A program made the position numbers and the translations under genes. Shown one piece after another: positions 1 through 64,000 of a stretch of 64,000 nucleotides of DNA. Within the stretch, counting starts at the first letter, position 1, and every line of letters starts with the position of its first letter. The notes beneath the pieces were generated by a model. The model was not told the origin of the DNA. It worked only from the letters and a program-made list of their open reading frames with translations, and searched no databases. This DNA comes from Ignavibacteria bacterium (lineage in GTDB: Bacteria; Bacteroidota; Ignavibacteria; Ignavibacteriales; SURF-24): NCBI GenBank assembly GCA_025612245.1, contig JAAXKQ010000015.1, forward strand, positions 69,362 through 133,361. Direction: 5' to 3'.

Positions 1-345
1 ATAATTATCGAACGTCCTGATCGAAAATGGTATCCTGTGATCCGGCTCCCCGAAAAACTTCGTATTCAGGAAAAAAGGTCCGTAGACGATTACCGTCGCG
101 TCCGGCTTTGCAATCCTGTAAAGCTCGCTTATCGACTTGTTGAAATTGTACAAATGCTCCAAAACGTGTGAGGCAAAAATCTCGTCAAATGTATTATCCT
201 CAAAAGGATATGGGAACGTATTGATGTCGTGGATCATGTTGCCGCCGTAATCCACTATGTCCAGGTTAAGATACCCCTCTTTAATATCCTTTCCGCATCC
301 CAGGTTCAGTTTCATGTTAGCCTGATCTTCTATAGTTATTTGCAT
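1..345 (-). CDS. class I SAM-dependent methyltransferase, partial (C-terminus lies beyond the window start)
   Basis: Minus-strand translation from the ATG at 345 runs open to position 1: MQITIEDQANMKLNLGCGKDIKEGYLNLDIVDY... The LNLGCG glycine-rich SAM-binding motif and acidic-loop spacing are typical of Methyltransf_11/25. The six-frame track does not list it because it is edge-truncated. Confidence 0.55.
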   Translation of the reverse strand, partial: MQITIEDQANMKLNLGCGKDIKEGYLNLDIVDYGGNMIHDINTFPYPFEDNTFDEIFASHVLEHLYNFNKSISELYRIAKPDATVIVYGPFFLNTKFFGEPDHRIPFSIRTFDNY

Positions 346-529
346 ATAGTCCCCTTTATTAAAACATAGCCCGAAATCAAGGGAAAGTCAAAGCCACGGG
401 GTAACCGGGCTCACAATCCGGCATGGGAAAATGAGTTTAATTAAACTCTTTTCCTGCATAAGTTGTCTAAATATTAGATTCGATGAGATATGAAGTAAGT
501 TTAAGATTAAGATAAGAGATGAAAAGAGT

Positions 530-1843
530 ATGGCAAACAATAATAAAATTTCACGCAGGATAATTGTAGTCTCTGCGGTCTCACTCCTCATCATTGCCGC
601 AGTTTCCTATTACCTGTTTGCTTCCGGAAAAAACGACAAAAACAGCTACAAATTCGTTAAAATTGAAAAAGGTAGCATTGAGTCGCTGGTTTCCAGTACC
701 GGCGTCCTTAACCCCGTGGTAACCGTCCAGGTGGGCAGCCAGGTCTCTGGCACAATTGCCAGGATCTTTACCGATTTTAACCATAAGGTAAAAAAAGGGG
801 AGCTCATTGCCCTCATAGACACTACCTTCCTTTCGGCTTCTGTTCGCGACGCACAGAGCAGCCTCGATAAAGCACAGGCACAGTTTACTCAGGCCGGAAA
901 GGATCTTGAACGCATTAAGGTCATGGTCCAAAAAAATCTAGCCGCACAGACCGACCTTGAAACGGCAGAATATAATTACGCCGTAGCCAAAGCCGGGGTT
1001 AAATCCGCACAGGCAAGCCTCGACAGGGCAAAGATTAACCTCCGCTACGCCAAGATTACGGCCCCGATCAGCGGAACCGTAATCGCCAGGAATGTTGACG
1101 TAGGACAAACCGTGGCAGCAAGCCTCCAGGCGCCTACGCTCTTCCTCATTGCAAACGACCTCTCGCAAATGCAGATAATTGCAAACGTGGATGAAAGCGA
1201 CATAGGACAGATTAAAGTAGGCCAGAATGTAACCTTTACCGTGCAGGCCTACCCCGATAAAACCTTTGAAGGCCTGGTTCAGCAAATCCGCCTGCAGCCT
1301 ACAACAATACAGAACGTTGTAAATTATTCCGTCGTCATTAATGTCAGCAACAACGAGGGATACCTGATGCCCGGCATGACGGCTACAATCAATTTCCAGA
1401 TCGCTCATGCCGATAACGTCCTCAAAGTCCCCAACGCTGCACTCCGCATGAGGCCTACGCCTGAAATGATAGCCCAGGCAAAGTCCTCACCTGGCCGCAA
1501 CGCCGAGTCTAACAGGCGCGACTCTTCGGCTCAGGCTGGCAGCCAGAACCTTGCGACACAAAATACGGGCCCCCAGAACAAAAGCGGTCAGGCACTTTTC
1601 CAGGGACAAAGGAAGAATTCGGCACTCCTCTGGTTCATCGATGAACGGGGAAAGCTTCAGGCTCTCAGGGTCAGAACGGGGTTATCCGACGGACAGTTTA
1701 CCGAAGTCTCCTCGGATAAAATTCACGAGGGAATGGATGTGGTCTCAGGCATTGTTTCTTCCACAACGCAGACTTCACAACAGGGCACCCCATTCCAGCA
1801 AAACAGGTCCATGACCGGCGCAGGCAGAAGAGGAGGATTCTAA
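530..1843 (+). CDS. efflux transporter periplasmic adaptor subunit (HlyD/MacA/RND-MFP family)
   Basis: N-terminal TM anchor, coiled-coil hairpin region (QSSLDKAQAQF...AKINLRYAKI) and beta-barrel/lipoyl-like motifs typical of membrane fusion proteins. Sits immediately upstream of an FtsX-type permease with a 4-nt gap. Confidence 0.85.
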   Translation: MANNNKISRRIIVVSAVSLLIIAAVSYYLFASGKNDKNSYKFVKIEKGSIESLVSSTGVLNPVVTVQVGSQVSGTIARIFTDFNHKVKKGELIALIDTTFLSASVRDAQSSLDKAQAQFTQAGKDLERIKVMVQKNLAAQTDLETAEYNYAVAKAGVKSAQASLDRAKINLRYAKITAPISGTVIARNVDVGQTVAASLQAPTLFLIANDLSQMQIIANVDESDIGQIKVGQNVTFTVQAYPDKTFEGLVQQIRLQPTTIQNVVNYSVVINVSNNEGYLMPGMTATINFQIAHADNVLKVPNAALRMRPTPEMIAQAKSSPGRNAESNRRDSSAQAGSQNLATQNTGPQNKSGQALFQGQRKNSALLWFIDERGKLQALRVRTGLSDGQFTEVSSDKIHEGMDVVSGIVSSTTQTSQQGTPFQQNRSMTGAGRRGGF

Positions 1844-1846
1844 AAA

Positions 1847-3064
1847 ATGAAATGGAATGATTTTATACTGGTGGCAATTGGCTCTATTCTTAAGAACAAA
1901 ATGCGCAGCCTTTTAACTATCCTTGGCATCATCATCGGCGTTGCAGCCGTCATAGTTATGGTTGCAATTGGCCAGGGCGCTCAGGCAAGGGTGGAAGACC
2001 AGATTGCCGGACTTGGCACTAACCTTATAATTGTTTTCCCTGGCTCTGTCCGCCAGGGCGGAGTCAGTATGGGCGGCGGTTCCAATACACGCCTTACTCT
2101 CGATGACGTCGATAAGCTTAAGGCAAACACTACTCTACTTGCCGGCGTCTCCCCTATCATAAGGGCCGCGGGACAGGTAATCGGCGGCATTGGAAACTGG
2201 AATACTGTCACCATGGGCGTTTCGGCCGATTACCCGGATATCAGGCAGTGGAACGTCTCCTCGGGCGACTTCTTTACCATAAATGATGTGAAAACAAACG
2301 CCAAGGTTTGCCTTATCGGCCAGACTATTGCACAAAACCTGTTCCCCGACCAGGATCCTATTGGACAGGAGATCAGGGTGCGCGAGGTCCCTTTTAAGAT
2401 CATCGGCCTTATGGCGCAAAAAGGACAAAACGCCATGGGGCAGGATCAGGACGACATCATTCTGGCTCCTTATACCACGGTGCAGAACCGCCTGAGCGGA
2501 TTTAAGAACATCCAGCAGATCCTCTGCAGCGCCGTTTCACCCGACGCTATGAATGAAGCCCAGCAGGAAATTACCTCCACCTTGAGAGAGGCTCACAGAA
2601 TCCAGCCGGGCGAGGATGATGACTTTACGGTCCGGAACCAGACAGATATTGCCAGTACGGCACAGGAGACTACACGCGTCCTTACAATCCTTTTGGCCTC
2701 AATTGCCAGCGTCTCAATGATCGTCGGAGGCATTGGAATTATGAATATTATGCTCGTCTCTGTCACCGAAAGAACGCGCGAAATCGGAATCAGGCGCGCT
2801 ATTGGCGCCAGGGGAAACGACATCCTAACACAATTCCTCTTTGAAGCCGTGGTGCTGAGCCTTGCAGGCGGAATCCTTGGCGTACTCTTCGGCTTTATTG
2901 CCACCCGGATTGTAAGCTTCTTCAGCGGATGGGCTACCGTAATTTCTCCCTTTACCGTCTTTATGTCCTTCGGCTTTGCAGGACTCGTTGGCATCTTCTT
3001 CGGCTTCTATCCTGCTCGCAAGGCTTCGGGCCTCGTTATTATTGACGCCCTCAGATACGACTAG
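1847..3064 (+). CDS. ABC transporter permease, FtsX/MacB-like (no fused ATPase domain)
   Basis: 405 aa. N-terminal TM, a large periplasmic domain and a C-terminal 3-TM FtsX fold (ERTREIGIRRAIGARGNDILTQFLFEA...). Architecture matches the MacB permease half. No ATPase gene is adjacent. Confidence 0.85.
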   Translation: MKWNDFILVAIGSILKNKMRSLLTILGIIIGVAAVIVMVAIGQGAQARVEDQIAGLGTNLIIVFPGSVRQGGVSMGGGSNTRLTLDDVDKLKANTTLLAGVSPIIRAAGQVIGGIGNWNTVTMGVSADYPDIRQWNVSSGDFFTINDVKTNAKVCLIGQTIAQNLFPDQDPIGQEIRVREVPFKIIGLMAQKGQNAMGQDQDDIILAPYTTVQNRLSGFKNIQQILCSAVSPDAMNEAQQEITSTLREAHRIQPGEDDDFTVRNQTDIASTAQETTRVLTILLASIASVSMIVGGIGIMNIMLVSVTERTREIGIRRAIGARGNDILTQFLFEAVVLSLAGGILGVLFGFIATRIVSFFSGWATVISPFTVFMSFGFAGLVGIFFGFYPARKASGLVIIDALRYD

Positions 3065-3176
3065 CTTTCACCGCCTTTTTCCTGAGGCATTTTTTTGTCT
3101 GCCCCATGTGGTTTTTATGTTATTTTCTGACTATGTTTTATGTCAAAATTAAGCATAAAATTCACCGGGGCAGATA

Positions 3177-4751
3177 ATGAAAAGGCTTTCTTATTACCTA
3201 CTATTCATTCCCATGGTTTTCTTTGGCTGCGGTTCTTCTGGCTCCTCGGGGAAAAATGGCATTGACCTTATTACCTCCGAACTGATGAAAAAACATATTT
3301 CCTTCCTTGCTTCCGATTCGCTGAAGGGAAGGAAAACTCCAGGTGAGGACCTTGATAAAGCCGCCCGCTATATCGCTGAGGAGTTTAAGAGCCTGGGACT
3401 AAGCCCCGTCAATGGAAGCTATTTTCAGACTGTACGCCTGGGGACAATTGACCTCGGGAAGGATAACCGGCTTATAATAAAAAGAAATGGGGCGGATCAT
3501 GCCTTCAGCATAAAAACTGAATTTACCCCGCTTGAGATGACCGGCAGTATGGAAGTCACCTCAGCCATAGTTTTCGCCGGCTACGGCATTACTGCGCCGG
3601 AACTTAAGTACGACGACTATAACGGCCTCGACGTCCAGGGAAAGGTTGTCTTCATCTTACGCCATTGCCCTCGCGAGAACGACCCCGCCTCCGGATTTTC
3701 TTCCGAAAGCGCACTCAAGTATAGCCGGGTAAATACAAAGGTCGATAACGCAATCAAACACGGCGCCAAAGGGATCATTCTTGCAACCGACCCCCTGAAC
3801 CATTCCCTTTTAAGCCCGAGGGGCTTCCCTTGGCCCTCGCTTTCATCTTTTATTCCCAGGGACGCACTTCCTACAACTCTCCTTACCGATGAAAAGGATA
3901 AGATCCCTGTCGTGCAGGCGGGAAGCGAAGTGGTAACGGAACTCTTCGGCTCCGTGGAAAACCTGAAAAGCCTGGAAAGTAAAATTGATTCGGAATTAAA
4001 GCCGGTTTCTTTTGAACTCGAAGGACTTTCAGTCCTGCTCAAAACAACGACCGAGGTAACCGAGACCCCCGCTTTTAACGTTGTTGGCTATCTCCAAGGC
4101 TCCGATCCCGCCTTAAAGGATGAACTGGTAATAGTTGGCGCCCATTACGACCACGTCGGCTTCAGGAAAGAACACTCTCCGGGCGAAGATTATATCTATA
4201 ATGGCGCCGACGATAATGCTTCCGGCACCAGCGGCGTACTGGCCCTTGCCAGGGCATTTGCCTCACTGGAGGCCAGACCCAAAAGAAGCCTCCTTTTTAT
4301 TACCTTTGCCGGCGAGGAGCTCGGACTTCTGGGCTCAAGGGCTTACACAGACTCTCCACTTTTCCCCCTTGAGAAAACTGAGGCCATGCTGAACATGGAT
4401 ATGATCGGGCGCAACAACCCGGACTCGCTTTATATTATTGGAGCTTCAGTCTGCCCCGAGCTAAATGAGCTGAATAAGGAGGAAAACAGGAAAATCGGCT
4501 TTAAGCTCGGCTACAGCCTCGATAAATTCCTCGAGGCTAGCGACCATGCTTCCTTTATGCATAAGGGTGTCCCCGTTTTGTTTTATAATACGGGCGAGAC
4601 TAAGGACTACCACCACGTTAGCGACGAAACTTCTACAATTGACATGGAAAAGGCAGCCAGGGTATCTCGACTTGTCTTTCTGACAACCCTCAGGATTGCC
4701 GGGGACAGTAAATTCGACAGATCTTTTTATAAACCAATTTCACATAAATAA
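3177..4751 (+). CDS. M28 family zinc aminopeptidase with PA domain, lipoprotein
   Basis: Lipobox FFGCGSS. Zn-ligand motifs HYDHVG, NGADDNASG, EELGLLGS and HHVSDE, as in M28 peptidases. Confidence 0.85.
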   Translation: MKRLSYYLLFIPMVFFGCGSSGSSGKNGIDLITSELMKKHISFLASDSLKGRKTPGEDLDKAARYIAEEFKSLGLSPVNGSYFQTVRLGTIDLGKDNRLIIKRNGADHAFSIKTEFTPLEMTGSMEVTSAIVFAGYGITAPELKYDDYNGLDVQGKVVFILRHCPRENDPASGFSSESALKYSRVNTKVDNAIKHGAKGIILATDPLNHSLLSPRGFPWPSLSSFIPRDALPTTLLTDEKDKIPVVQAGSEVVTELFGSVENLKSLESKIDSELKPVSFELEGLSVLLKTTTEVTETPAFNVVGYLQGSDPALKDELVIVGAHYDHVGFRKEHSPGEDYIYNGADDNASGTSGVLALARAFASLEARPKRSLLFITFAGEELGLLGSRAYTDSPLFPLEKTEAMLNMDMIGRNNPDSLYIIGASVCPELNELNKEENRKIGFKLGYSLDKFLEASDHASFMHKGVPVLFYNTGETKDYHHVSDETSTIDMEKAARVSRLVFLTTLRIAGDSKFDRSFYKPISHK

Positions 4752-4765
4752 CAGGAGAGACCATT

Positions 4766-5605
4766 ATGAAGAAGGCCCTGCCTCTGATTTTATCCGCGCT
4801 TTTTGTTTTTTCTCTGCTCTCGGTAAACCTGAACGCCCAGGAGAGCTACAAACTTAAATATAACTTCCAAAAGGGTAAAACCTATAGTTTCCTGAGCACA
4901 ATGGACGGCAACTTTACTCAGGAGGCCATGGGCACTGAAATGAAAATGAGCGTCAACGGCAACTTTAGCGTAAGCATGAAAGTAGATGACGTTAAAGACG
5001 GCAAAGCCGAACTGATTACCGCTCTCGATTCCGGGAGGATTTCCACCAAAAACCCGATGAAAGACACTACCTTGTCACTTGCCCCTTTTGCAGGCAAAAG
5101 GATCAAACTCACCATGCTCGAAGACGGGACAATTGAACAAACCAGCATCATAGATTCAATAAAGTTTTTCAATGTTACGGGACTTTCACAGAATAACCTG
5201 ATCCGCTTCATTAAGCTCCCTAAAGGGGAGGTAAAACCTGGCGTTCCATGGAACATGGTATCAAACGATACAGTTGAAATGATGGGCGCCGGAAAAATGA
5301 CCAATACCATCAACTCTACCTATACCATCGTTGGAAAAGAAAAGGTCCGGGGACACGAATGCCTTAAGGTTACCTATACGGGCGACGTAAAGAACAGCGG
5401 ACAGACTCAGGTGATGGGTATGAACCTGGTAATCGAGGGAACAGGCAAGATATCGGGCAGCCTGTACTTCGATCCTGTAATGGGTATGGCAATTAAAAAC
5501 GACGGCAGCATGGATAACGAAATGACCATGGCCGCTACGGGCCAGCAGAACATGATTATGCCTATTACACAATCTGTAAAGACTTCCATCTCCCTGGTCG
5601 AGTAA
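4766..5605 (+). CDS. secreted hypothetical protein (signal peptide; possibly DUF6263-like)
   Basis: Cleavable signal peptide (LSVNLNAQE), good RBS AGGAGAG, no recognisable catalytic motif. Beta-rich composition. Confidence 0.5.
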   Translation: MKKALPLILSALFVFSLLSVNLNAQESYKLKYNFQKGKTYSFLSTMDGNFTQEAMGTEMKMSVNGNFSVSMKVDDVKDGKAELITALDSGRISTKNPMKDTTLSLAPFAGKRIKLTMLEDGTIEQTSIIDSIKFFNVTGLSQNNLIRFIKLPKGEVKPGVPWNMVSNDTVEMMGAGKMTNTINSTYTIVGKEKVRGHECLKVTYTGDVKNSGQTQVMGMNLVIEGTGKISGSLYFDPVMGMAIKNDGSMDNEMTMAATGQQNMIMPITQSVKTSISLVE

Positions 5606-5649
5606 ACCTGGGAAACTTTTTTCACCCGGAAAGGACCTATTTAAAAAGC

Positions 5650-5686
5650 GAAAAACCTGCTTTTATAGCAGGTTTTCTTTTTTTTC
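5650..5686. terminator. bidirectional rho-independent terminator between convergent genes
   Basis: aaaaacctgcttttatagcaggttttctttttttt: 8-bp stem, 5-nt loop, flanked by an A-run and a T-run. Confidence 0.6.
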
Positions 5687-5700
5687 TTTAAGTTTCAGCT

Positions 5701-6207
5701 TTAGTTCAGAGCCAGCAGGGGTTTATTTTCATCGGCTAAAGCAATTTCTTCTACTTTCAGCTTTAAGACCCCGGGCTTTATGATTCCCAGAGCTAGTGCA
5801 GCACCCCTGGATAGGTCGAGCTGCCTGCCGCTGATATAAGGACCTCTGTCGTTGATCCTTACTATGACAGATTTCGCGTTCTTTGGATTTGTAAGTTTTA
5901 AAAGCGTCCCGAACTTGAAGTACTTGTGGGCGGCAGTAAAAGCCATCTGGTTATACACTTCGCCATTGGCTGTCATTTTGCCATGAAATCTTGGTCCGTA
6001 CCAGGAGGCGGTCATTCTGCCTTTGTCTAAGAACTGAATAAAAGAACTCTCTTGCTTTACAGCATTTTCGCTTTGCGTATTGTTACTTAATTCTTTTATT
6101 CCAGCACTTTGACCGGTCTTGTTGTCGCCTAGCTCCTTGTGTATAATGGTAAATCCGACCAGTAGCAACATGGCAAACATTACTAGTGCTTTTGTTATTG
6201 ATGTCAA
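5701..6207 (-). CDS. rlpA: septal ring lytic transglycosylase RlpA family (DPBB domain) protein
   Basis: WYGPRFHGKMTANGEVYNQMAFTAAHKYFKFGTLLKLTNPKNAKSVIVRINDRGPYISGRQLDLSRGAA is the canonical RlpA double-psi beta-barrel signature. Confidence 0.85.
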   Translation of the reverse strand: MTSITKALVMFAMLLLVGFTIIHKELGDNKTGQSAGIKELSNNTQSENAVKQESSFIQFLDKGRMTASWYGPRFHGKMTANGEVYNQMAFTAAHKYFKFGTLLKLTNPKNAKSVIVRINDRGPYISGRQLDLSRGAALALGIIKPGVLKLKVEEIALADENKPLLALN

Positions 6208-6635
6208 ATATACCTCTCATTTCTGTTAATTAAATATCATCTACTATAAATTAACGGCATTTGCATTCTTATTACAATAATTTAGTACCCACCGAAGGGG
6301 GCGTAAAAGGCTATTCGAATCCTCGACTATATGCCTATAGATATTCGGGTTTCATGAAATTTTTCAAAATTTTTAATTTTTTTGTACTTCTTTTTAGATT
6401 TATTTTTCATATTATTAAATTAAGCACATTTATAAATCTCTCCGCTCCCCGGGGCTAAGGCAAAACTTTGTGGCCTGCCCTGTCTGACCCTCCTTCTTTT
6501 TCTTTCCCGGTCAGTTATCACTTTATCCTATCTATATTATATATGAAGTTAAATTGAGCAATTAGAGTAATGTATCTTTGCTTTATTTTCCTTAAATTGT
6601 CACGCAGTAAAAAACATTTTATTCACGGAGAATTG

Positions 6636-8093
6636 ATGGATAGGAAAATCACAGCCTTCATCCCATACAGCGGTAATGACTATACCAGGAAGACAGTCAG
6701 TGAACTGGTAAACTCAGGACTGGTGGACAAGTGCTATTTAATTGCAACCTCAGAAGTTGGAAATAACATTGAGGGATGCGAAATCATCAAAGTTGAGTCC
6801 CTTTTCAGCAGCGAGACCATCTCACAGCTCAAAGAGAAATCAAATGCCGATTATACTTTATTTATAACACAGGATAACCTGATAGAATTCGGACAGTTCG
6901 GAATTGAAAGATTCCTTCACGTTGCCGAAGACACCGGGGCAGGACTTGTCTATTCAGATTATTATGAAGTTAAGGAAGGAAAAAGGTCAGCTCTTCCTGT
7001 AATAGATTACCAGGTTGGCAGCATCAGAGACGATTTTAATTTCGGTTATGTCTATTTCTTCAGCACAAAGGCCCTTAAAGAAGTAGCCGGCGAAGAAAAA
7101 TACAAGTTTGCCGGACTTTATGACCTCAGGCTTAAAATTTCGCAGAAATATGCATTTCTACGCGTACCGGAATTCCTTTATGCAACCATTGAAACTGACG
7201 TCCGCAAAACCGGCGAAAAACAGTTCGACTACGTTAACCCTAGAAACCGCAGCGTCCAGATTGAAATGGAAATTGCAGCTACTGAACACCTTAAGAAAGT
7301 AAAGGCTTACCTTAAGCCGGAATTCAAGGAAATCGACCTTACGGCCGGCAATTTCGAGTTTGAAGCCTCGGTTATCATCCCCGTCAGAAACAGGGTCAAA
7401 ACCATTGGCGACGCCGTAGAGTCCGTTCTGAAACAGAAAACCGACTTCCCGTTCAACCTTATCGTGGTCGATAACCATTCGACCGACGGCACATCCGATG
7501 TCCTTCAAAAAGCCGCCGCCAAAAACAGCAAGCTCATCCACGTTGTCCCTGAAAGAGACGACCTCGGTATTGGCGGATGCTGGAACCTGGGCGTCCATCA
7601 CGAAAAATGCGGCCGCTTTGCCATTCAGCTCGATAGCGACGACATGTACAAGGATGAAACTACGGTCCAGAAAGTCGTCGATAAGTTCAGGGAAGAAAAG
7701 TGCGCCATGGTTATCGGTAGCTACCAGATGACAAACTTTAAGCTCGAAGAGATCCCTCCTGGAATTATTGACCATAAGGAGTGGACACCCGATAACGGAC
7801 GCAACAATGCACTCAGAATTAACGGCCTCGGCGCCCCGCGCGCTTTCTATACCCCGCTTCTCAGGGAAATTAAACTCCCTAACGTAAGCTACGGCGAGGA
7901 TTACGCCCTCGGACTTGCAATTTCCAGGGAATACCAGATCGGCAGGATCTACGAGCCGATTTACCTCTGCCGCAGATGGGAAGGCAACTCAGATGCCGCT
8001 CTGGACATCAATAAGGCTAATACTTATAACGTATATAAAGACAGAATCAGAACCATTGAACTTTTAGCACGTCAGAGAAAAAATTCCTTATGA
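6636..8093 (+). CDS. two-domain glycosyltransferase: N-terminal domain of unknown function plus C-terminal family 2 glycosyltransferase
   Basis: C-terminal half has GT2 motifs (IIPVRNR..., [16 protein letters not shown] = DxD). Start chosen at ATG 6636 with GGAGA RBS; the track ORF starts upstream at 6570. Confidence 0.8.
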
Positions 8094-9103
8094 GAGATAC
8101 TACTATAATTAAAGATATAGAATTACAACCATATATTTCATCAGATGATCTGGCAGGCAAAGCGAAAGCTTTGCTTGCCCAGCAAAAAGGCAGCTGGGAA
8201 CTGCTCAGCAAGGGCTACAAAAGCCTGGAGAGCATTGAGGTTAAAAATTTTGAGTTCGAACATTTCAAAATAAAGGTCCAGTTCAACCCCGGAAGAATCG
8301 TTTCTTCTTCTGCAAAAGTCGACCCTAAGTCGATTAAGGAGAGAAAATGCTTCCTTTGCCCCGATAACCTCCCGGGCGACCAGAAAGGAATCCTTTATAA
8401 GGATGACTACATCTTGCTCTGCAACCCGTTCCCTATTTTCAACGAGCATTTTACAATTCCCAAAACAGGCCATGTGCCCCAGGAAATAAAAAGCTCGCTG
8501 CCAGCCATGCTGGAGCTGAGCAGGGATTTAAGCCGTTACTACACCGTTTTCTATAACGGCCCTAAGTGCGGCGCTTCGGCACCCGACCACCTTCACTTCC
8601 AGGCTGGCGACAAGGGCTTCATGCCAATCGACAGCGAATACTGCGGAATAAGGGAAAGTCTTGGCCGTAAGATCATTAGCTGCAACGACTTACAGGTCTT
8701 TGCAATTGACAGATACCTTGGTAAATTCTTCTCATTTGAGTCTTCAGACAGCGAAGCCATCGTAAAAGCCTTCAACAGCTTTTATAACATCTTCAGCGCC
8801 ACTTCCCCCAACACAGGCGAAGAGCCGATGATGAACATCCTTTCGTTTTATGAAGACGCAAAGTGGCATGTGCTCGTATTCCCAAGGGCAAAACACCGCC
8901 CGAGCTACTTCTTCATGGAAGGAGACGACAATATTCTCTTAAGCCCGGCTTCAGTGGATATGGGAGGCGTGCTCATTACCCCGCTTGAAAAGGATTTTAA
9001 CAAGATCACAAGAGAAAATATAGTTGATATATTCAGACAGGTAACACTTCAGGATGAAACCTTCGGCACTATTGCTGAAAAGCTTGCCAGGCTCTATTCC
9101 TAG
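8090..9103 (+). CDS. DUF4922-like / GalT-HIT superfamily nucleotidyltransferase-phosphorylase (GDP-hexose phosphorylase-like)
   Basis: HLHFQ histidine motif (HxHxQ of GalT/Ap4A-phosphorylase-type HIT proteins), [15 protein letters not shown]. Its ATG overlaps the GT2 stop (ATGA), implying translational coupling. Confidence 0.55.
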
Positions 9104-9115
9104 TTAATACAATTT

Positions 9116-9146
9116 AGAGAGGCTTTGTGAACCCAAAGCCTCTCTT
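9116..9146. terminator. bidirectional hairpin terminator between convergent genes
   Basis: agagaggcttt-gtgaaccc-aaagcctctct: 11-bp perfect stem. Confidence 0.5.
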
Positions 9147-9190
9147 TAGCTCAAAATTCCACCTTAGCCGGGTCCACGGCATAACTCCCT

Positions 9191-10576
9191 TTACTGCTCC
9201 TCATAGGAGATGTTATACTTTTCCATAAACCTGTAGACCGTGGCCCTCCCGATCTCAAGTTTTTTTGCCGCCTCTACAATGTTTCCGTTTGTAACCTTGA
9301 GCGCGTGCCTTATGGCCTCTTCCTTCAGCTTGTCAAAAGAAATGATCTGACTCTCGTCACCAAAAAGAGGTCCTGCAAAAGAAAGTGGCGAACTGTTCTC
9401 CGTAGCCCTGACGTTCTGCGGCAGGTCGTTTAAGTCCATGAGATCGGTTTCAGAAAGGATAATGCACCTTTCAATTGTATTTTCCAGCTCCCTGACGTTC
9501 CCGGGCCAGCTGTAGTCGTAGAGAAGCCTGAGCGCGCGCCTGGTAAAGCCTTTGCTGCTTCTTCCGAGCTTTTCATTGAAGGTTTTGACAAAGTGGTCAA
9601 TTAAAGTGAGTATGTCACTCCTTCTTTCCCTTAAAGGTGGAATGATTATGGGGAAAGAATTCAGCCTGTAGAAAAGGTCTTCCCTGAACTCCCTTTTTTC
9701 AACCGCTGCCTTAAGGTCTACGTTTGTAGCCGATATGATCCTAACGTCGGTCTTTATTACCTCCGTACCCCCTACGCGTTCAAGTTCCTTCTGCTGAATA
9801 ACCCTCAGTATCTTTGCCTGAAGCGACATCTGCATTTCGCCTATCTCATCCAGAAATATCGTGCCTTCACTTGCCATTTCAAACTTTCCGATCTTCCTCT
9901 GATAGGCACCCGTAAAAGAGCCCTTTTCGTGCCCGAAAAGCTCGCTTTCCAAAAGTTCGCGCGGAATTGAGGCGCAATTAACCACAACAAAAGGCTTGTC
10001 CTTTCTTATGCCGTTATAATGAATTGCCCTTGCAATGAGCTCCTTTCCTGTACCGCTTTCGCCGTGTATGAGTACTGTAATGTCGTTATCCAGCACTTTG
10101 GAGACCATCTTAAAGACGTCCTGCATCTTGCTGTCGGAAGAGATGATATTGTCGAAACTGTACTGCTTCTTTACATCTTCCTTCAAAATCGTGAGCTCTT
10201 TTTGCAGGTCGTGGTTCCGGATTGCATTTTTGACTGCCGGCTCAAGGCGCTGTGTATCTATCGGTTTCGGGAAATAGTCGAACGCCCCTAGGCGCAGTGC
10301 CTCAACGGCAACCTCAATGCTTCCCTGGGCCGAAAGCATTATAATGGGTATGTCTTCATTGAACTGCTTTACCCTTTTAAGAATCTCAATGCCGTCGATA
10401 TCCGGCAGCATAATGTCCAGCAGAATGAGATCCGGACATACTGCAGAAAGCCTCCTGAACATTTCCTGCCCATTTTCAAAGACTTCAACCTTGTATTTCC
10501 ATTTATCCCTGACCCAGTATGTCAGCAGCTTGGAGATTGCCTTTTCGTCGTCAACAATAAAAACCAGTTTTTCCAA
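9191..10576 (-). CDS. sigma-54-dependent response regulator (NtrC family: REC + AAA+ + Fis HTH)
   Basis: REC domain with phosphoacceptor Asp (LILLDIMLPDIDG). AAA+ sigma-54 activator motifs GESGTGKE and GAFTGA (as ESELFGHEKGSFTGA). C-terminal HTH. Confidence 0.9.
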   Translation of the reverse strand: MEKLVFIVDDEKAISKLLTYWVRDKWKYKVEVFENGQEMFRRLSAVCPDLILLDIMLPDIDGIEILKRVKQFNEDIPIIMLSAQGSIEVAVEALRLGAFDYFPKPIDTQRLEPAVKNAIRNHDLQKELTILKEDVKKQYSFDNIISSDSKMQDVFKMVSKVLDNDITVLIHGESGTGKELIARAIHYNGIRKDKPFVVVNCASIPRELLESELFGHEKGSFTGAYQRKIGKFEMASEGTIFLDEIGEMQMSLQAKILRVIQQKELERVGGTEVIKTDVRIISATNVDLKAAVEKREFREDLFYRLNSFPIIIPPLRERRSDILTLIDHFVKTFNEKLGRSSKGFTRRALRLLYDYSWPGNVRELENTIERCIILSETDLMDLNDLPQNVRATENSSPLSFAGPLFGDESQIISFDKLKEEAIRHALKVTNGNIVEAAKKLEIGRATVYRFMEKYNISYEEQ

Positions 10577-10603
10577 TTTTTCCTCGGTTAATTACCCAAT
10601 CGT

Positions 10604-12523
10604 TTAATTGCTTTTTGGTAGCTTTATAATAAAAGTAGTACCCTTGTTTACTTCACTCTGCACGGAAATTAGCCCCTTGTGCATGTCAATGATCTGTTTA
10701 ACAAGCCCGAGCCCAATTCCGGATCCCGGTATCTGCGAAATGCCGGGGCGTGCCGCTTTGTAGAATTTCTGGAATATGTTGGGCAGATCCCTTGAAGGAA
10801 TGCCTATACCCGTATCGCTTACTATAATTTCAAACTCCCTCCTGAAATCCTGCGCAATTAAAGTAACTCGCCCATCCCTGCCCGTAAATTTAATTGCATT
10901 GCTTACCAGATGCTGAATTACCTGCGAAATCCTCTCCTTGTCGGCCGTAATTAGCACCGGATGTTCCGGTATCTCTGAGGTAAGTGCTATGGCCTTCTGC
11001 CTGGCTTCATCGTTCAGGCCGGCCATTACCGACTGAAGGGTTTCCACAATGTCGAATTCCGTTTTGAAGACGTCCAGCTTCCCTGCTTCCATTTTGGCAA
11101 AGTCAAGCACGTCATTGATCAGTTTTGCCAGACGCTTACCCTCGCTTAAGATTATATTGCTGAATTCCAAGATCATCTCCCTCGGCATGTTGGGATCCGA
11201 GGTTATGGTTTCAGCAAAACCTACAACCGAGGCCAGTGGAGTCCTGAGCTCATGTGAAATGTTTGAAATAAAATCGCTTTTAAGTTTATTCAGCTCCTCA
11301 AGGACGGAGACCTGCTGCTTTGCGCGGTCGCGCTCTATGGAAATAAGCCTGTTTGCCTCAATGAATCTGGAGTTCAGTTCCCTCAATTTCCCCTCGTCTT
11401 TGCGACGCTGCGTAATGTCTCGCCCAATGCCGAGCATGCCCGTAATCTCGCCGTTATTCAACGTGGGACGGCACTGCACCTCAAAAAATATTTCCTTGCC
11501 GAACTTGTCTAAAAATGCGGCGTCGAAGGATACCAGCTTGTCTGACTTCAGTATCTGCTGGAACGCTATGGCTATTTCGGCCTTGTAGTCGTCGCTTATA
11601 AACTCCAGGAAATGACGCTGCAGCATCTCCTCCGGCTTATAGCCCAGTGCAAGCGCCCCGTAGTTGTTTACCATCAAAAAGTAACCCGAGCTGTCGAGGT
11701 TAAAAATGAGGTCATTTGCCGTCTCAATGAGCAGACGGAAGCGTTCCTCCGACTTTTCAAGCCTGAGCTGCGTTTCCTTTTCTTTTGTGATGTCGCTCAC
11801 CACTCCGTCTATTCTTACAATCTCGTGGTTCTTTTCAACGGGAAATCCTGAATTCCTGAGGAAATGCATGCTGCCCGAGGTGTCTTTTACCTGGTACTCC
11901 ACTGTGGCACTTGAGCCGCCTCTGAGCTGGTTAATAAACTCCCTGTATTTTGCCAGGTGCTTTGGTTCTATACGCCTTAAAAACCGGCCCGGATTTTCCA
12001 TCAGCTCTGAAGGCGAATAGCCCAGTATCTTCTTTACGGCATCCGTAATGAAAAGGTATTTCTCCCCTTTCACATCGGTAGAATAAATTATGGCTTCTAT
12101 GTTGCCTGCAGCCTCAACCAGCGTCTGCTTTATATTTTTTAATCCGGCAACTTCCATATATTCGCAAAGGAAGTCCTCAAGGAGCCTCACATTTTCCAGG
12201 CGGAATGGGCTGAAATGCCTGTTTTTTTCTGAGAACAGGACAAGAAACAAAGCCCCCTCGTCTTCGGCATTATTATCCAGTTTTTTTATGTAAACGGACC
12301 TGAGTCCGGTTTTTACGGAAAGCTCCCTGAAAGAAGCCCAGTTTACGGCACCTCCAAGTTCCGCCTCCGCCGCCCCGTTTATATCCTGGTTCAGCTCGCT
12401 AAAGAGGCTTTCCGTTCCTGCCCCTGAAAATGCTTCAATGCGCGCTCCTTTTAGCAGATAAGCCGTTCTGCTGTGGCTTAAATTTGCTATGAGCTGTATT
12501 ATATTTGATATCTTAGTCTGCAT
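10604..12523 (-). CDS. cytoplasmic sensor histidine kinase (GAF-like + 2 PAS + HisKA + HATPase_c)
   Basis: H-box SHELRTPL, then N, G1 and G2 boxes (DTGIGI, GSGIGLGL). No TM segments. Lies 27 nt upstream of the response regulator, so an operon. Confidence 0.85.
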   Translation of the reverse strand: MQTKISNIIQLIANLSHSRTAYLLKGARIEAFSGAGTESLFSELNQDINGAAEAELGGAVNWASFRELSVKTGLRSVYIKKLDNNAEDEGALFLVLFSEKNRHFSPFRLENVRLLEDFLCEYMEVAGLKNIKQTLVEAAGNIEAIIYSTDVKGEKYLFITDAVKKILGYSPSELMENPGRFLRRIEPKHLAKYREFINQLRGGSSATVEYQVKDTSGSMHFLRNSGFPVEKNHEIVRIDGVVSDITKEKETQLRLEKSEERFRLLIETANDLIFNLDSSGYFLMVNNYGALALGYKPEEMLQRHFLEFISDDYKAEIAIAFQQILKSDKLVSFDAAFLDKFGKEIFFEVQCRPTLNNGEITGMLGIGRDITQRRKDEGKLRELNSRFIEANRLISIERDRAKQQVSVLEELNKLKSDFISNISHELRTPLASVVGFAETITSDPNMPREMILEFSNIILSEGKRLAKLINDVLDFAKMEAGKLDVFKTEFDIVETLQSVMAGLNDEARQKAIALTSEIPEHPVLITADKERISQVIQHLVSNAIKFTGRDGRVTLIAQDFRREFEIIVSDTGIGIPSRDLPNIFQKFYKAARPGISQIPGSGIGLGLVKQIIDMHKGLISVQSEVNKGTTFIIKLPKSN

Positions 12524-12626
12524 TAAAATTGGAAAAGTTCTCCTGAAAATATCGCGTTTTTATGTGAAATTCAATGGCGTAAGAAAAACTGCAAAATATT
12601 TTATTCCGGGGCGCATAGATGGGTTC

Positions 12627-13823
12627 TCAGGCCCTGCTCTTTTCCTTTTTTATGAAGGAAAAGTAAGCCCAGAAGAGAAAACACAAAAGAGCCGATGCTA
12701 TCCAGAAAGCGTACTGCCTGTTTAATTCCACAAGCATTGAACCCGCAACGGGACCCGCAAGCGTGCCCAGGCCGTATGCCATTGCAAAGTGGCCATTTGC
12801 CTGCGCAACATATGCCTTCTCCACCCTTTCAACCGTGTATGTCAGTCCTATTGTATATAAGGCGGGTACAAATCCCCCGATGACAAAAAATATCACAGTC
12901 AGAATAGCCGTATCTGAAAAGAAAGCCGGCAAGAGGAAAAGAACACTCAGTACGGCAGATACAACGAGGAGAAGCTTAAACTTGGAAGCTTTATCCGACG
13001 CCCTGCCTATCAGGTAAAGCAGTATAATACCTCCAATGACGTAGGAGGCAAGGAAAAGTGAAACCTCATCTTCCGTAAAGCTGCTCCTGAGGCCGAACAA
13101 GGGAATTACTATGGTAATCGAGGACTCAAAGACGCCGTAAACGGCGGAAGAGAAAACCGCAACTACGGGCATCATCCTGAATGGAAAGTTCTCATGCTTT
13201 TTCTCTAAATCCCTTACCGGCTCAAGATCCACCAGCAGGAATTCCACAAAAACATATACTATAAGGATAGTTATTGCGCCAATTACAAAAGGAAGCCATT
13301 CATAGATCCTGACCGTCCAGATGAGCATTGTGCCTGCGGCAATTCCTGTGGAAAGAAACATTACATAAAGCCCTATATTCCGCCCGCGGTTTGTCTCGTC
13401 ACTGATTGTATTTATTAGGACTTCTGTAGCAATAAAAAGGAACGTTACACCTATTCCCTGAAGAAACCTTAAGGGAAAAAGTATGAAGTAATTCCGCCAG
13501 AACATGAGCCCCAGCGAGCAGACCGAGACGATTAAAAGCCCCCACGAAAGCACCCTTTTTATGTTGTAGCGCTCAATGAGTTTTCCCGTCATGCTGGAGG
13601 AAAGCACAATGCTGATGTAAAGCATGGTCGTAACCAGCCCGGTTATCCAGCTTGGCGTGTGGTTCGTTTCCAGGAGAATTACCGTTACGGGCGAAACCAG
13701 CCCAAAGGTAATTCCGGCAACAGAAATTCCGAATATTGCAATTAGAAGAGGGCTTTTCATGTTAGACCTGGAAGCTTGGTTTTTGAATAAACTGAAACTT
13801 GAAACCGGCTGAAAATTGGACAT
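12627..13823 (-). CDS. MFS transporter
   Basis: 12 predicted TM helices. True start may be the internal MKSPLL at 13760. Confidence 0.8.
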   Translation of the reverse strand: MSNFQPVSSFSLFKNQASRSNMKSPLLIAIFGISVAGITFGLVSPVTVILLETNHTPSWITGLVTTMLYISIVLSSSMTGKLIERYNIKRVLSWGLLIVSVCSLGLMFWRNYFILFPLRFLQGIGVTFLFIATEVLINTISDETNRGRNIGLYVMFLSTGIAAGTMLIWTVRIYEWLPFVIGAITILIVYVFVEFLLVDLEPVRDLEKKHENFPFRMMPVVAVFSSAVYGVFESSITIVIPLFGLRSSFTEDEVSLFLASYVIGGIILLYLIGRASDKASKFKLLLVVSAVLSVLFLLPAFFSDTAILTVIFFVIGGFVPALYTIGLTYTVERVEKAYVAQANGHFAMAYGLGTLAGPVAGSMLVELNRQYAFWIASALLCFLFWAYFSFIKKEKSRA

Positions 13824-13945
13824 ACAAAGCTAAGAATTTTTTCCGTTAATAGTCCTTAAAAAGCTGAAAATTGTGTAAAAACAGCCTTTTCTATAATAAT
13901 TTTCCCCTCAAAAGACATTTTATCTTTTATTTACGCCCTTTAATA

Positions 13946-13974
13946 TTGACATTTCGTGAAATTTCGATTAATAT
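13946..13974 (+). promoter_or_regulatory. sigma-70-type promoter (TTGACA-17-TAATAT) upstream of citrate synthase
   Basis: ttgaca tttcgtgaaatttcgat taatat, about 83 nt upstream of the gltA ATG. Confidence 0.4.
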
Positions 13975-14056
13975 TTCATCAAACCACAAGCTCTTCATAA
14001 ACGACGTAACATCCTGTTCAGTTAAATAAATTATCAACATTTCAGAGGGTAGGAAA

Positions 14057-15343
14057 ATGGATAATGCGAAATTAGTTCTCAATGGGAAGGAGTACCAGCT
14101 CCCAGTGACTGTCGGAACAGAGGGTGAGGTTGGAATTGACATTACGGCATTAAGGTCTAAGACCGGTGCAATTACGCTGGATTCAGGTTATGGCAACACG
14201 GGTTCTTGTGAGAGTTCAATTACTTTTATTGATGGTGAGAGAGGAATACTGCAGTACCGCGGTTACCCCATCGAGGAATTAGCCGCAAAAAGCAGTTTTC
14301 TTGAGGTTTCTTTTCTTTTAATATTCGGCCACCTGCCCACCAGGGAAGAGCTTGACAAGTTTACTTTTGACCTTACACACCACAGTCTGCTTAGAGAGGA
14401 TATGAAAAAATTCTACGAGGGCTATCCTCCCACGGCACATCCTATGGGTGTACTTTGCTCTATGGTTGTTTCCTTATCTGCCTATTATCCCGATACACAG
14501 GAAGAACGCTACAATAACATAATTCGTCTTCTGGCAAAGCTGAAAACAATTGCGGCTTTCTCGTACAAAAAATCTATCGGACAGCCCTACGTTTATCCGC
14601 GCAACAACATGAGCTTCGCGGCTGACCTGCTTCATATGATGTTTGCAGTCCCGGCCGAGGACTATGAGGTCCACCAGGAAGTTGCAGACGCCCTGGATCT
14701 GCTCTTAATCCTGCACGCCGACCACGAGCAGAACTGCAGCACCTCGACCGTCAGAATGGTCGGAAGCAGCGAGGCCAACATGTTTGCCACCATTGCCTCC
14801 GGCATTTGCGCCCTCTGGGGCAAACTGCACGGCGGAGCTAACCAGCACGTAATTGAAATGCTGCAGAGAATTCAAAACGAAGGCGGCGATTACAGGAAGT
14901 TTATTGATATGGCAAAGGACAAGAATTCCAGCTTCAAGCTGATGGGTTTCGGGCACAGGGTTTACAAAAATTTCGACCCCCGCGCTAAAATTCTCAAAGA
15001 AGCCGCCGATAAGGTATTAAATAAACTCGGGATCAAGGACCCGCTGCTCGAAATTGCAAAAAACCTCGAACGGGTGGCTCTTGAGGACAGCTACTTCATC
15101 GAACGCAAACTCTATCCGAACGTGGATTTCTACAGCGGCATCATTTACCGCGCCATGGGAATCCCCACGGAAATGTTCACCGTAATGTTTGCGCTTGGAA
15201 GGCTCCCCGGCTGGATAGCACAGTGGAAGGAAATGAGGGAGGATCCGGCTATGAGGATCTACCGCCCGCGCCAGATCTATACCGGCTGCACCGAACGATC
15301 CTACATCCCGATTGACGAACGCAGAACAGTTGAAGTAAAGTAA
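14057..15343 (+). CDS. gltA: citrate synthase
   Basis: GFGHRVYKNFDPRA and the catalytic His/Asp context. 428 aa. Confidence 0.95.
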   Translation: MDNAKLVLNGKEYQLPVTVGTEGEVGIDITALRSKTGAITLDSGYGNTGSCESSITFIDGERGILQYRGYPIEELAAKSSFLEVSFLLIFGHLPTREELDKFTFDLTHHSLLREDMKKFYEGYPPTAHPMGVLCSMVVSLSAYYPDTQEERYNNIIRLLAKLKTIAAFSYKKSIGQPYVYPRNNMSFAADLLHMMFAVPAEDYEVHQEVADALDLLLILHADHEQNCSTSTVRMVGSSEANMFATIASGICALWGKLHGGANQHVIEMLQRIQNEGGDYRKFIDMAKDKNSSFKLMGFGHRVYKNFDPRAKILKEAADKVLNKLGIKDPLLEIAKNLERVALEDSYFIERKLYPNVDFYSGIIYRAMGIPTEMFTVMFALGRLPGWIAQWKEMREDPAMRIYRPRQIYTGCTERSYIPIDERRTVEVK

Positions 15344-15367
15344 TATATATGTAACTTTTCCCCAAAA

Positions 15368-15405
15368 AAAGCCCGGACACGCACAAACTCCGGGCTTTCA
15401 CTTTT
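15368..15405 (+). terminator. rho-independent terminator of gltA
   Basis: aaagcccggacacgcacaaactccgggctttcacttttt. Confidence 0.6.
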
Positions 15406-15425
15406 TCCGGTACCCTTTAAGTGTG

Positions 15426-15680
15426 TTGACATTCTGGGCGCGGGAATCTATAATTTAGTATGATTATGCGAGAGACTCTGATTTCTCCGGAAGAAATATA
15501 ATTCCCGCGGAAATTTCTCTTTTGGGCTTTTGAACTATTAAGCGGTATGCAGCAAAGGAAAAAAGGATAAAAAATAATCATTCCTTATATAATTGATCGT
15601 GATAGCGGGGATAATGTCTGTGGAAAAGAAAGTCTGCTTACCGCTTAAAGCTCGGCATTATCCCCGCTATTTATTTTAAG
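15426..15680 (+). ncRNA. candidate small RNA or leader transcript with its own promoter and terminator
   Basis: Perfect TTGACA(15426-31)-17nt-TATAAT(15449-54). 13-codon ORF MIMRETLISPEEI. 10-bp pair 15541-50/15639-48 crossing a 15-bp pair 15602-16/15656-70, the latter followed by TTTATTTT. Confidence 0.35.
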
Positions 15681-15690
15681 ACATAGCTCT

Positions 15691-16011
15691 CTACTCGAAC
15701 TCCAGCAGAAGTTCTCCTTTTGCCACCCTCTCGCCTTTCGACTTCTTAACCGACTTTATCGTCCCGTCGAATGGCGCCTTGATGGTGTTTCTCATTTTCA
15801 TCGCTTCAAACACAAGTATGCTCTGATCCTGCTTTACTCGCTGCCCTTTGTTTACTGTTATATCCAGTATCACTCCGGGTATTACAGCGTATATCTTTTT
15901 CGGATCCCTGGGCGCATAGGCTTTCCTCTCGGCAAACTTGGGCGTCAGCTTTGTCATGTAAACCGTATCGTCTACAACTATTTTTTCTAGATCTTTATTG
16001 TTGTCGTTCAT
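15691..16011 (-). CDS. biotin carboxyl carrier / biotinyl-domain subunit of an acyl-CoA carboxyltransferase complex
   Basis: EAMKM biotinylation motif (VFEAMKMRNTIKAPFDG). 106 aa. Confidence 0.85.
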   Translation of the reverse strand: MNDNNKDLEKIVVDDTVYMTKLTPKFAERKAYAPRDPKKIYAVIPGVILDITVNKGQRVKQDQSILVFEAMKMRNTIKAPFDGTIKSVKKSKGERVAKGELLLEFE

Positions 16012-16012
16012 G

Positions 16013-17557
16013 TTAAAATGGAGGTATCCCGTGTTTTTTGTTGGGTCTGGTTTCTAATTTGTTAGCTGAAGCCTTCAGCGCATATATCAGCGCATCCCTG
16101 GTTTCATAAGGATTAATTACTGAATCAACGTGACCGTTTGAAGCTGCTACATATGGATTGGCAAACTTCTCCGTGTACTCCTGAACTTTCTGCTTTCTTA
16201 CCGTATCGGGATCTTTTGCAGCCGCAATTTCACCCCTGAAGATGATGTTTGCTGCGCCTTCAGGACCCATAACTGCAATTTCTGCCGTCGGCCATGCAAA
16301 GACGAAATCTGCTCCCAGGTGGCGTGAGCACATTGCAATGTAACCGCCGCCGTAGGCCTTGCGCAGTATGACGGTCAGTTTTGGAACCGTGGCTTCGCTG
16401 TAAGCATAAAGTATTTTTGCCCCATGACGGATAACACCTGCATGCTCCTGATCCACACCAGGCAGATAACCCGGCAGGTCAACTAGCGTAACAAGCGGAA
16501 TGTTAAAGGCGTCGCAGTAACGTATGAAACGTGCCGCCTTGTCCGAAGAATCCACGTCCAGTACGCCTGCTAAGACGAGCGGCTGATTGCCGATGATGCC
16601 AACAGTCTCACCGTTAAGCCTTGCAAACCCGATTACTATGTTTGCCGCCCACTTTTCCTGGATTTCCAGGAAGTCCGAATCGTCGCATATCGACTTTATG
16701 ACGTCGCGTATGTCGTATGGCTTGGTGGTCTCTGCAGGAATGATGCGCTCAACGTCAAACTGCGCGCGCGGCATCTTTGGAGTAACCAGTGGAGCTTTCT
16801 CTCTGTTGCTCCATGGAATAAACGACAGAAGACGCTTTATCTGCTCAAAGCATTCCATTTCGCTTTCTGCATAAAAGTGCGCGTTACCGGTAATTTCTGT
16901 CTGTACGCGTGCCCCGCCGAGGTCTTCCATGGAGATCTCTTCACCCAGCACGGTTTTAATTACTTCGGGACCCGTAATAAACATTTTGGAAATCTTATCC
17001 ACAACAAAAACAAAATCTGTGAGCGCGGGCGAATAAACGGCACCTCCTGCGCACGGGCCTAAAATAACCGAAATCTGGGGTACTATGCCGGAAGCCATCG
17101 TATTCCTGTAGAATATCTCTCCGTAACCTGCAAGTGAATTGACGCCTTCCTGAATGCGTGCCCCGCCTGAATCGTTGATTCCTATTAGAGGAATCCCCAT
17201 GCGCACGGCATGATCCATAACTTTTGTGATCTTTCTTGCATGCATAAGTCCAAGCGATCCGCCTGCAACCGTAAAATCCTGTGCAAATACGCTTACCGGA
17301 CGGTTGTGAACCGAGCCTATGCCGGTAATGACACCGTCTGCTGGGAGCTGCTTTTTGTCCATGCCGAATTCTTCGCACTTATGCTCTACAAAGAGATCAG
17401 TTTCATGGAAGCTGTTTGGATCGAGGAGGACTTTTAGTCTTTCACGGGCCGGCAATTTCCCCATCGCTACCTGCTTTTGGATAGCCTTGTCACCGCCGCC
17501 GGTACTTATCTTTTCTTTTCTTGTGAAGAGTTCAATAATCTTACTTTTTAACGACAC
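16013..17557 (-). CDS. acyl-CoA carboxylase carboxyltransferase subunit (methylmalonyl-CoA decarboxylase alpha / propionyl-CoA carboxylase beta family)
   Basis: 514 aa, two crotonase-fold CT domains. Strong similarity to the PccB/MmdA family by eye. Confidence 0.9.
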   Translation of the reverse strand: MSLKSKIIELFTRKEKISTGGGDKAIQKQVAMGKLPARERLKVLLDPNSFHETDLFVEHKCEEFGMDKKQLPADGVITGIGSVHNRPVSVFAQDFTVAGGSLGLMHARKITKVMDHAVRMGIPLIGINDSGGARIQEGVNSLAGYGEIFYRNTMASGIVPQISVILGPCAGGAVYSPALTDFVFVVDKISKMFITGPEVIKTVLGEEISMEDLGGARVQTEITGNAHFYAESEMECFEQIKRLLSFIPWSNREKAPLVTPKMPRAQFDVERIIPAETTKPYDIRDVIKSICDDSDFLEIQEKWAANIVIGFARLNGETVGIIGNQPLVLAGVLDVDSSDKAARFIRYCDAFNIPLVTLVDLPGYLPGVDQEHAGVIRHGAKILYAYSEATVPKLTVILRKAYGGGYIAMCSRHLGADFVFAWPTAEIAVMGPEGAANIIFRGEIAAAKDPDTVRKQKVQEYTEKFANPYVAASNGHVDSVINPYETRDALIYALKASANKLETRPNKKHGIPPF

Positions 17558-17721
17558 TATATATTTCCTTTATAGATGAGTAATTACTTAATAATAGGTT
17601 GCGCCAAAGAGGTCCGCAAAAACCAACAACAAAGATAATAAAATTCCTGATAAATAATAAATATGCTTCTTTAGAATTAATGAACGCTCCCCATGGAATG
17701 TTCAATAAACGAGTCAAAAAA

Positions 17722-17752
17722 AAAGGCGGAAGTTTTCCTCCGCCCTTCAAAA
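17722..17752 (-). terminator. rho-independent terminator downstream of lpdA (minus strand)
   Basis: Minus-strand reading gggcggaggaaaacttccgcc followed by a T9 run. Confidence 0.6.
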
Positions 17753-17758
17753 GAAAAG

Positions 17759-19174
17759 TCAGCCTCTCTTGGGCCTGTAGAGGTGTGTGCTCTGCCCGAA
17801 GAATACTTCTGCAGATTCCATTACAGTTTCCGACAAAGTCGGATGCGGATGAATGCTTAATGCAACGTCTTTTGCAACGGCAGCCATTTCAACTGCCAGA
17901 ACGCCTTCGGCAATCATTTCACCTGCACCGGGCCCCACAATCCCAACGCCAAGTATCCTTTCTGTCTTTGGATCCATGATCAGTTTTGTCGAGCCGTCGC
18001 TCCTGTCAAGCGTCGTCGCCCTCCCAGAGGCAGCCCACGGGAATCGGGCAACTTTAATTTCAATTCCCTTCTCCCTGGCTTCGGTTTCCGTAAGCCCGCA
18101 CCATGCAACTTCAGGATCCGTAAATATTACGGCCGGAATTGCAGCCGGGTGAAATTCCACGTTGTGGCCTGCAATTACTTCAGCTGCCACCCTGCCTTCG
18201 GCCGAAGCCTTGTGGGCAAGCATCGGGTTTCCTACTACGTCACCAATTGCATAAATCGTTGGCTCCGCGGTCTGCATCTGCGCATTTACCTTTATGAACC
18301 CTCTTTCAACTTCAACCTTTGTATTTTCAAGCCCGAACCCCTTCGAGTTCGGCGTGCGCCCGATTGAGACGAGCACTTTTTCAAAAACCTGCTCTTTTTC
18401 CTGCACGCCTTCGCCTTCAAATGTAACCTTAACACCGTTACCAACGTCCTCCATCTTCACTACTTTTGTACTGAGCATTATGGATTTCATGACCGGCTGA
18501 AGCGAGCGCGCAAGAATGTTCACCATGTCCCGGTCCGCTCCGGGTAATAGTCCCGGCGTCATTTCAACTACCGACACTTCAGTTCCCAGAGAAGCATAGA
18601 CCGACCCAAGCTCAAGCCCTATATATCCGCCTCCAACTACGAGCATATTCTTTGGGATGTCCTTCAGTGCAAGCGCACCCGTTGAATCTATTACGCGCGG
18701 TGAATCCAGCATTAAGGAAGGTATCTGTGCCGGACGCGAACCCGTGCAGACAATGAGGTGCTCAAACGTTAATTCTTCTTTGCCGCCTTCCATTTTTTCT
18801 ATTTCAAGCGTCGTGGGATTCAGAATCGTCGCCCTTCCCTGCAAGTAAGTAATTTTCCTCTGCTTCGAAAGAACCCCGAGACCCCCGGTAAGCTTTCCTA
18901 CAACACTTTCTTTCCAGCTCCTGAGCTTATCGAGATTGATTCTCGGAGAGTCGAATTCTATTCCCCAGTTAGCCGAATGCTTTGTCTCATTTATCAGCTT
19001 TGCTACGTGCAGAAGCGCCTTCGATGGGATGCACCCGCGGTAAAGACATACCCCGCCGGGATTTTTTTCCATGTCAATCAATGTCACCTGCATCCCTAAA
19101 TCGGCCGCAAGAAATGCCGCGGCATAGCCGCCGGGACCGCCTCCTAGAACTGCAAGCTGGGTCTTATTTGCCAT
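17759..19174 (-). CDS. lpdA: dihydrolipoyl dehydrogenase (E3)
   Basis: FAD motif GGGPGGY, redox disulfide [13 protein letters not shown]-binding GGGYIGLE, C-terminal HPHPTLSE. Confidence 0.95.
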
Positions 19175-19290
19175 ACTGCTTTAACTCCGTAAATATTTAA
19201 ATTTTAATGAATTTTCACGCCAAATTTATCACATAAATTCCTAAGAGCAAAAGAAAATATCATTTTCCCTAATGCCCCATCGATAATTTT

Positions 19291-21060
19291 TCAGCCCTCA
19301 AGCGCCATTAAGAACGGCTGCTCTACGGCACCTGCTACCCATCTTAAGAACCGCGCGCCGTCGGCTCCGTCAATTATCCTGTGGTCGTAGGATAAAGACA
19401 GGGGCAGCATCAAACGCGTTTCGAACTTACCATCCCGGTAAACCTGCTCGTAAGAGCTCCTCGAAAGCCCCAGTATGGCAACTTCAGGCGAATTTATGAT
19501 CGGAGAGAAATACGTTCCTCCTATCCCCCCGAGGTTTGTAATTGTAAAACATCCGCCCTGCATATCCTCCAGTGAAAGCTTCCTGTTCCTGGCCTTCTCG
19601 GCTACCTGGTTAAGCTCTACGGCAAGTTCCACAATGTTCTTTTTGTCTACGTCCCTTATTACCGGAACCAACAGGCCCCGGTCTGTATCTACGGCAACGC
19701 CAACGTGATAGTATTTTTTATAGATTACCGCACTGTGCGCCATATCCACGCTTGAATTAAACTGCGGGAAAGCCTTCAGTGCCGAGGCAATAACCTTAAG
19801 AAGTATTGCCGTTACGGTAAGCTTGCCTCCCTGCTTCTCCGCGTGCGCGCCGTACATTTTCCTCAGTCGCTCCAGCTCCGTTATGTCGGCTTTGTCGAAC
19901 TGCGTTACGTGCGGCACTGTGGCCCATGCGTAGCTTAAGTGCTCGGCCGTCTTGCGCCTTATATTGCTCATGTCCTTACTTTCAACCTGGCCCCACTTGC
20001 TGAAATCAGGAAGCGGTTCCGTTGCAATGCCCGCCATAACACCGCCTGCCGCCGGAGCTTCCGCCCTCTGCGGCCTGGAGGCCGTCTCACGCGCATAAGT
20101 TTTTACGTCGTTTATGGATATACGCCCGCCGGGACCTGTACCCGGCACCTCGTTTATGTTTACCCCAATCTCGCGCGCAAAGCGCCTTACCGTGGGAGCT
20201 GCCGGTGCAATTTTACCCGGATCTACTGGCGGCCTTTCCTCGGCCATAATGTATGTTTTTCGCGGGGGCTGGCCTCCAATTACAGTTGTCCCTGCTTCTT
20301 CGGGAGCTTTCTTTTCAGGCTTTCCTGAAGGCTTTACCTGCTCAGGTGTAACCTTTGCGCCCCCCTTTTCAGCTTCTTCCTGCTTTTTATTCATTTCAAG
20401 CTGCTGCTGCCGCTCCTGCCCGGGGCCTTCGCTCGACCTTAGCCTGAAGATTACCTGCCCCACGCTGGCTTTTTCTCCCGCCTTTACGAGAACTTCTTCT
20501 ACTACGCCTTCAATGTCCGAAGGAACCTCAATTGTTGCCTTATCGGTTTCAATTTCAAGAATGATCTGGTCTTTTTTAACCTTATCTCCGGGAGAGACTT
20601 TAACCTGCAGTATGTCGGCAGAACCGATGTTTTCACCCAGCTCAGGAAGTTTGAACTCCACGCTGCCGCCCTTGGCTTCTACACCTGGCTGAATTGTAGC
20701 CTGTGCCTTAACTTCATCTTCCTTTACTGCCTCTTCCTCCTGCCTGACCTCAGGCACTCTTGCCTTTTCCTGCGGCTTTGCTGCTTCATTCGGTGCCTGC
20801 TTTTCATCGGCGGCGGCATCCGACGATTCTTCAACCGTAAAAATCACCTGCCCTACCTTGGCCTTGTCGCCCGGCTTTACATTTACCTCTTTTACTATAC
20901 CCGTTATGGTTGAAGGCACTTCAATTGTGGCTTTGTCTGTCTCAATTTCAAGCACGGTCTGATCTGCTTTTACCTGATCCCCGACCTTAATGAGCACCTG
21001 CAGGACGTCTGCAGAGGCTATATTTTCCCCCAATTCGGGAAGTGTAAATTCTTTTGCCAT
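19291..21060 (-). CDS. aceF: pyruvate dehydrogenase complex dihydrolipoamide acetyltransferase (E2), two lipoyl domains
   Basis: Two lipoyl domains (IETDKATIEVPS x2), Ala/Pro-rich linkers, PSBD, and catalytic DHRIIDGA motif. Confidence 0.9.
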   Translation of the reverse strand: MAKEFTLPELGENIASADVLQVLIKVGDQVKADQTVLEIETDKATIEVPSTITGIVKEVNVKPGDKAKVGQVIFTVEESSDAAADEKQAPNEAAKPQEKARVPEVRQEEEAVKEDEVKAQATIQPGVEAKGGSVEFKLPELGENIGSADILQVKVSPGDKVKKDQIILEIETDKATIEVPSDIEGVVEEVLVKAGEKASVGQVIFRLRSSEGPGQERQQQLEMNKKQEEAEKGGAKVTPEQVKPSGKPEKKAPEEAGTTVIGGQPPRKTYIMAEERPPVDPGKIAPAAPTVRRFAREIGVNINEVPGTGPGGRISINDVKTYARETASRPQRAEAPAAGGVMAGIATEPLPDFSKWGQVESKDMSNIRRKTAEHLSYAWATVPHVTQFDKADITELERLRKMYGAHAEKQGGKLTVTAILLKVIASALKAFPQFNSSVDMAHSAVIYKKYYHVGVAVDTDRGLLVPVIRDVDKKNIVELAVELNQVAEKARNRKLSLEDMQGGCFTITNLGGIGGTYFSPIINSPEVAILGLSRSSYEQVYRDGKFETRLMLPLSLSYDHRIIDGADGARFLRWVAGAVEQPFLMALEG

Positions 21061-21155
21061 AGTTAAATCCGTTTTTATTTCGTCAATATTTGGAGTTTTC
21101 TTCGCTATAGAAGGGTGGGCTCTGCCTGGGAGCCCGCCCGCCCTTTTAGTACTTT

Positions 21156-23831
21156 TTACTGGTGCAGGGGATTCTTCTTATCGGGATTGATCCCCAGCTC
21201 CTTTATTGCCTTTGCGACCACACCAGGCTTAATTTTCTTTTCGTTCGACAGAGCCATTAGGGTTGCCAGCACTATATATCTTGCATCCACTTCAAAGAAG
21301 TTGCGCAGCCCTTCCCTGTCCTCGCTTCTTCCAAAGCCGAAGGTGCCGAGTGTGTTCAAAGGCCGCGGCAGATATTTCGAGATTGAGTCGCCAAGTATCT
21401 GGACGTAATCCGAGGCCGCAATAAAAACACCTTCTTCTTTCTGCAGCATTTCGGTAACATAAGGCACTTTCTTCGGCTGATCCGGGTGCAGCAGGTTCCA
21501 CCTTGTTGCATCCATGGCGTCTATGTGCAGAAGCTTATAACTCGTAACACTCCATGCGTCGGCCGATACGTTGTATTTGTCCTCCAGTATTTCCCGGGCT
21601 TTCAGAACCTCATTCATTATTGCGCCGCTTCCGAAAAGGTGTGCCCTGGCTTTTGAATCTTTCTTGTCCGAAGCCTTGAAGCGGTACATGCCTTTAAGTA
21701 TGCCTTCCTTAACCCCTTCCGGCATTGGCGGCTGTGCGTAATTCTCGTTCATTACGGTTATATAATAGTATAGACTTTCGCCTTCTTCATACATTCTTCT
21801 TATTCCATCGCGTATAATAACCGCAATCTCATAGGCAAATGCCGGATCATAAGACATGCAGTTCGGTATCGTGTAGGAAAGCAGGTGGCTGTTGCCGTCC
21901 TGGTGCTGCAGGCCTTCACCGGCAAGCGTCGTACGCCCTGCGGTTCCTCCTATCATAAAGCCCTTGCACCTCATGTCCCCTGCCGCCCAGGTAAGGTCGC
22001 CTACTCTCTGGAAACCGAACATTGAATAATAAACAAAGAAGGGAATCATGTTTATTCCGTGCGTTGCATAGGCGGTAGCAGCGGTGATAAAGGAGGCCAT
22101 AGAGCCTGCCTCTGTTATTCCTTCCTCAAGGATCTGCCCGTCGACGGCTTCCTTATAATAAAGAAGGCTTGCCTTGTCAACCGGCTCATAAAGCTGTCCT
22201 GCATGTGAATAAATGCCTATCTGCCTGAAAAGCGCCTCCATGCCGAAGGTACGCGCTTCATCGGGAACAATAGGAACTATAAATTTGCCGAGGTCCTTAT
22301 CTTTTAATAGCTTGGCCAGTATCCTCACGAATACCATCGTAGTTGACGCCTCACGCCCTTCGGTGCCCGCATAGAATTCCTCGAAAAGCTCTTCCGGGGG
22401 AGTCTTAAGCGGTTTTGCCCTTACAACCCTCTTGGGCAGAAAGCCTCCCAGCTCCTTACGCCTTTCCTGTATGTACTTCATTTCAGGGCTGTCCTCGGGC
22501 GGCCTGTAGAACGGAGCCTCGGCTACCTGGTCATCCGATATCGGTATTCCAAAACGGGTGCGGAATATCCTGAGCTCATCCTCGTTTAATTTTTTCTGCT
22601 GATGCGTAATATTTTTTCCCTCTCCGGCCTCGCCAAGCCCGTAGCCCTTAATTGTTCTGGCAAGTATTACAGTCGGACAGCCCTTGTTTTCAACTGCGGC
22701 CTTGAAAGCGGCATAAACCTTTTCCGGATCGTGCCCGCCCAGGCGCATCTTTGCCACCTGCTCGTCGGAGAGATTCCTGACCATTTCCTTCAGTTCAGGG
22801 TACTTGCCCCAGAAATGATCGCGTATATAGTCGCCGCCTTCAACAGAGTACTTTTGGCTTTCGCCGTCAATCATTTCATTCATGCGCTTGATCAATAGCC
22901 CGCTTCTGTCCTTTTCCAGGAACGGATCCCAGTCGTCGCCCCATATTACTTTGATCACGTTCCAGCCCACACCCCTGAAGCTTGCTTCAAGTTCCTGCAC
23001 AATGTTGCCGTTACCCCTTACCGGGCCATCGAGCCTCTGAAGGTTGCAGTTGATGACGAAAATCAGGTTATCCAGCTTCTCCCTCGCCGCAAGCGATATG
23101 GCTCCGAGCGTCTCGGGCTCATCGGTCTCGCCGTCGCCCAGGAAAGCCCATACCTTTGTGCCGTTCATCTTCTTGAGCCCGCGGTCTTCCAGGTACCGGT
23201 TAAACCTCGCCTGGTAGATTGCCATTATGGGCCCAAGGCCCATGGACACGGTCGGGAACTCCCAGAAGTCGGGCATCAGCCAGGGATGAGGATACGAGGA
23301 AAGTCCTCCTCCCGGCCTCGTCTCGCGCCTGAAATTTTTCATTTTTTCTTCGGAAATTCTTCCTTCCAGAAACGCCCTGGCATAGATGCCTGGAGAGGCG
23401 TGCCCCTGGAAGAAAACCTGGTCGCCGTCTGTGTCACCGTCTTTACCCTTGAAGAAATGGTTAAAACCTATCTCGTAAAGCGTTGCGGCCGAAGCGTAGG
23501 TCGATATGTGTCCCCCTATGCCGCTGGATTCCCTGTTCGCCTTTACAACCATGGCCATGGCATTCCAGCGTATGAGACTTTTAATTCTTCTTTCAATTTC
23601 CCTGCTCCCCGGGAAAGGCGGCTGCTTGTCGTGAGGTATGGTGTTTATGTAAGGAGTGTTAGCCGTAAAAGGTATTTTTACATCGTGTTTTCTTGCGTAC
23701 AGCTGAAGGTCTGTCAGCAGTTCACGGACCCTCTCAGGCCCGCTATGATATAATACATAGTCCAAGGATTCCAGCCATTCCCTGGTTTCAATGGCGGCCA
23801 GATCCTTTTGCTGAGTATTGTTTCCGTCCAT
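21156..23831 (-). CDS. aceE: pyruvate dehydrogenase E1 component, homodimeric type
   Basis: 891 aa, ThDP-binding GDG...N motif (FLGDGETDEPE), AceE-like length and layout. Confidence 0.95.
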   Translation of the reverse strand: MDGNNTQQKDLAAIETREWLESLDYVLYHSGPERVRELLTDLQLYARKHDVKIPFTANTPYINTIPHDKQPPFPGSREIERRIKSLIRWNAMAMVVKANRESSGIGGHISTYASAATLYEIGFNHFFKGKDGDTDGDQVFFQGHASPGIYARAFLEGRISEEKMKNFRRETRPGGGLSSYPHPWLMPDFWEFPTVSMGLGPIMAIYQARFNRYLEDRGLKKMNGTKVWAFLGDGETDEPETLGAISLAAREKLDNLIFVINCNLQRLDGPVRGNGNIVQELEASFRGVGWNVIKVIWGDDWDPFLEKDRSGLLIKRMNEMIDGESQKYSVEGGDYIRDHFWGKYPELKEMVRNLSDEQVAKMRLGGHDPEKVYAAFKAAVENKGCPTVILARTIKGYGLGEAGEGKNITHQQKKLNEDELRIFRTRFGIPISDDQVAEAPFYRPPEDSPEMKYIQERRKELGGFLPKRVVRAKPLKTPPEELFEEFYAGTEGREASTTMVFVRILAKLLKDKDLGKFIVPIVPDEARTFGMEALFRQIGIYSHAGQLYEPVDKASLLYYKEAVDGQILEEGITEAGSMASFITAATAYATHGINMIPFFVYYSMFGFQRVGDLTWAAGDMRCKGFMIGGTAGRTTLAGEGLQHQDGNSHLLSYTIPNCMSYDPAFAYEIAVIIRDGIRRMYEEGESLYYYITVMNENYAQPPMPEGVKEGILKGMYRFKASDKKDSKARAHLFGSGAIMNEVLKAREILEDKYNVSADAWSVTSYKLLHIDAMDATRWNLLHPDQPKKVPYVTEMLQKEEGVFIAASDYVQILGDSISKYLPRPLNTLGTFGFGRSEDREGLRNFFEVDARYIVLATLMALSNEKKIKPGVVAKAIKELGINPDKKNPLHQ

Positions 23832-23994
23832 TACTCATAATCCTTTAGTCGTTTGTTAAATGAAGTATATTTTATAACACAGATAAAGGATTTACTCTTG
23901 CCCTCTTTATCTGATATTTTCTTATTATAAGGTATTTAACTTGTAAATGCAAAAAACAAAGCCAAAAAACCTGATATTAAGCCGATATCAGCCG

Positions 23995-26900
23995 CTATTT
24001 CTTCAACTGCAGACGGTCGAAATAAGTCTCGGACGGATTAACTATCTTCTCAACTTTTCTGCAGAAGCTTATAAGGAATTCAAAGACTTTCTCTGGACTC
24101 TCAAACAGGTTCGGGATTAAAAGCCTTAGAACATCCTTCTGCTGGCTGAACTTAATCTCATTCTGGTAGTTATCCATTATAAAGCGCATGAGCTCTGTAA
24201 ACTTTGTCTTATAATATTCCTCATTCTCACCCTTGGGCAGAATCAAAATAATGTTTTTCTGCTGTATGATTATTCTTTCAAATAGTGCATACGACGCATA
24301 GTACTTGAGAACGGACATCGCAATGAGCCTCTTTACAAGCACGGGCAGCTTGCCGAATCGGTCCTCAATCTCCTCCTTAATTTCCTCAATCTCCTCAAGT
24401 TTTTTTATGGAGAAGAGTGCCGTATAGAAGCTTAACCTGTCTGCCTGGTCGGGCATGTATGCTCTTGGAATTCCCACTTCAAAATACGTGTCGATCGTCG
24501 TATCTGTTTTCATCCTCTGCTTCGGCAGATCCTTAAAGACTTCCTGGAATTCCTGGCGCTTTAATTCCTCTACCGCCTCGTCGAGCAGCTTGACGTACAT
24601 ATCGAAACCGACCGTGTCGATAAAGCCCGTCTGCTCGGTTCCAAGCAGGTTACCCGCCCCGCGTATCTCAAGGTCGCGCATGGAAAGATTAAAGCCCGCA
24701 CCAACATCCGTAAACTCTTCAATTGCCTGAAGGCGCCTAATGGCGTTTTTATTGATGGACTTCATCGACGGCACGAGGAAATAAGCATATGCCTGGCGGT
24801 CCGAACGCCCCACCCTCCCGCGCAGCTGGTGAAGTTCTGCAAGGCCAAAACGGTCGGCACGGTTTATAATTATTGTATTAACATTCGGAATGTCTATGCC
24901 CGATTCAATAATTTTTGTAGCCAGAAGGACGTCGTATTTTTTATTCAGGAAGTCGTAAATGACATTTTCAAGCTGCAGGGGCTTCATCTGCCCGTGCGCA
25001 ATTGCAATCCTGATTTCAGGAATATACTTCCTCAGATAGTCCGCAATCTTTTCAATCGACTGTACCCTGTCGTGCACAAAGTAAACCTGCCCGTTTCTCT
25101 TCAGCTCATTTAACACCCACTCCCTGATCTTCATGATGTCGAAGGTCTGTACGTGTGTGTAAATCGGCTGACGGTTTGGCGGCGGCGTTGTAATAATTGA
25201 AAGATCCCTTGCCCCGAGCAATGAAAAGTTAAGCGTCCTTGGAATAGGCGTTGCTGTAAGCGTAAGCGTATCCACGTTAAGCTTGAAGTTCTTCAGCCTT
25301 TCCTTTGCCATAACTCCAAAGCGGTGTTCCTCATCTATAATTAGAAGCCCCAGATCGCGGAATTTTACGTCCTGCGACAAAAGCCTGTGCGTCCCGATAA
25401 TAATGTCAACCTTTCCGGCCTCAACGTTCTTAAGAATCTCTTTCTGCTTCTGTTTTGTCTGAAACCTCGAAAGCCCTTCAACCTTAACCGGGAACTGCGA
25501 AAGCCTGTCCTTGAAAGTATTCATGTGCTGCTCGGCCAGGATTGTCGTAGGCACAAGTAGCGCCGTCTGCTTGCCGTCATTTGCTGCCTTGAAGGCGGCT
25601 CTTATTGCAATTTCGGTTTTTCCAAAGCCCACGTCGCCGCATACCAGGCGGTCCATCGGGCTTTCAGATTCCATGTCGCCCTTTACCTCTTCGGTAACTC
25701 TGGCCTGGTCGGGCGTATCCTCGTAGAAAAATGAAGCTTCAAGCTCCCTTTGCCATATAGTATCGGAATTAAATGAATGCCCCCTGGAAGCTTTCCTTTT
25801 TGCATAAAGTATAATGAGCTCCCTTGCAGCTTCCTTAATCCTTTTCTTGACCTTCTTCTTTGCCGATTCCCATTCGCCGCTTCCAAGCGCGGAGAGTTTG
25901 GGCTCTTCGTTATCTTTCGAAGAAAACTTCTTTACAAGGTGAAAGTAGTTAAGATTAACATAAACCTTTCCCCCTTCGGCGTAAAGTATCTTAATGCTCT
26001 CCTGGCTCACGTCGCCTATCTTAATTACCTCGAGGCCGTCATACTTTCCAATGCCGTAGGTTTCGTGCACCACATAGTCGCCCCTCTTAATTGCGGCAAA
26101 TTCCTTTGCGCGCGATTTTCTCACCTTCTGCTTAGAGGATATTTTCGTCCTGTAAGGCTTATTAAATATCTGGTAATCGGTAAGTATCAGGATTTTTGTA
26201 TTCCTGAGAATAAAGCCCCTTCTTATTGCAAGCGTCTCAATTTTAACCTTACCCGACTCAATCAGTCCGGCAAGTTCCTGCCTGAAGTCGCTCAGCAGGT
26301 CAACAAGTCTTTTATGCTGGAATTCATTTTCCGAGGTGATAACAATCTTATAATCCCGGTTCGAGTAATCCTGTATGGTATTGTAAAGGAGCTCAAAGTT
26401 GGCGTTTACTGCCGGGGCCTCCGTAATGTCCAGCCGTATTTTGCCGGGTGCATCGTCAAACGGATCCTCAATTATCCAGCGCGCCTTTTTCCTGAACAGC
26501 TCCTCACCCGTAAGGTCCGATTCAAGCGTAATGGTGGTTTTCTTTTCTGCCTCGGCTCCGGCATATTCTCCGCTCTCCTCAAGCAAGAGTTCCTTTGCCA
26601 GTTCCTCGTCGTCAATTGCAACGGGCTTTTCATCCACTTCCTGCTTTGCCTTCAGGTCGAATATCTTGTTCAGTTCGAAACCGGAAGCAACCACGAGCGG
26701 ATTATCCAGGAAGTCGAATATGTCGGATGACAACCCGGTATTATCTTCAGCCAGGTTGCCCGCAACCGTAACACTGTCTACAAGATCCGACGACCTCTGG
26801 CTCTCAGGTTCAAAGTGCCTGATAGATTCCAGGAAATCCCCGTCAAATTCAAGCCGTGCCGGGTTGCCTTCGCTGTACGACCAGAAGTCTATTATGGAAC

Positions 26901-27396
26901 CCCTTACGGAATAATCCCCCGCATTTTCTACAAACTTGACCTTTGTATAATTAAGAAGATTAAGATACTCGATCAGTTCATCGTAGCTGATTTCACCGCC
27001 GGGACGGACCGTAGTGGTATTTTTTGAGAACTGATTCTTCGCCGGGAGTTTCACCCTGAGAAGCTCGTAAGTGGAAAGAAGAATAAAATTGCCGCGGTTC
27101 TGAAGCTGCGTCAGCTTTTCCTGTAGGCTTTCAAAATTGATCTCGTCAATAACAACCGTAGAATCGCCAAGACCCAGAATGCTGAGTTCAACCTTAATTT
27201 CATTTACGGTTTGTATATCGGGCAGAAGAAGGAAAATCTGCCGGAATTCAGGCTCAATAAGTTTTACAAATAAAGTCCGTGCCGATCCGGATAACGGAGA
27301 AGAATAAACGGGTACAGTGCTTTTTTCAAGGGCCGCTTTTTTCAGCTGTTTTATAGATTCAGAACGGTTAAATAGTTCAATTAGAGACACACTCAT
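23995..27396 (-). CDS. mfd: transcription-repair coupling factor
   Basis: 1133 aa. UvrB-like N-terminus, RNAP-interacting domain, SF2 helicase motifs (GDVGFGKTE, DEEHRFG), TRG motif region. Confidence 0.95.
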   Translation of the reverse strand: MSVSLIELFNRSESIKQLKKAALEKSTVPVYSSPLSGSARTLFVKLIEPEFRQIFLLLPDIQTVNEIKVELSILGLGDSTVVIDEINFESLQEKLTQLQNRGNFILLSTYELLRVKLPAKNQFSKNTTTVRPGGEISYDELIEYLNLLNYTKVKFVENAGDYSVRGSIIDFWSYSEGNPARLEFDGDFLESIRHFEPESQRSSDLVDSVTVAGNLAEDNTGLSSDIFDFLDNPLVVASGFELNKIFDLKAKQEVDEKPVAIDDEELAKELLLEESGEYAGAEAEKKTTITLESDLTGEELFRKKARWIIEDPFDDAPGKIRLDITEAPAVNANFELLYNTIQDYSNRDYKIVITSENEFQHKRLVDLLSDFRQELAGLIESGKVKIETLAIRRGFILRNTKILILTDYQIFNKPYRTKISSKQKVRKSRAKEFAAIKRGDYVVHETYGIGKYDGLEVIKIGDVSQESIKILYAEGGKVYVNLNYFHLVKKFSSKDNEEPKLSALGSGEWESAKKKVKKRIKEAARELIILYAKRKASRGHSFNSDTIWQRELEASFFYEDTPDQARVTEEVKGDMESESPMDRLVCGDVGFGKTEIAIRAAFKAANDGKQTALLVPTTILAEQHMNTFKDRLSQFPVKVEGLSRFQTKQKQKEILKNVEAGKVDIIIGTHRLLSQDVKFRDLGLLIIDEEHRFGVMAKERLKNFKLNVDTLTLTATPIPRTLNFSLLGARDLSIITTPPPNRQPIYTHVQTFDIMKIREWVLNELKRNGQVYFVHDRVQSIEKIADYLRKYIPEIRIAIAHGQMKPLQLENVIYDFLNKKYDVLLATKIIESGIDIPNVNTIIINRADRFGLAELHQLRGRVGRSDRQAYAYFLVPSMKSINKNAIRRLQAIEEFTDVGAGFNLSMRDLEIRGAGNLLGTEQTGFIDTVGFDMYVKLLDEAVEELKRQEFQEVFKDLPKQRMKTDTTIDTYFEVGIPRAYMPDQADRLSFYTALFSIKKLEEIEEIKEEIEDRFGKLPVLVKRLIAMSVLKYYASYALFERIIIQQKNIILILPKGENEEYYKTKFTELMRFIMDNYQNEIKFSQQKDVLRLLIPNLFESPEKVFEFLISFCRKVEKIVNPSETYFDRLQLKK

Positions 27397-27836
27397 ACGC
27401 TTGAGGTATTATGGTTAAAATTACCTTGTAAAAATAACGAAAAAAACTTTCCCCTCTCAACTTCTTTATTTAATAAATGAAAATCGAGGGAAAAATCAAT
27501 ATAATTACCTCAGGCCCCCGAAAGGGTTTATTGCACTTAAACCGAAACCCGCGGGACATAATTGCCCCACCCGAACCTTTAGCATGCCTTTGCCCCGGTT
27601 GCAGGGCGCGCGCGCCTTTAGAAACTGCGTTTTTGGCTCAGACTGAAGCAGCACAATTAGAGCCTCGCCTAATATTAAGAAGAAGGGACTATGTTATATT
27701 TCAATTTTCTGTTATTTTCGATATTTAAATTTTAAGGCTCCTGTAATCTTTACCCGTCCTTTGCACGGGGCTATACGTACAGGTCCCAGCCGCCAATATT
27801 ACTCATTTTAAGCTACAATTTCAGAAGGAAATAGTA

Positions 27837-28586
27837 ATGAAGGTAAAACCAATATCCATTTTAAAGTCTATTTGGTTTTTTGTGATTAGTTCGGCAATTA
27901 TCTATTCGGGTCTTTATTATGGAATACCGTTTTTACAATCAAATGGAATTCCTGTCTTTTTCGCTTATTTGATTGTGTTTCATATCCCCCTGTTTTTGCT
28001 AATAATTACTGCCCTCATCTTCTACCGGATTGAAGGCCATCCGATGAATTTGCAGGCATTCAAAGAACGGATCTGGCTGAGTAAAATGGATAAAAAGGAC
28101 TGGCTCTGGACTGCGGGGTTATTTACGCTCGGAATTTCGGCCTATCTGCTTTTAGCCCCCGCCGGAAAGTCATTGGCGCAAATTGGCTTTCTTGCTCCGC
28201 CCGATTTCTTCCCGGCTGAAATTAATCCGACTAAAATTCCCCGCGATGGATATATCATGGATTATAAACTATCTGGACAGTATTGGATCGCAATTATTTA
28301 TTTTATTGCAGTTGTTACAAATGTACTGGGAGAGGAGTTTTTATTCAGGGGCATGATTCTCAGGAGGCAAATTGTAAAATATGGCAACCGTGCATGGCTG
28401 TACCATGGTGTAATTTGGACCTTATGGCATTTTTTCTGGAAATGGAATTTAATCTCCATTCTGCCCTTCGGGTTAGCTCTTTCATACACAGTATACAAAA
28501 AACAAAATGTTCTAACCGGCATCATTGTCCATGGCTTGATGAACATGCTGCCGTTGGTTTTAATTATTATTGAAATTTTGAAATAA
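27837..28586 (+). CDS. CPBP family intramembrane glutamic endopeptidase (CAAX protease-like)
   Basis: EEFLFRG motif 1, later conserved His motifs (TLWHFFW, HGLMN), multi-TM. Confidence 0.8.
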   Translation: MKVKPISILKSIWFFVISSAIIYSGLYYGIPFLQSNGIPVFFAYLIVFHIPLFLLIITALIFYRIEGHPMNLQAFKERIWLSKMDKKDWLWTAGLFTLGISAYLLLAPAGKSLAQIGFLAPPDFFPAEINPTKIPRDGYIMDYKLSGQYWIAIIYFIAVVTNVLGEEFLFRGMILRRQIVKYGNRAWLYHGVIWTLWHFFWKWNLISILPFGLALSYTVYKKQNVLTGIIVHGLMNMLPLVLIIIEILK

Positions 28587-28726
28587 TTTTCCGGGAAATT
28601 CCAAGCAGCCGCAAAAAGGAATCTGGGGCTAAATCCCCAAAGAAAGGAGAGAAATCCCTGTGCCCCGGCCTAAAAGGCCGGGTACCCGGAAGCTCACTCA
28701 TCTAGACAATAATTCAGCCAGTAAAT

Positions 28727-28972
28727 CAAAAAACGTAAAAATCAGAACAACTTATATAATGCAATTACCAAGCCCCTTTTAGGGGGCTCCATGTCTTTAG
28801 CCCCAGGGAACGGATCCCCCACATTCCCCAGGCCCAATAAAATATCTGACCATCTGTAATCACGCACTAACACTAAGCCCGCTGTAGCGGGCGAGATGTC
28901 TATAGCCCGGGGTAACCAAATCACGAAAGGGATGCGGGACCCCCCGGGGACCTATAAGCGGTAGAAATTATC
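28727..28972. repeat. copy A of dispersed mosaic hairpin-module intergenic repeat (REP/BIME-like)
   Basis: About 85% identical by eye to 63594-63840. Modules of the form ...ccaag-[GC hairpin]-cg...tgtctttagccc, e.g. ccccttttaggggg and cccgctgtagcggg. Confidence 0.7.
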
Positions 28973-29245
28973 TGCACTTGCCTAAAAGTACGGATATTTC
29001 TATCCCCTGTTAGCATTCAGCATTAAACATTTTCCCCGCTAAAGGCTTAAAATTTCTCGTCCGCCCCCGTCTTTTTTGCATTTTTTTCCTCTTCACCCCT
29101 AAATCTTAAAAAAAAATGCAATTTTTTTAAAAAGTGTACGAATAATTCCATTAAATTGTTGTAGGAAATAATAAATTTTATTATGATATTTGTAGGTCCG
29201 GAAAATAGTCCGGGGTATTATATGTTTTATTTTTAAGGTTCTATA

Positions 29246-29497
29246 GTGAGTACTAAATTATTTGTAGGTTCATTACCATGGTCGGTTAACGATCAGCAAT
29301 TAGAAGAAACATTTCAGGGTTACGGAAAAGTTCTTTCTGCTAAAGTTATAATGGACCGTGCTACCGGGAGATCGAGAGGATTCGGTTTCGTTGAAATGGA
29401 AGATTCTTCTGAAGCTACCAATGCTATCAATGCTCTGAACAATTCGGAGCTCAAGGGAAGAACTATCGTAGTTAACGAAGCAAAGCCCCGCAGCTAA
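29246..29497 (+). CDS. RRM-domain RNA-binding protein
   Basis: RNP2 KLFVGSL and RNP1 RGFGFVEM. 83 aa. Confidence 0.85.
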   Translation: MSTKLFVGSLPWSVNDQQLEETFQGYGKVLSAKVIMDRATGRSRGFGFVEMEDSSEATNAINALNNSELKGRTIVVNEAKPRS

Positions 29498-29521
29498 CCA
29501 GATATTTTATGTCGGTTACAA

Positions 29522-29550
29522 AAAAGCGCTCTCAAAAAGCGCTTTTTTCT
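29522..29550 (+). terminator. rho-independent terminator
   Basis: aaaaagcgctctcaaaaagcgcttttttc. Confidence 0.65.
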
Positions 29551-29569
29551 TTTATACCATTCCTCTGCC

Positions 29570-30838
29570 TTAAAGCGGCTTGCTTTTATTCCGCCCGGAA
29601 GCATACGTTTCTACCTCCTTAAAAACCCGGAAAAAGTTTCCGCCCCAGATTTTCGCAACGTCTGCGTGAGAATAGCCTCTTTTCAATAGCTCAACTGTAA
29701 TGTTTTTCATCTCGCTTACATCATAACAGTCCTCAAGTTCGCCCCCGCCGTCAAAATCGGTACCTATACCCGCGTGATCAATTCCACACACCGAAACAAT
29801 GTGGTCTATGTGATCAACCGCATCTGAAACAGTTGCCAGCTTCCTCGGATATTTCTTATCCAGCTCTGCCCTTTCTTTTCTCATTGCGGCTTTTTCATCT
29901 TCAGTCATAGCCCCGTAATTGGCGTATTTCTGACGGAAAATTGACATAACAGAGTCGCGCAGTTTATTCTGAGGCTCTTCCTTGATGTAATCTGTAAGAA
30001 TGCATATCTGTACCACTCCATCGTTTTTGGCAATTGCCCTGAGCATTTCGTCATCCATATCGCGCGGAGAGTTGCACAATGCCCTGGCCGATGAGTGCGA
30101 AGCAATTACCGGCGTCTTGGTATATTTGAGTACGTCATAGAAAGCCTCGTCGGAAATGTGCGATACATCTATGATCATACCGAGATTATTCATCTCTTCG
30201 ACCGCCTTTTTTCCAAGCTCGCTTAAACCTTTATATTTCACTGTATCGGGATCCGTGGAAGAATCGCATATGTCGTTATTCTTTGTGTGGCAGAGCGTCA
30301 TGTATCTTACACCCATGTCGTAATACTTTCGGATCAGCGACAGATCGTTTCCAATTGCATACCCGTTTTCTATCCCAAGATAAATTGCAAGCCTGCCCTG
30401 CAGCTTTAATTTGGCAGCATCGGAAGACGAGGTTGCAAGCGCCGCAACGTCCTTATTCCTTTCAAGCACTGCGTGCACGGTATCTATAATATCTTTGGCC
30501 CTTTTCTTGGCGCTTTCATTTCCTTCCGGCGTTCTGGGCCCCTGCGCTACAAAAGCGGCAAAGAAAACCGCATCCAGCCCGCCTGCCTTCATTCGGGGGA
30601 AATCTATTTTGCTGTGATCCACTCTCGCGTCATGAGGTTTGCTTATGTCAAAACCCTTATCCATCAGGTTAAGCGGCGCATCCGTATGCGTATCGACCGA
30701 AACGATTTCCTTATGTAATTCATCGGCTTCTTTTTTAAGCAGACTGAGGTCTTCCGATGAACTTATATTCCTCTGGCTGCTGCAGCCTGCCATTAAAAGG
30801 CATGAAACAATCATACCTAAAGTTGAGTTGATTTTCAT
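29570..30838 (-). CDS. membrane dipeptidase (peptidase M19 family), lipoprotein
   Basis: Lipobox LMAGCSS. M19 zinc ligands (HTDAP, E, H..H) and renal-dipeptidase-like motifs. Confidence 0.85.
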   Translation of the reverse strand: MKINSTLGMIVSCLLMAGCSSQRNISSSEDLSLLKKEADELHKEIVSVDTHTDAPLNLMDKGFDISKPHDARVDHSKIDFPRMKAGGLDAVFFAAFVAQGPRTPEGNESAKKRAKDIIDTVHAVLERNKDVAALATSSSDAAKLKLQGRLAIYLGIENGYAIGNDLSLIRKYYDMGVRYMTLCHTKNNDICDSSTDPDTVKYKGLSELGKKAVEEMNNLGMIIDVSHISDEAFYDVLKYTKTPVIASHSSARALCNSPRDMDDEMLRAIAKNDGVVQICILTDYIKEEPQNKLRDSVMSIFRQKYANYGAMTEDEKAAMRKERAELDKKYPRKLATVSDAVDHIDHIVSVCGIDHAGIGTDFDGGGELEDCYDVSEMKNITVELLKRGYSHADVAKIWGGNFFRVFKEVETYASGRNKSKPL

Positions 30839-30904
30839 TTTCGATATATCTTGTTAACAATAGCCGTAATAATTGAAGCATCCGCCCCCGAACCGGAATT
30901 CTTA

Positions 30905-31204
30905 TCAGGGCAGAACGATTTTCGGGTCTTCAGGGAAAGGACGATATAGCACAAAAATCCTGCCTATTACCTGAACAAGCTGCACGCCTTCCATCATCTC
31001 CTCAAGACGCTTTCCCGCCTCGGCAGCAGATAATGGAGCATATTCCAGCACTTTTACTTTTAAGAGCTCTCTTCTGTTAAACGCATCTTCAACAGCCTGC
31101 ATGGCACTGCCGGTTAAGCCGTCCTTTCCGATATTAACCACCGGTTTAAGCGGATGTGCCTGTGAACGGAGAAATGCACGTTGTTTTGAGTTAAGGCTGT
31201 TCAT
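30905..31204 (-). CDS. yhbY: ribosome assembly RNA-binding protein YhbY (CRM domain)
   Basis: HPLKPVVNIGKDGLT...LLKVKVL...VQVIGRIFVLYRP is collinear with E. coli YhbY. Internal Met chosen as start. Confidence 0.85.
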   Translation of the reverse strand: MNSLNSKQRAFLRSQAHPLKPVVNIGKDGLTGSAMQAVEDAFNRRELLKVKVLEYAPLSAAEAGKRLEEMMEGVQLVQVIGRIFVLYRPFPEDPKIVLP

Positions 31205-31398
31205 CAATAATTCACCATATATGTTTCCTGGGTATACTTTTATTAAATAGCGTTGTTTATAGGTTAAAAACAACACCTAAAGTTAACGAAATTATGCGAA
31301 AGATTAATGAAAATTCCTACTTAACTTTATCTTCAATGCAACCTTTCCGGGCTCTTATCAGTCTAAATAACTGTACAAAACAAAACGGAGGATGGAAA

Positions 31399-32100
31399 AT
31401 GAAACGGAATTTGTTCAGAAGCCTCGCCCTTTTAGTGCCTGTTTTATTCCTGGCTTGCAGCCTTCTATGCGCACAGGAGATAAGAAAATTCGATTTTAAG
31501 AATTTCAACAGGGTTGAAGCCTCCAGCGGCATGCACGTCCAGATCACACAATCCGGCAACTACTCAGTTGAAGTAAAGGCAAGCGACAGGGATCTTAAAC
31601 AGCTTCTGGTTGAACAACACGGCAATAAACTGGAGTTTAAGCTCAAAGGCTGGTTCCACCACCTTAACGACGAAATCTACATCAAAATTACAATGCCTAA
31701 ACTGAATTATATAAGCCTTAGCGGCGGATCGATGGGAAACATTTCAATGGATAATAGCTCCGAAAATTTCGAGGCCGACCTCTCCGGCGGCGCTAAACTG
31801 AAAGGCAACTTGAAATGCGCAGATGCTTCTTTTGAACTTTCCGGAGGAAGCTGGATGAATGTTTCCGGAAGCGGCAAGAACCTCAAAGTTGACGGCTCCG
31901 GCGGAAGCCAGTTTAAGCTGAAAGATTTTGCCGTCGGTAACGTTAATTCCGAACTCTCTGGCGGAAGCTACGCCGAGGTCAGAATGAACGGCAAACTTAA
32001 CGCCGACCAGAGCGGCGGCTCCAGAACGGTCTATTACGGAAATGCTTCCATGGGTAGATCCGACCTCAGCGGCGGCTCTTCTGTTTCAAAAGGAGAATAA
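31399..32100 (+). CDS. DUF2807 / head GIN-domain putative adhesin-like beta-helix protein
   Basis: Signal peptide, repeated SGGS.../LSGGS... beta-helix rungs. Start at ATG 31399 with GGAGGA RBS. Confidence 0.7.
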   Translation: MKRNLFRSLALLVPVLFLACSLLCAQEIRKFDFKNFNRVEASSGMHVQITQSGNYSVEVKASDRDLKQLLVEQHGNKLEFKLKGWFHHLNDEIYIKITMPKLNYISLSGGSMGNISMDNSSENFEADLSGGAKLKGNLKCADASFELSGGSWMNVSGSGKNLKVDGSGGSQFKLKDFAVGNVNSELSGGSYAEVRMNGKLNADQSGGSRTVYYGNASMGRSDLSGGSSVSKGE

Positions 32101-32140
32101 TTTTACTTCAATAGGAGCTTAAAATCTTAAGCTCCTTTTT
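32101..32140 (+). terminator. hairpin terminator
   Basis: aggagcttaaaatcttaagctcctttttat. Confidence 0.5.
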
Positions 32141-32393
32141 ATGCATCGGACTTACTTGGCAGTCTTAGACTTTAAGACCTCCTTCTCCACACAAAATTAT
32201 ACCTTTTAACGTCCCTCAGGTCTTTGGAAAAACAATTTTTCTTGCAACCTATGCTCCCTTCCGGAATGATTAATATTGCATCTGAGCAAATTATTTTTGA
32301 TCATTGTAGCTGAATTTTTTAGGATACCTGATGGTACTCCTATTCCAACAATTGGGTTAAGTTTAATTATTAAAAGATTTTAGAGGGATCAAA

Positions 32394-32894
32394 ATGTCAA
32401 CTACACAGGAAAACCTTAAGGAAGCTTTTGCCGGCGAAAGCCAGGCTTACCAGAAATACCTTGCATTTGCTAAAAAAGCGGAAAAAGACGGATTACCGAA
32501 CATCGCAAAGCTGTTCAGGACTGCTGCCGAGGCCGAAAGAATTCATGCCGAAGGCCACTTCAGGTCACTTGACGCAATCGGTTCTACGGTTGAAAACCTG
32601 AAGGCCGCAATTGCAGGCGAAACTTACGAATATACCGTTATGTACCCTCCAATGGCTGAACAGGCCGAAAAGGAAGGCCATAAGGCAAAACGCATGTTCA
32701 ATTATGCACTCAAAGCCGAAGAAGTTCATGCCGAACTTTATAAAAAAGCTCTTGAGGCTGCAATACTGGGTAAGGACCTGGACGACTGCCCGATTTATGT
32801 ATGCCCCGTCTGCGGACACATAGAAATTGGCAATCCTCCTGAAAACTGCCCTATCTGCGGCGCTCTCGGAAGCAAGTACGTTAACCTGCAGTAA
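32394..32894 (+). CDS. rubrerythrin
   Basis: Di-iron ExxH motifs (EAERIHAEGH, EEVHAE) plus a C-terminal rubredoxin-like CPVCG...CPICG. Confidence 0.9.
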   Translation: MSTTQENLKEAFAGESQAYQKYLAFAKKAEKDGLPNIAKLFRTAAEAERIHAEGHFRSLDAIGSTVENLKAAIAGETYEYTVMYPPMAEQAEKEGHKAKRMFNYALKAEEVHAELYKKALEAAILGKDLDDCPIYVCPVCGHIEIGNPPENCPICGALGSKYVNLQ

Positions 32895-33089
32895 ACATTA
32901 TTTTTAGTTTCCTAATGCCCTGAACGCGCAGGCAGTTCTCTTTTTGCAGCTATTGCCCCGGGTAAACTCCCTGAACCGGCAAAAATGGTTTTAGGATTGT
33001 AACCCCCAGGCCATTTTTTCTGCATGCAGAGAACCACTCTGCGCGGCCCGGCACACCTGGAACCGTAGTTCCCGCCCGCATTAACTTCT

Positions 33090-35108
33090 TTAATGCTGCT
33101 CCGGGTACAGGGTAATGAAATTAACATCCGGATATTCTTTTACAAATCGCCTTGGGAACCTGTCGAGACTCCTGTCCCAGGAAATGCTTTTTCGCCGGGC
33201 GCTCACCAGTACAAAAAGGTCATCCTTCGAAAGCCCGTCTTTATCCAGGTTAAGAGCCACAAGTTTTTTGACCGTGTTATATTCAGCCTGCACTGCCGGC
33301 TTGCCTTCTTCAAGCTCCTTGCGCACCACACTTAAGCCGTGATAATTCCCGAAAAAGGAAATAACTGCTCCCGTTTGCTTTGCAAGCATGCGCATCTTAA
33401 GAAGCCACTTTTGGAACCCTTTTTCATATTCTGCCCTCTCAGGCATTAATACCGTAATCTTGTTGATTGTATTTACCGGATGTACCATCCGGCAGAAATA
33501 AAACACCGTTCCGGAATCTGTAATAAGCTGGTCCAGTATGTTACCGAATATCCTGTTGCGCGAACGGAACTCCCCTCTCCAGTCCAGTACCACGTCTGTA
33601 ATGAGCAGCTCCCTTACCGCCCTTATTATGCCGTTGGCAATGCTGGAATCGATTCTTGAAATAACTCTGAGCGGCTTCTCCGTAGCCGAAGCATGCAGAA
33701 TTGCGCGGTCGAGCACTTTCCTGTTTTTCATAATTTCATCCGGCGCCTCACGCGTATTGTCTACAACTTTCAAGGCCGTCAAAGGCTCGTCCGAAACCGG
33801 GTCCTGTATCATTGCCGCAAAATCCACCAGCGGCTCTATCGATTCATCCCTTGCAACCGGGATCAGGATTTTTTCCGTAATTGCCCCCGCTTCGCCAAGC
33901 CCTTTTTCCTGCTGCAGCGCCAGCTTACGCCCCGCTTTATCCACTATAAAGGAACTCGTAAGACTCGTTACAAGAATCATGAATATTGTGCCGTTGAGTA
34001 TGTCGTTACTGAACATTCCCGCCCTGAGCGCAATAAGAACGATTGCAAGAGTTGCCGCTGCCTGTGCGCTGCTGAGCCCGAACATAACATTCCTTTCAAG
34101 AGATGTATACTTATAAATATTCTGGACGAAAAATGCGGCAATGAACTTTGATGAAAGCGAAATAACAGTCATTAGAATTGCAACTATCCATGTTTCCGTA
34201 CTGCTGTAAAGGCTTCGTACGTCAACGAGCATTCCTACTGAAATTAGAAAGAAAGGGATAAAGATCGTGTTTCCTACAAAAAGTATTCTGTTCATTAGCG
34301 GTGAGGTTGAAGGTATATAACTGTTAATTGCAAGCCCCGCAAAAAATGCACCTATAATTGGCTCCAGCCCCGCTGCCTGTGCCAGTGAGGCCGAAAGAAA
34401 AAGAGCGGCAAGAACATAAATAAACTGCTGTTCGCCGTCAGTCTCAAGCCCCCTGAAAAACCATGCCGTAAGACGCGGAAGGACAAAGAAAACAAGAAGC
34501 ACTAAAACGGCAAAGCCCGCAATTATCCTTATCCAGAATGAACCGGTCATCTCCCCCTGCCTGATCCCTATGATAACGGCAAGCGTCAAAAGTGCAAGTA
34601 TGTCAGTAATAATTGTGCTCCCCACCGTTACAATAACGGACCTCGACTGTGAAAGCCCGAGCTTGCTGGCGGCAGGATATGTCAGCAGCGTGTGCGAAGC
34701 AAACATTGCGGACAGCAGTATGGACGACAACAGATCCAGCCTGAGCAGATAAAAAGCTGCAGTATAGCCCAGCGATATTGGAATAACAAAGGCTGTAATG
34801 CCGTAAATAATGCTCCTGTTTCGGCTCTTGCGGAACTCCTCCATGTCTATTTCAAGTCCCGCAATAAACATAATATAAAGCAGTCCCACGGTGCTGAAAA
34901 GTTCAATGCTGGCATCGCGCCCAAGAAGGTTTATGCCCTTGGGACCGAATATAACACCGGAAATTATCATGCCCACAATCCCCGGGATGCCAATGCGTTT
35001 TGAAACGAGAGGAATAAGAAGTATGGTCAATAATATTATGACAAAAATTATAACCGGATTTTTTACAGGCAGTTCTATTAAAACAATTGGATGCATTAAA
35101 CCCCGCAC
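33090..35108 (-). CDS. cation:proton antiporter (CPA family) with C-terminal cytoplasmic USP-like domains
   Basis: About 11 N-terminal TM helices typical of Na+/H+ exchangers, plus a roughly 270-aa soluble tail. Confidence 0.8.
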   Translation of the reverse strand: MRGLMHPIVLIELPVKNPVIIFVIILLTILLIPLVSKRIGIPGIVGMIISGVIFGPKGINLLGRDASIELFSTVGLLYIMFIAGLEIDMEEFRKSRNRSIIYGITAFVIPISLGYTAAFYLLRLDLLSSILLSAMFASHTLLTYPAASKLGLSQSRSVIVTVGSTIITDILALLTLAVIIGIRQGEMTGSFWIRIIAGFAVLVLLVFFVLPRLTAWFFRGLETDGEQQFIYVLAALFLSASLAQAAGLEPIIGAFFAGLAINSYIPSTSPLMNRILFVGNTIFIPFFLISVGMLVDVRSLYSSTETWIVAILMTVISLSSKFIAAFFVQNIYKYTSLERNVMFGLSSAQAAATLAIVLIALRAGMFSNDILNGTIFMILVTSLTSSFIVDKAGRKLALQQEKGLGEAGAITEKILIPVARDESIEPLVDFAAMIQDPVSDEPLTALKVVDNTREAPDEIMKNRKVLDRAILHASATEKPLRVISRIDSSIANGIIRAVRELLITDVVLDWRGEFRSRNRIFGNILDQLITDSGTVFYFCRMVHPVNTINKITVLMPERAEYEKGFQKWLLKMRMLAKQTGAVISFFGNYHGLSVVRKELEEGKPAVQAEYNTVKKLVALNLDKDGLSKDDLFVLVSARRKSISWDRSLDRFPRRFVKEYPDVNFITLYPEQH

Positions 35109-35267
35109 GATTGTTTCTAACTACTGACCCCTTATAAATAGATATCAATTTCCGGCGTGGAATTCAGTGCAGAATTTATAGACGGCCTGTGTGAGAACAA
35201 CTCTTAAAAATCTCCAGTCCATGAAACCTGAGCCTGCAGAAAACGCATTTTCCAATGAAGGGTGTTC

Positions 35268-35815
35268 TGTCTTTAGCCCCCGGGAACCATGAATTCCCCT
35301 CATCCATAAAATCTAAACCAACAGAACAATGCATCACCCAAGCTCCGGAAGGAGCGCTTTGTCTGTAGAAAACACCGGTATCCCCCTAAATTCCAGAGCT
35401 CCGAATGGAGCGACTTTTATCTTACTTACTATTGGATAAATATATCATTGAACCATGACCCCACACACATAAAAACCATCCCGTCAAAACAACCGAGAAT
35501 TATCTTAAATATCCATTACACAAAACGCACAATCAGGGAAATGAAAAAGAACATGCAACCGCTATGGGCGGTAGGGAAAACTTCTTTTGTAACCATTTCT
35601 ACAAACATGCTACCGCTAAAGCGGTAGAAATCCCAACACATTTACACCCGACCACATTGCTTCCATTCATAATTCCTCTGTGCCGCTCCTGACCGGAGCT
35701 TTGTGTATTGTTGGTGGAATCCTTTTTCCCCGGGGTTCAGTCGCCCCCATCCGGGGGCTTCCTCACCCCGGGCTACTGATGTTACGCCCGCGCTGCGGGC
35801 TTAGTCATTCCATAA
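35268..35815. repeat. copy B of mosaic hairpin-module repeat, modules in both orientations
   Basis: 35268-35425 matches copy C forward (…aaatctaaaccaacagaacaa…caagctccggaaggagcgctttgtctgtagaaaa). 35765-35805 is the reverse complement of C 63705-63745 (ctaagcccgcagcgcgggcg…cagtagcc). Confidence 0.7.
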
Positions 35816-36100
35816 TTCCAAACTCCCAGCCTTCATGGTTGTTTCCTTCCCCCTCCACCTTTGCCTTTTCCTAAACCTAGAACCTTGAACTTTGAACCCT
35901 TTTCACACTTAAAACTCAAAACTTAAAATTATTCCCCCCACTTAAAAGAAAAGCCCATACATACGCATGGGCTTAAACGGAGAAAGTATTACTTCAAATA
36001 ATCTACTCACGAAACTATTTTACTAATTTCTTCTACTTTTACTTTTTCTACTCTTTCCTCTTTTAGTACTTCAAAAAGAAAAAAGTTCCAGCTTTTTTTT

Positions 36101-38761
36101 TTACATGTTAAACCAGTATGTAAACTTCATCATAAATATATTGTCGGCTCTGGTGTTAACCAGACGGTTTAACGACCTCCCGAATTTAAACTGCCCGTCA
36201 GTATCGGATTCATCCCTGTTCTGTGTCCAGACAAGATATAGTATTGAACCCGGCATGTACTCCCATCTTAAAACTGCATTGCCCCTCAGTGACTTATAAT
36301 TGAAACTCGGGTTGTCAAAAGTATATGCTTCTGCAGGATTTGCTGCTCCGTCGGCATCAACCGTATATTCATCGCCATCCTTAACTATTGTGGAATTCCC
36401 CTTTCCGTAATTATCATAGTCCATCGAGCCCGGACGCGAGAGCATCTTAAAATCCGTATAATCGCCCGAAGAAATCAACGGCTGCATATAAAGCTGCAGA
36501 CTCAGCTGCGGGGTGAATATCCAGTTAACCCTTATTCCGGCTGCCGCGGTTAACTGCTCCATCTTCGCAAATATGTACCTTGTTCCATACGTTGCCCTTG
36601 CAGCCGCATCTTCGTAGGAATCGACCCACTGCGTATTTTCAACCAGCCCGGAGAATTCAGGAGTGATGCTGATGCTGAAGTTTGCCCCCGGCCGCCACTG
36701 TATTTCCCAGTATGTATCCCACTGGTTAGAACCATCCCTGCTCCCATAATAATCGTAGCCGTTTCCTATTACAAGACCTTTCCTGTCATCGGAATGCCAG
36801 TAGAAATTAACCTGGGAACCCGATTCATTTAGCGTAAGCGGACCTCCGCGGGTTCTCCTGTTGCTGATTGTTCGCGGATTGTAAGCCAGGTTCCAGTTGG
36901 CATAATAATAATTTGAAAACGTAATGGACCCGAAATGAAAAAGCCCTTCCCAAATGATGTTTTTGTCAAAATCGTAGCTCCTGAAAAAAGCTCCGCCCAG
37001 CTCAAGATAACGGAAGGTTTTATTCGGCTCTGTCCACTTGTAGCCCGCTCCGGCATGCATGTTTATGACGTCACCCCTCGACATATATCCCGCATCATTG
37101 ACGTCAAACCTGGGATCAATAAAGCCCAATGCCGTATTGACGAAAAAGTTACCCTTCTGCTTAACGACATAGAACCTTCCGGCATAACCCGATAGCGAAG
37201 TAGCCGAACTGTCCACGTGAATATACTTCCTGTCCGGACGCTGCAGGTAGTGCTGCGAATTCATCTGCAGATCGGTAATTCTTTCTTTTGTACCTGTAAC
37301 ACGGGTTCCTTCCATGTACCCGCTTATTACCCATTCCTTATCGGAGTCAAGAAATGTCCAGCCGTCCAGCCCCAGGGCCAATGCGCTGGAATTTATATCG
37401 CTTCTTAACCAGTCCTCCTTAAAAAACCGGCTGCTTTGCGTTGCAAGAAATCCGAGCCCCTGCCTCCCGTCGTTAAAATCTTTCTGCGCACGGTATACCC
37501 CGTAATAGGTTAGGGGTTCAACCTCAAGCGTCGATTTCTTTCCTTCATACTGCATCTCTGCGCTTTCCCGCATTGTAAGTGCACTGATTGCACCAATGTT
37601 CCAGTTATTGCTCATCTTGCCCGTAAGCTTTGCGGCACCCAGTATGTGCGCACCCGAAGGCACGTCCGAGTAATCATTGTCGGGCAGACTTCCCTGCGGC
37701 GCACGGCCAATACGGCGACTGTAAAACAGGTTGGGCTCTGGCCAGTTAAAACCCCAGTAATTAACCGCACCCCCGCGTCCGAAATTGAATATGCTGGAGC
37801 CTTCAATAAAGAACGGCCTTTTCTCCTGGTAAAATGTTTCAACGTCGCTTAAGTTTACAACAGCCGGGTCAACTTCCACCTGGCCGAAGTCGGGGTTAAC
37901 CGTTGCATTAAGCGTAAGATTGCTCCCGAGCCCCATCTTGAAGTCAAGCCCGAGCCCCGGAGTATACCTGGAATTTTTTATGAAGGGATCCTCGGCATCG
38001 TGCCTCAGGTATTCGGCCTTCCCAATTATATAAGGCAGAAGTTCCACCCTTCCCGGAGGCGTTATATGTTCAATACCCTGTATTTCTGGAAACCTGGATA
38101 CAAAGCCGCTGCCGTCTTTTGGAGTAAATGTTATGTAGTCGTCCTCGTTTTTCCTCTGTATCATCCTTTCCACATTTATTGCCCACACATAACTGTCCGC
38201 CTTATGAAACCTCAGCTGCGAATAAGGGATTCTCATTTCCGCAACCCAGCCCAGCGAGTCTATGCTGGACTTGGCTTCCCAGACACCATCCCATGAGTTA
38301 TCCGACCAGTCGTCGTTATAAAGTGTGCCGTCGAAAAGCGTTCCTGCCGCGTTTACCCCAAAGTAGTTTCCCGTGCGGTGGTCAAGGTATGGATCTATGT
38401 AAAAATAAATGATATCGGAACTGGAAGAATTATCGCGGCGACTCAAGCGGGCTACTATGGAATCGGGATGCGAATCGTACATCCTTGCTCCCACGTAGAG
38501 CGCTTCGTCATCATATGCTATGCGGACTTCCGTCCTTTCTGTCGGCTGGGCACCTTCTACTGGATCTCTCTGTAGAAAGTTGGAAAAGCAGTTATCCATC
38601 CGCTGCCAGACAGTTTCCGAGAGCCTGCCGTCTATTACAATTGTCTCTGTTGATCTTAAAGCTTTTGCACCGAGCCGTTTTGAAGTATTGGAATCCCGTC
38701 CTTCGCCAAAAACAATGCCCGCTAAAATAAGCAATACAATGATCAGCACTTTGAGTTTCAT
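36101..38761 (-). CDS. large secreted beta-rich protein, DUF5916 / CBM9-like family
   Basis: Signal peptide. N-terminal carbohydrate-binding-like domain and a long C-terminal beta-barrel-like region ending in an aromatic residue. Family assignment from memory of DUF5916 proteins. Confidence 0.6.
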   Translation of the reverse strand: MKLKVLIIVLLILAGIVFGEGRDSNTSKRLGAKALRSTETIVIDGRLSETVWQRMDNCFSNFLQRDPVEGAQPTERTEVRIAYDDEALYVGARMYDSHPDSIVARLSRRDNSSSSDIIYFYIDPYLDHRTGNYFGVNAAGTLFDGTLYNDDWSDNSWDGVWEAKSSIDSLGWVAEMRIPYSQLRFHKADSYVWAINVERMIQRKNEDDYITFTPKDGSGFVSRFPEIQGIEHITPPGRVELLPYIIGKAEYLRHDAEDPFIKNSRYTPGLGLDFKMGLGSNLTLNATVNPDFGQVEVDPAVVNLSDVETFYQEKRPFFIEGSSIFNFGRGGAVNYWGFNWPEPNLFYSRRIGRAPQGSLPDNDYSDVPSGAHILGAAKLTGKMSNNWNIGAISALTMRESAEMQYEGKKSTLEVEPLTYYGVYRAQKDFNDGRQGLGFLATQSSRFFKEDWLRSDINSSALALGLDGWTFLDSDKEWVISGYMEGTRVTGTKERITDLQMNSQHYLQRPDRKYIHVDSSATSLSGYAGRFYVVKQKGNFFVNTALGFIDPRFDVNDAGYMSRGDVINMHAGAGYKWTEPNKTFRYLELGGAFFRSYDFDKNIIWEGLFHFGSITFSNYYYANWNLAYNPRTISNRRTRGGPLTLNESGSQVNFYWHSDDRKGLVIGNGYDYYGSRDGSNQWDTYWEIQWRPGANFSISITPEFSGLVENTQWVDSYEDAAARATYGTRYIFAKMEQLTAAAGIRVNWIFTPQLSLQLYMQPLISSGDYTDFKMLSRPGSMDYDNYGKGNSTIVKDGDEYTVDADGAANPAEAYTFDNPSFNYKSLRGNAVLRWEYMPGSILYLVWTQNRDESDTDGQFKFGRSLNRLVNTRADNIFMMKFTYWFNM

Positions 38762-38851
38762 AATTTCCTTATTTTTATTTAAGTAAACGCCCGGAAATGG
38801 CTTTTATTGTATATGAATCTTTTTTTATGAAGAGAGTTTTTTCTCCCCCTT

Positions 38852-40102
38852 TTACCCGCGTTTTTTCAGATATACGTTCCCATTGATAGTTTCAATTGTA
38901 ATCTTATTTTTCCCGCCGTTAAAAGAACCGGTGCCTGTCATCTGCTTTCTTGGCGTACCCTGGCTGTCATCCCATTCATCCGACTCATTTTGCTGAAGGC
39001 TGAAATCGCTGATAATTTTGTATTCGCCTTCCCTGCTTTCCGTGTAGTTCAGCTTTACATCCACATCCATTGAAAGATCCATCGGCACTACCAGGGTAAT
39101 ATCGCCTGAGAGAGATGAAATCTTCACATCATGGCCGTCACCCGAACCGGTTAGGTTCACCTCAACGTTACCCGCCATTGTGCTAGCAATAACACGGCCG
39201 TCAATGTCCATAATTTTTATGTCGCCACCCATGGTTTTAGCTTCGACGTATTGCTTTGCCTTGTTGACGGTAATTGCCCCGCCCATAGTACTAAGCTCAG
39301 CCCCCTGGGGAGCTTCTTCAACATTTATGCTTCCGCCCATGGAGGAAATCCTTACTTCCCCGGAAGATTTTCCCGTGGCTTCACCGTCAGCCTCCGTTTT
39401 ACCATCACCCAGGGCCCTGCTGCCTTTGTGACTGACATTTGAATATCTTACGACGCCTCCCATGGAGGGCCCCTTTATATTACCCGTAACATTCCTAATG
39501 TCAACCGGACCTCCCAGAGTCTCAACTCTTCCATCCACGTCGGAATCTGTCAGGTCTATACCTCCGCCTAATGTCTTAAGCTCCAGGTATCCTTTCAGGT
39601 GATCCAGCTTCAGCTTGCCACCCAGTGTTTTGCCGCTGAATCTGCCTTCGATATTGCGCAATTCAATGTCTCCGCCCATTGTGTATAAGGACAGGTCGAA
39701 CTTATCGGGAACCTTAATTTCCAGGTCGCAGCTTGCGCTCCATGTATTGCTTGCGCCATTATATTTGGAATTGATACTAACGCCGTTATCTTTCTCATCG
39801 AACTCAACGTTGCAGTCCTGCCAGTTCTTGCCTTCGAAGCGGGCGCAAACAGAGACAAGCTCTTTATCCCATCCCGAGATTTTAATGGCGCCTCCGGTCT
39901 TAAGATCCACCGTAAGCGTCTGACCTTTCGGAACCTTGAATTCTTTTTGAACAGTCTGCTCCTGGCATTTCTTATCCTTCGAGGGGAATCCCCAAAAGAA
40001 CATAAAATTAATTCCGTTTGAAGCCAGGCTTGAAGCATCCGCAGCAAATGAGGCGCTGAAGCCAAATGCCAATAATAGAGCGGTCGAAAGTAACTTTTTC
40101 AT
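38852..40102 (-). CDS. DUF4097 family beta-strand repeat protein (LiaG/YvlB-like putative adhesin)
   Basis: Signal peptide. Repeated GG(D/P)I..., TLGG..., MGG... rungs. Confidence 0.7.
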   Translation of the reverse strand: MKKLLSTALLLAFGFSASFAADASSLASNGINFMFFWGFPSKDKKCQEQTVQKEFKVPKGQTLTVDLKTGGAIKISGWDKELVSVCARFEGKNWQDCNVEFDEKDNGVSINSKYNGASNTWSASCDLEIKVPDKFDLSLYTMGGDIELRNIEGRFSGKTLGGKLKLDHLKGYLELKTLGGGIDLTDSDVDGRVETLGGPVDIRNVTGNIKGPSMGGVVRYSNVSHKGSRALGDGKTEADGEATGKSSGEVRISSMGGSINVEEAPQGAELSTMGGAITVNKAKQYVEAKTMGGDIKIMDIDGRVIASTMAGNVEVNLTGSGDGHDVKISSLSGDITLVVPMDLSMDVDVKLNYTESREGEYKIISDFSLQQNESDEWDDSQGTPRKQMTGTGSFNGGKNKITIETINGNVYLKKRG

Positions 40103-40192
40103 TTTGCCTATTCCTTTCCATTTAAAGTGGTTTTAAGATTTTCCCAGCTGTCTTAAATCCCCTTTTTCCCTGTCTGTTCCCGCTTACCGGAT

Positions 40193-41353
40193 TTATTCCG
40201 GTTTACCCGGTTTATTTCTGCTTCCGAGTTTCCTTATCTCAATGTCGGCGTTGGCGGTTTCAATCGATATTATTTCTCCCCCGCCGTTAATTGGAATAGT
40301 AGCCTTGATCTCATTGTTGTCTTCATCTACTCCTGCATTTTTCTTTGCGTCAAATTCAGAAGTAAGGTGAAAGGCATTTTTCTTCCAGCCTCGCATGCGT
40401 ATTTTGGCGTCTATTGTAGCCTTAATATCTTCCTTAAGATAGAGCGTAACGGTGCCATCGGAAGCCAGAATGGTGCTTCTCGACTTTCCGGCTGAGAGCA
40501 TTTCCACTATAACCGAGCCGCTGCGCGTGCGGGCATCCACCGATCCCGAAATCTTATTGAGCGTAATGTCGCCCCCTTGTGTATTGGCTCTCACCTTGCC
40601 GCTTGCGCCGCTGAGATATATGTCGCCGCCCGCGGTATTGACCTCGGCGTTGCCGGATACACTTTCAATATGTATGTCACCGCCGTAGGTATTGATCTGC
40701 CCGTCACCTTCAATAGAGCCAATCTGTATATCGCCGCCGTAGGTTGTGGCGCTTAACTTTTCGCCTACGCTTTTAACCTTAATGTCGCCTCCGTTTGTAC
40801 GGACTTCGGCCATGCCGGAAACTTCGCCTATGGAAATATCGCCGCCCGAAGTGCTGAACGCAGCATTGCTTAATATGTCGCCGGCAGTTATATCGCCGCC
40901 CGAAGTGTTCAGATTAACCAGGCCTTCAACCCTGCCGAGCTTAATGTCGCCGCCCGACGTTGAGCCTTTGAGTTCGCCTTTAAGAGTGCCGCTGACAATT
41001 ATGTCGCCGCTTGATGTGCTGAGTGTAACGTTATGCTGCGCCGGAAGGCTGATTATGAAATTCACCTCATCCGGGTGCCCTCCCTGCTCGTAGCTGACCT
41101 TTACAATATTGCCCGTCTGCGTAATCTTTACCTTGTCGGCGTCATCGCCGTACAACCCCTTTGTTTCAATCAGCATTTCGTTTTTATCCCACGGCACAAT
41201 CTGTATTGTTCCCAGTGTGGTATAAACTTCAAGGAAACCGTTTTTCCCAACCTTCAGGGTTTTCTTTAGCTCACCCTGCTCAATATCGCCGGCTGAAATG
41301 GTTCCAAATAAGCAAAGCAGCAAAAACAAAATTAATTTTCCTGGCATTTTCAT
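40193..41353 (-). CDS. DUF4097 family beta-strand repeat protein
   Basis: Repeated SGGDI(K/T/S) rungs. Start overlaps the anti-sigma stop (41350-41353). Confidence 0.7.
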   Translation of the reverse strand: MKMPGKLILFLLLCLFGTISAGDIEQGELKKTLKVGKNGFLEVYTTLGTIQIVPWDKNEMLIETKGLYGDDADKVKITQTGNIVKVSYEQGGHPDEVNFIISLPAQHNVTLSTSSGDIIVSGTLKGELKGSTSGGDIKLGRVEGLVNLNTSGGDITAGDILSNAAFSTSGGDISIGEVSGMAEVRTNGGDIKVKSVGEKLSATTYGGDIQIGSIEGDGQINTYGGDIHIESVSGNAEVNTAGGDIYLSGASGKVRANTQGGDITLNKISGSVDARTRSGSVIVEMLSAGKSRSTILASDGTVTLYLKEDIKATIDAKIRMRGWKKNAFHLTSEFDAKKNAGVDEDNNEIKATIPINGGGEIISIETANADIEIRKLGSRNKPGKPE

Positions 41354-42327
41354 TGTTCACTTACCTCCTGCAGGACCGCTCTGGCACGAATACGGATATA
41401 ATCGTTCTGGTCGTCCTGGCTTTTTTGTTTTAATATCTTTAATAATTCCTTGTCGGACCGAAGCTTTCCGGGGTCTTCAGTCTGCAGACTGTTGATTGCA
41501 GCTATCCTTAAACCCGCGTTCTTATCGTTGGCAAGCGTATAAAGAAACGCATCTTTAATGTCTTTGTCCATCCTTAAACGGCTGAGCACAAGGAGTGCTT
41601 CCCTGCGTACACCGGGATTTGTATCGTATTTAAGCGCGGAAATGAGTGCCGATTTTATGTGCGGATCGGCTGTGGAATCCTTTCCCGAATGCACGGCAAT
41701 TGTATTGATTGTCCTCAGGCGGGCGCCATCGTTGCTTTCATTAACCAGCGCGCGCGCAAGCACCTTCTGTATCGCCTCGTCGTTGATATTGCCTTTCATG
41801 TGAACGGGCTTTACAGCGTCGAAGGAGAATTCAACCTGCCCGTCGCTGGCATCAGAATCCTCAAACCTGAGGTTGTCTATTTGAACGTCGTTCTGTGCCT
41901 GCTTCTGGCTTACGGCAGGCTTAATATCCTGAATGGCAGCACCGCCGCCGCCAGGCACGTGAGGCCTGAAAATAAGGTAGCCCAGTGCAAGACCAAGCAC
42001 CAGCGCAAAAGCGCTTCCAAGGGCGGCTTTGTAGTTAAGGAAAAGGAACCCGCGAACCCTGTCTATAATCTCTTCACCAAAACTTTTCCTGTTCCTCTCC
42101 ATCCTGATTGCAGCCCTGAGGTCCTGCCTTGCTTCAAGCAGAGTCTTTTCATCAGGTTCAGCAGGTTTTGCCTTTGCAACTACGGAGCGGAGTTTATATA
42201 ATTCGGAAAGCTCGGCGCTGCATTCACGGCAGGTCTTAAGATGTTCTGAGAGCTGAAGATTTTCAGCTTCCCCCAGCTCATCGAAAACTGAGAGCTGAAC
42301 CCATTCCTTAAATTTTTCGTGTTCCAT
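41350..42327 (-). CDS. membrane anti-sigma factor with N-terminal zinc-finger (CxxC) and periplasmic HEAT-like repeats
   Basis: HLKTCRECSAELSEL anti-sigma zinc-finger-like motif, single TM, C-terminal PBS-lyase/HEAT-like repeats. Lies directly downstream of the ECF sigma gene. Confidence 0.6.
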   Translation of the reverse strand: MEHEKFKEWVQLSVFDELGEAENLQLSEHLKTCRECSAELSELYKLRSVVAKAKPAEPDEKTLLEARQDLRAAIRMERNRKSFGEEIIDRVRGFLFLNYKAALGSAFALVLGLALGYLIFRPHVPGGGGAAIQDIKPAVSQKQAQNDVQIDNLRFEDSDASDGQVEFSFDAVKPVHMKGNINDEAIQKVLARALVNESNDGARLRTINTIAVHSGKDSTADPHIKSALISALKYDTNPGVRREALLVLSRLRMDKDIKDAFLYTLANDKNAGLRIAAINSLQTEDPGKLRSDKELLKILKQKSQDDQNDYIRIRARAVLQEVSEQ

Positions 42328-42368
42328 TTTCTTTATCCCGGTACAAACAAATGTTTAACATATTAACG

Positions 42369-42950
42369 CTACTCAATAAAATCTTTCAGCTTCTCGCGCA
42401 TTTTCCTGGTTGCAGTAAAAAGATATTTTTTAACCGTACCCTCGCCGCAGTTCATAACCCTGGCAATTTCACTTATTTTCATGTCCTGGAGGTGCTTAAG
42501 CGTAAAAACCATCTTCTGCTGCGGCGGCAGGCTGGCGAGTGCACCGTTAATGTTCTTTTTAATCTCTTCATCCATCAGTTCCTGATCTGCCGAAGGTCCC
42601 CCTTCAATCATATCCGAAAGCCTGAGTTCTGCCGGGTCATCTTCAATTTCAAAACTCTGGTCGATGGAAGCGTACTGGAATCTCTTGTTGCGCGCTTTGT
42701 ACGTAAGGCATACATTAACGGTAATTCTGAACAGCCACGTCGAAAATGCACTGTTACCCTCAAAATTTTTCAACCCCTTGTAGACCCTCATGAAAACCTC
42801 CTGGTAAATGTCCTTTGCATCCTCACTGCTGTGCCTGTAGGATGCGGCAATGGCAAGCACCTGACGGTCGTAACGCGCCACCAGAGCCTCAAATGCCTGC
42901 ATATTGCCGTTTACGGCTTCTTTTACTAAAAGGTTTTCTTCCTGATGCAT
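42369..42950 (-). CDS. ECF-type RNA polymerase sigma-70 family factor
   Basis: Region 2 (AKDIYQEVFMRVYKGL) and region 4 HTH (ISEIARVMNCGEGTVKKYL). Confidence 0.85.
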   Translation of the reverse strand: MHQEENLLVKEAVNGNMQAFEALVARYDRQVLAIAASYRHSSEDAKDIYQEVFMRVYKGLKNFEGNSAFSTWLFRITVNVCLTYKARNKRFQYASIDQSFEIEDDPAELRLSDMIEGGPSADQELMDEEIKKNINGALASLPPQQKMVFTLKHLQDMKISEIARVMNCGEGTVKKYLFTATRKMREKLKDFIE

Positions 42951-43026
42951 CTTTATTAAATTATTATTCGGCCTACATTTATTTAGACTAGAGAATCTGG
43001 AAAAGGTTGTACGGAAAAAGAATAAA

Positions 43027-43128
43027 TAAATTAAAAATAGGAAGATGGGAAATTAAAAAGGAAAAATTAAAAAGGGAAGATTGGGAATTAAAAAGGAAAA
43101 ATTAAAAAGGGAAGATTAGAGAGGGAGG
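43027..43128. repeat. 35-bp A-tract-rich tandem repeat (about 2.5 units) in a divergent promoter region
   Basis: gaagatgggaaattaaaaaggaaaaattaaaaagg at 43041-75 and gaagattgggaattaaaaaggaaaaattaaaaagg at 43076-110, with partial units either side. Confidence 0.7.
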
Positions 43129-43253
43129 AGTGGCGCTTATACTACGCCAGCGGCTCGGATAGAACTTTTCCGCCGCCCCGGACGTCAAAAAATAGGTTGA
43201 ATATACTTATATTTCATTCATAAAATTTTTCCTTCACTAAACAGGACAGGCTT

Positions 43254-45374
43254 ATGAAACTAACCCTTCTACTATTGTTTTCTTCAACATTACTCATTGG
43301 AAGCACTATGGCACAGGAGAAAAATCCATTTTTTTCGGAGTACGATACTCCGTTCAAGGTTCCTCCTTTCAATAAAATAAAGGAAGAACACTATCTGCCC
43401 GCCTTCAAAGAAGGCATTAAACAGCACGAGAAGGAAATTGAGGCTATTACAAATAATACAGCGGAGCCTAATTTCGAAAACACGATCCTCGCCCTTGAAA
43501 GAAGCGGCTCTCTGCTTACTAAGGTAGGCAACGTATATTTTAACGCCATGAATACCCAGATTTCAGACAATATTCTGGAGATATCCAGGGAAATTACTCC
43601 CCTTATGGCAAAGCATAGCGACGACATTAACCTGAATGAAAAACTTTTCCAGAGGGTTAAGGCGGTTTACTCAAAAAAGGATAACCTGAACCTGAATACC
43701 GAACAGAATAAGCTGCTTGAGAAAACTTATAAGGATTTTGTAAGAGGCGGCGCTAACCTGGACGCTATGAAAAAAGAAGAGTTCAGGAAAATTAATACCG
43801 AACTCTCCATGCTCGAACTGAAATTCGGCGAAAATGTCTTAAAGGAAAACAACTCCTTCGAGCTGGTGCTGGATAAAAAGGAAGACCTTGCGGGCCTCCC
43901 CGAATCTGTAATTGCTTCGGCTGCACAGGCCGCTAAAGAACGCGGCAAGGATGGTAAATGGGTCTTTACACTTCATGTGCCGAGCATTATGCCTTTCCTC
44001 CAGTATTCCGAAAGACGCGACCTCAGGGAAAAAATTTATAAGGCTTACATAAATAAAGGCGATAATAATAACGAACTCGATAACAAGTCCGTCCTTTCCA
44101 AAATTGCTTCCCTCAGGGTTAAAAGAGCAAACCTCCTGGGCTATAAATCTCATGCCGATTACGTCCTGGAGGAAAATATGGCAAAAACACCCAAAAACGT
44201 CTATAAACTCCTCGAACAGCTCTGGACCCCCGCCCTGCAAAGAGCTAAAATGGAGGCTTCCGACCTGCAGAAAATGGCTGAAAAAGACGGACAGAATTTC
44301 AAACTGGCCGCATGGGACTGGTGGTATTACGCCGAGAAGCTGAGAAAAGAAAAGTACGCACTGGACGACGAAACCCTCAGACCTTATTTTAAGCTCGAAA
44401 ACGTACGCCAGGGCGCTTTTGACGTGGCTCATAAACTCTACGGCATCACTTTTACTGAAAGAAAGGACCTGCCCGTATATAATAAAGATGTAAAAGCCTT
44501 TGAAGTTAAAGACGCCGACGGCAGCCACCTGGGCATACTTTATGTGGATTACTTCCCGAGAGCCGATAAAAGATCGGGCGCATGGATGAACTCTTACAGG
44601 GATGAATCTAAAGACGGCGAAAAAATTACCCCAATTGTCGTTAATGCTTTTAACTTTACCGCCCCCGCAGGCGATAAGCCCGCACTGCTTACTTTTGAGG
44701 AAGTCTCTACAATGTTCCATGAATTCGGACACGGACTGCATGGACTTTTGGCCAATACAACCTACAGGTCGCTTTCAGGTACGGCAGTGGCTAGGGATTT
44801 CGTTGAACTCCCGTCACAGATCATGGAAAACTGGGCCGGAGAACCTGAAGTCCTGAAATCATTCGCAAAACACTACCAGTCCGGAGAGACAATTCCCGAC
44901 GAACTGATAGAGAAAATTAAAAACGCAAGCCTTTTTAACCAGGGATTTGCAACAGTTGAATACCTCGCAGCTTCAATACTGGACATGGACTGGCATACGC
45001 TGACTGACACAGTACAGGTTGACGCTAAAACCCTTGAAGAAAAAACAGTAAATAGAATAGGCCTCATTCCAGAAATAGCTTTCAGGTACAGAAGCACATA
45101 CTTCTCGCACATTTTTGACGGTGGGTATTCCTCAGGCTATTACAGCTATATATGGGCCGAAGTACTCGACAGCGACGCATTTGAAGCTTTCAAGGAAAAA
45201 GGACTATTTGACCCTGCAACGGCAAAAGCCTTCAGGGACAACGTACTTTCTCTCGGCGGTACGGAAGAACCCATGGTTCTCTACAAACGCTTCCGCGGCG
45301 CCGACCCCTCAATTGAGCCCCTGTTAAAAAGAAGAGGCCTCATTACAGATAAAACAAAAGTGGGACTTAAATAA
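43254..45374 (+). CDS. M3 family metallopeptidase (peptidyl-dipeptidase Dcp / oligopeptidase A-like)
   Basis: HEFGH zinc motif with downstream Glu. 706 aa with signal peptide. Confidence 0.85.
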   Translation: MKLTLLLLFSSTLLIGSTMAQEKNPFFSEYDTPFKVPPFNKIKEEHYLPAFKEGIKQHEKEIEAITNNTAEPNFENTILALERSGSLLTKVGNVYFNAMNTQISDNILEISREITPLMAKHSDDINLNEKLFQRVKAVYSKKDNLNLNTEQNKLLEKTYKDFVRGGANLDAMKKEEFRKINTELSMLELKFGENVLKENNSFELVLDKKEDLAGLPESVIASAAQAAKERGKDGKWVFTLHVPSIMPFLQYSERRDLREKIYKAYINKGDNNNELDNKSVLSKIASLRVKRANLLGYKSHADYVLEENMAKTPKNVYKLLEQLWTPALQRAKMEASDLQKMAEKDGQNFKLAAWDWWYYAEKLRKEKYALDDETLRPYFKLENVRQGAFDVAHKLYGITFTERKDLPVYNKDVKAFEVKDADGSHLGILYVDYFPRADKRSGAWMNSYRDESKDGEKITPIVVNAFNFTAPAGDKPALLTFEEVSTMFHEFGHGLHGLLANTTYRSLSGTAVARDFVELPSQIMENWAGEPEVLKSFAKHYQSGETIPDELIEKIKNASLFNQGFATVEYLAASILDMDWHTLTDTVQVDAKTLEEKTVNRIGLIPEIAFRYRSTYFSHIFDGGYSSGYYSYIWAEVLDSDAFEAFKEKGLFDPATAKAFRDNVLSLGGTEEPMVLYKRFRGADPSIEPLLKRRGLITDKTKVGLK

Positions 45375-45517
45375 CCCTGCCCACAGTCTCCGGCACTCCC
45401 GGACAATGTATTTAGTATCATCCAGTCAGGCGGGCCCGTCCCGCCTGATCCAATCCCGCGTCCCTCTCTGCCATTAAAACTCCGGCTTTAATACTAATCA
45501 CTCTTCACTTTTCCCCT

Positions 45518-45985
45518 CTACTTCGCGTGCATCTCCCTTATTATAAGATCGCTCGTACAATTCGGACAGCGCGTTGCATGCTCGTCAATGGTCGAAAAAC
45601 AATACGGACACTTCTTTACCACGGCCGCCGGAGCTTTGGCTTCCTCTTTCTCCATCCTCTTTAATGCCTTTACTATCATAAATACCGCAAAGGCCACAAT
45701 CAGAAATCCTATTACCGTATTGATGAATAACCCGATATTCATTGTTACGGCGCCCGCTTTTAATGCCTGATCAATCGTGAAATACGGCCCCGGTGTAGTG
45801 CCTTCCTTAAGGACTATAAACCAGTTCGAAAAATCCACCCTCCCCAGCAACAGCCCTATCGGCGGCATGAGAATATCTTTAACCAGCGACTGGACAACAA
45901 CTCCGAAGGCAATACCCAGAATGATGCCTATGGCCAGGTCCACCATATTTCCCTTCAGAGCAAATGCCTTGAATTCCTTTAACAT
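45518..45985 (-). CDS. mscL: large-conductance mechanosensitive channel MscL with C-terminal CxxC...CxxC zinc-ribbon extension
   Basis: N-terminal [20 protein letters not shown] is canonical MscL. C-terminal [20 protein letters not shown]. Confidence 0.85.
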
Positions 45986-46187
45986 AAGTCCCTCCTTCTT
46001 TGGAGTTTTTAGCTTTGTAATAAAACCATTAAATGTTAAACGAAATACAGGAAATGAACCGGTTCTGTTATATGATACTAAAACAGGAATGGCCGGAGGA
46101 CCAGGGATTTGGCCCCCGTGTCCGGCAATAGAATTTTATTATTTAATTTTTCAATTGAAAGATAAAAAACAAGGGAGAGTTCTTTTT

Positions 46188-46787
46188 TCAGCAGAAAACA
46201 TTCTTTTTAAGCAGATCCTCTTTAAGCTGCTCCGCATTAAGAAAGCGTATGCCGTCAATTCCCGCCAGGCGCGCGTTATCCACGTTACGCTGATGATCGT
46301 CTATAAAAAGGCATTCCTCCGGCTTCAAATCAAGACGCCTTAAAAGCTCCGGAAAAACCGCGGGGTCCTTTTTCATCATCCTGAACTCATAAGAAAAACT
46401 GACTTTCTCAAAAATATTCAGGAACGGATGCACGGTCATTATGTACTCTATCCACTCCTTCGAATGATCCGAAAGCAGGTATAGCTTATACTTTTGCGAC
46501 AGGCTGTTTATAAGCGGAATTACACCTTCCACTTCTTCATGGAAATTCCGGCGTATGGCTTCCTTAAGTTCGGCCCGACTTATATTCCATCTGGCGGATT
46601 TTATAAGGTTATCTATATAGAAATCCTCATCAATTTCGCCCGTTAACAGCTCCTCGAATTCCTTTCCCCAGAAACTGTTAATTATCTCCTTTTCCGGGAG
46701 CCCCAGCGTTACGGCCAGCTCCCTCTCCACACCCAATAGCCCGTTTATTATTACTTCAGAAAGGTCAAAAATGAGATTTTTTACCAT
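46188..46787 (-). CDS. HAD-IA family hydrolase
   Basis: Motif I DLSEV (DxSxV variant), motif III K, motif IV DD (FIDDHQRN). Confidence 0.7.
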   Translation of the reverse strand: MVKNLIFDLSEVIINGLLGVERELAVTLGLPEKEIINSFWGKEFEELLTGEIDEDFYIDNLIKSARWNISRAELKEAIRRNFHEEVEGVIPLINSLSQKYKLYLLSDHSKEWIEYIMTVHPFLNIFEKVSFSYEFRMMKKDPAVFPELLRRLDLKPEECLFIDDHQRNVDNARLAGIDGIRFLNAEQLKEDLLKKNVFC

Positions 46788-47038
46788 AAATATTGCAGTT
46801 TAATGATATTGTGAATCCTTAAATATACGATTCCCTGCCGGTAAATAAAAGCCTTGCCTCCGGGTATGCAACTTTGCCTAAAACTGCCGCGTTAAATTAA
46901 TATGGGGATACCGTTTTAAGAGCAAATATTCAAATTTGTAAATTGATTATTGTTACAACAATTTTTAGATTAAAACCGTAAAGCTGCCTTGGGGCCGGCT
47001 TTTGAAGGTATATGATACAGAATGGGAAAAGTTGCAAC

Positions 47039-47383
47039 ATGGGCGCTATAGTATACTGGGCGATAATTCGCACGATAATTCTGATACCGGTCATTTGGGT
47101 CCTTAGGAGCTGGGTAGATTATCAGTTCTGGTGGGCAATGAGTTTTACGCTCATCTACGGAGTGATAATTCATCCTGCGGTAATCCAGTTCAAAATATTT
47201 GAGGAAACCAATAAAGATATAATTGAATCTACTTTATGTTCATCTTGCAAATATTTCGACAAGACAGCGGTATTATGTACAAAATTCGACCAGCACCCCA
47301 CACTGGAGAATCTTCCATGCGAAGGGATGGACTGGGAGCCACAAGTAAGCGAGTATAACGATGAAGAAACCGAAATCAAATAG
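47039..47383 (+). CDS. small membrane protein with C-terminal Cys cluster (hypothetical)
   Basis: Two TM helices, then CSSCKYF...LCTKFD...PCEG. Start at internal ATG 47039. Confidence 0.3.
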   Translation: MGAIVYWAIIRTIILIPVIWVLRSWVDYQFWWAMSFTLIYGVIIHPAVIQFKIFEETNKDIIESTLCSSCKYFDKTAVLCTKFDQHPTLENLPCEGMDWEPQVSEYNDEETEIK

Positions 47384-47621
47384 AAAGGACGGGCAAATTT
47401 CGGACGTTACTTTCTGTACCGCATGCGGCGAAGAGCTAAGGAATTATTCCATGACCGGCAAGGCATCCGACGGCAAGTCGGCCAGGGAAAGATTTCATAA
47501 CTGCCAGAAAAGCGGCAAATTTAAAGGCGATATGTGCGCCCGGCTCTTTATAGCCGACTTTAATGAAGAGGACCTGCCTAAGGACGAAGATATTTTCTTC
47601 CCTCCTGAGGATGAATCTTAA
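47361..47621 (+). CDS. small Cys-containing hypothetical protein (CxxC...C...C)
   Basis: FCTACGEE...HNCQ...CARLF. Overlaps the previous ORF by 23 nt in another frame. Confidence 0.25.
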   Translation: MKKPKSNRKDGQISDVTFCTACGEELRNYSMTGKASDGKSARERFHNCQKSGKFKGDMCARLFIADFNEEDLPKDEDIFFPPEDES

Positions 47622-48501
47622 GAAAAAGTTCTTTAAGAGCCTTCGTAAACCTTGGTCCGGGCCTGAGATACAGGTCGGGGTCCAGCACAATTATATTGTT
47701 GTTCTTAACTGCCTTAAGCGATTTCCATTCCGTGTAATTATTCCTTATTACGTCTCCGCCTGTATGTGAAGTGCCGGTTGTAAGAAGAAAATCGGGGTTC
47801 CTTTTAAGGATCTCCTCCCTGCTGTAAACCGGATAATTCTGCTGCGAATCGCCCGCAATATTAACTAGCCCCGCCGAAGTAAGCAGTCCGTTAATAAATG
47901 TATTTTTACCGGCTACCATAATAGGATTAAACCCAACAAAAAACAGACACTTTGGATGCTCAATGCGCCCTGCGGCCGTAGTAACAGAATCGTACTGTGC
48001 CTGCCAGAGACTAATGGTGCTGTCGGCCTGGCGGGCTTTCCCGAATATTTTCCCCAAATCGGCGTAAGTCTTCTTAATTCCATCAAAATTACGCGGATTG
48101 GAGACGAAGACTTTGAGCCCCAGGTTTTTAAGCTTTATATAACTGTCCTTGGCATTGCCCTCTACCGTAATAAGAACCAGATCGGGCTTAAGGCTGAGAA
48201 TTTTCTCATAATCTATTGTAAGCATGTCACCCACTTTAGTAACCTTCCGTGCCTCAGGGGGATAAGTACAGTATAGCGTATTGCCCACAAGACGGCTTCC
48301 CATGCCGAGAGAATAGACCATTTCGGTAAGATTTGGAGCCATGGAAATGATTTTTTTCGGAACATCATTAAACGGCACCACAATTCCCAGGTCGTCCTTT
48401 ACGGGATTAGATGATCTCACCTCCGGACTTTCATCCCTTTTTGCGCACGAAAACGCCAGCAATGAGGTCAGAATTACAATATGGAATAATTTAATTTGCA
48501 T
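47578..48501 (-). CDS. ABC transporter substrate-binding lipoprotein, cobalamin/iron-siderophore (BtuF/TroA-like, class III) family
   Basis: Lipobox LAFSCAK. Two Rossmann-like lobes with a backbone helix. GNTLYCTYPPEA... typical of BtuF-like proteins. Confidence 0.75.
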   Translation of the reverse strand: MQIKLFHIVILTSLLAFSCAKRDESPEVRSSNPVKDDLGIVVPFNDVPKKIISMAPNLTEMVYSLGMGSRLVGNTLYCTYPPEARKVTKVGDMLTIDYEKILSLKPDLVLITVEGNAKDSYIKLKNLGLKVFVSNPRNFDGIKKTYADLGKIFGKARQADSTISLWQAQYDSVTTAAGRIEHPKCLFFVGFNPIMVAGKNTFINGLLTSAGLVNIAGDSQQNYPVYSREEILKRNPDFLLTTGTSHTGGDVIRNNYTEWKSLKAVKNNNIIVLDPDLYLRPGPRFTKALKELFLKIHPQEGRKYLRP

Positions 48502-48556
48502 ACACTAAAGTAGAACTAAAAATCAAAAAGTGGAAGGATTTAGCAGCGAAAATATT

Positions 48557-48660
48557 AAGTTTTAAGTTTTAAGTTTTAGGTTATAATTTTTAATTTCCAA
48601 TTTCCAATTTCCAATTTTTAATTTTTAATTTTTAATTTTTAATTTTTAATTTTCCCCCCT
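48557..48660. repeat. cluster of AT-rich simple-sequence repeats upstream of the SBP gene
   Basis: (aagtttt)x3, (ttccaatt)x3, (tttttaat)x5, then C6. Confidence 0.8.
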
Positions 48661-48677
48661 TAACTTCCTCCTCACCC

Positions 48678-49346
48678 TCAAAACGAATACCCCACTCCCA
48701 GGGTTAACTGTGTGGTAGTAAACGACTGGTAATAATCACGCAGATCTCTCGGGCCCTCATCGAACCAGATGGAATGGCTATAGCGCAATTTCAGCTTTGA
48801 GCTGACAAAAAATCCACTGCCTTCGCCAAGCGGCATAGTAAACATTAGGAACCCGTTTACGCCCAGATGTGAAGAAGCTAATTTATCGTCAAGACTGGCC
48901 TGCGAGGAGCCCGTGGTCACCGGAGCGTCGAGCTCGAAAATCCTGTTTACTATAACGAACGAAGGTCCCGCGCCATAGGATAAATACCTGCTGATAGCGC
49001 CCACGTAAGCCAGGTCGAAATTATGACTTACGAGCTTAACATCGCCTCCTATTGTGGGGCCCTGATGCTCGCCGTCGGGATATGTTGTAACATTAAATAC
49101 ATTATCCTTTGTGATCTGGTGATAGCTGTAATCCAGCATCAGGTTAAGGCCGAAGAGATCCTCTTTCTGAAGAGTAAGTCCGTAAAGAATATGTGAGCGG
49201 AATTTATGACCGTCGGTTATAGGGGCGGAATTCTCCGAATTGCCGGCATAATAGCCGTAGCCCGCATTAACGCCTATCCTGTTCTGAGCAAAATAAGGGC
49301 AGGTGAAAGAAAGAATTACCGCAAAAATCAGAATATATTTTTTCAT
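48678..49346 (-). CDS. small outer-membrane beta-barrel protein (hypothetical)
   Basis: Signal peptide, alternating amphipathic beta-strands, C-terminal GVGYSF aromatic terminus. Confidence 0.55.
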   Translation of the reverse strand: MKKYILIFAVILSFTCPYFAQNRIGVNAGYGYYAGNSENSAPITDGHKFRSHILYGLTLQKEDLFGLNLMLDYSYHQITKDNVFNVTTYPDGEHQGPTIGGDVKLVSHNFDLAYVGAISRYLSYGAGPSFVIVNRIFELDAPVTTGSSQASLDDKLASSHLGVNGFLMFTMPLGEGSGFFVSSKLKLRYSHSIWFDEGPRDLRDYYQSFTTTQLTLGVGYSF

Positions 49347-49657
49347 TATTTCACCACCACTGTATAAAGAGTTTTTTTCGAATAATTGCCGCTCTCAATG
49401 CCTCTGGTCTCCATTGTCCAGAAATACAAGCCTTCAGGAAGCTTCATATCATTCGTCTGGATAGAGTAAGCCCCGGGAAGTTGAATGTCATCAACAAGTA
49501 AAGCCACGGTAGTTTTGTAGCTGTTTTCGATGGTTATCCTCACATGTTCCCTTTCAGTAACTTTGTAACTAATTGTAGTTGAGGGGTCGTCCAGGATGGA
49601 CGATTTGCATCCTGCAAAAGCAAAGACGAGCAATAATAACGGAATGGCCAGTTTCAT
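49346..49657 (-). CDS. small lipoprotein (hypothetical), translationally coupled to the downstream OMP gene
   Basis: Lipobox FAFAGCKSS. TAATG stop/start overlap at 49344-49348. Confidence 0.5.
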   Translation of the reverse strand: MKLAIPLLLLVFAFAGCKSSILDDPSTTISYKVTEREHVRITIENSYKTTVALLVDDIQLPGAYSIQTNDMKLPEGLYFWTMETRGIESGNYSKKTLYTVVVK

Positions 49658-49938
49658 AATTTCAATATCTCCGGTAATTATGCAATATTTTGATATTTAG
49701 TTCACAATATTACAAACAAATGTAAAAGTATCAAAATGATTTAGCAGGGGGTTTCGCGTTTTTTGGGATTTATTTGGACGGTTATGCAGGGGGGCAGAAT
49801 GCAGAAAATGGTCATTTAATGAATAATAAAACCGGGCAGACAGGAAAAATACGCAAAAAAATCAAAAAAGATATAATGGGACAAAAAAATACCAATAAAA
49901 CCTTTGGAAAAAAGTCGTTTTTTTCTTAATTTTGTCGT

Positions 49939-50011
49939 GCACCCTTAGCTCAGCTGGTAGAGCATCTGACTCTTAATCAGCAGGTCGCCGGTTCGAATCC
50001 GGCAGGGTGCA
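49939..50011 (+). tRNA. tRNA-Lys (anticodon CTT)
   Basis: Manual cloverleaf. Acceptor gcaccct/agggtgc, D-stem gctc/gagc, anticodon loop cuCUUaa, T-arm gccgg-ttcgaat-ccggc. CCA is not encoded. Confidence 0.9.
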
Positions 50012-50015
50012 CTGC

Positions 50016-50050
50016 TAAAAGCTTCAGTTTCGCAAGAAACTCGAAGCTTT
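50016..50050 (+). terminator. terminator after tRNA-Lys
   Basis: aagcttcagtttcgcaagaaactcgaagcttttttt. Confidence 0.6.
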
Positions 50051-50173
50051 TTTTATTTTAAACCTGACTTTATTCATACTAACCCGGATCGTCTCCGTCA
50101 GCATAAATAAGCCTCCTCTCAATCCCATAAATACTAAGGCCCGCCATAAAGACAGGCCCTAATGAACCTTTTT

Positions 50174-52072
50174 TTAATTTAAGCTTACCTGCGTACCCGC
50201 CTCTTCGGCAGGAGCTTCACCGCTTGGTCCGGCTTCAGCTCCTTTCGGCAGCTTATCCTTTATAATCATCGCAAGAAGAGTATTCACAAGCGAGTTTCCA
50301 TCTGCTCCGCTTCCGCTGCCTCCGGCTACAATGTCCGGAACAAGCTTAAATCCGCTCGTGGCTAGCGCCTTTGCTACTTCTATTGCCGCATAGTTGCCCG
50401 ATTCCATCGACTTTATCTTCATCGTTATAACGTCAGCTTCAGCCGTACCAACAGCCTTGATCTTATCTCCCTCGGCAGCACCTACGGTCTTTAATACCAT
50501 TGCATCTGCTTCGGCATTGATCTTCTTCGATTCTGCCGTACCGCCTGCACTCTTTACAGCCGCCTGCGCTTCAAATTCGCTGATCTGCACTTTACGTTCC
50601 GCATCAACTACCCTCGCCTGCGTATCGGCAAGTGCCCTTGCCTGCTGAAGCTCCTTGCGCGTATCTTCCGCAAGCCGCTGTGTATCGTAAGTAACTTTCT
50701 CCTGCTCCGCTATCTTGCGGTCCGTTAGCGTCTTCATGAGCTCTTCCGGCGGCACTATGTCGCCTATTAAAGTATCAACTGCGCCAACGTTATAATCCTG
50801 CAGCGCTCTTGATATGCTCTGCCTTGCGTCATCCTGACGCTCCTTACGGCCTTTGAGGAATTCAATTACATCAGACCCCTGTGCCGTATTGCGGAAGTAA
50901 TTGCCAATTGTGGGCTCAAGCACCTGCGTAACCAGATTCGCCACGCTTCCGAAACGCGCAATTACCTTCGGGGCATCGGTGCTTGGAATGTGTATAATCT
51001 GACTTACGTCAAGACTGAATGTAAAGCCGTCGGAGGAGCGGACTTTAATTGTTGAGAGCTTTTCATCAAGCTTGTGCGATTCGGTTTTGCCGGTAGCCCA
51101 GTTGAGTACTACGTTCGCTGTAGGCACAATCTCTACTTTATGAGTATATGGATTAATAGGATACTTTCCCGGATCAAGCGGCTTAACCCAAACACCCTTC
51201 TGTCCCCTGCTTACAAGATTTCCATGCTTGAATGTTTCACCCGTAACGTCCACTCCCATATCGCCCACATAGGCAATTACAACGCCCACGTTTGCAATAG
51301 GTACGGTAGTCATTTCTTTGATTTCTACTGTTGCAAATCTTGGATTGATGTAATAACGCCCGGCCAGAATCACCTGCTCCTGAAGTCCCTTGTAGCCGCC
51401 GTTATCGAGGAATATCTGCCCGTCCTGGAAGCTGTTATGCCCGGGTATTTCACGGCCTGCAATTTCTCCGGTCTGCAGCGGCAGGCCTTCGCGTGTAGTA
51501 ACAATGCCCACCATATTGTCATCAATTTCAAGCGCCGCTTCTTCAACAACAGTGAATAGTGAAGTATTGATGCGGTAAGTACCCGGCGGAATAATGGTAA
51601 TTTGCGGACCGCGTTCGCCTCCGTTAAGAAGGAAGTCGCGTGCGCTCTGGAATGAATCGCAGTTCACCTTCTTGGCAAGCACGCGTCCGTCCTTAAGAGG
51701 ATGACCGTCCCTTGCCTCAACGATGCCGATATTGCCTTCTTTGATGTTGATGAATTTCTGTTTGGTAACTTCATACTGCCAGGGCCAGAGCCAGAAATGG
51801 AGCCCCGGCGCAAGAGTATCTGCCTGGTAGCCGGCCTCGCCATTCAGTGCTATAATAGCCCCGTCGGGGAGCATGCGGTGTTTGCCCAGAAGTACGAACT
51901 TTTTATTAACAATGCCTATTGAGTCTTCAGGAATAATAACAATTCCGAAGAATCGTAAAATCAATTTGTTGGCTACTATGAGAAGAATAATAACTATAAT
52001 CCACCAGTAGCTGCCCAGGAAATTTGCCAGTCCCACGTTGCGGCTCCTATAATTGTGATAAAAATACGACAT
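50174..52072 (-). CDS. flotillin family (SPFH/band-7) membrane protein
   Basis: N-terminal TM, SPFH domain, C-terminal Ala/Glu-rich coiled-coil flotillin repeats. 632 aa. Confidence 0.8.
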   Translation of the reverse strand: MSYFYHNYRSRNVGLANFLGSYWWIIVIILLIVANKLILRFFGIVIIPEDSIGIVNKKFVLLGKHRMLPDGAIIALNGEAGYQADTLAPGLHFWLWPWQYEVTKQKFINIKEGNIGIVEARDGHPLKDGRVLAKKVNCDSFQSARDFLLNGGERGPQITIIPPGTYRINTSLFTVVEEAALEIDDNMVGIVTTREGLPLQTGEIAGREIPGHNSFQDGQIFLDNGGYKGLQEQVILAGRYYINPRFATVEIKEMTTVPIANVGVVIAYVGDMGVDVTGETFKHGNLVSRGQKGVWVKPLDPGKYPINPYTHKVEIVPTANVVLNWATGKTESHKLDEKLSTIKVRSSDGFTFSLDVSQIIHIPSTDAPKVIARFGSVANLVTQVLEPTIGNYFRNTAQGSDVIEFLKGRKERQDDARQSISRALQDYNVGAVDTLIGDIVPPEELMKTLTDRKIAEQEKVTYDTQRLAEDTRKELQQARALADTQARVVDAERKVQISEFEAQAAVKSAGGTAESKKINAEADAMVLKTVGAAEGDKIKAVGTAEADVITMKIKSMESGNYAAIEVAKALATSGFKLVPDIVAGGSGSGADGNSLVNTLLAMIIKDKLPKGAEAGPSGEAPAEEAGTQVSLN

Positions 52073-52467
52073 AGAAACTAGATAATTCCCCGTTAATTAG
52101 CAAAGGACTAAAACTTTTCCAATTCCTTCTCTCTGGCTCTTGGTTCTGTGAAAGCTTCACATGAAGGAATTCTAATAGCCTGATATTCGTCTCCGGCATA
52201 TTTTGAGTCGAAAAGCCAGGGGAGCATTCCCGCCGGGTCGTTCAATAAGTAAGGCAATAATGCCCCCAGACTTTTCAATTGCATCAATTGCTTAATATGG
52301 GTATTTATACCCTTTCAGGTATAGTTTAGGTTAATTATCTTGTTTTATACCTTATTGGGTATAATTTTTGCAAAAACACTTGATATTATACCCGAGGTGT
52401 TCAGCCGAAACTTTCTCTTGAAATTGAAAGAGCAGGAAAGGATAGACATAATAAAAGGTTTACAATA

Positions 52468-53172
52468 GTGGGCCTTTGGGGCAATTTCATTTTAAAGCCT
52501 CCAATGGAGGAATATTTTCAGATGCCGGAAATTGAAGATCTGACAATGCATCTGTCTGAGATGTTAAAAATCAGAACAGCTGAGCATACGTTAATACGCC
52601 TTAATTCCGGTGAGCTTGCTTATTTATCAAAACGCTTCGACCGAACCGCAAAAAATAAACTTCAGCTTAAGGATATGGCACAGCTTACCGGTACTCTTAC
52701 AGAACGTAAATACAAAAGTTCCATGGGAAAAATCGGCAAAACAATACTTAAATATTCAAGCTATCCGAAATTTGACCTCCTGACATTTTTCGAACTCACG
52801 GTGTTTTCTTTTCTGACGGGAAACGCAGATATGCACCTGAAGAACTTTTCTCTTCTTACAAACAACGAAGACGAGGTAATGCTTTCTCCAGCTTATGACC
52901 TGCTTTCAACAAAGCTCCTTATTCCGGAAGATACAGAAGAAATGGCTCTTACGTTAAACGAAAAGAAAAGCAATCTTAAGAGAAGGGATTTTGACACGTT
53001 TGCTGAATCACTTCAGATAAACAGCACGTCTGTAAACAACTCATACCGGAAGTTTTTTAGCAGTGAACCTATGATACTTGAGTTTATCGATAAAAGTTTT
53101 TTACAGCCAGAACTCAAAGAGGCTTATAAAAAGCTCTATTCAGAAAAGATTGAAAAACTTAAAAATCAGTGA
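52468..53172 (+). pseudogene. 5'-truncated HipA-like Ser/Thr kinase toxin gene (C-terminal catalytic half only)
   Basis: AYLSKRFDR, DMHLKNFSLL and SPAYDLLS are collinear with E. coli HipA RFDRR / DGHAKNFS / PFYDIIS. The upstream GAQEK P-loop region is absent. Operator-like palindromes sit upstream. Confidence 0.55.
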
Positions 53173-53610
53173 TAAATTGGTAGTATCTAGAATTTAGTGT
53201 AAATGATTTATAATTCAATCCCGGAACGTAGCCCCGAGGGGCGGACAGCGGAGGGATTAAATTTACAGCGACTCTGGAAGTTAACCAGAGGAATTAATAA
53301 ATTAAATCATCTACAAGGAAGAGAGATTATCTCTCTTCTCTATACAGCTTCCCATGCAAGATTATTGAGCAGGTGGTTCATTTTGACTAGGCCCTCAAGT
53401 TCAAGGTCCTTACTCATTATAAGATTATGCATCTGGGCTATAGCATTGGAATTTGACAGCTCGTATTCAAGATTAGATTCTGAGTCATCAACTACTTTAC
53501 AGGCTTTTCTAATGTACTTCTATGCTTTTCAAAGAAAGCTTTAGCTGAAATTACTTCCTTCTTGTCATTCGGCAGTCAAACACCTCCTTAAGACCAGCAA
53601 GATAATATCC

Positions 53611-53997
53611 TCAGTAATAAATAAGATCCTCGTCTTTTTCATCGAACTTCAGGATATTGCTGAAATAGCTTGAGATGCTATTCTTCATAATAACAGGGTC
53701 CTTGGGCTTTACTAATATAAAGTAGTAGCCCGTTTTTTCTTCTTCATATTCTGACCATTTGCTTATTTCTCTAAAACCACTACAATCAATCAATTGTTAG
53801 TCACTGTTACCTATCCAATAATACCCATGACTGTCTTTTGATGCAATAACCATCCAATGTTCTTCATTCTCAACCCTTGCGATGATAGGATAGCCTGTTT
53901 CCAAAGTTTTGCCTATTGCCATCTTGACTTTGGCTTCCTCTTTAATATCACATACCACCGATTCAAGGTCGAACTTGTTTAAGACACGACGAATCAC
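53611..53997 (-). pseudogene. disrupted ORF remnant (two adjacent same-strand fragments separated by a stop)
   Basis: Track ORFs 53797-53997 and 53611-53793 share a strand and are adjacent. Motifs GYPIIARV...HWMVIASKD...NSD are faintly papain/C39_2-like. Confidence 0.25.
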
Positions 53998-54334
53998 ACC
54001 CGCAGATGTACCATATTTTTTGTGACACTTGCGGCCCTATGGCCCATTTCGGAACTTATCGGAAAGCCTAATACAAGTGCTAAGTGTAAAATGGCGTACT
54101 CCCAGCAATCGCCATAGACTTCCTGGTACTTAAACCATACTAGTTCCCTTCGCTTTTAAGTAAGCGGATTAGTTTTTTAATCATTTCATTTACTCCGATT
54201 AGTGATTATAAGGATTTGCCGGGCTTTCCTTTTACTGACATTCTACTTATCCCACTTTTATCCACAGAGAAAATGAAGTAATATACCAGTACTTTTATAA
54301 AATTTTATGGAGTGGACTTCATAATGATGTTAAT

Positions 54335-54367
54335 CTAAAAATAAAAGGGAGATATACTCCCTTTTAT
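54335..54367. terminator. hairpin terminator at the 3' end of the OLD gene
   Basis: aaaagggagatatactcccttttattta. Confidence 0.5.
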
Positions 54368-56263
54368 TTAGCTCTCAATCTCTGCCTTGACAGTATTAAT
54401 AACCATCGGACGCTGCACAAATTCATTAACTCTTCTTAATATATTACGAAGTTCATCCTGAGGATCCCTAATACTGAGAAGTTCTGGAGTCATGTGCTTA
54501 ACTGCCAAAGCATTAAGCCACTTCTTGCATGCAGATTCTTTTTTCTTTTTATTCTCATCATCTAAGCTATCCCATGAATTTGGTGAATCGCTATTTTCCA
54601 ATAGCTTTTGTGCAGCCATTATTGGAACATCATCAAAATCTCCAAACGCAATAACAACTTCTGGCCGAACCCTTTGAACGGCTGTAGGATGAAGGTAGTT
54701 TTCAATCTCTAACTTGGATAAAATATATGCTTCACAGTTGTCTCTGAGATTAGTTTCATCGGCATTTTTTTTGTATTTGGGTTCTTTAGGAGGTATAGTA
54801 TCCCTGTCATAAATATGAATTTCGGGACGATTAAAGCCTTTCAGCCTACTGGTCCAAAGAGCCAGATTAGATCCCCCAAATGGAATGAATATTACAGAAC
54901 CAGCATTTTCCAGATCTTCAAGGTTAGGTATGTCTGGTTCTGTTTGCGCAAGTACCTTAGATATCTCCTTAAAAAAGTTTATATCATTTGGCCCTTCAAC
55001 GCATAAAAACAACTTAACATCATGATCAGCTAATATCCCAAGATCTTTAATTATTCTTTTAATTGTTTCATCATCATCTTTGTGCAGTATTCGCTTCTTA
55101 TCTGCTGTTTTTTCAATATATCTTATGGAGGAAGATGGTATTAAGCGGGCTAATGTAGGCGTGTGTGTAGATATTATCACCTGGCAGTTAGAATTATGGA
55201 CCAATTCAAACAAAGATTCAAGCAACATAACTTGGTTTGTCGGATGCTGAGAGGTTTCTGGTTCTTCAATCGCATATATAATACCTGGCGAATTCCGCTC
55301 GATAGCCTGTTGTTCTGCCTTAGCCCTAAAAAAGTTAATTAAAATTAATCTTCTGACACCACTACCTCGCTTGTTGACAGGGACCTGTGTTTCATCAGTC
55401 AAACTTACCTTAAATATCTTGTCCCATGCAGAATCCAATACTTTCGGGTTTAACTCACTTGCCAGATCTGGATCCATTTCCTTTAATTTGTCAACCGTTG
55501 CCTTACTTACCTTTTCAACTTTCTCCTTAACATTTTGTATAATTTTATCAAGATCGTGCCTTTGGCTTTCCAAAGCTTCTTTGATTGCGACCTTCATAGG
55601 GTCCTGCGCTTCATTGTCCTGGTCTGTGCTTTCTCTATCAGATTTAAACAATGCAAATAAGGGCATTTCTGATTTAATTTTATCCCACATTCTTTTCTGA
55701 TCTTCATCTTTATCTTTTAATTGTATTCGTTGTTCGGCCAATTCAAGATCTGGAAATGAACTCCATATTTTTTGTCTTATCTCGGCCTTAATTGTTTCCT
55801 TAACATCATCAAGACTTACCCCAATATCCTTTGCCCTTTTTCTTAGCTGTGTAATTGTTAGTTGATATAAATCATTGGCATTATCGATGCTAGGATGCAG
55901 AGAATTGAGATAGACTTCCTTTGGCTTTGGTTTTCCACCAGTATATACTTTCACAACTACTAAATTCCCATTTGAATTTAGTAAATACTCATCCTTAAGA
56001 TCTACTACATTTGTTGCATCAATTATTAATGTTTGCGGCACTTCAGTAAATTCACAAGTGATAGTTATATCATCAGAGGCGGAACCAACGCTGATATCGC
56101 CTTGATCCAAAGAGGTATCATTAAAGAATACATTCATTGCATCTAAAATGGCCGACTTACCCGAATCATTCTTAGCAATTAAAGTCGTAAAGTCGTCAAA
56201 CTCAATTTTGAATTTTTCTTTGTAGCATCTGAAGTTTTCAATGGTTAAGGAAACCAGTTTCAT
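54368..56263 (-). CDS. OLD-family ATP-dependent endonuclease (ABC-type ATPase + C-terminal Toprim), standalone class-1-like
   Basis: N-terminal IENFRCY...KNDSGKS Walker A of AAA_15/21 OLD ATPases. IEEPETSQHP signature-like motif. C-terminal Toprim with CVEGPND and YDRD. Confidence 0.8.
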   Translation of the reverse strand: MKLVSLTIENFRCYKEKFKIEFDDFTTLIAKNDSGKSAILDAMNVFFNDTSLDQGDISVGSASDDITITCEFTEVPQTLIIDATNVVDLKDEYLLNSNGNLVVVKVYTGGKPKPKEVYLNSLHPSIDNANDLYQLTITQLRKRAKDIGVSLDDVKETIKAEIRQKIWSSFPDLELAEQRIQLKDKDEDQKRMWDKIKSEMPLFALFKSDRESTDQDNEAQDPMKVAIKEALESQRHDLDKIIQNVKEKVEKVSKATVDKLKEMDPDLASELNPKVLDSAWDKIFKVSLTDETQVPVNKRGSGVRRLILINFFRAKAEQQAIERNSPGIIYAIEEPETSQHPTNQVMLLESLFELVHNSNCQVIISTHTPTLARLIPSSSIRYIEKTADKKRILHKDDDETIKRIIKDLGILADHDVKLFLCVEGPNDINFFKEISKVLAQTEPDIPNLEDLENAGSVIFIPFGGSNLALWTSRLKGFNRPEIHIYDRDTIPPKEPKYKKNADETNLRDNCEAYILSKLEIENYLHPTAVQRVRPEVVIAFGDFDDVPIMAAQKLLENSDSPNSWDSLDDENKKKKESACKKWLNALAVKHMTPELLSIRDPQDELRNILRRVNEFVQRPMVINTVKAEIES

Positions 56264-56464
56264 ATTGACTCCCAGAATAGTATGACAAATGAGTTAATAG
56301 TGAACTATATTCGTGTTCGTTTTTAAGCCATTGTTTTAGAGAATGAATGGAATCACTAAGGAATCAGAATATATAGTAGGAAAAGACAGGCCTTGTTCAT
56401 GGTGTCAGAGTATTTTTTAGATCGGCAGTTAAATTAATATTTATTTTAATGTTAAACAAATTAA

Positions 56465-56492
56465 TCGCCGGTTCGAATCCGGCAGGGTGCAC
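56465..56492 (+). repeat. attR-like direct repeat: copy of the 3' 28 nt of tRNA-Lys
   Basis: Identical to 49985-50012 and followed by a related terminator hairpin. Confidence 0.8.
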
Positions 56493-56874
56493 CAGAAAGC
56501 TTCCGTTCCGCAAGAATTTCGAAGCTTTTTATTTTTATCCTGCGCCGTAGAATTAGATAAGCCCCTTACAACTGCCATGAAATGGCCTTTTATGGAAAAA
56601 CCAATGATGATTAACCTGGGGGCATTTTAATCCTTTCTGATACCCTTTATTGCCATGCTTTTTAAATGCCTCGTGCAATGTGGCGTTGAATCGCCCCAAT
56701 TTTTATGATTATACTTTCCTTATCTTACCTTTTGGCATTTAATTATTATTATCTAAATTTGGGAACAAAAATTCTCCATATGCGTTTTTGTTTCCTTAAA
56801 GATAAGTGACAGATCAGAACCTATTAAACTCTTGGCAACACATATAAAACGCGGCTATATAATTGAGGTTAATA

Positions 56875-57720
56875 ATGATTGTAGGTAAAACAATTCAGAT
56901 ATTTCTTCCTGACGCTAACCCCAGAAGCGTTAAAATTGCAGAAATAACCAGCCGGACCGTTCAGGCGATACTAATCCCAAGAACAAAACTGGATTATATT
57001 TTTGCAAGGGAAGAATTGAATAATGTTGGGGTGTATCTCCTCATTGGAAACCCCGATGAAGACGTAAAACCTTTATTATATATTGGCGAGGCAGAAGATT
57101 GCAAAATCCGGCTTAAACAGCATAATGCTTCAAAAGACTTTTGGAATTACGCAATTGCAATAATCTCCAAAACTCACTACTTCACAAAAACCCACATTAA
57201 ATTTCTTGAATCATTCATGTATCAGGAAGCTAAAAGAATTAACAGATATAAACTGGAAAACAGCACTAATCCCACAATGCCTTATGTATCGGAATCCATG
57301 ACGGCAGATTTAATGGATAACTTTGATACGATAAAAATTCTGGTTTCAACGCTTGGGTTTCCGGTATTTGATGAAATAAAAACAGAACAGAAAGCCGATT
57401 TACTTTACTGTAAAGGCAAAGACGCACATGCAACCGGCCAGCTGACCGATGAAGGCTTCTTGGTATTTTCCGGGTCAAAATGCAACCTGAAGGAAGCAAA
57501 TACCCTTCCCCCATGGGCCACAAAAATGCGCAGGAGACTGATTGAAGAAAAAATATTGCAAGTAAAAGATACCGTGATCGAATTTGCTTCGGACCATCTG
57601 TTTGATTCCCCAAGCGCCGCGGCCACCGCCGTTTTAGCGAGAAATGCAAATGGATGGATAGAATGGAGATATAAGAACAGAAAAACTCTGGATGAAGTAA
57701 AAAGGCAGATTAAAGTATAA
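56875..57720 (+). CDS. GIY-YIG nuclease domain protein with C-terminal DUF4357-like domain
   Basis: GVYLLIGN...LLYIGEAEDCKIRLKQH...N matches GIY-(10)-YIG...R...H..N spacing. C-terminal NGWIEWRY motif. AT-rich like the adjacent island. Confidence 0.65.
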   Translation: MIVGKTIQIFLPDANPRSVKIAEITSRTVQAILIPRTKLDYIFAREELNNVGVYLLIGNPDEDVKPLLYIGEAEDCKIRLKQHNASKDFWNYAIAIISKTHYFTKTHIKFLESFMYQEAKRINRYKLENSTNPTMPYVSESMTADLMDNFDTIKILVSTLGFPVFDEIKTEQKADLLYCKGKDAHATGQLTDEGFLVFSGSKCNLKEANTLPPWATKMRRRLIEEKILQVKDTVIEFASDHLFDSPSAAATAVLARNANGWIEWRYKNRKTLDEVKRQIKV

Positions 57721-57949
57721 AAGGGGACTCGTTTACCCTCCTTGCCCCCTGCTTCTTTATTACAGTAATTTTTAGCCTAAACACGGTAATATTTGCCTTC
57801 AAACGGTAATCCTAACTGCCGTTCCTTACCCCATATTCATTCCGTGCCATGCATAATTTTCAGCAAAAACTTTTTTATGCCTCATCGGGTATAATAACGG
57901 TTCTGCCGCTTCTCCTTGCCTCCAACCGGAGCCCTCCTGCCCCCTTCCT

Positions 57950-60325
57950 CTATTTGCACCGTATTACCATAATCGTTACGTCATCTTCCAACTGCGCTTC
58001 CCCTGCCCAGGAACGACTCTTACTGCATATGTATTCTATTATCTCCCCTGCCGGCTTCTCAGCCGATTCCCTGAAGGCTTCTGCCGCCCTCTCCATCCCA
58101 AATGTCTCCTTGCTTTCATTGAACATCTCAATTAAACCGTCACTCATAACCAGTATCACGTCACCATGGCATAATTCAGCCGTAAGTTTTTTGTACGGAA
58201 AATCATTGAACGCCCCGAGAGGCATCCCCTTTACCAGTAACTCCTCAACCTCGCCCGTTTGCTTCCTGTAAATCTGCATCGGCGGCATCCCGGCCGATAC
58301 ATACTCAATTTTATTTCCATCTATCCTTAATAACGACATGCACATCGTCAGCATGTACAGGTTCATCTGCTTTATTGACCGGTTGAATGAATTCATTATC
58401 TCAATCAGGCTTTCCTTATGAGCCAGAGTGTTGAATAACCCCTTTGCCAGAATTACCATGTTCCCTGCTTTCAGGCCGTGCCCCGTTGCATCCCCGATAA
58501 CCGCCGTAAGACGCCTGTTTTCTCCCGCGTGAAAATCGTAATAATCGCCTCCTACTTCTGTTGCCGTCTTCATGTAACAGGCAATCTCCAGGTTCTCTGC
58601 CTGAGGCACATCCCGCGGTAGCAGCGATAACTGCAGTTCCCGCGCCGCATCTAGCTCTTTTGTCTTTCGCTGGCTCTCTGCTTCAATCAGCCTCCTCTCA
58701 ATCTCAAGCGACGCGGCAACCCTCTCCTGCTCAATTGCTTTTTCCGATAAATCCTTCACTTTCTCAAGCTGCCACTCCAGGTCTTTATTGATCGTTGCAA
58801 AATTATATGACAGGTACAGCGACATCGCTATTACAAAACCTATCATTCCGTAAACATATACCTGCTGAAGCCCGAAGACGTCCATTATCGAAAAGTCCAC
58901 CAATAGCTGCAGTATAATGGAAACGCTCATTACCAAAAAGCCGGGTATAATTATCCAGGTACCTCTGTGGCATATCTTGTCCTTCCTGAACCCCGCATAA
59001 AACCCTTCAATGAGCGTAAAGGAAAACTGAAAATAAATAAAGTACGATGTTACACTCGGGGAAATGTCCAAAAATCCCGACACGGAAACCGCAATGTATA
59101 GCGCCAGGTACAGGACCCACCTTTTGGGAAGTCTCTCGTAGTTGAAGGAATATAGCGTAAGTACTGCAAAAAAGATGGCCGTGGAGGCCGATAATACGTT
59201 CAGCCGCTGAAGAAATACCATCATTGCGGCGTCTTCAATCATGAAGCGCTCATAGTTGAAATACGTCAACCCCGCAAAGCCTAAAAGGCATATTGCATAG
59301 TAAAGGTTCTGCTTCTGCCTCCTGAAAAAGAAAAAAAGAGATAGATGCAGAAAGGATAATATTAACGGTATAAGAGTAAATACCATCTGGTGAATTGTAT
59401 ATGGCCGCAGCGCTTCAGTTGAATTGAATGCTGAGTTAAGGTCAATGAGCAGAATTGAAAACCCGGCATCAAACCCCTGATTCCTCTGCGTGGCTGCTTC
59501 ATAGTTTGCATACCTGACCGCAATTACCTGCTCTTCTTTGGGATCGAATGTAAATTCCATCCAGTTGTTTTTGGGAGCGGGTGAGTACCCGGAGTCCTTT
59601 GGCGCAACTTTCCCGAATTTTTTAAGCAGCCGCCCGTTGTAATAAACTTCCGACGCCCCAAACTGCGTCAGCTTAAACCCTACGGCCTTATTCCACAGCG
59701 CCTTGTCCACGTGCAGGCGTGCCCTGAACCATCCGGTATTCTTCCAGTTCAGATCATAGTAATTCTCGCTTACAAAGTTGGAGGAGGCGGTTTTCCAAAG
59801 ACTGTCATTCAGGTCCGCCCGGGCCCACTCGGCGTTATCTCCCTCGTGGTACTTCCAGTTATTTACAAACCTTATCCCGCTCTGGGCCCCGTATATGTAC
59901 TCCGGCGTTACATTTCTTGCACCTACGTATTTTCCCCAGTTACTTATCTTTATTATAACCGTGGTATCTTTCCTAACCTTCAGCCTGGCGTTATCCAGTA
60001 TCCAGCCGTCGGCGTTGAGCGCTTCCGAGTTCCAGCTTCCAAGCGTAAGCTTAAACTCCAGGCTCTCGCCTTCTTTGAACTGAAGAGTTTTTGTCCATAC
60101 CGAATCCGACTGCCTCTCAAGCCTTACGGCAGCGGGGTTCCATTTCCCAAGCCCGGTGCTGCTGCCCGTAAGAAAGACGTCATCCGAACGCAACGCTTTT
60201 TGGGAAATTACCTTAAAGCTTACCAGCTTCTTTTGTCCGGAAGGTACACTGCATCCGGCGCTGAACAGACAGACACAAAATAAAGCTGTAAGGCAAAACT
60301 TAAATTTCCTGCGGAATACAAACAT
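57950..60325 (-). CDS. 7TMR-DISM sensor with N-terminal CBM20-like module and C-terminal PP2C/SpoIIE-type serine phosphatase
   Basis: Signal peptide, starch-binding-like beta-sandwich, 7TMR-DISMED2-like extracellular domain, 7 TM helices, coiled coil. PP2C motifs GDYYDF, DATGHG and MSDGL. Confidence 0.75.
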   Translation of the reverse strand: MFVFRRKFKFCLTALFCVCLFSAGCSVPSGQKKLVSFKVISQKALRSDDVFLTGSSTGLGKWNPAAVRLERQSDSVWTKTLQFKEGESLEFKLTLGSWNSEALNADGWILDNARLKVRKDTTVIIKISNWGKYVGARNVTPEYIYGAQSGIRFVNNWKYHEGDNAEWARADLNDSLWKTASSNFVSENYYDLNWKNTGWFRARLHVDKALWNKAVGFKLTQFGASEVYYNGRLLKKFGKVAPKDSGYSPAPKNNWMEFTFDPKEEQVIAVRYANYEAATQRNQGFDAGFSILLIDLNSAFNSTEALRPYTIHQMVFTLIPLILSFLHLSLFFFFRRQKQNLYYAICLLGFAGLTYFNYERFMIEDAAMMVFLQRLNVLSASTAIFFAVLTLYSFNYERLPKRWVLYLALYIAVSVSGFLDISPSVTSYFIYFQFSFTLIEGFYAGFRKDKICHRGTWIIIPGFLVMSVSIILQLLVDFSIMDVFGLQQVYVYGMIGFVIAMSLYLSYNFATINKDLEWQLEKVKDLSEKAIEQERVAASLEIERRLIEAESQRKTKELDAARELQLSLLPRDVPQAENLEIACYMKTATEVGGDYYDFHAGENRRLTAVIGDATGHGLKAGNMVILAKGLFNTLAHKESLIEIMNSFNRSIKQMNLYMLTMCMSLLRIDGNKIEYVSAGMPPMQIYRKQTGEVEELLVKGMPLGAFNDFPYKKLTAELCHGDVILVMSDGLIEMFNESKETFGMERAAEAFRESAEKPAGEIIEYICSKSRSWAGEAQLEDDVTIMVIRCK

Positions 60326-60570
60326 AGACTTTGTCCTTTACATTTGTCCCGTAAATTCTTTTAAGCGCAATTATACCTATGCCTAAAATAGTCAATTTCC
60401 GCGTGAAACAGAAAAACACTTAGTAATGCCTGGACATAAAGAAATTCCAGGTTTATTTATTTACTGCTTTTATTTCTCCTGTTTTCATGCCATATTGAAA
60501 AAAGCTGAAACTTTTGAATGCAGAAGATGTTTAACACAAAACAGGTATTTTTCTGAAAGGAACTGGTTTA

Positions 60571-60921
60571 ATGCTCAGGAAGAACGAAAAGAATAAAAAG
60601 ATATTTGCCTCAATATTTCTGTTGAGCTACATGTCTTTTATTTTATTGAGCATCACTCACTTCCATTCCTCCGGGCTCAATAACCCATATAAAGCAATTC
60701 AATTTACCGGCGCGTCATCATCTAAAACTGTAATTGATTCTGAGAATGACTGCCCCGTGTGCCACCTGTTCGCAAGCGTAAATTTCAGCCCCGCACAGAC
60801 CTTCGTTGTGCATGGGCTCAAGGCCGAAAGCAAAATTAGCCTCGCCGATGAAACCGGCCTTCAAACCGTATTTGGTAATTCACAATGCCTCCGGGCTCCC
60901 CCGTCTTTAATTTCTCTTTAA
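60571..60921 (+). CDS. small membrane protein with a single CxxCH motif (hypothetical)
   Basis: N-terminal TM, then CPVCH. Located upstream of the TonB-dependent receptor. Confidence 0.3.
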   Translation: MLRKNEKNKKIFASIFLLSYMSFILLSITHFHSSGLNNPYKAIQFTGASSSKTVIDSENDCPVCHLFASVNFSPAQTFVVHGLKAESKISLADETGLQTVFGNSQCLRAPPSLISL

Positions 60922-61072
60922 CATTACTCTCAATCAGATCCCAAAGGATTGTTTTACCAGCCTGCCTTTGGCGCAATGCTAAATTGTGCCTTAAAAGTAC
61001 GGGTAGTGTAGGGTACATCATATCCTTTGCGCGGATCTGCTTTTTACCAATTATAAATAAAAGGAAATTAAG

Positions 61073-63505
61073 ATGGATATACCCGAACTTTATAACAGGA
61101 AACCTGTATGCAATTGGAGAAATTTTATTGTTCCTTCAGTGCATCACATAATTCTTTTTACCATACTATTACTTTTGCTCCTTCATGTTAAATTATCTGC
61201 CGGAACCGTTTCCAGGGGGAATGACCCATCAGCAGATGGAACAATAAATTTTACGGTTACCGTGCTCGATAAAGCCACACTTGCTCCGCTGCAGAATGTG
61301 GTCGTCGTTCTGAGTGAAGGCGCTTCAGTTGTTGCCTCCTCTTCAACAAATCCTTTCGGAAAGGCCGCTTTCAACGACCTCCAAAGCGGCACGTACCTCC
61401 TGTCTGCCCATTACGTGGGGTATCACGATTTTAACGATACCGTTCTTGTCGACCCGGGGCATAAAAGCTATGGAGTCATGCTTTCCGAAAAAACTTTACT
61501 TGCCGGCGAGGTTGTAGTCACGGGTGAGAAACTCCGCAGCACCGCTACCTCAATCGACATAACCGCGGGCCGCCAGGTCTTTGCAGGGGAAACTTACCAT
61601 GCATCCCCTGCCGGAACAATGACACAGCTTATCCAGCAGAACTTGTCCGGTGCGGTTAAAGCGCCAACTGGCGAAGTGCACATTAGAGGCATGCACGGCG
61701 AGTATACATACCTTGTCGACGGCATCCCCATCCCGCTTGGCGTTTTCGGCGGATTGAATGAAATAGTCGACCCGAAGGTTATCTCTAAAATCACTTTCTA
61801 TACGGGCGGGTTTCCTGCCGAATACGGCGGCCAGCTTGCGGGACTGATGGATATTCAGAACAAGGTGCCCACGGGATTGTTCCACATGGACTTTTCTACC
61901 TTCCTGGGCAGTTACCTCAATTCAAATTACGCGTCCCCCGGAAATGATCGGGGCGGCTCCGGAAATATTAACTCAAACGGTCAGGCCCTTTCTTTAAGCA
62001 ACCATGCCGGCAAACTTGGCTATTTTATCGGAGCTTCCAGGCAGGAAACAGACCGCAGGATCGACCAGCCTTCGGAACAGATATTTCACGACCACGGGTT
62101 CGATTACTTCACATACGGTAAATTCGATTACCTGCTGGACAGCCGCAATTACATTACAATGAACCTTAATTACAGCAAAACCCAGACGCAGATCCCTTAT
62201 AACCCCGCCGAAGGAATTCTGCTCGATCAACAGGGCTCTTATAACGCTTTTCAGACACTCTCTTACTACCGCGTCATTTCCGGTGAACCCGATAACGAAA
62301 CAAACCTCTTCATCGGGGGCTTCCTGCGCGAGGGGGGACTGAACTTTACCCCCGGCATTAACGACTTCAATAAAACTTACCTTAACGGCGATTCAACCAA
62401 CGGCTACGTGGTAAGTCAGAATAGAACGTTTACAACCCTGGGCATCAGGGCAAAATACGACGAACGCCTTTCTCACCATTTCAAGTATGCCTTTGGCTTT
62501 AACTATGGCAATACCTCAGGCAAAGAGGATTTCAGGTTCTTTAACGCCTCCGGCAGCAGCCTTCTTAATAATACCACTTACCATGGCTTCGATGCCGGAG
62601 CTTTTGCAGAAACTGAATGGCATCCGTATGAATGGACAAGAATTGACCTCGGGATCAGGTACGACGTTCATAATGTCCCGTCCCTGCCCGATCAGTCTCA
62701 GCTCTCCCCGCGACTAAAGTGGAGCTTTTTCCTAGATGAATTCAACAGCATATCTTTAAGCTACGACAGGCTCTTTATGCCTACTAACATAGAGAACCTT
62801 GGCACCGTGGCATCTTTGCTGGGTAACAATGCCGCCCCCACACTGCCCGAAAAAGATAACCTGTACGAAATTGCATTTCTCAGGAACTGGCAGAACGGCT
62901 TTAATACCAAAATCTCCGGCTTCTATAAAACGGCTTCCCCGGGACTTGATGATCAAACCCTGGGCGCAAGCACAATCAGGGTGAACGTAAACATCGCAAA
63001 CGTTAAATCAACCGGAATTGAATTTTCACTTACTTATAGCAATCCCGCAACCCCATTTTCAGGATACATCAACGCCTCGCTCATCCATGCTTACGGCCGC
63101 GGCCCCGTCTCGGGAGGTTTTCTGCCCGCTGACCCGTCCATCGAACCCTTCGACCTGGATCACGACGAGCGCTTGTCGTCTGTATTCGTAATTAATTATC
63201 AGCCTGCTAATTTCTTCCTCAGCCTCAGCGCCAACTACGCTTCGGGACTTGCCAATGGCAATGAGGATTATTCCTTTAAGACCGGACTATTTGATTTCAA
63301 CCAGGGAGGTCACACCACACCCGCCTGGATACTGGACCTTTCGGGCGGCTATACATTTAATCTCTCACACGGACAGTCGATTGAACCTTCAATTTATGTT
63401 ACAAACTTGCTGGACCACACGCACCTTCTTAAAGGAGCCTTCTTCAGCGGCGCCAGCTATGAAGAAAGAAGAAACATTGTATTCAGGCTTGCCTATCATC
63501 TTTAG
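61073..63505 (+). CDS. TonB-dependent outer-membrane receptor with N-terminal carboxypeptidase-regulatory-like domain
   Basis: Signal peptide, CarbopepD_reg-like beta-sandwich, plug domain (VVTGEKLRSTATSIDI), 22-strand barrel ending in an aromatic residue. Confidence 0.85.
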   Translation: MDIPELYNRKPVCNWRNFIVPSVHHIILFTILLLLLLHVKLSAGTVSRGNDPSADGTINFTVTVLDKATLAPLQNVVVVLSEGASVVASSSTNPFGKAAFNDLQSGTYLLSAHYVGYHDFNDTVLVDPGHKSYGVMLSEKTLLAGEVVVTGEKLRSTATSIDITAGRQVFAGETYHASPAGTMTQLIQQNLSGAVKAPTGEVHIRGMHGEYTYLVDGIPIPLGVFGGLNEIVDPKVISKITFYTGGFPAEYGGQLAGLMDIQNKVPTGLFHMDFSTFLGSYLNSNYASPGNDRGGSGNINSNGQALSLSNHAGKLGYFIGASRQETDRRIDQPSEQIFHDHGFDYFTYGKFDYLLDSRNYITMNLNYSKTQTQIPYNPAEGILLDQQGSYNAFQTLSYYRVISGEPDNETNLFIGGFLREGGLNFTPGINDFNKTYLNGDSTNGYVVSQNRTFTTLGIRAKYDERLSHHFKYAFGFNYGNTSGKEDFRFFNASGSSLLNNTTYHGFDAGAFAETEWHPYEWTRIDLGIRYDVHNVPSLPDQSQLSPRLKWSFFLDEFNSISLSYDRLFMPTNIENLGTVASLLGNNAAPTLPEKDNLYEIAFLRNWQNGFNTKISGFYKTASPGLDDQTLGASTIRVNVNIANVKSTGIEFSLTYSNPATPFSGYINASLIHAYGRGPVSGGFLPADPSIEPFDLDHDERLSSVFVINYQPANFFLSLSANYASGLANGNEDYSFKTGLFDFNQGGHTTPAWILDLSGGYTFNLSHGQSIEPSIYVTNLLDHTHLLKGAFFSGASYEERRNIVFRLAYHL

Positions 63506-63593
63506 ATAGGCTCGCCTTATTCTTATCCCTTCCACCGGGGAGATGCAGTTTATACACAATTTGGTACCGGTTCGGTACCCGTAGCCCGTAATT

Positions 63594-64000
63594 CAAAAAC
63601 GTAAAATGCAGAACACCATACATAACGCAATTACCAAGCCCCTTTTGAGGGGCGCCATGTCTTTAGCCCAATAAAACAAATCCCCCCACATTCCCCAGTC
63701 CCCATAAAATTTCTGACCATCTATAATCACGCAATAACTAAGCCCGCAGCGCGGGCGAAACATCAGTAGCCGGGGGTGACCAAATCCCGATAGGGATGCG
63801 GGAACCCCCGGGAACCATGAAATCCCCACGCTCATAAAATCTAAACCAACAGAACAACGCTTCCCCCAAGCTCCGGGGGCGAATAATCCCACAACCATCT
63901 CTACGATATCTGAACCAATATAATCACGCATCTTCCAAGCTCCGGAGGAGCGCTTTGTCTGTAGAAAAAAACGAATAAAAAAAAGAATCAGAGCTCCGGA
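63594..64000. repeat. copy C of mosaic hairpin-module repeat (truncated by window end)
   Basis: Collinear with copy A for about 245 bp, then extends with modules shared with copy B. Confidence 0.7.

Follow-up and report, generated by a model that had tools for sequence, protein, structure and literature searches.

In the window, by which we mean the whole 64-kb stretch of DNA analysed, a single gene on the reverse strand encodes the channel protein MscL, and no second mscL was found anywhere in these 64 kb (Table 1). The 155-aa product scores 132.5 bits with the Pfam family PF01741 (cut-off 27.4; E = 1.3e-38) and 110.6 bits with TIGR00220 (cut-off 71), finds the structures of Escherichia coli MscL at E = 7e-28, and stays under every cut-off of the narrower PRK equivalog models (e.g. 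NF010557, 141 against 159). Judged by its sequence, the ORF is a genuine and unambiguous MscL; the identity proposed in an earlier note on this DNA is borne out by both family models, the alignment to E. coli MscL and the predicted topology.

The gene is convergent with an M3 peptidase gene, and a HAD-hydrolase gene lies upstream of it on the same strand, with 200 bp between the two. This gap holds a terminator-like hairpin that separates the HAD-hydrolase gene from mscL, which suggests that mscL is transcribed on its own; a search of positions 45300–46300 for a sigma-70-type promoter found none. Midway between the convergent stops lies a perfect inverted repeat with no T-run on either side, which could serve as a terminator in both directions or as a binding site for a protein. 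Two small ORFs with several cysteines each have counterparts on a 575-kb JGI contig introduced below, where genes of 114 and 86 residues are called at the same position.

Around those mscL genes whose products carry the tail described below, no neighbouring gene family recurred in more than 6 of 118 diverse genome loci. The two largest neighbour ‘families’ were rejected as antisense shadow ORFs of mscL itself rather than partner genes: equivalents of the 188-aa ORF that runs antisense to mscL in the window form the largest cluster (84 of 118 loci), and they cluster because mscL itself is conserved. The sequence context gives no sign of a partner encoded alongside mscL or of an operon under regulation.

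Table 1. Features in and around mscL in the window (positions of the window; residues of the 155-aa MscL)
Feature	Position	Strand	Remarks
M3 peptidase gene	43254-45374		convergent with mscL; stop at 45374
Inverted repeat	45426-45448		perfect 9-bp repeat, 5-nt loop: TCAGGCGGG CCCGT CCCGCCTGA; between M3 peptidase stop (45374) and mscL stop (45518)
mscL CDS	45518..45985	-	155 aa; ATG start; TAG stop 45518-45520; ORF list, Pfam, TIGR00220
Variable C-terminal end, residues 148-155 (IIREMHAK)	45521..45544	-	pLDDT of last block 42
Predicted Cys4 zinc-ribbon, residues 126-147	45545..45610	-	invariant residues; tail-only pLDDT 94; structural matches
Codons of C126, C129, C140, C143	45608-45610, 45599-45601, 45566-45568, 45557-45559	-	
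Ala/Pro-rich tether, residues 117-125	45611..45637	-	equals E. coli linker before C-terminal helix; alignment
TM2 helix, residues 84-116, into charged cluster	45638..45736	-	AlphaFold helix 84-116; aligned to E. coli TM2
Periplasmic loop, residues 47-83	45737..45847	-	model: beta hairpin 56-60/80-83, short helix 71-76
11-residue insert in periplasmic loop relative to E. coli, Y68-G78	45752-45784	-	gap in E. coli alignment row
TM1 pore-lining helix, residues 14-46; G-N-x2-D-L-A-I-G core motif and MPP	45848..45946	-	AlphaFold helix 14-46
N-terminal amphipathic helix, residues 2-11; F5 and F8 conserved	45953..45982	-	AlphaFold helix 2-11; alignments
Shine-Dalgarno AAGGAGGG	45990..45997	-	4 nt before mscL ATG; read from sequence (reverse complement of ccctcctt)
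188-aa shadow ORF	45777-46343	+	antisense to mscL; not a gene
Terminator-like hairpin, then TTCCTGTTTT	46090-46103	-	between HAD-hydrolase gene and mscL
HAD-hydrolase gene	46188-46787	-	upstream of mscL
Small ORF, 123 aa	47012-47383	+	several cysteines; overlaps next ORF
Small ORF, 86 aa	47361-47621	+	several cysteines; sub-threshold Zn_ribbon_2 (18.6 bits against 22.5)

A full-length AlphaFold2 model of the protein, built with 79 homologues as input (mean pLDDT 74.9), reproduces the MscL topology of N-terminal amphipathic helix, TM1, periplasmic loop and TM2, and its best Foldseek matches are the MscL structures 2oar and 4y7k. F5 and F8 are invariant in both alignments, including the one that contains E. 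coli MscL. In the multiple alignment, G12, N13, D16, A18, G20, G24, F27, M40, P41 and P42 are invariant with E. coli included, A26 and G28 are likewise identical to their E. coli counterparts, and the pore/gate motif of TM1 (G-N-x2-D-L-A-x-G-x3-G-x-A-F-G) and the MPP turn are both present. According to the model, the membrane part is canonical, and the protein would presumably form the usual pentameric, tension-gated emergency release valve. The periplasmic insert relative to E. coli MscL falls within a GPY...A..AGAVT block that is conserved among close relatives, and it is modelled as a short helix beside the beta hairpin of the loop.

With the exception of the C-terminal helix, every testable defining feature of MscL is present. 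The C-terminus instead bears the motif CPYC-x10-CPNC, in exactly the sequence that the earlier note had given, whose cysteines form two CxxC knuckles around a short spacer (C126-x2-C129-x10-C140-x2-C143). Across 121 sequences—the window MscL and its best 120 homologues—C126, C129, A137, C140, C143 and T144 are invariant and K124, R139, S145 and L147 nearly so. All of these 120 homologues keep the pattern C-x2-C-x10-C-x2-C with identical spacing, and 115 of the 121 proteins have no cysteine outside the tail. Beyond the last cysteine, by contrast, homologues differ in both sequence and length (4–20 residues), and the last eight residues of the window protein are probably disordered, given their low model confidence. 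A chance arrangement of cysteines was ruled out by the conservation over 121 sequences and by shuffling, as a 62-nt degenerate pattern of the tail matched once in the window (45555–45616) and in none of 100 shuffles.

A tail of this kind might also arise by error, be it through a missed frameshift or stop, as the earlier note had allowed, or through a misassembly by which mscL was joined to an unrelated zinc-ribbon ORF; indeed, the library of representative proteins searched below holds many apparent chimeras and fragments that bear the ribbon tail. Against such an origin, however, at least seven contigs of independent origin carry the identical, full-length 155-aa protein, among them the 575-kb JGI contig (metagenome 3300038998) and a Logan assembly of another sample (SRR9964838), in both of which the neighbouring genes are also the same. 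Relatives at 85–92% identity share the length and tail of the window MscL, the tail is found in 120 of the 120 best homologues and in 118 of the 120 best homologues from the Clostridium group, and 118 of the 120 listed genome matches of a tail-specific pattern are the end of a full MscL ORF. Frameshift, missed stop and misassembly are ruled out on these grounds, and the probability that we would still assign to an artefact is negligible.

What the tail looks like was addressed with a separate AlphaFold model for which 45 aligned tails served as input. This tail-only model reaches a pLDDT of 94 over the Cys4 core and places beta strands at tail positions 8–10 and 17–19. When compared with the PDB by Foldseek, all of its matches are Zn(Cys)4 ribbons (RadD, RanBP2/NZF, ArnA, bL32 and the reverse-gyrase finger), each of them non-significant by itself (E-values of 0.1–3), which is no surprise for 25 residues. 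Locally, the best superpositions on the predicted ribbon are those of E. coli RadD through its zinc finger (PDB 7r7j; 0.9–1.0 Å over 26 residues with 38% identity) and of RanBP2/NZF zinc fingers (1.2–1.4 Å over 24–25 residues). Their contexts (a DNA-repair helicase, the nuclear pore and ubiquitin binding) are unrelated; as the E-values lie at 0.5–2, this is a resemblance of fold class that does not establish homology. The isolated single-copy tail likewise gave sub-threshold matches to more than 25 Pfam zinc-ribbon families, the best being DUF1272 (20.6 against a cut-off of 25.3) and DZR (18.9 against 27.3).

Among 1.84 billion representative proteins, a profile of the tail retrieved 4,703 at E<=0.001, a number inflated by fragments, chimeras and non-MscL proteins with tandem ribbons. 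The top matches were not MscL at all but proteins carrying 2–14 tandem copies of the ribbon, mostly followed by transmembrane segments, which were retrieved at E = 1e-28 to 1e-14, have the consensus CP[YF]CGEEI..NA[IV]KC[KR]HCGE[FW]L and exceed the Pfam thresholds of Zn_ribbon_3, DZR, UPF0547 and Zn_Ribbon_1. MscL tails and these tandem mini zinc-ribbons on membrane-anchored proteins (Zn_ribbon_3 PF13248, Zn_Ribbon_1 PF13240, UPF0547 PF10571, DZR PF12773) follow the same pattern, C-P-x-C-x3-I-x3-A-x-[KR]-C-x2-C-x3-L with the x10 spacing, and both are tethered at the cytoplasmic face of a membrane protein. Unlike the tandem proteins, MscL has a single, C-terminal copy that stays under every Pfam cut-off, and it would reach five copies per pentamer through oligomerisation. 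Residues I133, A137, R/K139 and L147 are conserved in the tandem-ribbon proteins too and are therefore probably determinants of the fold (R139 in the window protein), whereas F130-S131 and T144-S145 are specific to MscL, the tandem proteins having G-E at both places.

The suggestion of a zinc-ribbon-like Cys4 module thus held up on three counts, namely the confident tail model, the exclusively Zn(Cys)4 structural matches and the retrieval by the tail profile. The predicted MscL tail is a single copy of a generic bacterial mini zinc-ribbon of the Zn_ribbon_3/DZR/UPF0547 type, and we infer from sequence and model that it would bind one Zn2+ via its four cysteines.

The same search returned two further kinds of protein. 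One (P0247) is an MscL with two C-terminal tandem zinc ribbons (CPYCMTEVDAEATRCASC ... CPYCRTQIDAQATRCPAC). The other kind comprises P0325, P0328, P0338, P0271, P0352 and about 80 further short representatives, in which the MscL linker with its ribbon (...APxPTTKxCP.C...) follows immediately on an unrelated N-terminus (P-loop GPTASGKT, CoaD-like, Nth-like or tail-fibre-like). These short hybrids are probably chimeras of assembly or gene calling at the purine-rich KKEEE linker.

Where the ribbon sits relative to the canonical C-terminal domain is answered by several comparisons. Pairwise alignment with E. coli MscL ends at residue 121 of the window protein, equivalent to E. coli residue 115 and before the E. 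coli C-terminal helix, and the multiple alignment places the ribbon in the columns of E. coli EEVLLTEIRDLLKEQ, after a common Ala/Pro linker and ‘TK’. The amphipathic helix LLxEIRDLL is absent from alignment and model alike; beyond TM2, the full-length AlphaFold2 model has a tail of two short strands (pLDDT ~80) and no helix. Of the 123 positions of the Pfam MscL profile, E. coli MscL fills 1–123, which means that the model ends with a helix-type tail, whereas the window MscL fills it only to about position 119 and ribbon-type MscLs in general end at positions 112–119. The 19 residues by which the window protein exceeds E. coli MscL are accounted for by the 11-residue periplasmic insert and a somewhat longer tail. 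[quoted passage not shown]

Two types of tail can accordingly be told apart in the family. In a metagenome sample drawn without regard to the tail (see below), none of the 110 MscLs listed had a ribbon and an LLxEIRD helix together. Spacing is similar as well: the ribbon-type tether, measured from the end of TM2 to the first cysteine, has a median of 20 residues (range 15–23), and helix-type channels have 24 residues from the end of TM2 to the LLxEIRD motif. On a neighbour-joining tree of MscL cores, tail types cluster without being monophyletic; parsimony counts 16 changes where shuffled labels give about 31, and the 16 are an upper estimate in view of the poor resolution of trees of such short proteins. 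This intermixing of ribbon and helix types implies that the module has been exchanged or lost repeatedly, and the findings on the two tail types fit a picture in which ribbon and helix are alternatives suspended from the same point beneath the pore.

To see how far the tail extends, a tail-specific degenerate DNA pattern (K-x-C-x2-C-x7-A-x-R-C-x2-C-T) was scanned over one genome per species. It matched at least 120 genome loci; among the matches listed, 118 close an ORF that has an MscL core, and the other two are a truncated MscL tail and a chance match. Carriers among these listed matches range from the archaeal Methanotrichaceae over Paenibacillus, Clostridium, Lachnospiraceae and Muribaculaceae to Sorangium, Anaeromyxobacter, Gemmatimonadota, Acidobacteriota and Verrucomicrobiota, and further include Brocadia, Chloroflexota, Actinomycetota, Paceibacterota, Omnitrophota, Pseudidiomarina and Methylobacillus. 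Among the best 120 relatives of the Clostridium gasigenes MscL, 118 likewise bear the tail, including those of C. botulinum and Cellulosilyticum lentocellum. As to how widespread the tail is, a point that the earlier note had raised, these matches place it in many bacterial phyla and in archaea.

The share of MscLs with this design was estimated with a tail-blind pattern derived from the shared N-terminal/TM1 motif (F-x3-G-N-x2-D-x-A-x5-G-x2-F), which captures 98 of 118 ribbon-type proteins as well as E. coli MscL. Run over a metagenome collection, it matched at least 120 loci; of the matches listed, 117 were MscL, 108 of them complete at the C-terminus. Among these listed, C-terminally complete MscLs the ribbon occurs in 38 of 108 (35%; Wilson 95% interval ~27–45%), a share that may be biased by the order in which matches were listed and that comes from a pattern whose capture rate is known for the ribbon type only. 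Of the same 108, about 60 end in the LLxEIRDLL helix and a few are tail-less. Going by these sequences, the ribbon design is an ordinary one, found in about a third of MscLs. The earlier note had held that its observation would be refuted if homologues showed a common, already described variant: that the variant is common is confirmed by the 35% of the listed tail-blind sample and by its many phyla, and no prior description was found in the literature searched. Its very frequency largely deflates the original finding by that standard, and the window gene is an ordinary housekeeping channel and a routine member of its subfamily. The wider interest lies in the subfamily, not in the locus.

Some metagenomic MscLs (L122, L124, L194 and L206) end at about 110–116 aa, shortly after TM2, with neither helix nor ribbon. 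They resemble the MscL of Methanosarcina acetivorans, and some may be frameshifted.

How does the ribbon type compare with the channels that have been studied? The helix-bundle MscLs of E. coli (EcMscL; PDB 9tiu/28oa) and Mycobacterium tuberculosis (MtMscL; PDB 2oar) belong to the same family and have the same membrane core and the same Ala/Pro tether, which is of similar length. With EcMscL, the window protein shares 43% identity as well as F5, F8, G-N-x2-D-x-A-x-G and MPP; unlike EcMscL, it lacks the LLxEIRDLL bundle helix, has the Cys4 ribbon instead and carries the 11-residue periplasmic insert. Another natural MscL without a helical bundle is that of M. acetivorans (MaMscL; PDB 4y7k/4y7j), whose core matches that of the window MscL and which has been described as being without the entire C-terminal domain (PMC6167328). 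The bundle is hence dispensable in the MscL family, and the helix is typical but not universal. Unlike MaMscL, however, the window protein has a different, conserved and predicted folded domain in the place of the C-terminal domain.

In specialist papers, the cytoplasmic helix is treated as generally conserved or simply absent (PMC6167328), and the ribbon tail goes unmentioned in both PMC5722894 and PMC6167328, each of which deals with the C-terminal domain of MscL. A search of the full-text literature for a zinc ribbon, zinc finger or CXXC tail of MscL found none, although an older alignment figure may show the motif. Similarly, no solved MscL structure containing the ribbon was found among the PDB matches, and no Pfam or NCBIfam model covering the tail was found. 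Apparently, the ribbon architecture is an undescribed variant of a very well-known kind of protein. The functionally studied, patch-clamped MscL of C. perfringens is one that we suspect to be of the ribbon type; it is not among the best 120 relatives of the C. gasigenes MscL.

MscL is the textbook example of a tension-gated channel. What its C-terminal domain does is still under debate, with proposals including a sieve, a stabiliser of the oligomer and a tuner of sensitivity. For the ribbon type, the reading we favour, at a probability of roughly 0.55, is that of a standard pentameric tension-gated valve in which five zinc-stabilised ribbons serve as a cytoplasmic cap instead of a five-helix bundle. 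Each subunit would continue from TM2 into an Ala/Pro tether of about 20 residues and then into one 22-residue Cys4 ribbon, at the point where other MscLs bear their amphipathic helix, and the ribbons would hang as a zinc-stabilised globular cap under the cytoplasmic mouth of the pore. There, they would take over the roles that have been proposed for the helical bundle—sieve, oligomer stabiliser and tuner of tension sensitivity (PMC5722894, PMC6167328)—by stabilising assembly, limiting the loss of large solutes and setting the response to tension. That the ribbons cluster in the pentamer and are equivalent in function to the bundle is what we infer for such a cap. The channel would be self-contained, given that no neighbour is conserved across the 118 loci and that a terminator-like hairpin lies upstream of the window gene.

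Several points pull against a purely structural substitute. A globular ribbon cannot form a coiled-coil, so that its equivalence to the bundle is an assumption. Truncation of the bundle has only mild, species-dependent effects (PMC6167328), which, taken together with the strong conservation of the ribbon (A137 and T144 as well as R139, S145 and L147), makes a more specific function possible; yet, as I133, A137, R/K139 and L147 recur in non-MscL tandem ribbons, the conservation at these positions looks like that of fold determinants instead. The presence of the same ribbon type on many unrelated membrane proteins could also mean a shared binding function rather than a channel-specific structure.

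One such function would be that of a docking module, in which the ribbon, after the manner of the RanBP2/NZF and ArnA types, binds a cytoplasmic partner, whether protein, nucleic acid or nucleotide, by which the channel is localised or regulated. Partner-binding ribbons are indeed among the nearest structural matches, i.e. RanBP2 (Ran), NZF (ubiquitin), ArnA (ArnB) and ZRANB2 (RNA), and the reuse of the ribbon in tandem on unrelated membrane-anchored proteins is what a reusable binding module would lead one to expect; moreover, the MscL-specific pairs F130-S131 and T144-S145 could form a specific surface. These matches are individually non-significant, however (E>0.1), a fold of this size and generic nature does not allow a ligand to be inferred, and no neighbour family recurs in more than 6 of the 118 loci. 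We regard docking as unlikely on balance.

Metal or redox control of gating, which the earlier note had also raised, would take the form of a switch: five Zn(Cys)4 sites would sense oxidants or zinc availability, and oxidation or loss of zinc would unfold the ribbons and shift the gating threshold or conductance, thereby coupling the valve to the redox or metal state of the cell. Zn-Cys4 sites do act as redox switches in some proteins, Hsp33 and RsrA being examples, and most Cys4 ribbons are purely structural. The four cysteines are invariant, and the window MscL has no others. Also in favour of such a switch, the tension sensitivity of MscL is tuned by its C-terminal domain (PMC6167328). On the other hand, strict anaerobes and aerobes carry the tail alike (Sorangium, Paenibacillus, Pseudidiomarina, Clostridium, Methanotrichaceae and Brocadia among them), which argues against a sensor specific to one niche, the 118 loci show no linkage to genes of redox or metal homeostasis, and the searchable literature contains no experimental hint. 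Along with the structural role of most Cys4 ribbons, this makes the switch quite improbable. What speaks positively for docking or for the switch is, in either case, the nature of the fold.

Taking both of these together, a regulatory ring of ribbons under the pore of about a third of MscLs—be it a redox/zinc switch or a docking site—would amount to a further, chemical layer of control that has so far been overlooked, a proposition that we consider doubtful but put forward tentatively. If true, it would place a large part of the emergency osmotic valves of prokaryotes under such control. For the family, it is mildly surprising that a third of MscLs end in a predicted zinc ribbon in place of the helical bundle of the textbooks. 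Nature has thereby supplied a ready-made experiment on the C-terminal domain in about a third of natural MscLs, and the tail exposes an annotation gap, as it lacks coverage in Pfam, NCBIfam and the PDB alike.

The tandem-ribbon class retrieved by the tail profile (P0241, P0242, P0244, P0245, P0246, P0248 and P0265) usually carries its ribbons N-terminal to the transmembrane segments, and one member, P0248, ends in a superinfection-immunity (Imm_superinfect) domain. These proteins may hold a clue to the role of the ribbon on MscL.

Follow-up and report, generated by a model that had tools for sequence, protein, structure and literature searches.

The lysine tRNA gene of an uncultured Ignavibacteriales genome adjoins a segment of about 6.5 kb that is bounded by a 28-nt direct repeat. 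This segment is probably what is left, in decayed and mosaic form and without an integrase, of a site-specific insertion at the T-stem/3' end of tRNA-Lys(CTT). The DNA between the repeats is more than one compositional or historical unit. The locus is a common type of genomic scar and does not imply a new mechanism. Its features, located in a window of 64,000 nucleotides (the whole stretch of DNA analysed), are listed in Table 1.

Table 1. Features of the tRNA-Lys locus, in window coordinates
Feature	Position	Strand	Remarks
tRNA-Lys(CTT)	49939-50012	+	ARAGORN; Rfam RF00005; putative regenerated target gene, attL side
Core copy 1	49985-50012	+	exact 28-nt repeat
Terminator hairpin and T-run after full tRNA	50013-50066	+	-17.1 kcal/mol, z = -4.7
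SPFH/Band-7 (flotillin-like, YqiK-type) membrane protein	50174-52072	-	632 aa; Pfam Band_7 1.6e-28
Junction of host-like and low-GC blocks	52073-52383	.	no recognisable gene
5'-truncated HipT-type (HipA_C) kinase pseudogene	52384-53172	+	Pfam HipA_C 9e-40, profile positions 5-203
113-aa ORF	53203-53544	+	low GC; without family match
Broken ORF	53611-54036	-	79-codon and 60-codon pieces in one frame, stop at 53794-53796
OLD-family ATPase-Toprim nuclease	54368-56263	-	intact, 631 aa; Pfam AAA_15 1.2e-75
Core copy 2	56465-56492	+	displaced tRNA-Lys 3' fragment, putative attR side
CA-GAAAG and terminator hairpin after distal copy	56493-56542	+	hairpin -11.9 kcal/mol
GIY-YIG / DUF4357 protein	56863-57720	+	PADLOC PDC-S14 4e-108; Pfam DUF4357 6.4e-18, GIY-YIG; GC 0.392
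SpoIIE-domain phosphatase gene	57950-60325		flanks locus downstream

The tRNA-Lys(CTT) gene scores 73.2 bits in Rfam, where the gathering score is 29, in agreement with ARAGORN. The discriminator base at position 50011 is the last base of the tRNA proper; the gene does not encode CCA and continues with C-TGCTAAAAG. The 28-mer TCGCCGGTTCGAATCCGGCAGGGTGCAC occurs exactly twice, as a direct repeat, with no third copy even when up to three mismatches are allowed. It gave no match in 100 shuffles, so none is expected by chance, and the perfect recurrence reported in the first-pass annotation is confirmed. The repeat had been described as the last 28 nt of the tRNA; it consists instead of 27 nt of tRNA (the last two nt of the variable loop, the T arm, the 3' acceptor strand and the discriminator) and one extra base. 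A second ARAGORN call ('tRNA-???', 56410-56494) is spurious, having been assembled around the displaced fragment.

The similarity extends about 50 nt beyond the tRNA, where the alignment has 41 identities in 49 positions (z = 10.9 relative to shuffles), and both downstream stretches fold into hairpins followed by T-runs, as expected from the earlier description of homologous but diverged terminators. Under a uniform 16% decay of core and terminator, as calculated from 41/49, 28 unchanged bases would have a probability of about 0.008. An identical core (28/28) next to a terminator with only 41/49 identities thus points to a recombination core whose flanks differ in origin, not to a decaying duplication. 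A tandem tRNA-Lys duplication, with the 5' two-thirds of the second gene deleted or overwritten, would explain why the similarity does not stop with the tRNA but covers the terminator too, about 80 nt altogether. Apart from the uneven decay, such an origin is disfavoured, and in our view very improbable, because the fragment starts at the T-stem region, a crossover class tabulated for tRNA genes by Islander (PMC4383910), because the intervening DNA is foreign in composition, because none of the relatives examined has two tRNA-Lys genes at the locus, and because relatives have an integrase element and att-type fragments at the same gene.

The two nearest relatives (L006 and L007) keep the upstream order of a HAD hydrolase, a periplasmic binding protein, a 222-aa ORF, a 103-aa ORF and tRNA-Lys, with 55-79% amino-acid identity to the window's proteins. 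None of the window's downstream genes lies within about 8 kb of tRNA-Lys in either of them. In L006, the GC content is 0.27-0.31 from the end of tRNA-Lys onward, and a tyrosine integrase (Pfam 2.4e-16, phrog_1 2.8e-43) is found 1-2 kb from the tRNA and transcribed towards it. In L007 there are two additional fragments of the tRNA-Lys 3' end, and an islet of low GC that lacks an integrase. This use of the same tRNA-Lys gene fits the integration reading. Three more distant relatives have housekeeping genes 3' of tRNA-Lys, with no GC shift and no extra fragment. A search for an empty tRNA-Lys site in related genomes returned no strict one: no relative joins tRNA-Lys directly to the window's downstream flank, the nearest sharing only the upstream flank and the more distant having a different downstream flank. 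The attL/attR scar proposed earlier is consistent with the repeat signature and with the relatives, but lacks a strict empty site and does not enclose a single unit.

In both L006 and L007 the tRNA-Lys tail is GCACCAGAAAC. The distal copy is followed by CCAGAAAG, like these tails, and the full gene by CTGCTAAAAG; the encoded CCA at the distal copy is made of the last core base (C 56492) and the CA at 56493 onward. Because the relatives carry this tail 3' of tRNA-Lys, 56493-56542 may be read as the original chromosomal tail, and the terminator at 50013-50066 would have been supplied by the element (P' arm). The full-tRNA terminator is closer to the L007 distal and L006 terminators (z = 6.2 and 4.2, respectively) than is the attR-side terminator (z = 3.7 and 0.2), so that the assignment of the ancestral side rests mainly on the CCA-GAAA tail. 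Given the contrast between core and terminator, the tail that the distal copy shares with the two nearest relatives, and the integrase-bearing low-GC element and extra tRNA fragments in these genomes, an integration scar is the best explanation of the tRNA-Lys 3' repeat.

The compositional boundaries disagree with those of the repeat at both ends. Against a background computed in 2-kb windows (mean GC 0.462 +/- 0.026, minimum 0.410), the region 52107-56464 has a GC content of 0.366 (z = -3.6), lower than every background window, and the region 56493-57949 one of 0.394 (z = -2.6). The low-GC tract starts at about 52100, at the 5'-truncated HipT-type kinase gene, and ends at about 57700. It passes the distal repeat by about 1 kb, through the PDC-S14 candidate defence gene, which is inside the tract and outside the repeat-bounded segment. 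The flotillin block (50135-52106) is host-like (GC 0.49, GC3 0.50). The first-pass annotation was right about AT-rich DNA from about 52100; this DNA persists past the distal repeat, however, and the segment is not one AT-rich island. Because of this disagreement the single-island model fails, and at least two events are needed: at least one integration, and a deletion or replacement removing the integrase end.

The flotillin gene, for which PADLOC gave no match, occupies the slot where L006 has its integrase. Its homologues (70-95% identity) have unrelated neighbourhoods in all the other genomes examined. In the L007 genome a contig end interrupts a copy that shares 95.7% identity over residues 7-262; this copy lies 3.4 kb from an orthologue of the SpoIIE-domain phosphatase, in the same orientation, which suggests that flotillin may be an old chromosomal neighbour and not cargo. 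Its listing as cargo holds as to its position between the repeats, but its host-like GC and its linkage to SpoIIE in L007 speak against it. Near the SpoIIE orthologue of the L006 genome, a PDC-S14 homologue adjoins a gene for type I restriction.

The linkage in L007 bears on a different origin, in which a recipient with the order tRNA-Lys, flotillin, SpoIIE acquired, by homologous or illegitimate recombination, everything from the truncated hipT through OLD and the fragment with its terminator to PDC-S14 as one piece, the donor being a related strain with an island at its own tRNA-Lys. The repeat would then not have been generated by integration in this genome. The continuity of the low-GC tract across the fragment (52107 to about 57700), the host-like GC and GC3 of flotillin and a full-tRNA terminator that looks native to the clade would all agree with such an import. 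We consider it quite unlikely, as the donor's tRNA must have ended in the same 28 nt and been followed by a similar terminator, no flotillin gene occurs within 8.4 kb of tRNA-Lys in L007, the unrelated contexts elsewhere mean that the linkage may be weak evidence, and a tRNA-Lys integration would still be needed, in the donor.

The HipT-type gene matches HipT(Lp) (PDB 8EZR; 7.7e-47), query residues 20-255 corresponding to chain residues 71-308 of 312. The homology begins right 3' of an in-frame TGA (52381-52383), where the low-GC tract starts; this bears out the truncation noted earlier for a hipA-like gene. The first possible start (GTG 52468) is downstream of the Gly-rich-loop motif GVQPK, and neither hipB nor hipS is found upstream. 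The junction before it contains no recombinase remnant, with nothing in six-frame Pfam searches at E <= 1; its local alignment to the tRNA and terminator is within the shuffle range, with no att-like remnant. A third att-like remnant marking a second insertion was not found. Truncation exactly at the block junction, with host-like DNA beside the tRNA and low-GC DNA distal to it, is what one would expect had an older flotillin islet, lying by then between tRNA-Lys and a displaced 3' fragment, received the low-GC element in that fragment (which has the whole 28-nt core) and not in the full gene, a later deletion taking the inner att copy, the integrase, hipB/hipS and the 5' end of hipT. Multi-fragment arrays do form at tRNA-Lys, as seen in L007, and for CIME/ICE pairs it is documented that new elements can accrete at either att site of one already resident (PMC6323972). 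Such tandem accretion fits the present data no less well than the favoured reading. It is nevertheless unlikely: an inner att remnant is undetectable at 52073-52400, and the low-GC PDC-S14 gene beyond attR needs yet another event.

No tyrosine or serine recombinase was detected by Pfam in any ORF. Six-frame translations of the non-genic stretches (Pfam E <= 1) matched only HipA_C, and tblastn with the relative's integrase gave no match in the whole window, including 53173-54367, where remnants had been thought worth seeking. Phage structural genes were not found at the locus. The 113-aa ORF has no match in Pfam, PADLOC, NCBIfam or PHROGs. The broken ORF was rejected as a recombinase; its similarity is faint and to papain-like (C39/BtrH-like) proteins, whole-library phmmer giving only 36-37% matches to proteins of 150-272 aa, of which the best Pfam families (Peptidase_C39_2 and BtrH_N) are both sub-threshold. 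Without integrase or remnant, and with a 5'-truncated hipA-like gene, the segment deserves the description "immobilised or decayed" given to it at first pass.

The OLD-family gene is the only clearly intact foreign cargo gene of note. Its product matches the PADLOC Old, AriA and GajA ATPase models. The Walker A residues (G35-K36-S37) and the Toprim acidic motifs (E423-G424-x-x-D427, D486-R-D488) are invariant across 25 homologues, and among solved structures the class 1 OLD 6P74 matches best (E = 1.3e-18), all in support of the earlier family assignment. The gene is stand-alone and class-1-like. It shares with class 1 OLD proteins (P2 Old; Thermus scotoductus OLD, 6P74; PMC10568477) the N-terminal ABC-type ATPase, the C-terminal Toprim domain and the conserved acidic motifs. 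Like them it is single, with no helicase, retron or AriB partner, and its homologues stand alone in other genomes as well. Only the ATPase motifs align by sequence with 6P74, the Toprim domain being assigned from motifs with no significant alignment, and the protein (631 aa) is longer than TsOLD (528 aa).

Under the favoured integration reading, a tyrosine-integrase element whose attP duplicated the 3' end of the tRNA and included a terminator would have recombined with the tRNA-Lys gene. A functional tRNA would have been regenerated from element DNA (attL, 49939-50066), and the chromosome's own 3' end, together with the CCA encoded there and its terminator, would have been pushed to the distal side (attR, 56465-56542). 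The integrase-proximal end would later have been lost by deletion or replacement, leaving the 5'-truncated hipT-type gene (about 52384) as a scar, and a 2-kb host-like block with the flotillin gene would now sit where an integrase is expected. The low-GC DNA beyond attR (PDC-S14) would most simply stem from an earlier, separate insertion at this hot spot, with a distal end no longer recognisable. The segment would now be unable to move by itself, a fixed, presumptive defence islet with PDC-S14 next door.

A full tRNA gene with a downstream, directly oriented 3' fragment is the standard tyrosine-integrase signature (the Islander principle, PMC4383910). Like Islander islands, the locus has a full tRNA followed by its cognate terminal fragment, which starts in the T-stem region; the element would have supplied the regenerated 3' end, the 6.5-kb size is in range and much of the content is compositionally foreign. 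Unlike them, it has no integrase gene (so that the Islander integrase filter would reject it), its shifts in composition fall elsewhere than the att boundaries, and its putative attP-derived arm has a whole terminator resembling the host's own. CIMEs are integrase-less derivatives of ICEs or IMEs that keep attL and attR (ICEberg 2.0, PMC6323972). The segment resembles them in having lost integration and transfer genes with both att cores intact in sequence (28/28), at a site that is reused in the clade and with fragment arrays in a neighbouring genome. It differs in having no known parent ICE or IME and no evidence of conjugation genes nearby; the L006 integrase element looks phage- or satellite-like (phrog_1 integrase and a weak replication initiator), not ICE-like. 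Compared with defence islands and defence-carrying integrated elements (PMC10201445), the islet is very small, half of it being pseudogenes and one third a host-like SPFH gene without known defence role, but like them it has a cargo in which defence-type genes predominate: an OLD nuclease, the remnant of a HipT-type toxin kinase and the candidate PDC-S14 next door.

The window carries a tRNA-Lys(CTT) gene at 49939-50012 of the forward strand, recognized by both ARAGORN and Rfam. The 28 nt forming its 3' end recur in one further exact copy on the same strand (56465-56492), with a spacing of 6452 bp between the two cores. No third copy of the core exists in the window at up to 3 mismatches, and none arose in 100 shuffles. 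The distal fragment is an end piece of the tRNA: it begins at the T-stem region, reaches the discriminator base plus one, and lies in a non-coding stretch without a Pfam match in any of the six frames. Each copy is followed by a hairpin (-17.1 kcal/mol after the full tRNA, -11.9 kcal/mol after the distal copy) with a T-run behind it, and the two terminators are alike, being identical at 41 of 49 aligned positions (z = 10.9). The perfect 28-nt repeat with terminator hairpins described in the first-pass annotation is therefore confirmed by ARAGORN, Rfam, exact search and folding. Local alignment of the tRNA and its terminator against all junctions gave scores inside the shuffle range, and thus no third att-like remnant. 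ARAGORN also reports a "tRNA-???" with a 4-base anticodon at 56410-56494, which we consider a false call made of the displaced T-arm/acceptor fragment and the AT-rich DNA upstream (fold z = -1.9). Rfam (E <= 1) returned only the tRNA, plus chance-level matches, as non-coding RNA.

Other repeats were observed elsewhere in the window. About 14 tandem copies of a 7-nt unit (variants TTAATTT, AAGTTTT and AATTTCC), with a C-run behind them, occupy 48555-48653, between the start of a periplasmic-binding-protein gene and the stop of a 222-aa ORF. A mostly intergenic direct repeat of ~630 bp (88.6% identity) is present at 35311-35921 and, ~28 kb apart, from ~63908 to past the window end (L003:5790-6418 in the locus record), its second copy extending beyond the window edge.

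The tRNA part of the repeat is identical at 28/28 positions and the terminator part has diverged, which favours an integration scar over a duplication in decay. Under a uniform divergence of 16%, the calculated probability of 28 unchanged positions is only ~0.008. Islander tabulates crossover-site classes of tRNA-gene islands, and a fragment starting at the T-stem region belongs to one of them (PMC4383910). CCAGAAAG directly follows the distal copy, and the tRNA-Lys genes of the two nearest relatives (L006 and L007) have GCACCAGAAAC there; the full tRNA gene of the window is followed by C-TGCTAAAAG, and CCA is not encoded. As the tail of the distal copy is like those of the relatives, we read this copy as the displaced original 3' end, and the sequence behind the full tRNA gene as coming from the element. 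This assignment is only moderately secure, since in its T-rich part the terminator of the full gene is no less similar to those of the relatives than the distal terminator is.

The genes in and beside the segment are listed in the table. The background GC content, computed in 2-kb windows outside the locus, is 0.462 +/- 0.026 with a minimum of 0.410. Between 52107 and 56464, GC falls to 0.366 (z = -3.6); GC3 of the OLD gene is 0.31. The flotillin block next to the tRNA (50135-52106) is like the flanking genes (GC 0.49, GC3 0.50). Past the distal repeat, GC is still low (0.394, z = -2.6, at 56493-57949). The AT-rich shift that had been noticed by eye is real when GC is computed, but its two ends lie ~2 kb and ~1.2 kb away from the repeats. 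The tetranucleotide profile of the flotillin gene is atypical for the window (correlation 0.57 vs 0.82 +/- 0.06) despite its host-like GC and GC3.

Genes in and beside the repeat-bounded segment at tRNA-Lys (window positions)
Feature	Position	Strand	Match or remark
SPFH/Band-7 (flotillin) protein, 632 aa	50174-52072	-	
HipA_C kinase gene (hipT-type), 5'-truncated pseudogene	52384-53172	+	Pfam HipA_C 9e-40
Orphan ORF	53203-53544		
ORF interrupted by stop codon	53611-54036	-	faint similarity to papain-like proteins only
OLD-family protein, 631 aa, intact	54368-56263	-	Pfam AAA_15 1.2e-75
PDC-S14 candidate system gene	56863-57720	+	PADLOC 4e-108; just beyond distal repeat

A Pfam search over all ORFs of the window revealed no tyrosine or serine recombinase. 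Stop-masked six-frame translations of 52040-54400 and 56240-56900, searched against Pfam at E <= 1 for recombinase remnants, returned HipA_C only, and precomputed Pfam lists contain no recombinase within ~10 kb on either side. The integrase of L006, used as a tblastn query, had no match in the whole window. The absence of an integrase stated in the first-pass annotation is borne out by these three Pfam surveys, and the profile and tblastn searches for remnants that it proposed found none. Nor did PHROGs identify phage structural, lysis or replication genes or fragments: the OLD, PDC-S14 and HipA_C proteins match families without an assigned function and the SPFH domain a "lipoprotein" family, besides a weak endonuclease match of PDC-S14 (E = 3e-4). 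The OLD protein has no relatives in IMG/VR, the 28-mer core has no match there, and the region matches no plasmid. The PHROGs and IMG/VR results do not support a prophage remnant, and a search for an intact parent element found none in IMG/VR or among plasmids.

The closest solved structure to the hipT product is HipT of Legionella (8EZR, 312 aa; E-value = 7.7e-47), residues 20-255 of the query corresponding to chain residues 71-308. Homology begins right behind an in-frame TGA (52381-52383), and the first ATG, GTG or TTG lies at 52468, past the Gly-rich-loop motif GVQPK. Because no such start codon is available upstream of 52468, this motif is untranslatable. Relative to 8EZR, ~50-75 N-terminal residues are absent, and neither hipB nor hipS lies upstream, where no ORF or Pfam match was found. 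Judged from its reading frame, the gene is a 5'-truncated pseudogene with a HipA_C kinase core. The position of its break is also the start of the low-GC tract.

The OLD gene is intact. The N-terminal part of its product is an ABC-type ATPase that has Walker A/B, the signature motif and the H-loop; G35-K36-S37 (Walker A), E333-E334-P-E336 and H367 are invariant in 25 homologues, as are the Toprim-type motifs VEGxND (E423, G424, D427) and DRD (D486, D488). Among solved structures, the class 1 OLD of Thermus scotoductus is the best match (6P74, E-value = 1.3e-18), and the C-terminal 230 aa have no significant alignment to Pfam or PDB. OLD classes are distinguished by gene context (PMC10568477). 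No UvrD-like helicase (class 2), retron reverse transcriptase (class 3) or AriB (class 4) adjoins the gene, its neighbours being pseudogene fragments and non-coding DNA. The interrupted ORF was dismissed as a conserved OLD partner, having only a faint C39-like similarity. The homologues, at most 62% identical, occur in unrelated contexts, and those in Desulfocarbo and metagenome contigs have no conserved partner gene. Since it stands alone and its homologues lack a conserved partner, the gene is predicted to be a class-1-like, stand-alone OLD under the context-based scheme. Few defence examples are known for stand-alone OLD nucleases (PMC10568477, PMC12392090).

The PDC-S14 protein matches its model PDLC04925 over the full length (residues 4-281 on model positions 12-296 of 301) and is, by this match, a candidate defence gene. 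The locus has the cargo profile of a small defence islet. In the genome of L006, a homologue with 84% amino-acid identity is found on another contig (DATAKL010000022, L058, 5193-6032), 4 kb upstream of the orthologue of the SpoIIE-domain phosphatase gene that flanks our locus downstream; its neighbours are the type I restriction gene hsdR and an AAA_21 ATPase. In that genome, too, SpoIIE thus lies at a site of defence genes, though these are on its opposite side.

The window is 100% identical to contig Ga0395530_000002 (575 kb) of the JGI metagenome 3300038998. The nearest species-level genomes are the Ignavibacteriales-type MAGs DATAKL010000033 (L006) and JBLMYS010000013 (L007), the latter record being labelled Acidobacteriota. 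The tRNA-Lys(CTT) gene stands beside the periplasmic-binding-protein gene in six related genome loci, and the upstream flank is kept in L006-L011. L006 and L007 share the full upstream order (HAD hydrolase, binding protein, 222-aa ORF, 103-aa ORF, tRNA) with identities of 55-79%, the binding protein being 76% and 79% identical to that of the window, respectively. None of the window's downstream genes occurs within ~8 kb of tRNA-Lys in either. In L006, the 3' end of the tRNA is exactly where GC drops, from ~0.45 to 0.27-0.31. A run of small co-directional ORFs there, one of which is a weak replication-initiator match, includes a tyrosine integrase of 324 aa (Phage_integrase 2.4e-16, phrog_1 2.8e-43) that lies 1-2 kb from the tRNA and is transcribed towards it. 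Downstream of the full gene in L007, at 3.5 and 5.2 kb, two extra tRNA-Lys 3' fragments enclose a low-GC islet without an integrase. These observations indicate that the tRNA-Lys gene is a recurrent integration site in the closest relatives of the window. The islet genes of L006 and L007 have no PADLOC matches. In the more distant loci L008, L011 and L022, housekeeping genes follow the tRNA (release factor, OmpA-family protein, sensor kinases), with no GC shift or extra tRNA fragment. An empty site with both flanks, the comparison proposed in the first-pass annotation, was not found: genome and metagenome scans and look-ups of SpoIIE orthologues revealed no relative with tRNA-Lys joined to the window's downstream flank, only the upstream flank being shared, and the best metagenome matches were only 48-55% identical.

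The L007 fragments (3234-3300 and 4868-4925) reach back to an anticodon-loop-like CTCTTAAT, and in both the variable region is replaced by a similar inserted hairpin (ATCCCGA...GGGA). This suggests one element family with an attP mimicking the tRNA 3' half, and a crossover position that would differ from that of the window's T-stem-type fragment.

The flotillin block occupies the place that the integrase has in L006. The genome of L007 has a flotillin gene, truncated by the end of its contig and 95.7% identical over residues 7-262, at 3.4 kb downstream of its SpoIIE orthologue; the two genes are oriented to each other as they are in the window. Homologues of ~600 aa with 70-95% identity were observed in MAGs labelled Bacteroidota, Spirochaetes, Syntrophothermus, Ignavibacteriaceae and a CPR lineage, and in 8 IMG/VR contigs; every copy in the loci inspected (L042-L051, L060, L062-L065) stands alone among unrelated neighbours. 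A protein so unusually conserved between phyla may be frequently transferred or very strongly constrained. Its N-terminal region (290 aa) has no family assignment. DNA similarity to the homologous locus L050 (83% identity) stops ~35 bp on either side of the gene. We do not take this as a sign of a discrete mobile unit, because ordinary intergenic divergence at 83% identity gives the same limit.

The truncated hipT gene at the junction of the host-like and low-GC blocks points to a deletion or replacement there, and the integrase end was likely lost at that step. One further event would be needed for the low-GC PDC-S14 gene beyond the distal repeat. Three histories fit these data, each comprising integration into tRNA-Lys and at least two events: an integration whose integrase end was later replaced, accretion into a scar that was already present, or import of a block that a related strain carried. 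Of the earlier reading, the integration scar without an integrase stands; the single island with those borders and cargo does not, as GC and repeat borders disagree and the flotillin block is host-like.

Public Logan contigs that are 100% identical to the window end within the locus (loci L002, L004 and L005). One, present in 3 samples, ends at 49984, one base short of the core (49984/49985); those of two runs stop alike at 56141, within the OLD gene. The k-mer size of the Logan assembly is presumably k = 31, and the 28-nt repeat, shorter than k-1, should not by itself interrupt the assembly. A possible cause is heterogeneity among strains at this locus.

Our analysis marks tRNA-Lys(CTT) as an integration hot spot in an uncultured Ignavibacteriales lineage, a result of value mainly for annotation, and accounts for the clustering of pseudogenes and defence genes there, among them an OLD nuclease that is intact and stands alone. 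It also shows that integrase-less repeat-bounded segments can be mosaic, with att boundaries that do not coincide with the compositional ones. The segment would be missed by tools requiring an integrase, such as Islander, and GC-only tools would place its borders wrongly.

Nothing at the locus departs from known biology, and no new mechanism is implied. Like the tRNA-gene islands of Islander, the segment has an intact tRNA with a same-orientation 3' fragment downstream, and its size falls within 2-200 kb; a tyrosine integrase within or overlapping the island is lacking. It thus agrees with every Islander criterion bar the integrase filter (PMC4383910). CIMEs are described as elements that have lost integration and transfer genes and kept attL and attR (PMC6323972). 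As both 28-nt cores are intact, the islet could conceivably still be alive as a CIME-like passenger, excised or moved when a related integrase element (e.g. of the L006 type) enters the cell, but we regard this as improbable. If true, the fragment-bounded, integrase-less islets at tRNA-Lys in two Ignavibacteriales genomes would be a population of defence cassettes that are reshuffled in trans at a single hot spot, and the contig ends at 49984/49985 and 56141 might reflect strain-level heterogeneity of this kind. The segment itself has no recombinase, and its cores are 28/28 identical; judged on the core alone, it fits the descriptive definition of a CIME.

Follow-up and report, generated by a model that had tools for sequence, protein, structure and literature searches.

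A truncated hipA-like gene in an Ignavibacteria bacterium is very probably (about 90%, as judged from sequence comparison) the dead remnant of a Legionella-type HipBST operon, in which hipB encodes a repressor, hipS an antitoxin and hipT a kinase toxin. The gene lies in a 64,000-nt stretch of assembly GCA_025612245.1 (contig JAAXKQ010000015.1, positions 69,362-133,361 of the forward strand), which we refer to as the window. Judged against homologous operons of other genomes, the best of which is 80% identical in amino acids and 77.5% identical in nucleotides, a single deletion of about 784 bp would have started midway through the promoter-proximal operator and ended at hipT codon 62. Such a deletion would have removed the right arm of operator 3 with a TATAAT-like element, the leader, the whole of both hipB and hipS, and hipT codons 1-61. 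It would have left a pair of complete HipB operators, one half-operator and the hipT body.

The hipT body and its missing N-terminus

The hipT remnant occupies 52396-53172 on the + strand. It corresponds to residues 62-319 of P0002, the closest full-length relative (319 aa, 80% identical to the window frame), and runs uninterrupted to the stop codon. Its frame opens at 52384, after a TGA at 52381-52383, and reads YYTR-GVQPKLSLEIE.... When aligned to P0002, hipT homology begins exactly at GVQPK and 61 N-terminal residues are missing; the alignment to full-length homologues that the first-pass annotation had asked for thus fixes the truncation point at residue 62 of P0002. No counterpart of P0002 residues 1-61 was found in the window by alignment, tblastn or BLASTN, and the locus does not encode a full N-lobe. 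The loss had been described as that of the N-terminal half. A truncation of 61 codons is present, but it falls short of half a protein whose relatives are only 311-320 aa.

The longest ORF with a canonical start runs from a GTG at 52468 to 53172 (+ strand, 234 aa) and was also called as a gene by JGI. It matches Pfam HipA_C (E 9.1e-39, profile positions 22-203 of 213), and the catalytic and Mg-binding motifs GNADMHLKNFS and SPAYDL are invariant with the relatives in our alignment. The HipA catalytic core proposed for this ORF is therefore borne out. Among solved structures, the remnant matches HipT(Lp) residues 56-308 with an E value of 2.9e-47, HipT of E. coli O127 with 4e-10, and HipA structures at only about 1e-5 over roughly 90 residues. 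For P0002, the nearest solved structure is likewise HipT(Lp, Lpg2370), with an E value of 1e-53.

The P-loop had been reported as lost together with the N-terminus. Its GVQPK codons in fact survive in frame at 52396-52410, but no ATG, GTG or TTG follows the TGA at 52381-52383 before the GTG at 52468, and a product started at that GTG has neither the P-loop nor anything N-terminal of it. A translatable P-loop of the form S-x-x-G-V-Q-x-K, in which the Ser is autophosphorylated and the Lys essential, is thus absent for want of a start codon, and the Ser/Thr positions ahead of the P-loop Gly have been replaced by the junction-derived YYTR. In HipT(Lp), the P-loop is 53-MSVQGVQKK-61, and mutation of its lysine (K61, Lp numbering) abolishes toxicity (PMC9325769). 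The P-loop codons of the window copy would be out of reach of any canonical start codon. Because the P-loop and its lysine are missing from the GTG 52468 translation, we infer that any protein made would start at this GTG, lack the ATP-binding P-loop and be non-toxic.

The 258 retained hipT codons contain zero stops and zero frameshifts, and all catalytic motifs are present. These data suggest either that the deletion is recent or that the remnant is under some constraint. At two Glu positions shared by all of 83 relatives, the window copy has a private replacement, Lys at nt 52669 and Gly at nt 52726. A count of such replacements over conserved columns, made to look for relaxed constraint, gives 2 for the window copy, a number that four intact relatives reach as well. 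The deletion may thus just be a recent one, a reading compatible with both the intact codons and replacement counts within the range of intact relatives.

A conserved, predicted operator array of the hipBST family

We used the 262-aa open frame of the remnant as a query against 5.8 billion proteins. Leaving out the window's own protein, most of the 119 closest relatives measure 311-320 aa and carry no domain but HipA_C; the intact ones are about 315 aa. They differ from canonical HipA, which is about 440 aa, carries a fused HipA_N/Couple_hipA and has an adjacent hipB. We then compared loci, taking the contigs of the closest relatives (L002, L004, L005 and L007) and 80 further loci from reference genomes. 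On those four contigs the operon consists of an HTH_3 gene (74 aa), a Couple_hipA gene (about 110 aa) and a HipA_C gene (about 315 aa). Of 75 relatives' loci with at least 1100 bp upstream, all 75 have a hipB-like ORF as first gene and 74 have both hipB-like and hipS-like ORFs directly upstream of hipT. The window locus is the only one with neither. In intact HipT of the Fibrobacterota-Chlorobiota-Bacteroidota (FCB) superphylum, the N-terminus carries a conserved C-x2-C ... H-x2-C (P0002 residues 8-26; alignment columns 8-26), which is deleted in the window; judging by its residues, it could form a small metal-binding knuckle in the kinase N-lobe.

Upstream of the remnant, the window retains two perfect 18-bp palindromes and part of a third. 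Operator 1 (52306-52323) is TATACC-CTTTCA-GGTATA and aligns with the first operator of L002, L004, L005 and L007. Operator 2 (52346-52363) is TATACC-TTATTG-GGTATA, with a right arm that continues into TATAAT (52360-52365). Operator 3 survives at 52387-52395 as its left arm (TATACC, 52387-52392) and first spacer bases, TATACCCGA, which align to the third operator of four relatives; the right arm is deleted. Start to start, operators 1 and 2 are 40 bp apart, and operator 2 and the left half of operator 3 are 41 bp apart. The pattern TATACC-N(0-8)-GGTATA occurs 2 times in the 64-kb window, both upstream of the hipT remnant, compared with 0.01 expected from shuffles. An extra GGGTAT half-site (52299-52304) abuts operator 1, has no counterpart in the relatives and lies near the left limit of hip-derived DNA; BLASTN matches to the relatives' operator regions begin at 52301-52306.

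The first-pass annotation had described three palindromes here. Half-sites do cluster upstream of the gene, but the conserved unit is the 18-bp TATACC-N6-GGTATA, present as two full sites and a left half. Its first palindrome, GGGTAT-tt-ATACCC (52299-52312), is in the sequence but pairs the left arm of operator 1 with the GGGTAT that relatives lack, and its second is real but had been placed about 6 nt off. The likeness to a HipB operator array that it had pointed out is supported: in 73 of 76 loci this 18-bp site, repeated every 40-41 bp, is found shortly before hipB.

This count comes from a scan for TATACC-N6-GGTATA that allowed at most two mismatches over the 12 arm positions and was limited to the 76 loci in which 1100 bp or more precede the GVQPK codon. 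At least two sites are present in 68 of the 76 loci, in arrays of 2-4, and spacing between sites is 40 or 41 bp in 127 of 144 cases. Across loci, 218 sites lie in the 1.5 kb upstream and 7 in the 1.5 kb downstream. Three sites about 40 bp apart precede hipB in each of L002, L004, L005 and L007, and the promoter-proximal operator of relatives is located about 25-30 nt before hipB, beside a TATAAT-like element. The ideal form of the clade operator is TATACCCGAAAGGGTATA (L002-L090, e.g. L007:801-898, L018, L021, L041 and L084). Loci with the site span ten phylum-level groups, including Ignavibacteria, Bacteroidota, Chlorobiota and Fibrobacteria. In a literature search we found no description of a TATACC-N6-GGTATA operator for the FCB hipBST clade. 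From their position and the parallel with Legionella, the palindromes of the window and its relatives are predicted to be HipB-type operators. The promoter assigned to the array is putative: a sigma-70 consensus scan at the operators gave nothing convincing, as the spacers there are 14-15 nt.

A lone operator-like site, TATGCCTCATCGGGTATA, is found at 57876-57893 with one mismatch, in the intergenic region between two convergent genes. By our own calculation under a uniform-base model, about 0.14 such one-mismatch sites are expected by chance in 64 kb, and this site is therefore probably a coincidence.

The closest solved relative of the window fragment is the kinase of L. pneumophila HipBST (Lpg2368-Lpg2369-Lpg2370; PMC9325769, PMC10653801). 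This system has the hipB-hipS-hipT order common to the window's relatives, which is how the genes of HipBST systems are arranged (PMC8262856). In EMSA, HipB(Lp) bound three operators of 18 nt ahead of hipBST; the promoter-proximal member of the set overlaps the predicted promoter (PMC10653801). L. pneumophila HipBST and the relatives alike have three 18-bp operators, each composed of a 6-nt arm, a 6-nt spacer and a 6-nt arm. The arms themselves differ, TATACC/GGTATA in the window's clade compared with TTACTG/CAGTAA in Legionella O1 (TTACTG-CTATAA-CAGTAA, from an oligonucleotide table; PMC10653801), and so does the phasing, 40-41 bp compared with 53-bp gaps (71 bp start to start). Unlike the Legionella operon, the window copy lacks hipB, hipS and hipT codons 1-61. 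Homologues of HipBST(Lp) reportedly occur widely across the FCB superphylum (PMC10653801), in agreement with the Ignavibacteria and Bacteroidota origin of the relatives.

The two E. coli systems are further removed. HipBST of E. coli O127:H6 (PMC6581861, PMC10627512) is likewise a tripartite split-HipA system, in which HipS is the antitoxin and HipB a transcriptional regulator rather than an antitoxin. Its HipT is a much more distant kinase from the window protein, and the hipBST(Ec) promoter lacks operator motifs of the Legionella type (PMC10653801). HipBA of E. coli K-12 shares the HipA_C kinase fold with the window protein but, unlike the window's relatives, is a two-gene system whose roughly 440-aa HipA includes a fused N-subdomain. 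The K-12 HipB operator is TATCC-N8-GGATA. K-12 HipB is an HTH repressor acting on multiple palindromic operators that overlap the promoter (PMC8262856), and the inverted-repeat arms are five nucleotides in K-12 HipBA and six in Legionella HipBST (PMC10653801).

The probable deletion and its surroundings

Two BLASTN segments define the deletion. The first joins window positions 52332-52395 to positions 971-1035 of L002 (operator region, 80% identity), and the second joins 52395-53175 to 1820-2600 of L002 (hipT, from the GVQPK codons to shortly after the stop, 77.5% identity). The junction is located at 52394-52397: operator homology stops and hipT homology starts at nt 52395, with a 1-nt overlap and microhomology of at most 1 nt. 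Between the two segments there are 784 bp in L002 and 781 bp in L004. In keeping with this, the operators lie 720-1100 bp from the GVQPK codon in relatives compared with 90, 50 and 9 bp in the window. Since the two segments meet at nt 52395 in the window but have 784 bp between them in the closest relative, L002, these data point to a single deletion and agree with the first-pass suggestion of a toxin-antitoxin system in mid-decay. By tblastn, neither hipB nor hipS nor the hipT N-terminus is present anywhere in the 64-kb window, confirming the earlier observation that the locus has no HTH antitoxin gene. An assembly artefact is unlikely, since the same 234-aa protein is found with the same neighbours on 4 contigs and the adjacent orphan ORF is found on 4 contigs from two sources, JGI and Logan.

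By established toxin-antitoxin logic, loss of an antitoxin alone would be lethal or strongly counter-selected. A deletion that disables the toxin as well offers a survivable route to module loss, and this joint loss of antitoxin and toxin function may explain the shape of the remnant. As the 64-kb window encodes no cognate HipB, we infer that the operators are no longer bound and survive as relics, unless another part of the genome encodes a paralogous HipB.

The remnant lies between two perfect direct repeats of 28 nt, both on the + strand, that are candidate island boundaries. The left repeat (49985-50012) is the 3' end of tRNA-Lys(CTT), the right one (56466-56493) is a second copy of this 3' end, and each copy is followed by a similar terminator-like hairpin. 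Together they bracket 6.45 kb that contain an SPFH gene, the orphan ORF, the hipT remnant, an ORF-poor stretch and an AriA-like (PARIS) ATPase; no integrase is present in this interval. The stretch looks like a decayed integrated island, and integrated islands are a common home of toxin-antitoxin modules. ARAGORN reads the second tRNA-Lys copy as an odd tRNA with a 4-nt anticodon (56410-56494), a call that Rfam does not make; Rfam finds only the tRNA. Degenerate chromosomal toxin-antitoxin loci in genomic islands have likewise lost an antitoxin and had their toxin inactivated, and the window locus similarly sits in an integrase-less, tRNA-flanked island beside defence genes. In contrast to such loci, its decay amounts to one clean deletion with a mappable junction and operators that are still perfect.

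Several neighbours were also noted. An AAA_15 ATPase gene (54368-56263, - strand, 631 aa) has first 371 residues that match PADLOC AriA (PARIS) end to end (E 6.6e-65) and C-terminal 260 aa with no Pfam match; on these matches, it may be a defence gene of a fused AriA-AriB type. Immediately beyond the right tRNA repeat, a 285-aa protein (56863-57720, + strand) with GIY-YIG, DUF4357 and RAMA domains matches the PADLOC candidate family PDC-S14 (E 4e-108). The ORF-poor 1.2 kb between the hipT stop and the AriA-like gene (53200-54367) contains a GC-rich nested hairpin at about 53218-53262 and two small abutting minus-strand ORFs (53797-53997 and 53611-53793), which look like one stop-broken gene without a family match. 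Pfam found nothing at 53.6-54.0 kb.

On the other side of the operators lies the divergent 58-codon ORF reported by the first-pass annotation. It is indeed present on the - strand at 52108-52287, with 58 aa from an ATG at 52284 or 59 aa from a TTG at 52287, but it has no link to the hip system. It has no Pfam or NCBIfam match, gives only self-matches in a word-indexed search of 5.8 billion proteins, and has no tblastn match in 169 related loci (89 hip, 80 SPFH-relative). In an exhaustive HMMER scan it produced only weak matches, the best with an E value of 8e-8; these are to giant proteins, at the repeated C-terminal strand of their Big_3_5 Ig-like repeats. We rejected it as an antitoxin, an SPFH partner or a gene fragment, as it has no family or locus match. 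On these comparisons it appears to be an orphan unrelated to the hip module and is possibly spurious. Next to it, the SPFH/Band_7 gene (50174-52072, - strand, 632 aa) has a G+C content of about 0.48-0.53, compared with about 0.35-0.39 for the rest of the island. Soil and peat metagenomes contain many relatives of this gene, with 66-82% identity. Among 80 loci of such relatives, none has hip genes, operators or tRNA-Lys, and no intact ancestral locus for this genomic position was found.

Alternative readings and significance

If the 234-aa ORF were a complete, naturally short HipT-like kinase, its HipS and HipB partners would have to be encoded elsewhere in the genome, as the first-pass annotation had offered. 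All 234 codons and catalytic motifs are intact and JGI annotated the gene, which fits such a protein. However, there is no canonical start ahead of the P-loop, so the protein has no nucleotide-binding loop of its own, relatives are about 315 aa, and hipB and hipS are adjacent to hipT in all but one of the 75 loci and absent from the window. The 784-bp gap relative to the closest relative, with a junction inside an operator, also argues against it. The sole other short match, P0100 (231 aa), starts 19 nt from a contig end, and we rejected it as a naturally short HipT since it is a contig-edge truncation. We consider a short kinase highly improbable. It is more improbable still that the palindromes regulate a divergent minus-strand unit, made up of the 59-aa ORF and the SPFH/flotillin-like gene, and that the hipA fragment is adjacent by coincidence. 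The sites do precede the start of the minus-strand ORF by 15-100 bp, within the shared intergenic region. Yet the same 18-bp site and phasing are typical of hipBST promoters family-wide, and the operator region aligns with the hipB promoter of L002 at 80% nucleotide identity. Furthermore, 177 sites occur in 495 kb of hip loci compared with 0 in 608 kb around the 80 SPFH relatives, and the 59-aa ORF has no homologue near any of the latter. These results indicate that the palindromes belong neither to the orphan ORF nor to the SPFH gene.

A remnant could also have been repurposed, such that the operators and a P-loop-less HipT pseudokinase are expressed and maintained as a sink or target for HipB or HipS of a paralogous or incoming hipBST, and the outcome could be cross-regulation or anti-addiction. 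The intact ORF, the two operators with 0 mismatches and the identical arrangement on 4 contigs would suit this scenario, and the operator is so conserved that HipB of another hipBST locus would probably recognise the window sites. We nevertheless regard it as very unlikely: the remnant shows no sign of purifying selection since the deletion, the promoter-proximal operator has been destroyed along with its -10-like element, two otherwise invariant Glu have been substituted, and the four contigs may be one population. We would give slightly less credence to the narrower proposal that the two operators and the HipT fragment have been kept through interaction with HipB or HipS of other hipBST modules, in the same genome or incoming. 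If true, the remnant could titrate repressor or antitoxin and would be a decoy that modulates the activation of, or addiction by, related HipBST systems.

Read as a dead hipBST remnant, the locus represents a known toxin-antitoxin family as a pseudogene, within what looks like a decayed tRNA-Lys island, and matters little in itself. It is an ordinary dead gene but a tidy example of how a toxin-antitoxin module may be lost safely, with the repressor, the antitoxin and the ATP-binding end of the toxin gone in what would be one deletion whose junction maps to a single nucleotide. The useful by-product of resolving it is the conserved operator of the Legionella-type HipBST clade. TATACC-N6-GGTATA offers a DNA target for HipB binding studies outside Legionella, and the pattern provides a simple way to find hipBST promoters and remnants thereof.

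Follow-up and report, generated by a model that had tools for sequence, protein, structure and literature searches.

A stand-alone OLD-family ATPase gene with a predicted Toprim nuclease half, plausibly for defence, in a decayed tRNA-Lys island of an Ignavibacteria bacterium

The OLD family powers Gabija, some retrons and PARIS, and its least understood branch is Class 1, in which the OLD gene stands alone. Class 1 phenotypes have been described only for P2 Old, Vc OLD and YbjD, and these three differ in trigger and substrate. P2 Old, the archetype of the class and a single-gene cargo of the lysogenic-conversion type, cleaves tRNA (tRNA-Thr) in the anticodon arm and is triggered by inhibition of RecBCD (PMC12445682). 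Vc OLD (Vibrio cholerae) and YbjD/OldB (E. coli) are chromosomal stand-alone genes and set the precedent that a single OLD gene is able to restrict phages: defence has been shown for the former (PMC12392090), and the latter gives anti-phage phenotypes for which its Toprim domain is dispensable (PMC13261556). The structural reference is TsOLD of Thermus scotoductus (PDB 6P74, Class 1), a single polypeptide that has an ABC ATPase at its N-terminus and a Toprim domain at its C-terminus, encoded by a stand-alone gene. The roles of its ATPase residues K34, E276, H283 and H310 and of its metal ligands E377/D381, D431/D433 and S478/E480 are taken from PMC7049728, which also calls the signature motifs of Class 1 degenerate and describes TsOLD as having no C-terminal helical domain. 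In Class 2 enzymes, a catalytic Lys is contributed by the helical domain (K562 in the Burkholderia pseudomallei enzyme, Bp, with metal ligands E400/E404; PMC7049728). In Class 4 (PARIS), an AAA_15-type ATPase, AriA, is paired with the Toprim effector AriB, and fused ariAB genes have been documented (PMC11464382; PMC12392090).

We compared these systems with one gene in a stretch of 64,000 nucleotides (the window) from an Ignavibacteria bacterium. According to the initial annotation, the gene stands alone, encodes an OLD-family ABC-ATPase/Toprim protein and lies in an insertion that is AT-rich and linked to a tRNA; this core reading is upheld. Probably, the product is a self-contained OLD-family enzyme, an ABC (AAA_15) ATPase joined to a Toprim nuclease with a helical bundle, for which we propose a phage-triggered action. 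The gene is intact and, though divergent, a rather typical representative of a known kind. The motifs first quoted for it are all present (IENFRCY at residues 8-14, Walker A, IIYAIEEPETSQHP, VEGPND within CVEGPND at residues 421-427, and DRD within YDRD at residues 485-488), and they are not there by chance: their residues are either invariant or shared by at least 90% of the 33 homologues scored for conservation, which come from several phyla and have 45-62% identity. A MAG of Ignavibacteria has an annotated protein (P0001) identical to this one. The gene and the features of its N-terminal half are as follows.

54368 to 56263, minus strand: complete OLD-family gene, read as monocistronic, an ATG-to-TAA open reading frame of 631 aa plus stop
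55079 to 56263, minus strand: N-terminal ABC ATPase domain of AAA_15 type, residues 1-395 (Pfam)
56150 to 56179, minus strand: Walker A / P-loop IAKNDSGKSA, residues 29-38, with K36; G35, K36 and S37 invariant in the 33 homologues
55598 to 55654, minus strand: family-specific acidic motif ALFKSDRESTDQDNEAQDP, residues 204-222, from the alignment of 33 homologues
55241 to 55282, minus strand: Walker B and D-loop IIYAIEEPETSQHP, residues 328-341; E333, E334, P335, E336, H340 and P341 invariant
55157 to 55177, minus strand: H-loop IISTHTP, residues 363-369, with H367; T366 and H367 invariant in the 33 homologues

The ATPase half is recognized directly from sequence. Pfam AAA_15 spans residues 1-372 end to end (E=1.2e-75, 256 bits), and a helical region is inserted in the domain at about residues 212-270. 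The best relative in the PDB is TsOLD, which is matched by a profile of the protein's family at E=1.4e-18 with Walker B, D-loop and H-loop aligned without gaps; IIYAIEEPETSQHP lies opposite TsOLD 'IIEEPEMYLHP'. The Walker A Lys, the Glu of the 'EEPE' Walker B, the D-loop His and the H-loop His share identical alignment positions in the two proteins, with E333, H340 and H367 aligned to E276, H283 and H310, and the P-loop aligned to the one carrying K34. These four residues are invariant in the family, and the predicted catalytic set of the ATPase (K36, E333, H340, H367) is intact. The family also keeps a well-conserved RGSGxRR signature-like motif, in contrast to the degenerate motifs described for Class 1. 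In the acidic motif ALFKSDRESTDQDNEAQDP, positions F206, D209, R210, S212, D214, Q215, D216, E218, D221 and P222 are invariant in the 33 homologues; its role is one that we infer, with R210 as a candidate Q-loop equivalent, and the loop 212-216 is modelled at low confidence.

The features of the C-terminal half are:

54371 to 55078, minus strand: C-terminal region, residues 396-631, a predicted divergent OLD-type Toprim core (about 418-530) followed by a helical bundle (about 546-617)
54980 to 55012, minus strand: Toprim strand 1 with predicted metal-binding Glu/Asp, LFLCVEGPNDI, E423 and D427; E423, G424 and D427 invariant
54797 to 54823, minus strand: predicted Toprim DxD motif EIHIYDRDT, D486 and D488; D486 invariant, D488 at least 90% conserved
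54686 to 54724, minus strand: second acidic cluster ILSKLEIENYLHP with E519, E521, Y523 and H525, candidate metal-B ligands; E521, Y523 and H525 invariant
54509 to 54544, minus strand: conserved basic helix KKESACKKWLNA in the helical bundle; K580 and N584 invariant

An AF2 model of the whole protein (pLDDT 81) has TsOLD (6p74) and GajA as its top Foldseek matches (E=2e-16), with alignments across both domains, and a model of the C-terminal region is matched best by OLD Toprim domains; a structural comparison with GajA and Old had been proposed with the initial annotation. In the model, E423 comes directly after strand 418-422, the DxD motif is located at the end of strand 481-485, and ILSKLEIENYLHP comes after strand 510-514, just as S478/E480 come after strand 4 in TsOLD. 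The two-metal Toprim site is marked by a Glu behind strand 1, a DxD behind strand 3 and a further acidic cluster. The spacings agree as well, with the E-x3-D of E423/D427 equal to that of Ts E377/D381 and Bp E400/E404 and the DxD equal to that of TsOLD; by position, D486/D488 would correspond to Ts D431/D433. The CVEGPND region aligns with GajA 'iEGPSE' and P2 Old 'VEGKTE'. E519 and N522 are at least 90% conserved in the 33 homologues, and ILSKLEIENYLHP may be the metal-B equivalent of Ts S478/E480. The putative acidic set (E423/D427, D486/D488, E519/E521) is intact and conserved family-wide, with a few relatives carrying another residue in place of the second Asp of the DxD (YSE and DRG among full-length homologues; DRE, DGE and DRV among stand-alone domain proteins). 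Beyond the core, four helices (546-617) are predicted at pLDDT above 90, as is helix 569-590, in which K580 is a candidate counterpart of Bp K562.

Sequence models give little for this half. At E<=10, no Pfam family matched residues 385-631, including PF20469 (OLD-like_TOPRIM) and DUF4435, in a set-up that returned PF20469 for P2 Old (64.6 bits) and YbjD (59.8 bits). NCBIfam matches end by residue 380, leaving the Toprim half unmatched; a profile of 18 sequences of the C-terminal domain found no match at E<=10 among all PDB sequences; and no Pfam model was found for the domain in this protein and ten other carriers, and defence models gave only one weak GajA match (PADLOC, E=1.5e-4, and no AriB). 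Because sequence profiles miss the Toprim half, its assignment as a putative nuclease depends on predicted fold, motif geometry and transitive homology. The last of these runs through plasmid homologues of 608 aa, 32-35% identical to the protein across residues 1-568, which PF20469 matches at residues 423-494 with 29 bits against a cut-off of 23.2 bits. The HMM search proposed with the initial annotation thus bore out the ATPase but not, directly, the Toprim domain. The putative nuclease half of the subfamily is invisible to standard domain models, and if its members defend against phages, OLD systems are under-counted in current surveys.

The class of an OLD gene is set by gene context, and here the neighbours are unrelated or decayed, as for a Class 1 gene. 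The comparison with P2 Old made at the outset holds for the two-domain architecture and the single-gene context, and it does not hold for sequence. Pairwise BLASTP against P2 Old gives E=1e-7 over ATPase motifs only; hhalign with the family gives a probability of 96%, aligning the signature motif, Walker B and H-loop and reaching the Glu of the Toprim 'VEG'; and P2 Old matches OLD-like_TOPRIM at 65 bits whereas this protein does not. Similarity to TsOLD is likewise limited to ATPase motifs, the Toprim halves being unalignable by sequence. TsOLD is shorter (about 528 aa against 631 aa) and has no C-terminal helical domain, whereas one is predicted here, and the C-terminus is more like Class 2 than like TsOLD. 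The compactness of TsOLD (no helical domain, catalytic Arg/Lys from a loop), which describes TsOLD and is not the Class 1 definition, is not shared. YbjD is marginally similar (E=0.005), with a DUF2813 ATPase subtype and a direct PF20469 match, and Vc OLD is likened by its published description.

In comparisons of the C-terminal model, Class 2 C-terminal regions match better than TsOLD. Those of Burkholderia pseudomallei (6NK8) and Xanthomonas (6NJV), and GajA, share with this protein's predicted fold a helical bundle after the Toprim core; the bundle carries K562 in Class 2 enzymes and the family-invariant K580 here. One possible explanation is that the protein is a GajA orphaned from a Gabija (Class 2) system, its GajB lost or distant, and either non-functional alone or working with a remote helicase; many GajA models of PADLOC do match it partially, and the one mentioned above reaches the Toprim region. 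We regard this as very improbable. The GajA models score 70 bits or less, mostly over the ATPase and behind Old (86 bits), the best OLD-type model of PADLOC, and sequence identity to Class 2 proteins and GajA is 14-17%. Neither a UvrD-like (GajB) gene nor another candidate partner lies next to the gene in the window, in agreement with the initial annotation, and no UvrD/PcrA/Rep-like helicase gene is found in the eight other homologue contexts. Moreover, the single gene is conserved at full length across phyla, which fits an autonomous unit and not a remnant. Class 3 features are absent too: neither flanking open reading frame is a reverse transcriptase, Rfam at gathering threshold over 49000-58500 reports only tRNA-Lys and no retron ncRNA, and the NCBIfam retron Eco8 effector model reaches 31 bits against a cut-off of 250.

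The top PADLOC match is an 'AriA' model (218 bits, full length). This suggests a merged PARIS system (a Class 4 AriA-AriB fusion). Its AriA-like ATPase would detect an anti-restriction protein of the phage and then set free or activate a Toprim of AriB type, which cuts tRNA of the host; fusions of this kind are on record, as noted above, and the C-terminal domain exists as a stand-alone protein, so that split versions are conceivable. Several observations make such a fusion unlikely all the same. In length (373 and 304 positions), the AriA models of PADLOC equal Pfam AAA_15 and AAA_21, and they act like general ATPase models; the AriA model that matches here also gives 253 bits for a homologue lacking any Toprim. 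The ATPase profile is far nearer to TsOLD (1e-18) than to AriA (5e-5). The C-terminus has no DUF4435 signature, the mark of the AriB-type Toprim, and no AriB match even at E<=10, and its predicted fold is nearer to Class 2 and Class 1 OLD than to AriB. The one stand-alone copy of the domain that was examined adjoins an IetA-like AAA+ ATPase and not an AAA_15 protein.

A Class 1 gene context, a TsOLD-like ATPase and a Class 2-like C-terminal region could together mark a distinct, unnamed OLD subclass, a suggestion that we make tentatively. If it holds, the C-terminal module would be an exchangeable nuclease effector, the subclass could have a trigger and substrate of its own (for example tRNA rather than DNA), and the present tools for defence annotation may overlook it or give it a wrong label. 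The module is a sequence family in its own right, of about 1,100 clusters at 50% identity. It is also found by itself, as proteins of about 230-240 aa encoded in DUF2997 / IetA-like AAA+ operons, and joined to coiled-coil proteins with a membrane anchor.

The surroundings of the gene contain the following features.

49939 to 50012, plus strand: tRNA-Lys (anticodon CTT), which borders the insertion on one side (ARAGORN; Rfam tRNA, 73 bits)
56465 to 56492, plus strand: att-like direct repeat of 28 nt, identical to the 3' end of tRNA-Lys (two exact copies, against none in 100 shuffles)
52468 to 53172, plus strand: open reading frame with only a HipA C-terminal domain, 234 aa, GTG start (Pfam HipA_C, E=9e-39, profile positions 22-203 of 213)
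54335 to 54367, minus strand: intrinsic-terminator-like hairpin AAAAGGGAG-TATAT-CTCCCTTTT, then ATTTTT, read from the sequence directly after the OLD stop codon
56863 to 57720, plus strand: GIY-YIG and DUF4357 gene, PADLOC candidate PDC-S14 (E=4e-108; Pfam DUF4357, GIY-YIG)

The AT-rich, tRNA-linked setting claimed for the gene is confirmed. GC content is 36.6% in the OLD gene and 37.5% over 52073-57949, compared with 45.4% in the window, and the 28-nt repeat lies upstream of the OLD gene, some 200 bp from its start codon. Adjoining the repeat, 56496-56536 is 85% identical to the terminator downstream of tRNA-Lys (50018-50058). A position beside a tRNA, a boundary formed by a tRNA 3'-end repeat and a deviant base composition are the properties of a genomic island. 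An ARAGORN call of 'tRNA-???' at 56410-56494 was rejected as a tRNA gene: Rfam reports none, and its resemblance to tRNA is limited to the final 28-30 nt. The five longer open reading frames between 50013 and 56492, scanned with Pfam, contain no integrase or recombinase domain; neither integrase nor pseudogene remnants were found in 52073-54367. The repeat-bounded segment also includes an SPFH gene of host-like GC. Since it has no integrase and contains a host-like-GC gene, the island is degraded or composite, and 'island cargo' has to be read in that sense. The island borders were approached by synteny in 80 loci fetched with the adjacent SPFH protein. The SPFH gene is spread across phyla at 65-79% identity with unconserved flanks, and no empty site could be reconstructed from these loci; the closest relative, a contig of 5.5 kb, offers only a further tRNA-Lys 3' fragment, about 2 kb from SPFH.

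The open reading frames nearest to the OLD gene are the HipA_C frame, a frame of 66+60 aa with one stop codon, and the GIY-YIG/DUF4357 gene. No HipA N-terminal domains lie upstream of the HipA_C frame, which is a truncated toxin-kinase gene of the same AT-rich stretch and serves as context only. The 66+60 aa broken frame, downstream of the OLD gene, has no Pfam family. The PDC-S14 gene lies upstream of the OLD gene, just beyond the repeat-bounded segment; genes of its type are absent beside the OLD homologues in the eight other contexts, and it is context, not a partner. The hairpin after the OLD stop codon is consistent with a monocistronic gene. It was not listed by a consensus promoter/terminator scan, which gave 11 promoter-like sites where 12 were expected. 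An island without integrase, a truncated HipA gene and a stop-broken frame next to the OLD gene would suit an inactive relic, retained by chance only. A relic is nonetheless highly unlikely, as the 631 codons are uninterrupted, all residues invariant in the family alignment are retained, and a terminator-like hairpin of its own follows the gene. For the window, this leaves a modest result: an island at tRNA-Lys, now decayed, with a gene that is plausibly one for defence.

The subfamily is large, broad and single-gene, and is found in Ignavibacteria, Desulfobacterota and Gammaproteobacteria; NCBI labels it only 'ATP-binding protein' or 'AAA family ATPase'. Relatives are carried by plasmids, transposons and variable chromosomal regions: homologues occur on 373 plasmid records (293 conjugative), including IncHI and IncF plasmids of Enterobacteriaceae, and also as Tn7-like cargo. 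Nine independent contexts (the window and eight homologue contexts) have no common neighbour and no UvrD-like gene. Represented among these contexts are toxin-antitoxin genes, DUF4238, DUF262, a DNA methylase, IS elements, a Tn7-like element and conjugative plasmids. Support for defence from context comes from the candidate next door, PDC-S14, and from defence-type or toxin-type neighbours of homologues, besides the published Class 1 precedents. A phage collection contained no full-length homologue, its best match sharing the ATPase only, with a different C-terminus, and P2 gave no tblastn match at E<=1e-3.

Abundance on conjugative plasmids and as Tn7-like cargo could also reflect a role other than defence, either in competition or maintenance of mobile elements (plasmid or transposon stabilisation, exclusion of rivals) or as a cellular DNA-transaction ATPase of the Cran1 or RecF/Rad50 type. 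Archaeal Cran1, an OLD-family ATPase, acts as a cell-cycle factor, and with the dispensable Toprim of YbjD it argues against assuming defence by default. Models of Rad50, RecF and SMC match the N-terminus weakly, but these matches extend over no more than the P-loop (the first 45-55 residues), with scores far short of curated cut-offs. Profile and structure searches did not place the protein among RecF/SbcC-like housekeeping ATPases without a Toprim domain, the outcome named beforehand as counting against the initial annotation. The patchy distribution and variable, AT-rich neighbourhoods are unlike those of a housekeeping gene, the neighbours are of defence or toxin type, and anti-plasmid activity is itself a form of defence. 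On balance, a non-defence role seems rather unlikely.

For a self-contained, phage-triggered OLD enzyme, we propose a mechanism modelled on the characterised OLD proteins TsOLD, P2 Old, Vc OLD, GajA and PARIS; the anti-phage function itself is suggested by family and context. The protein would probably form a homo-oligomer via the helical insert of its ATPase. The ATPase head would act as sensor or switch, with nucleotide binding or hydrolysis gating the nuclease, and upon a phage-derived cue the two-metal Toprim site would cut nucleic acid. The target may be DNA, to be nicked or degraded in the manner of Vc OLD and TsOLD, or else a tRNA, to be cut in its anticodon stem-loop region as by P2 Old and AriB. 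As an outcome, phage replication would be blocked or the infected cell would die. In the literature, we found no experiment on this protein or its subfamily, and a search with the accession of the E. coli plasmid homologue gave nothing. Enterobacterial plasmid homologues, such as WP_001239408 and WP_001239419, would be convenient starting points for experiments.

The open reading frame of the OLD gene starts with an ATG and runs for 631 codons on the minus strand (56263 to 54368). All motifs that the initial annotation had quoted for the 631-aa protein could be located by residue in its translation:

residues 8-14, IENFRCY
residues 29-38, P-loop IAKNDSGKSA
residues 328-341, IIYAIEEPETSQHP
residues 418-428, LFLCVEGPNDI
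residues 481-489, EIHIYDRDT

The gene looks monocistronic, since a hairpin (AAAAGGGAG-TATAT-CTCCCTTTT, then ATTTTT) lies directly 3′ of the TAA stop and the start codon follows an AT-rich spacer of ~200 bp. A protein of identical sequence, P0001, comes from an Ignavibacteria metagenome-assembled genome and is labelled only ‘ATP-binding protein’. We consider it very likely that the protein is an OLD-family ATPase-Toprim. The proposed HMM check for OLD proteins bore this out for the ATPase half, with Pfam AAA_15 covering residues 1-372 over the whole model (E=1.2e-75), but yielded no Pfam match for the Toprim half at E<=10. AAA_21, AAA_23 and DUF2813 gave weaker matches overlapping the AAA_15 region. 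SMC/RecF/Rad50-type matches reach no further than the first 45-55 residues and score far under curated cut-offs.

A profile built from an alignment of 33 full-length homologues was compared with solved structures, and its closest relative is the Class 1 OLD of Thermus scotoductus (TsOLD, 6P74; E=1.4e-18), followed by PtuA and GajA (1e-12), AriA (5e-5) and the retron Eco8 OLD (2e-4). The alignment with TsOLD has no gaps from Walker B to the H-loop and pairs E333, H340 and H367 with Ts E276, H283 and H310; K36 aligns with Ts K34. ATP hydrolysis by TsOLD requires these four residues (PMC7049728), and all four counterparts are invariant among the 33 homologues. Also invariant in the family is a signature-like motif, RGSGxRR (residues 299-305), and an acidic stretch, FKSDRxSTDQDxEAQDP (residues 206-222), is strikingly conserved. 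Because many Class 1 OLD proteins have Arg at the Q-loop position (PMC7049728), R210 is a plausible Q-loop equivalent.

For the C-terminal half, profile searches were largely silent. The last ~240 residues have no Pfam match at E<=10, NCBIfam matches extend no further than residue 380, and a profile of 18 C-terminal sequences found nothing in the PDB at E<=10. Among PADLOC models only one for GajA matches, weakly (E=1.5e-4). As a positive control, PF20469 (OLD-like_TOPRIM) recovered P2 Old (64.6 bits) and E. coli YbjD (59.8 bits), so the search is able to detect OLD Toprims. Three independent lines (predicted structure, motif geometry and transitive homology) nevertheless identify this half as a predicted OLD-type Toprim. 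First, TsOLD and GajA are the best Foldseek matches of an AlphaFold model of the whole protein (pLDDT 81, C-terminal blocks >90), with alignments covering both domains, and the top five matches of the C-terminal model are without exception C-terminal regions of Class 2 OLD proteins, matched end to end at a TM of ~0.5. Second, E423 comes after strand 418-422 with D427 four residues on, spaced as in Ts E377/D381 and E400/E404 of the Class 2 Burkholderia pseudomallei OLD; D486-x-D488 ends strand 481-485 (compare Ts D431/D433), and E519-x-E521 comes after strand 510-514 (compare Ts S478/E480). E423, D427, D486 and E521 are invariant in the 33-homologue alignment, and D488 and E519 are kept at >=90%; phmmer pairs ‘vEGPnd’ with GajA ‘iEGPSE’ and hhalign pairs it with P2 Old ‘VEGKTE’ (probability 96%). 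Third, 608-aa plasmid proteins with 32-35% identity over residues 1-546 or 1-568 score above the gathering cut-off of PF20469 at residues 423-494. Beyond the Toprim core, the model predicts a confident four-helix bundle (546-617) in which K580 and N584 are invariant. TsOLD is without a C-terminal helical domain; Class 2 enzymes have one, the source of catalytic K562 (PMC7049728). We hypothesize that K580 is the counterpart of this lysine.

Classes of OLD were assigned by a context-based scheme, under which the protein is a Class 1 OLD; the context and domain tests for Classes 2, 3 and 4 were all negative. The initial annotation had likened it to class-1 P2 Old-type single genes, of which the class holds by context, but kinship with P2 Old is remote (E=1e-7), as it is with YbjD (E=0.005). 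TsOLD is the nearest relative of the ATPase half, and in architecture the C-terminal region comes closest to Class 2 OLD. Recognition as a separate OLD subclass is a tentative suggestion that we rate as rather doubtful. A literature search found no publication on this subfamily; it may be part of Patel & Seed’s large PSI-BLAST tree. The overall first interpretation stands, and what is gained is the characterisation of a widespread, poorly annotated OLD branch.

Database searches at E<=1e-5 matched >5,000 proteins, most sharing the ATPase only; the best 120 are full-length (~600-640 aa, 46-62% identity) and come from very different bacteria. Against 1.84 billion cluster representatives, the C-terminal profile gave only 1,102 matches and did not reach canonical OLD/GajA Toprims, so the region forms its own sequence family. 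Long matches mostly have the same ~620-aa architecture. The domain also occurs alone in ~230-240-aa proteins (P0203, P0204, P0265) and joined to a signal-peptide/coiled-coil/transmembrane N-terminus (P0208, P0236, ~406 aa); these carriers have no Pfam family. One stand-alone copy (P0203, 241 aa, locus L097 448-1173) shares an operon with DUF2997 and an IetA-like AAA+ ATPase. The domain may be a nuclease effector module that has so far escaped recognition. Conversely, a phage-like contig (MT836961.1, ‘Bacteriophage sp.’, human faeces; locus L013 3770-5548) encodes the ATPase, at 40% identity over residues 1-392, with a different, non-Toprim C-terminus of ~130 aa bearing an ‘HQIHHPEN’ motif; here the sensor ATPase is recombined with another effector. 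Given these other partners of the C-terminal domain and this unrelated C-terminus of the ATPase, both halves seem to behave as exchangeable modules.

In agreement with the claim that there is no GajB-like or other partner, the OLD gene has neither a UvrD-like helicase nor a reverse transcriptase nor an AriB-like gene near it in the window, and an Rfam scan around it found tRNA-Lys alone. Homologues in eight other settings have no neighbour in common:

Marinobacter chromosome
Desulfocarbo chromosome
marine metagenome lineage
JGI contig, with PIN/MazE, GIY-YIG and DUF4238 genes
Bacteroidota-like contig, with DUF2130 and a DNA methylase
Salipiger conjugative plasmid, adjoining DUF262
E. coli IncF plasmid (608-aa homologue, L011 6001-7827), recombinase on one side and IS110 on the other
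Salmonella IncHI plasmid NZ_CP060838.1 (608-aa homologue, L094 5001-6827), adjoining Tn7-like TnsD (tnsD) and the sil silver-resistance operon

A plasmid collection holds 373 records with a homologue, 293 of them conjugative. Together with the varied settings, these records are what an autonomous accessory gene that moves horizontally would show. The 608-aa homologues WP_001239419 and WP_001239408, widespread on large enterobacterial plasmids, are annotated only ‘AAA family ATPase’ despite passing the Pfam OLD-like_TOPRIM cut-off.

The analysis establishes the domain architecture and the autonomy of the gene, and shows that each domain keeps its full set of catalytic residues. By analogy with characterised relatives, the ATPase would act as sensor or switch and oligomerise through its helical insert (~residues 212-270, low model confidence), and the Toprim site would be a two-metal nuclease. 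DNA is cut or nicked by TsOLD and Vc OLD (PMC12392090), P2 Old hydrolyses ATP and then severs the anticodon stems of tRNA (PMC12445682), and PARIS AriB cleaves tRNA (PMC11464382). As targets diverge in this way, only a broad functional statement is offered: the protein is probably a Toprim nuclease, gated by ATP, whose action stops phage replication or kills the infected cell.

The gene’s placement in an AT-rich tRNA-linked island was confirmed. GC content is 36.6% in the OLD gene, 37.5% across 52073-57949 and 45.4% in the whole window. The locus contains the following features:

49939-50012, tRNA-Lys(CTT)
50174-52072, minus strand, SPFH/Band-7 protein, 632 aa
52303-52325, 52343-52365 and 57873-57895, 23-nt palindrome, TTTTATACC-N5-GGGTATAAT type
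52468-53172, plus strand, HipA C-terminal kinase domain only, 234 aa, GTG start
53611-53997, minus strand, 66- and 60-aa ORFs, one frame split by a single TAA
56465-56492, exact 28-nt copy of the tRNA-Lys 3′ end
56863-57720, plus strand, GIY-YIG + DUF4357 (+RAMA-like) gene, PADLOC PDC-S14 (E=4e-108)

The 28-nt repeat is followed by a copy of the tRNA-Lys terminator (85% identity), and the two together are the textbook hallmark of an insertion into a tRNA gene. An ARAGORN ‘tRNA-???’ call (56410-56494, plus strand) with a 4-base anticodon was discarded; Rfam finds none there, and its last 28-30 nt alone are tRNA-Lys sequence. No integrase or recombinase was found in the five ORFs between 50013 and 56492 that were scanned with Pfam. 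The repeat-bounded segment (50013-56492) also holds the SPFH gene, with a host-like GC of 49%, and AT-rich DNA runs beyond the repeat to ~57900. In the closest relative contig available (L014), another tRNA-Lys 3′ fragment and terminator (4180-4289) lie ~2 kb from the SPFH gene. This second fragment suggests that the tRNA-Lys site is a hotspot with stacked, decaying insertions, not one clean element. SPFH homologues with 65-79% aa identity occur in Ignavibacteriota, Bacteroidota, Acidobacteriota, Verrucomicrobiota, Gemmatimonadota, Saccharibacteria bins and a Methanoregulaceae bin, and their flanks are not conserved, which suggests that the gene is often horizontally transferred.

On the downstream side, 370 bp of non-coding sequence separate the OLD gene from the 66+60 aa frame, which has no family match and is a pseudogene or read-through candidate. 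Beyond it, the HipA_C ORF, with weak PADLOC PDC-M03A matches and neither HipA N-terminal domains nor hipB upstream, is probably a truncated toxin gene. Upstream of the OLD gene, past the tRNA fragment and in the AT-rich DNA just beyond the repeat, the PDC-S14 gene is a putative second defence gene at the locus. The palindrome resembles a HipB-type operator; two copies lie just upstream of the HipA_C ORF and the third, 5.5 kb off, between the PDC-S14 gene and a SpoIIE-phosphatase gene.
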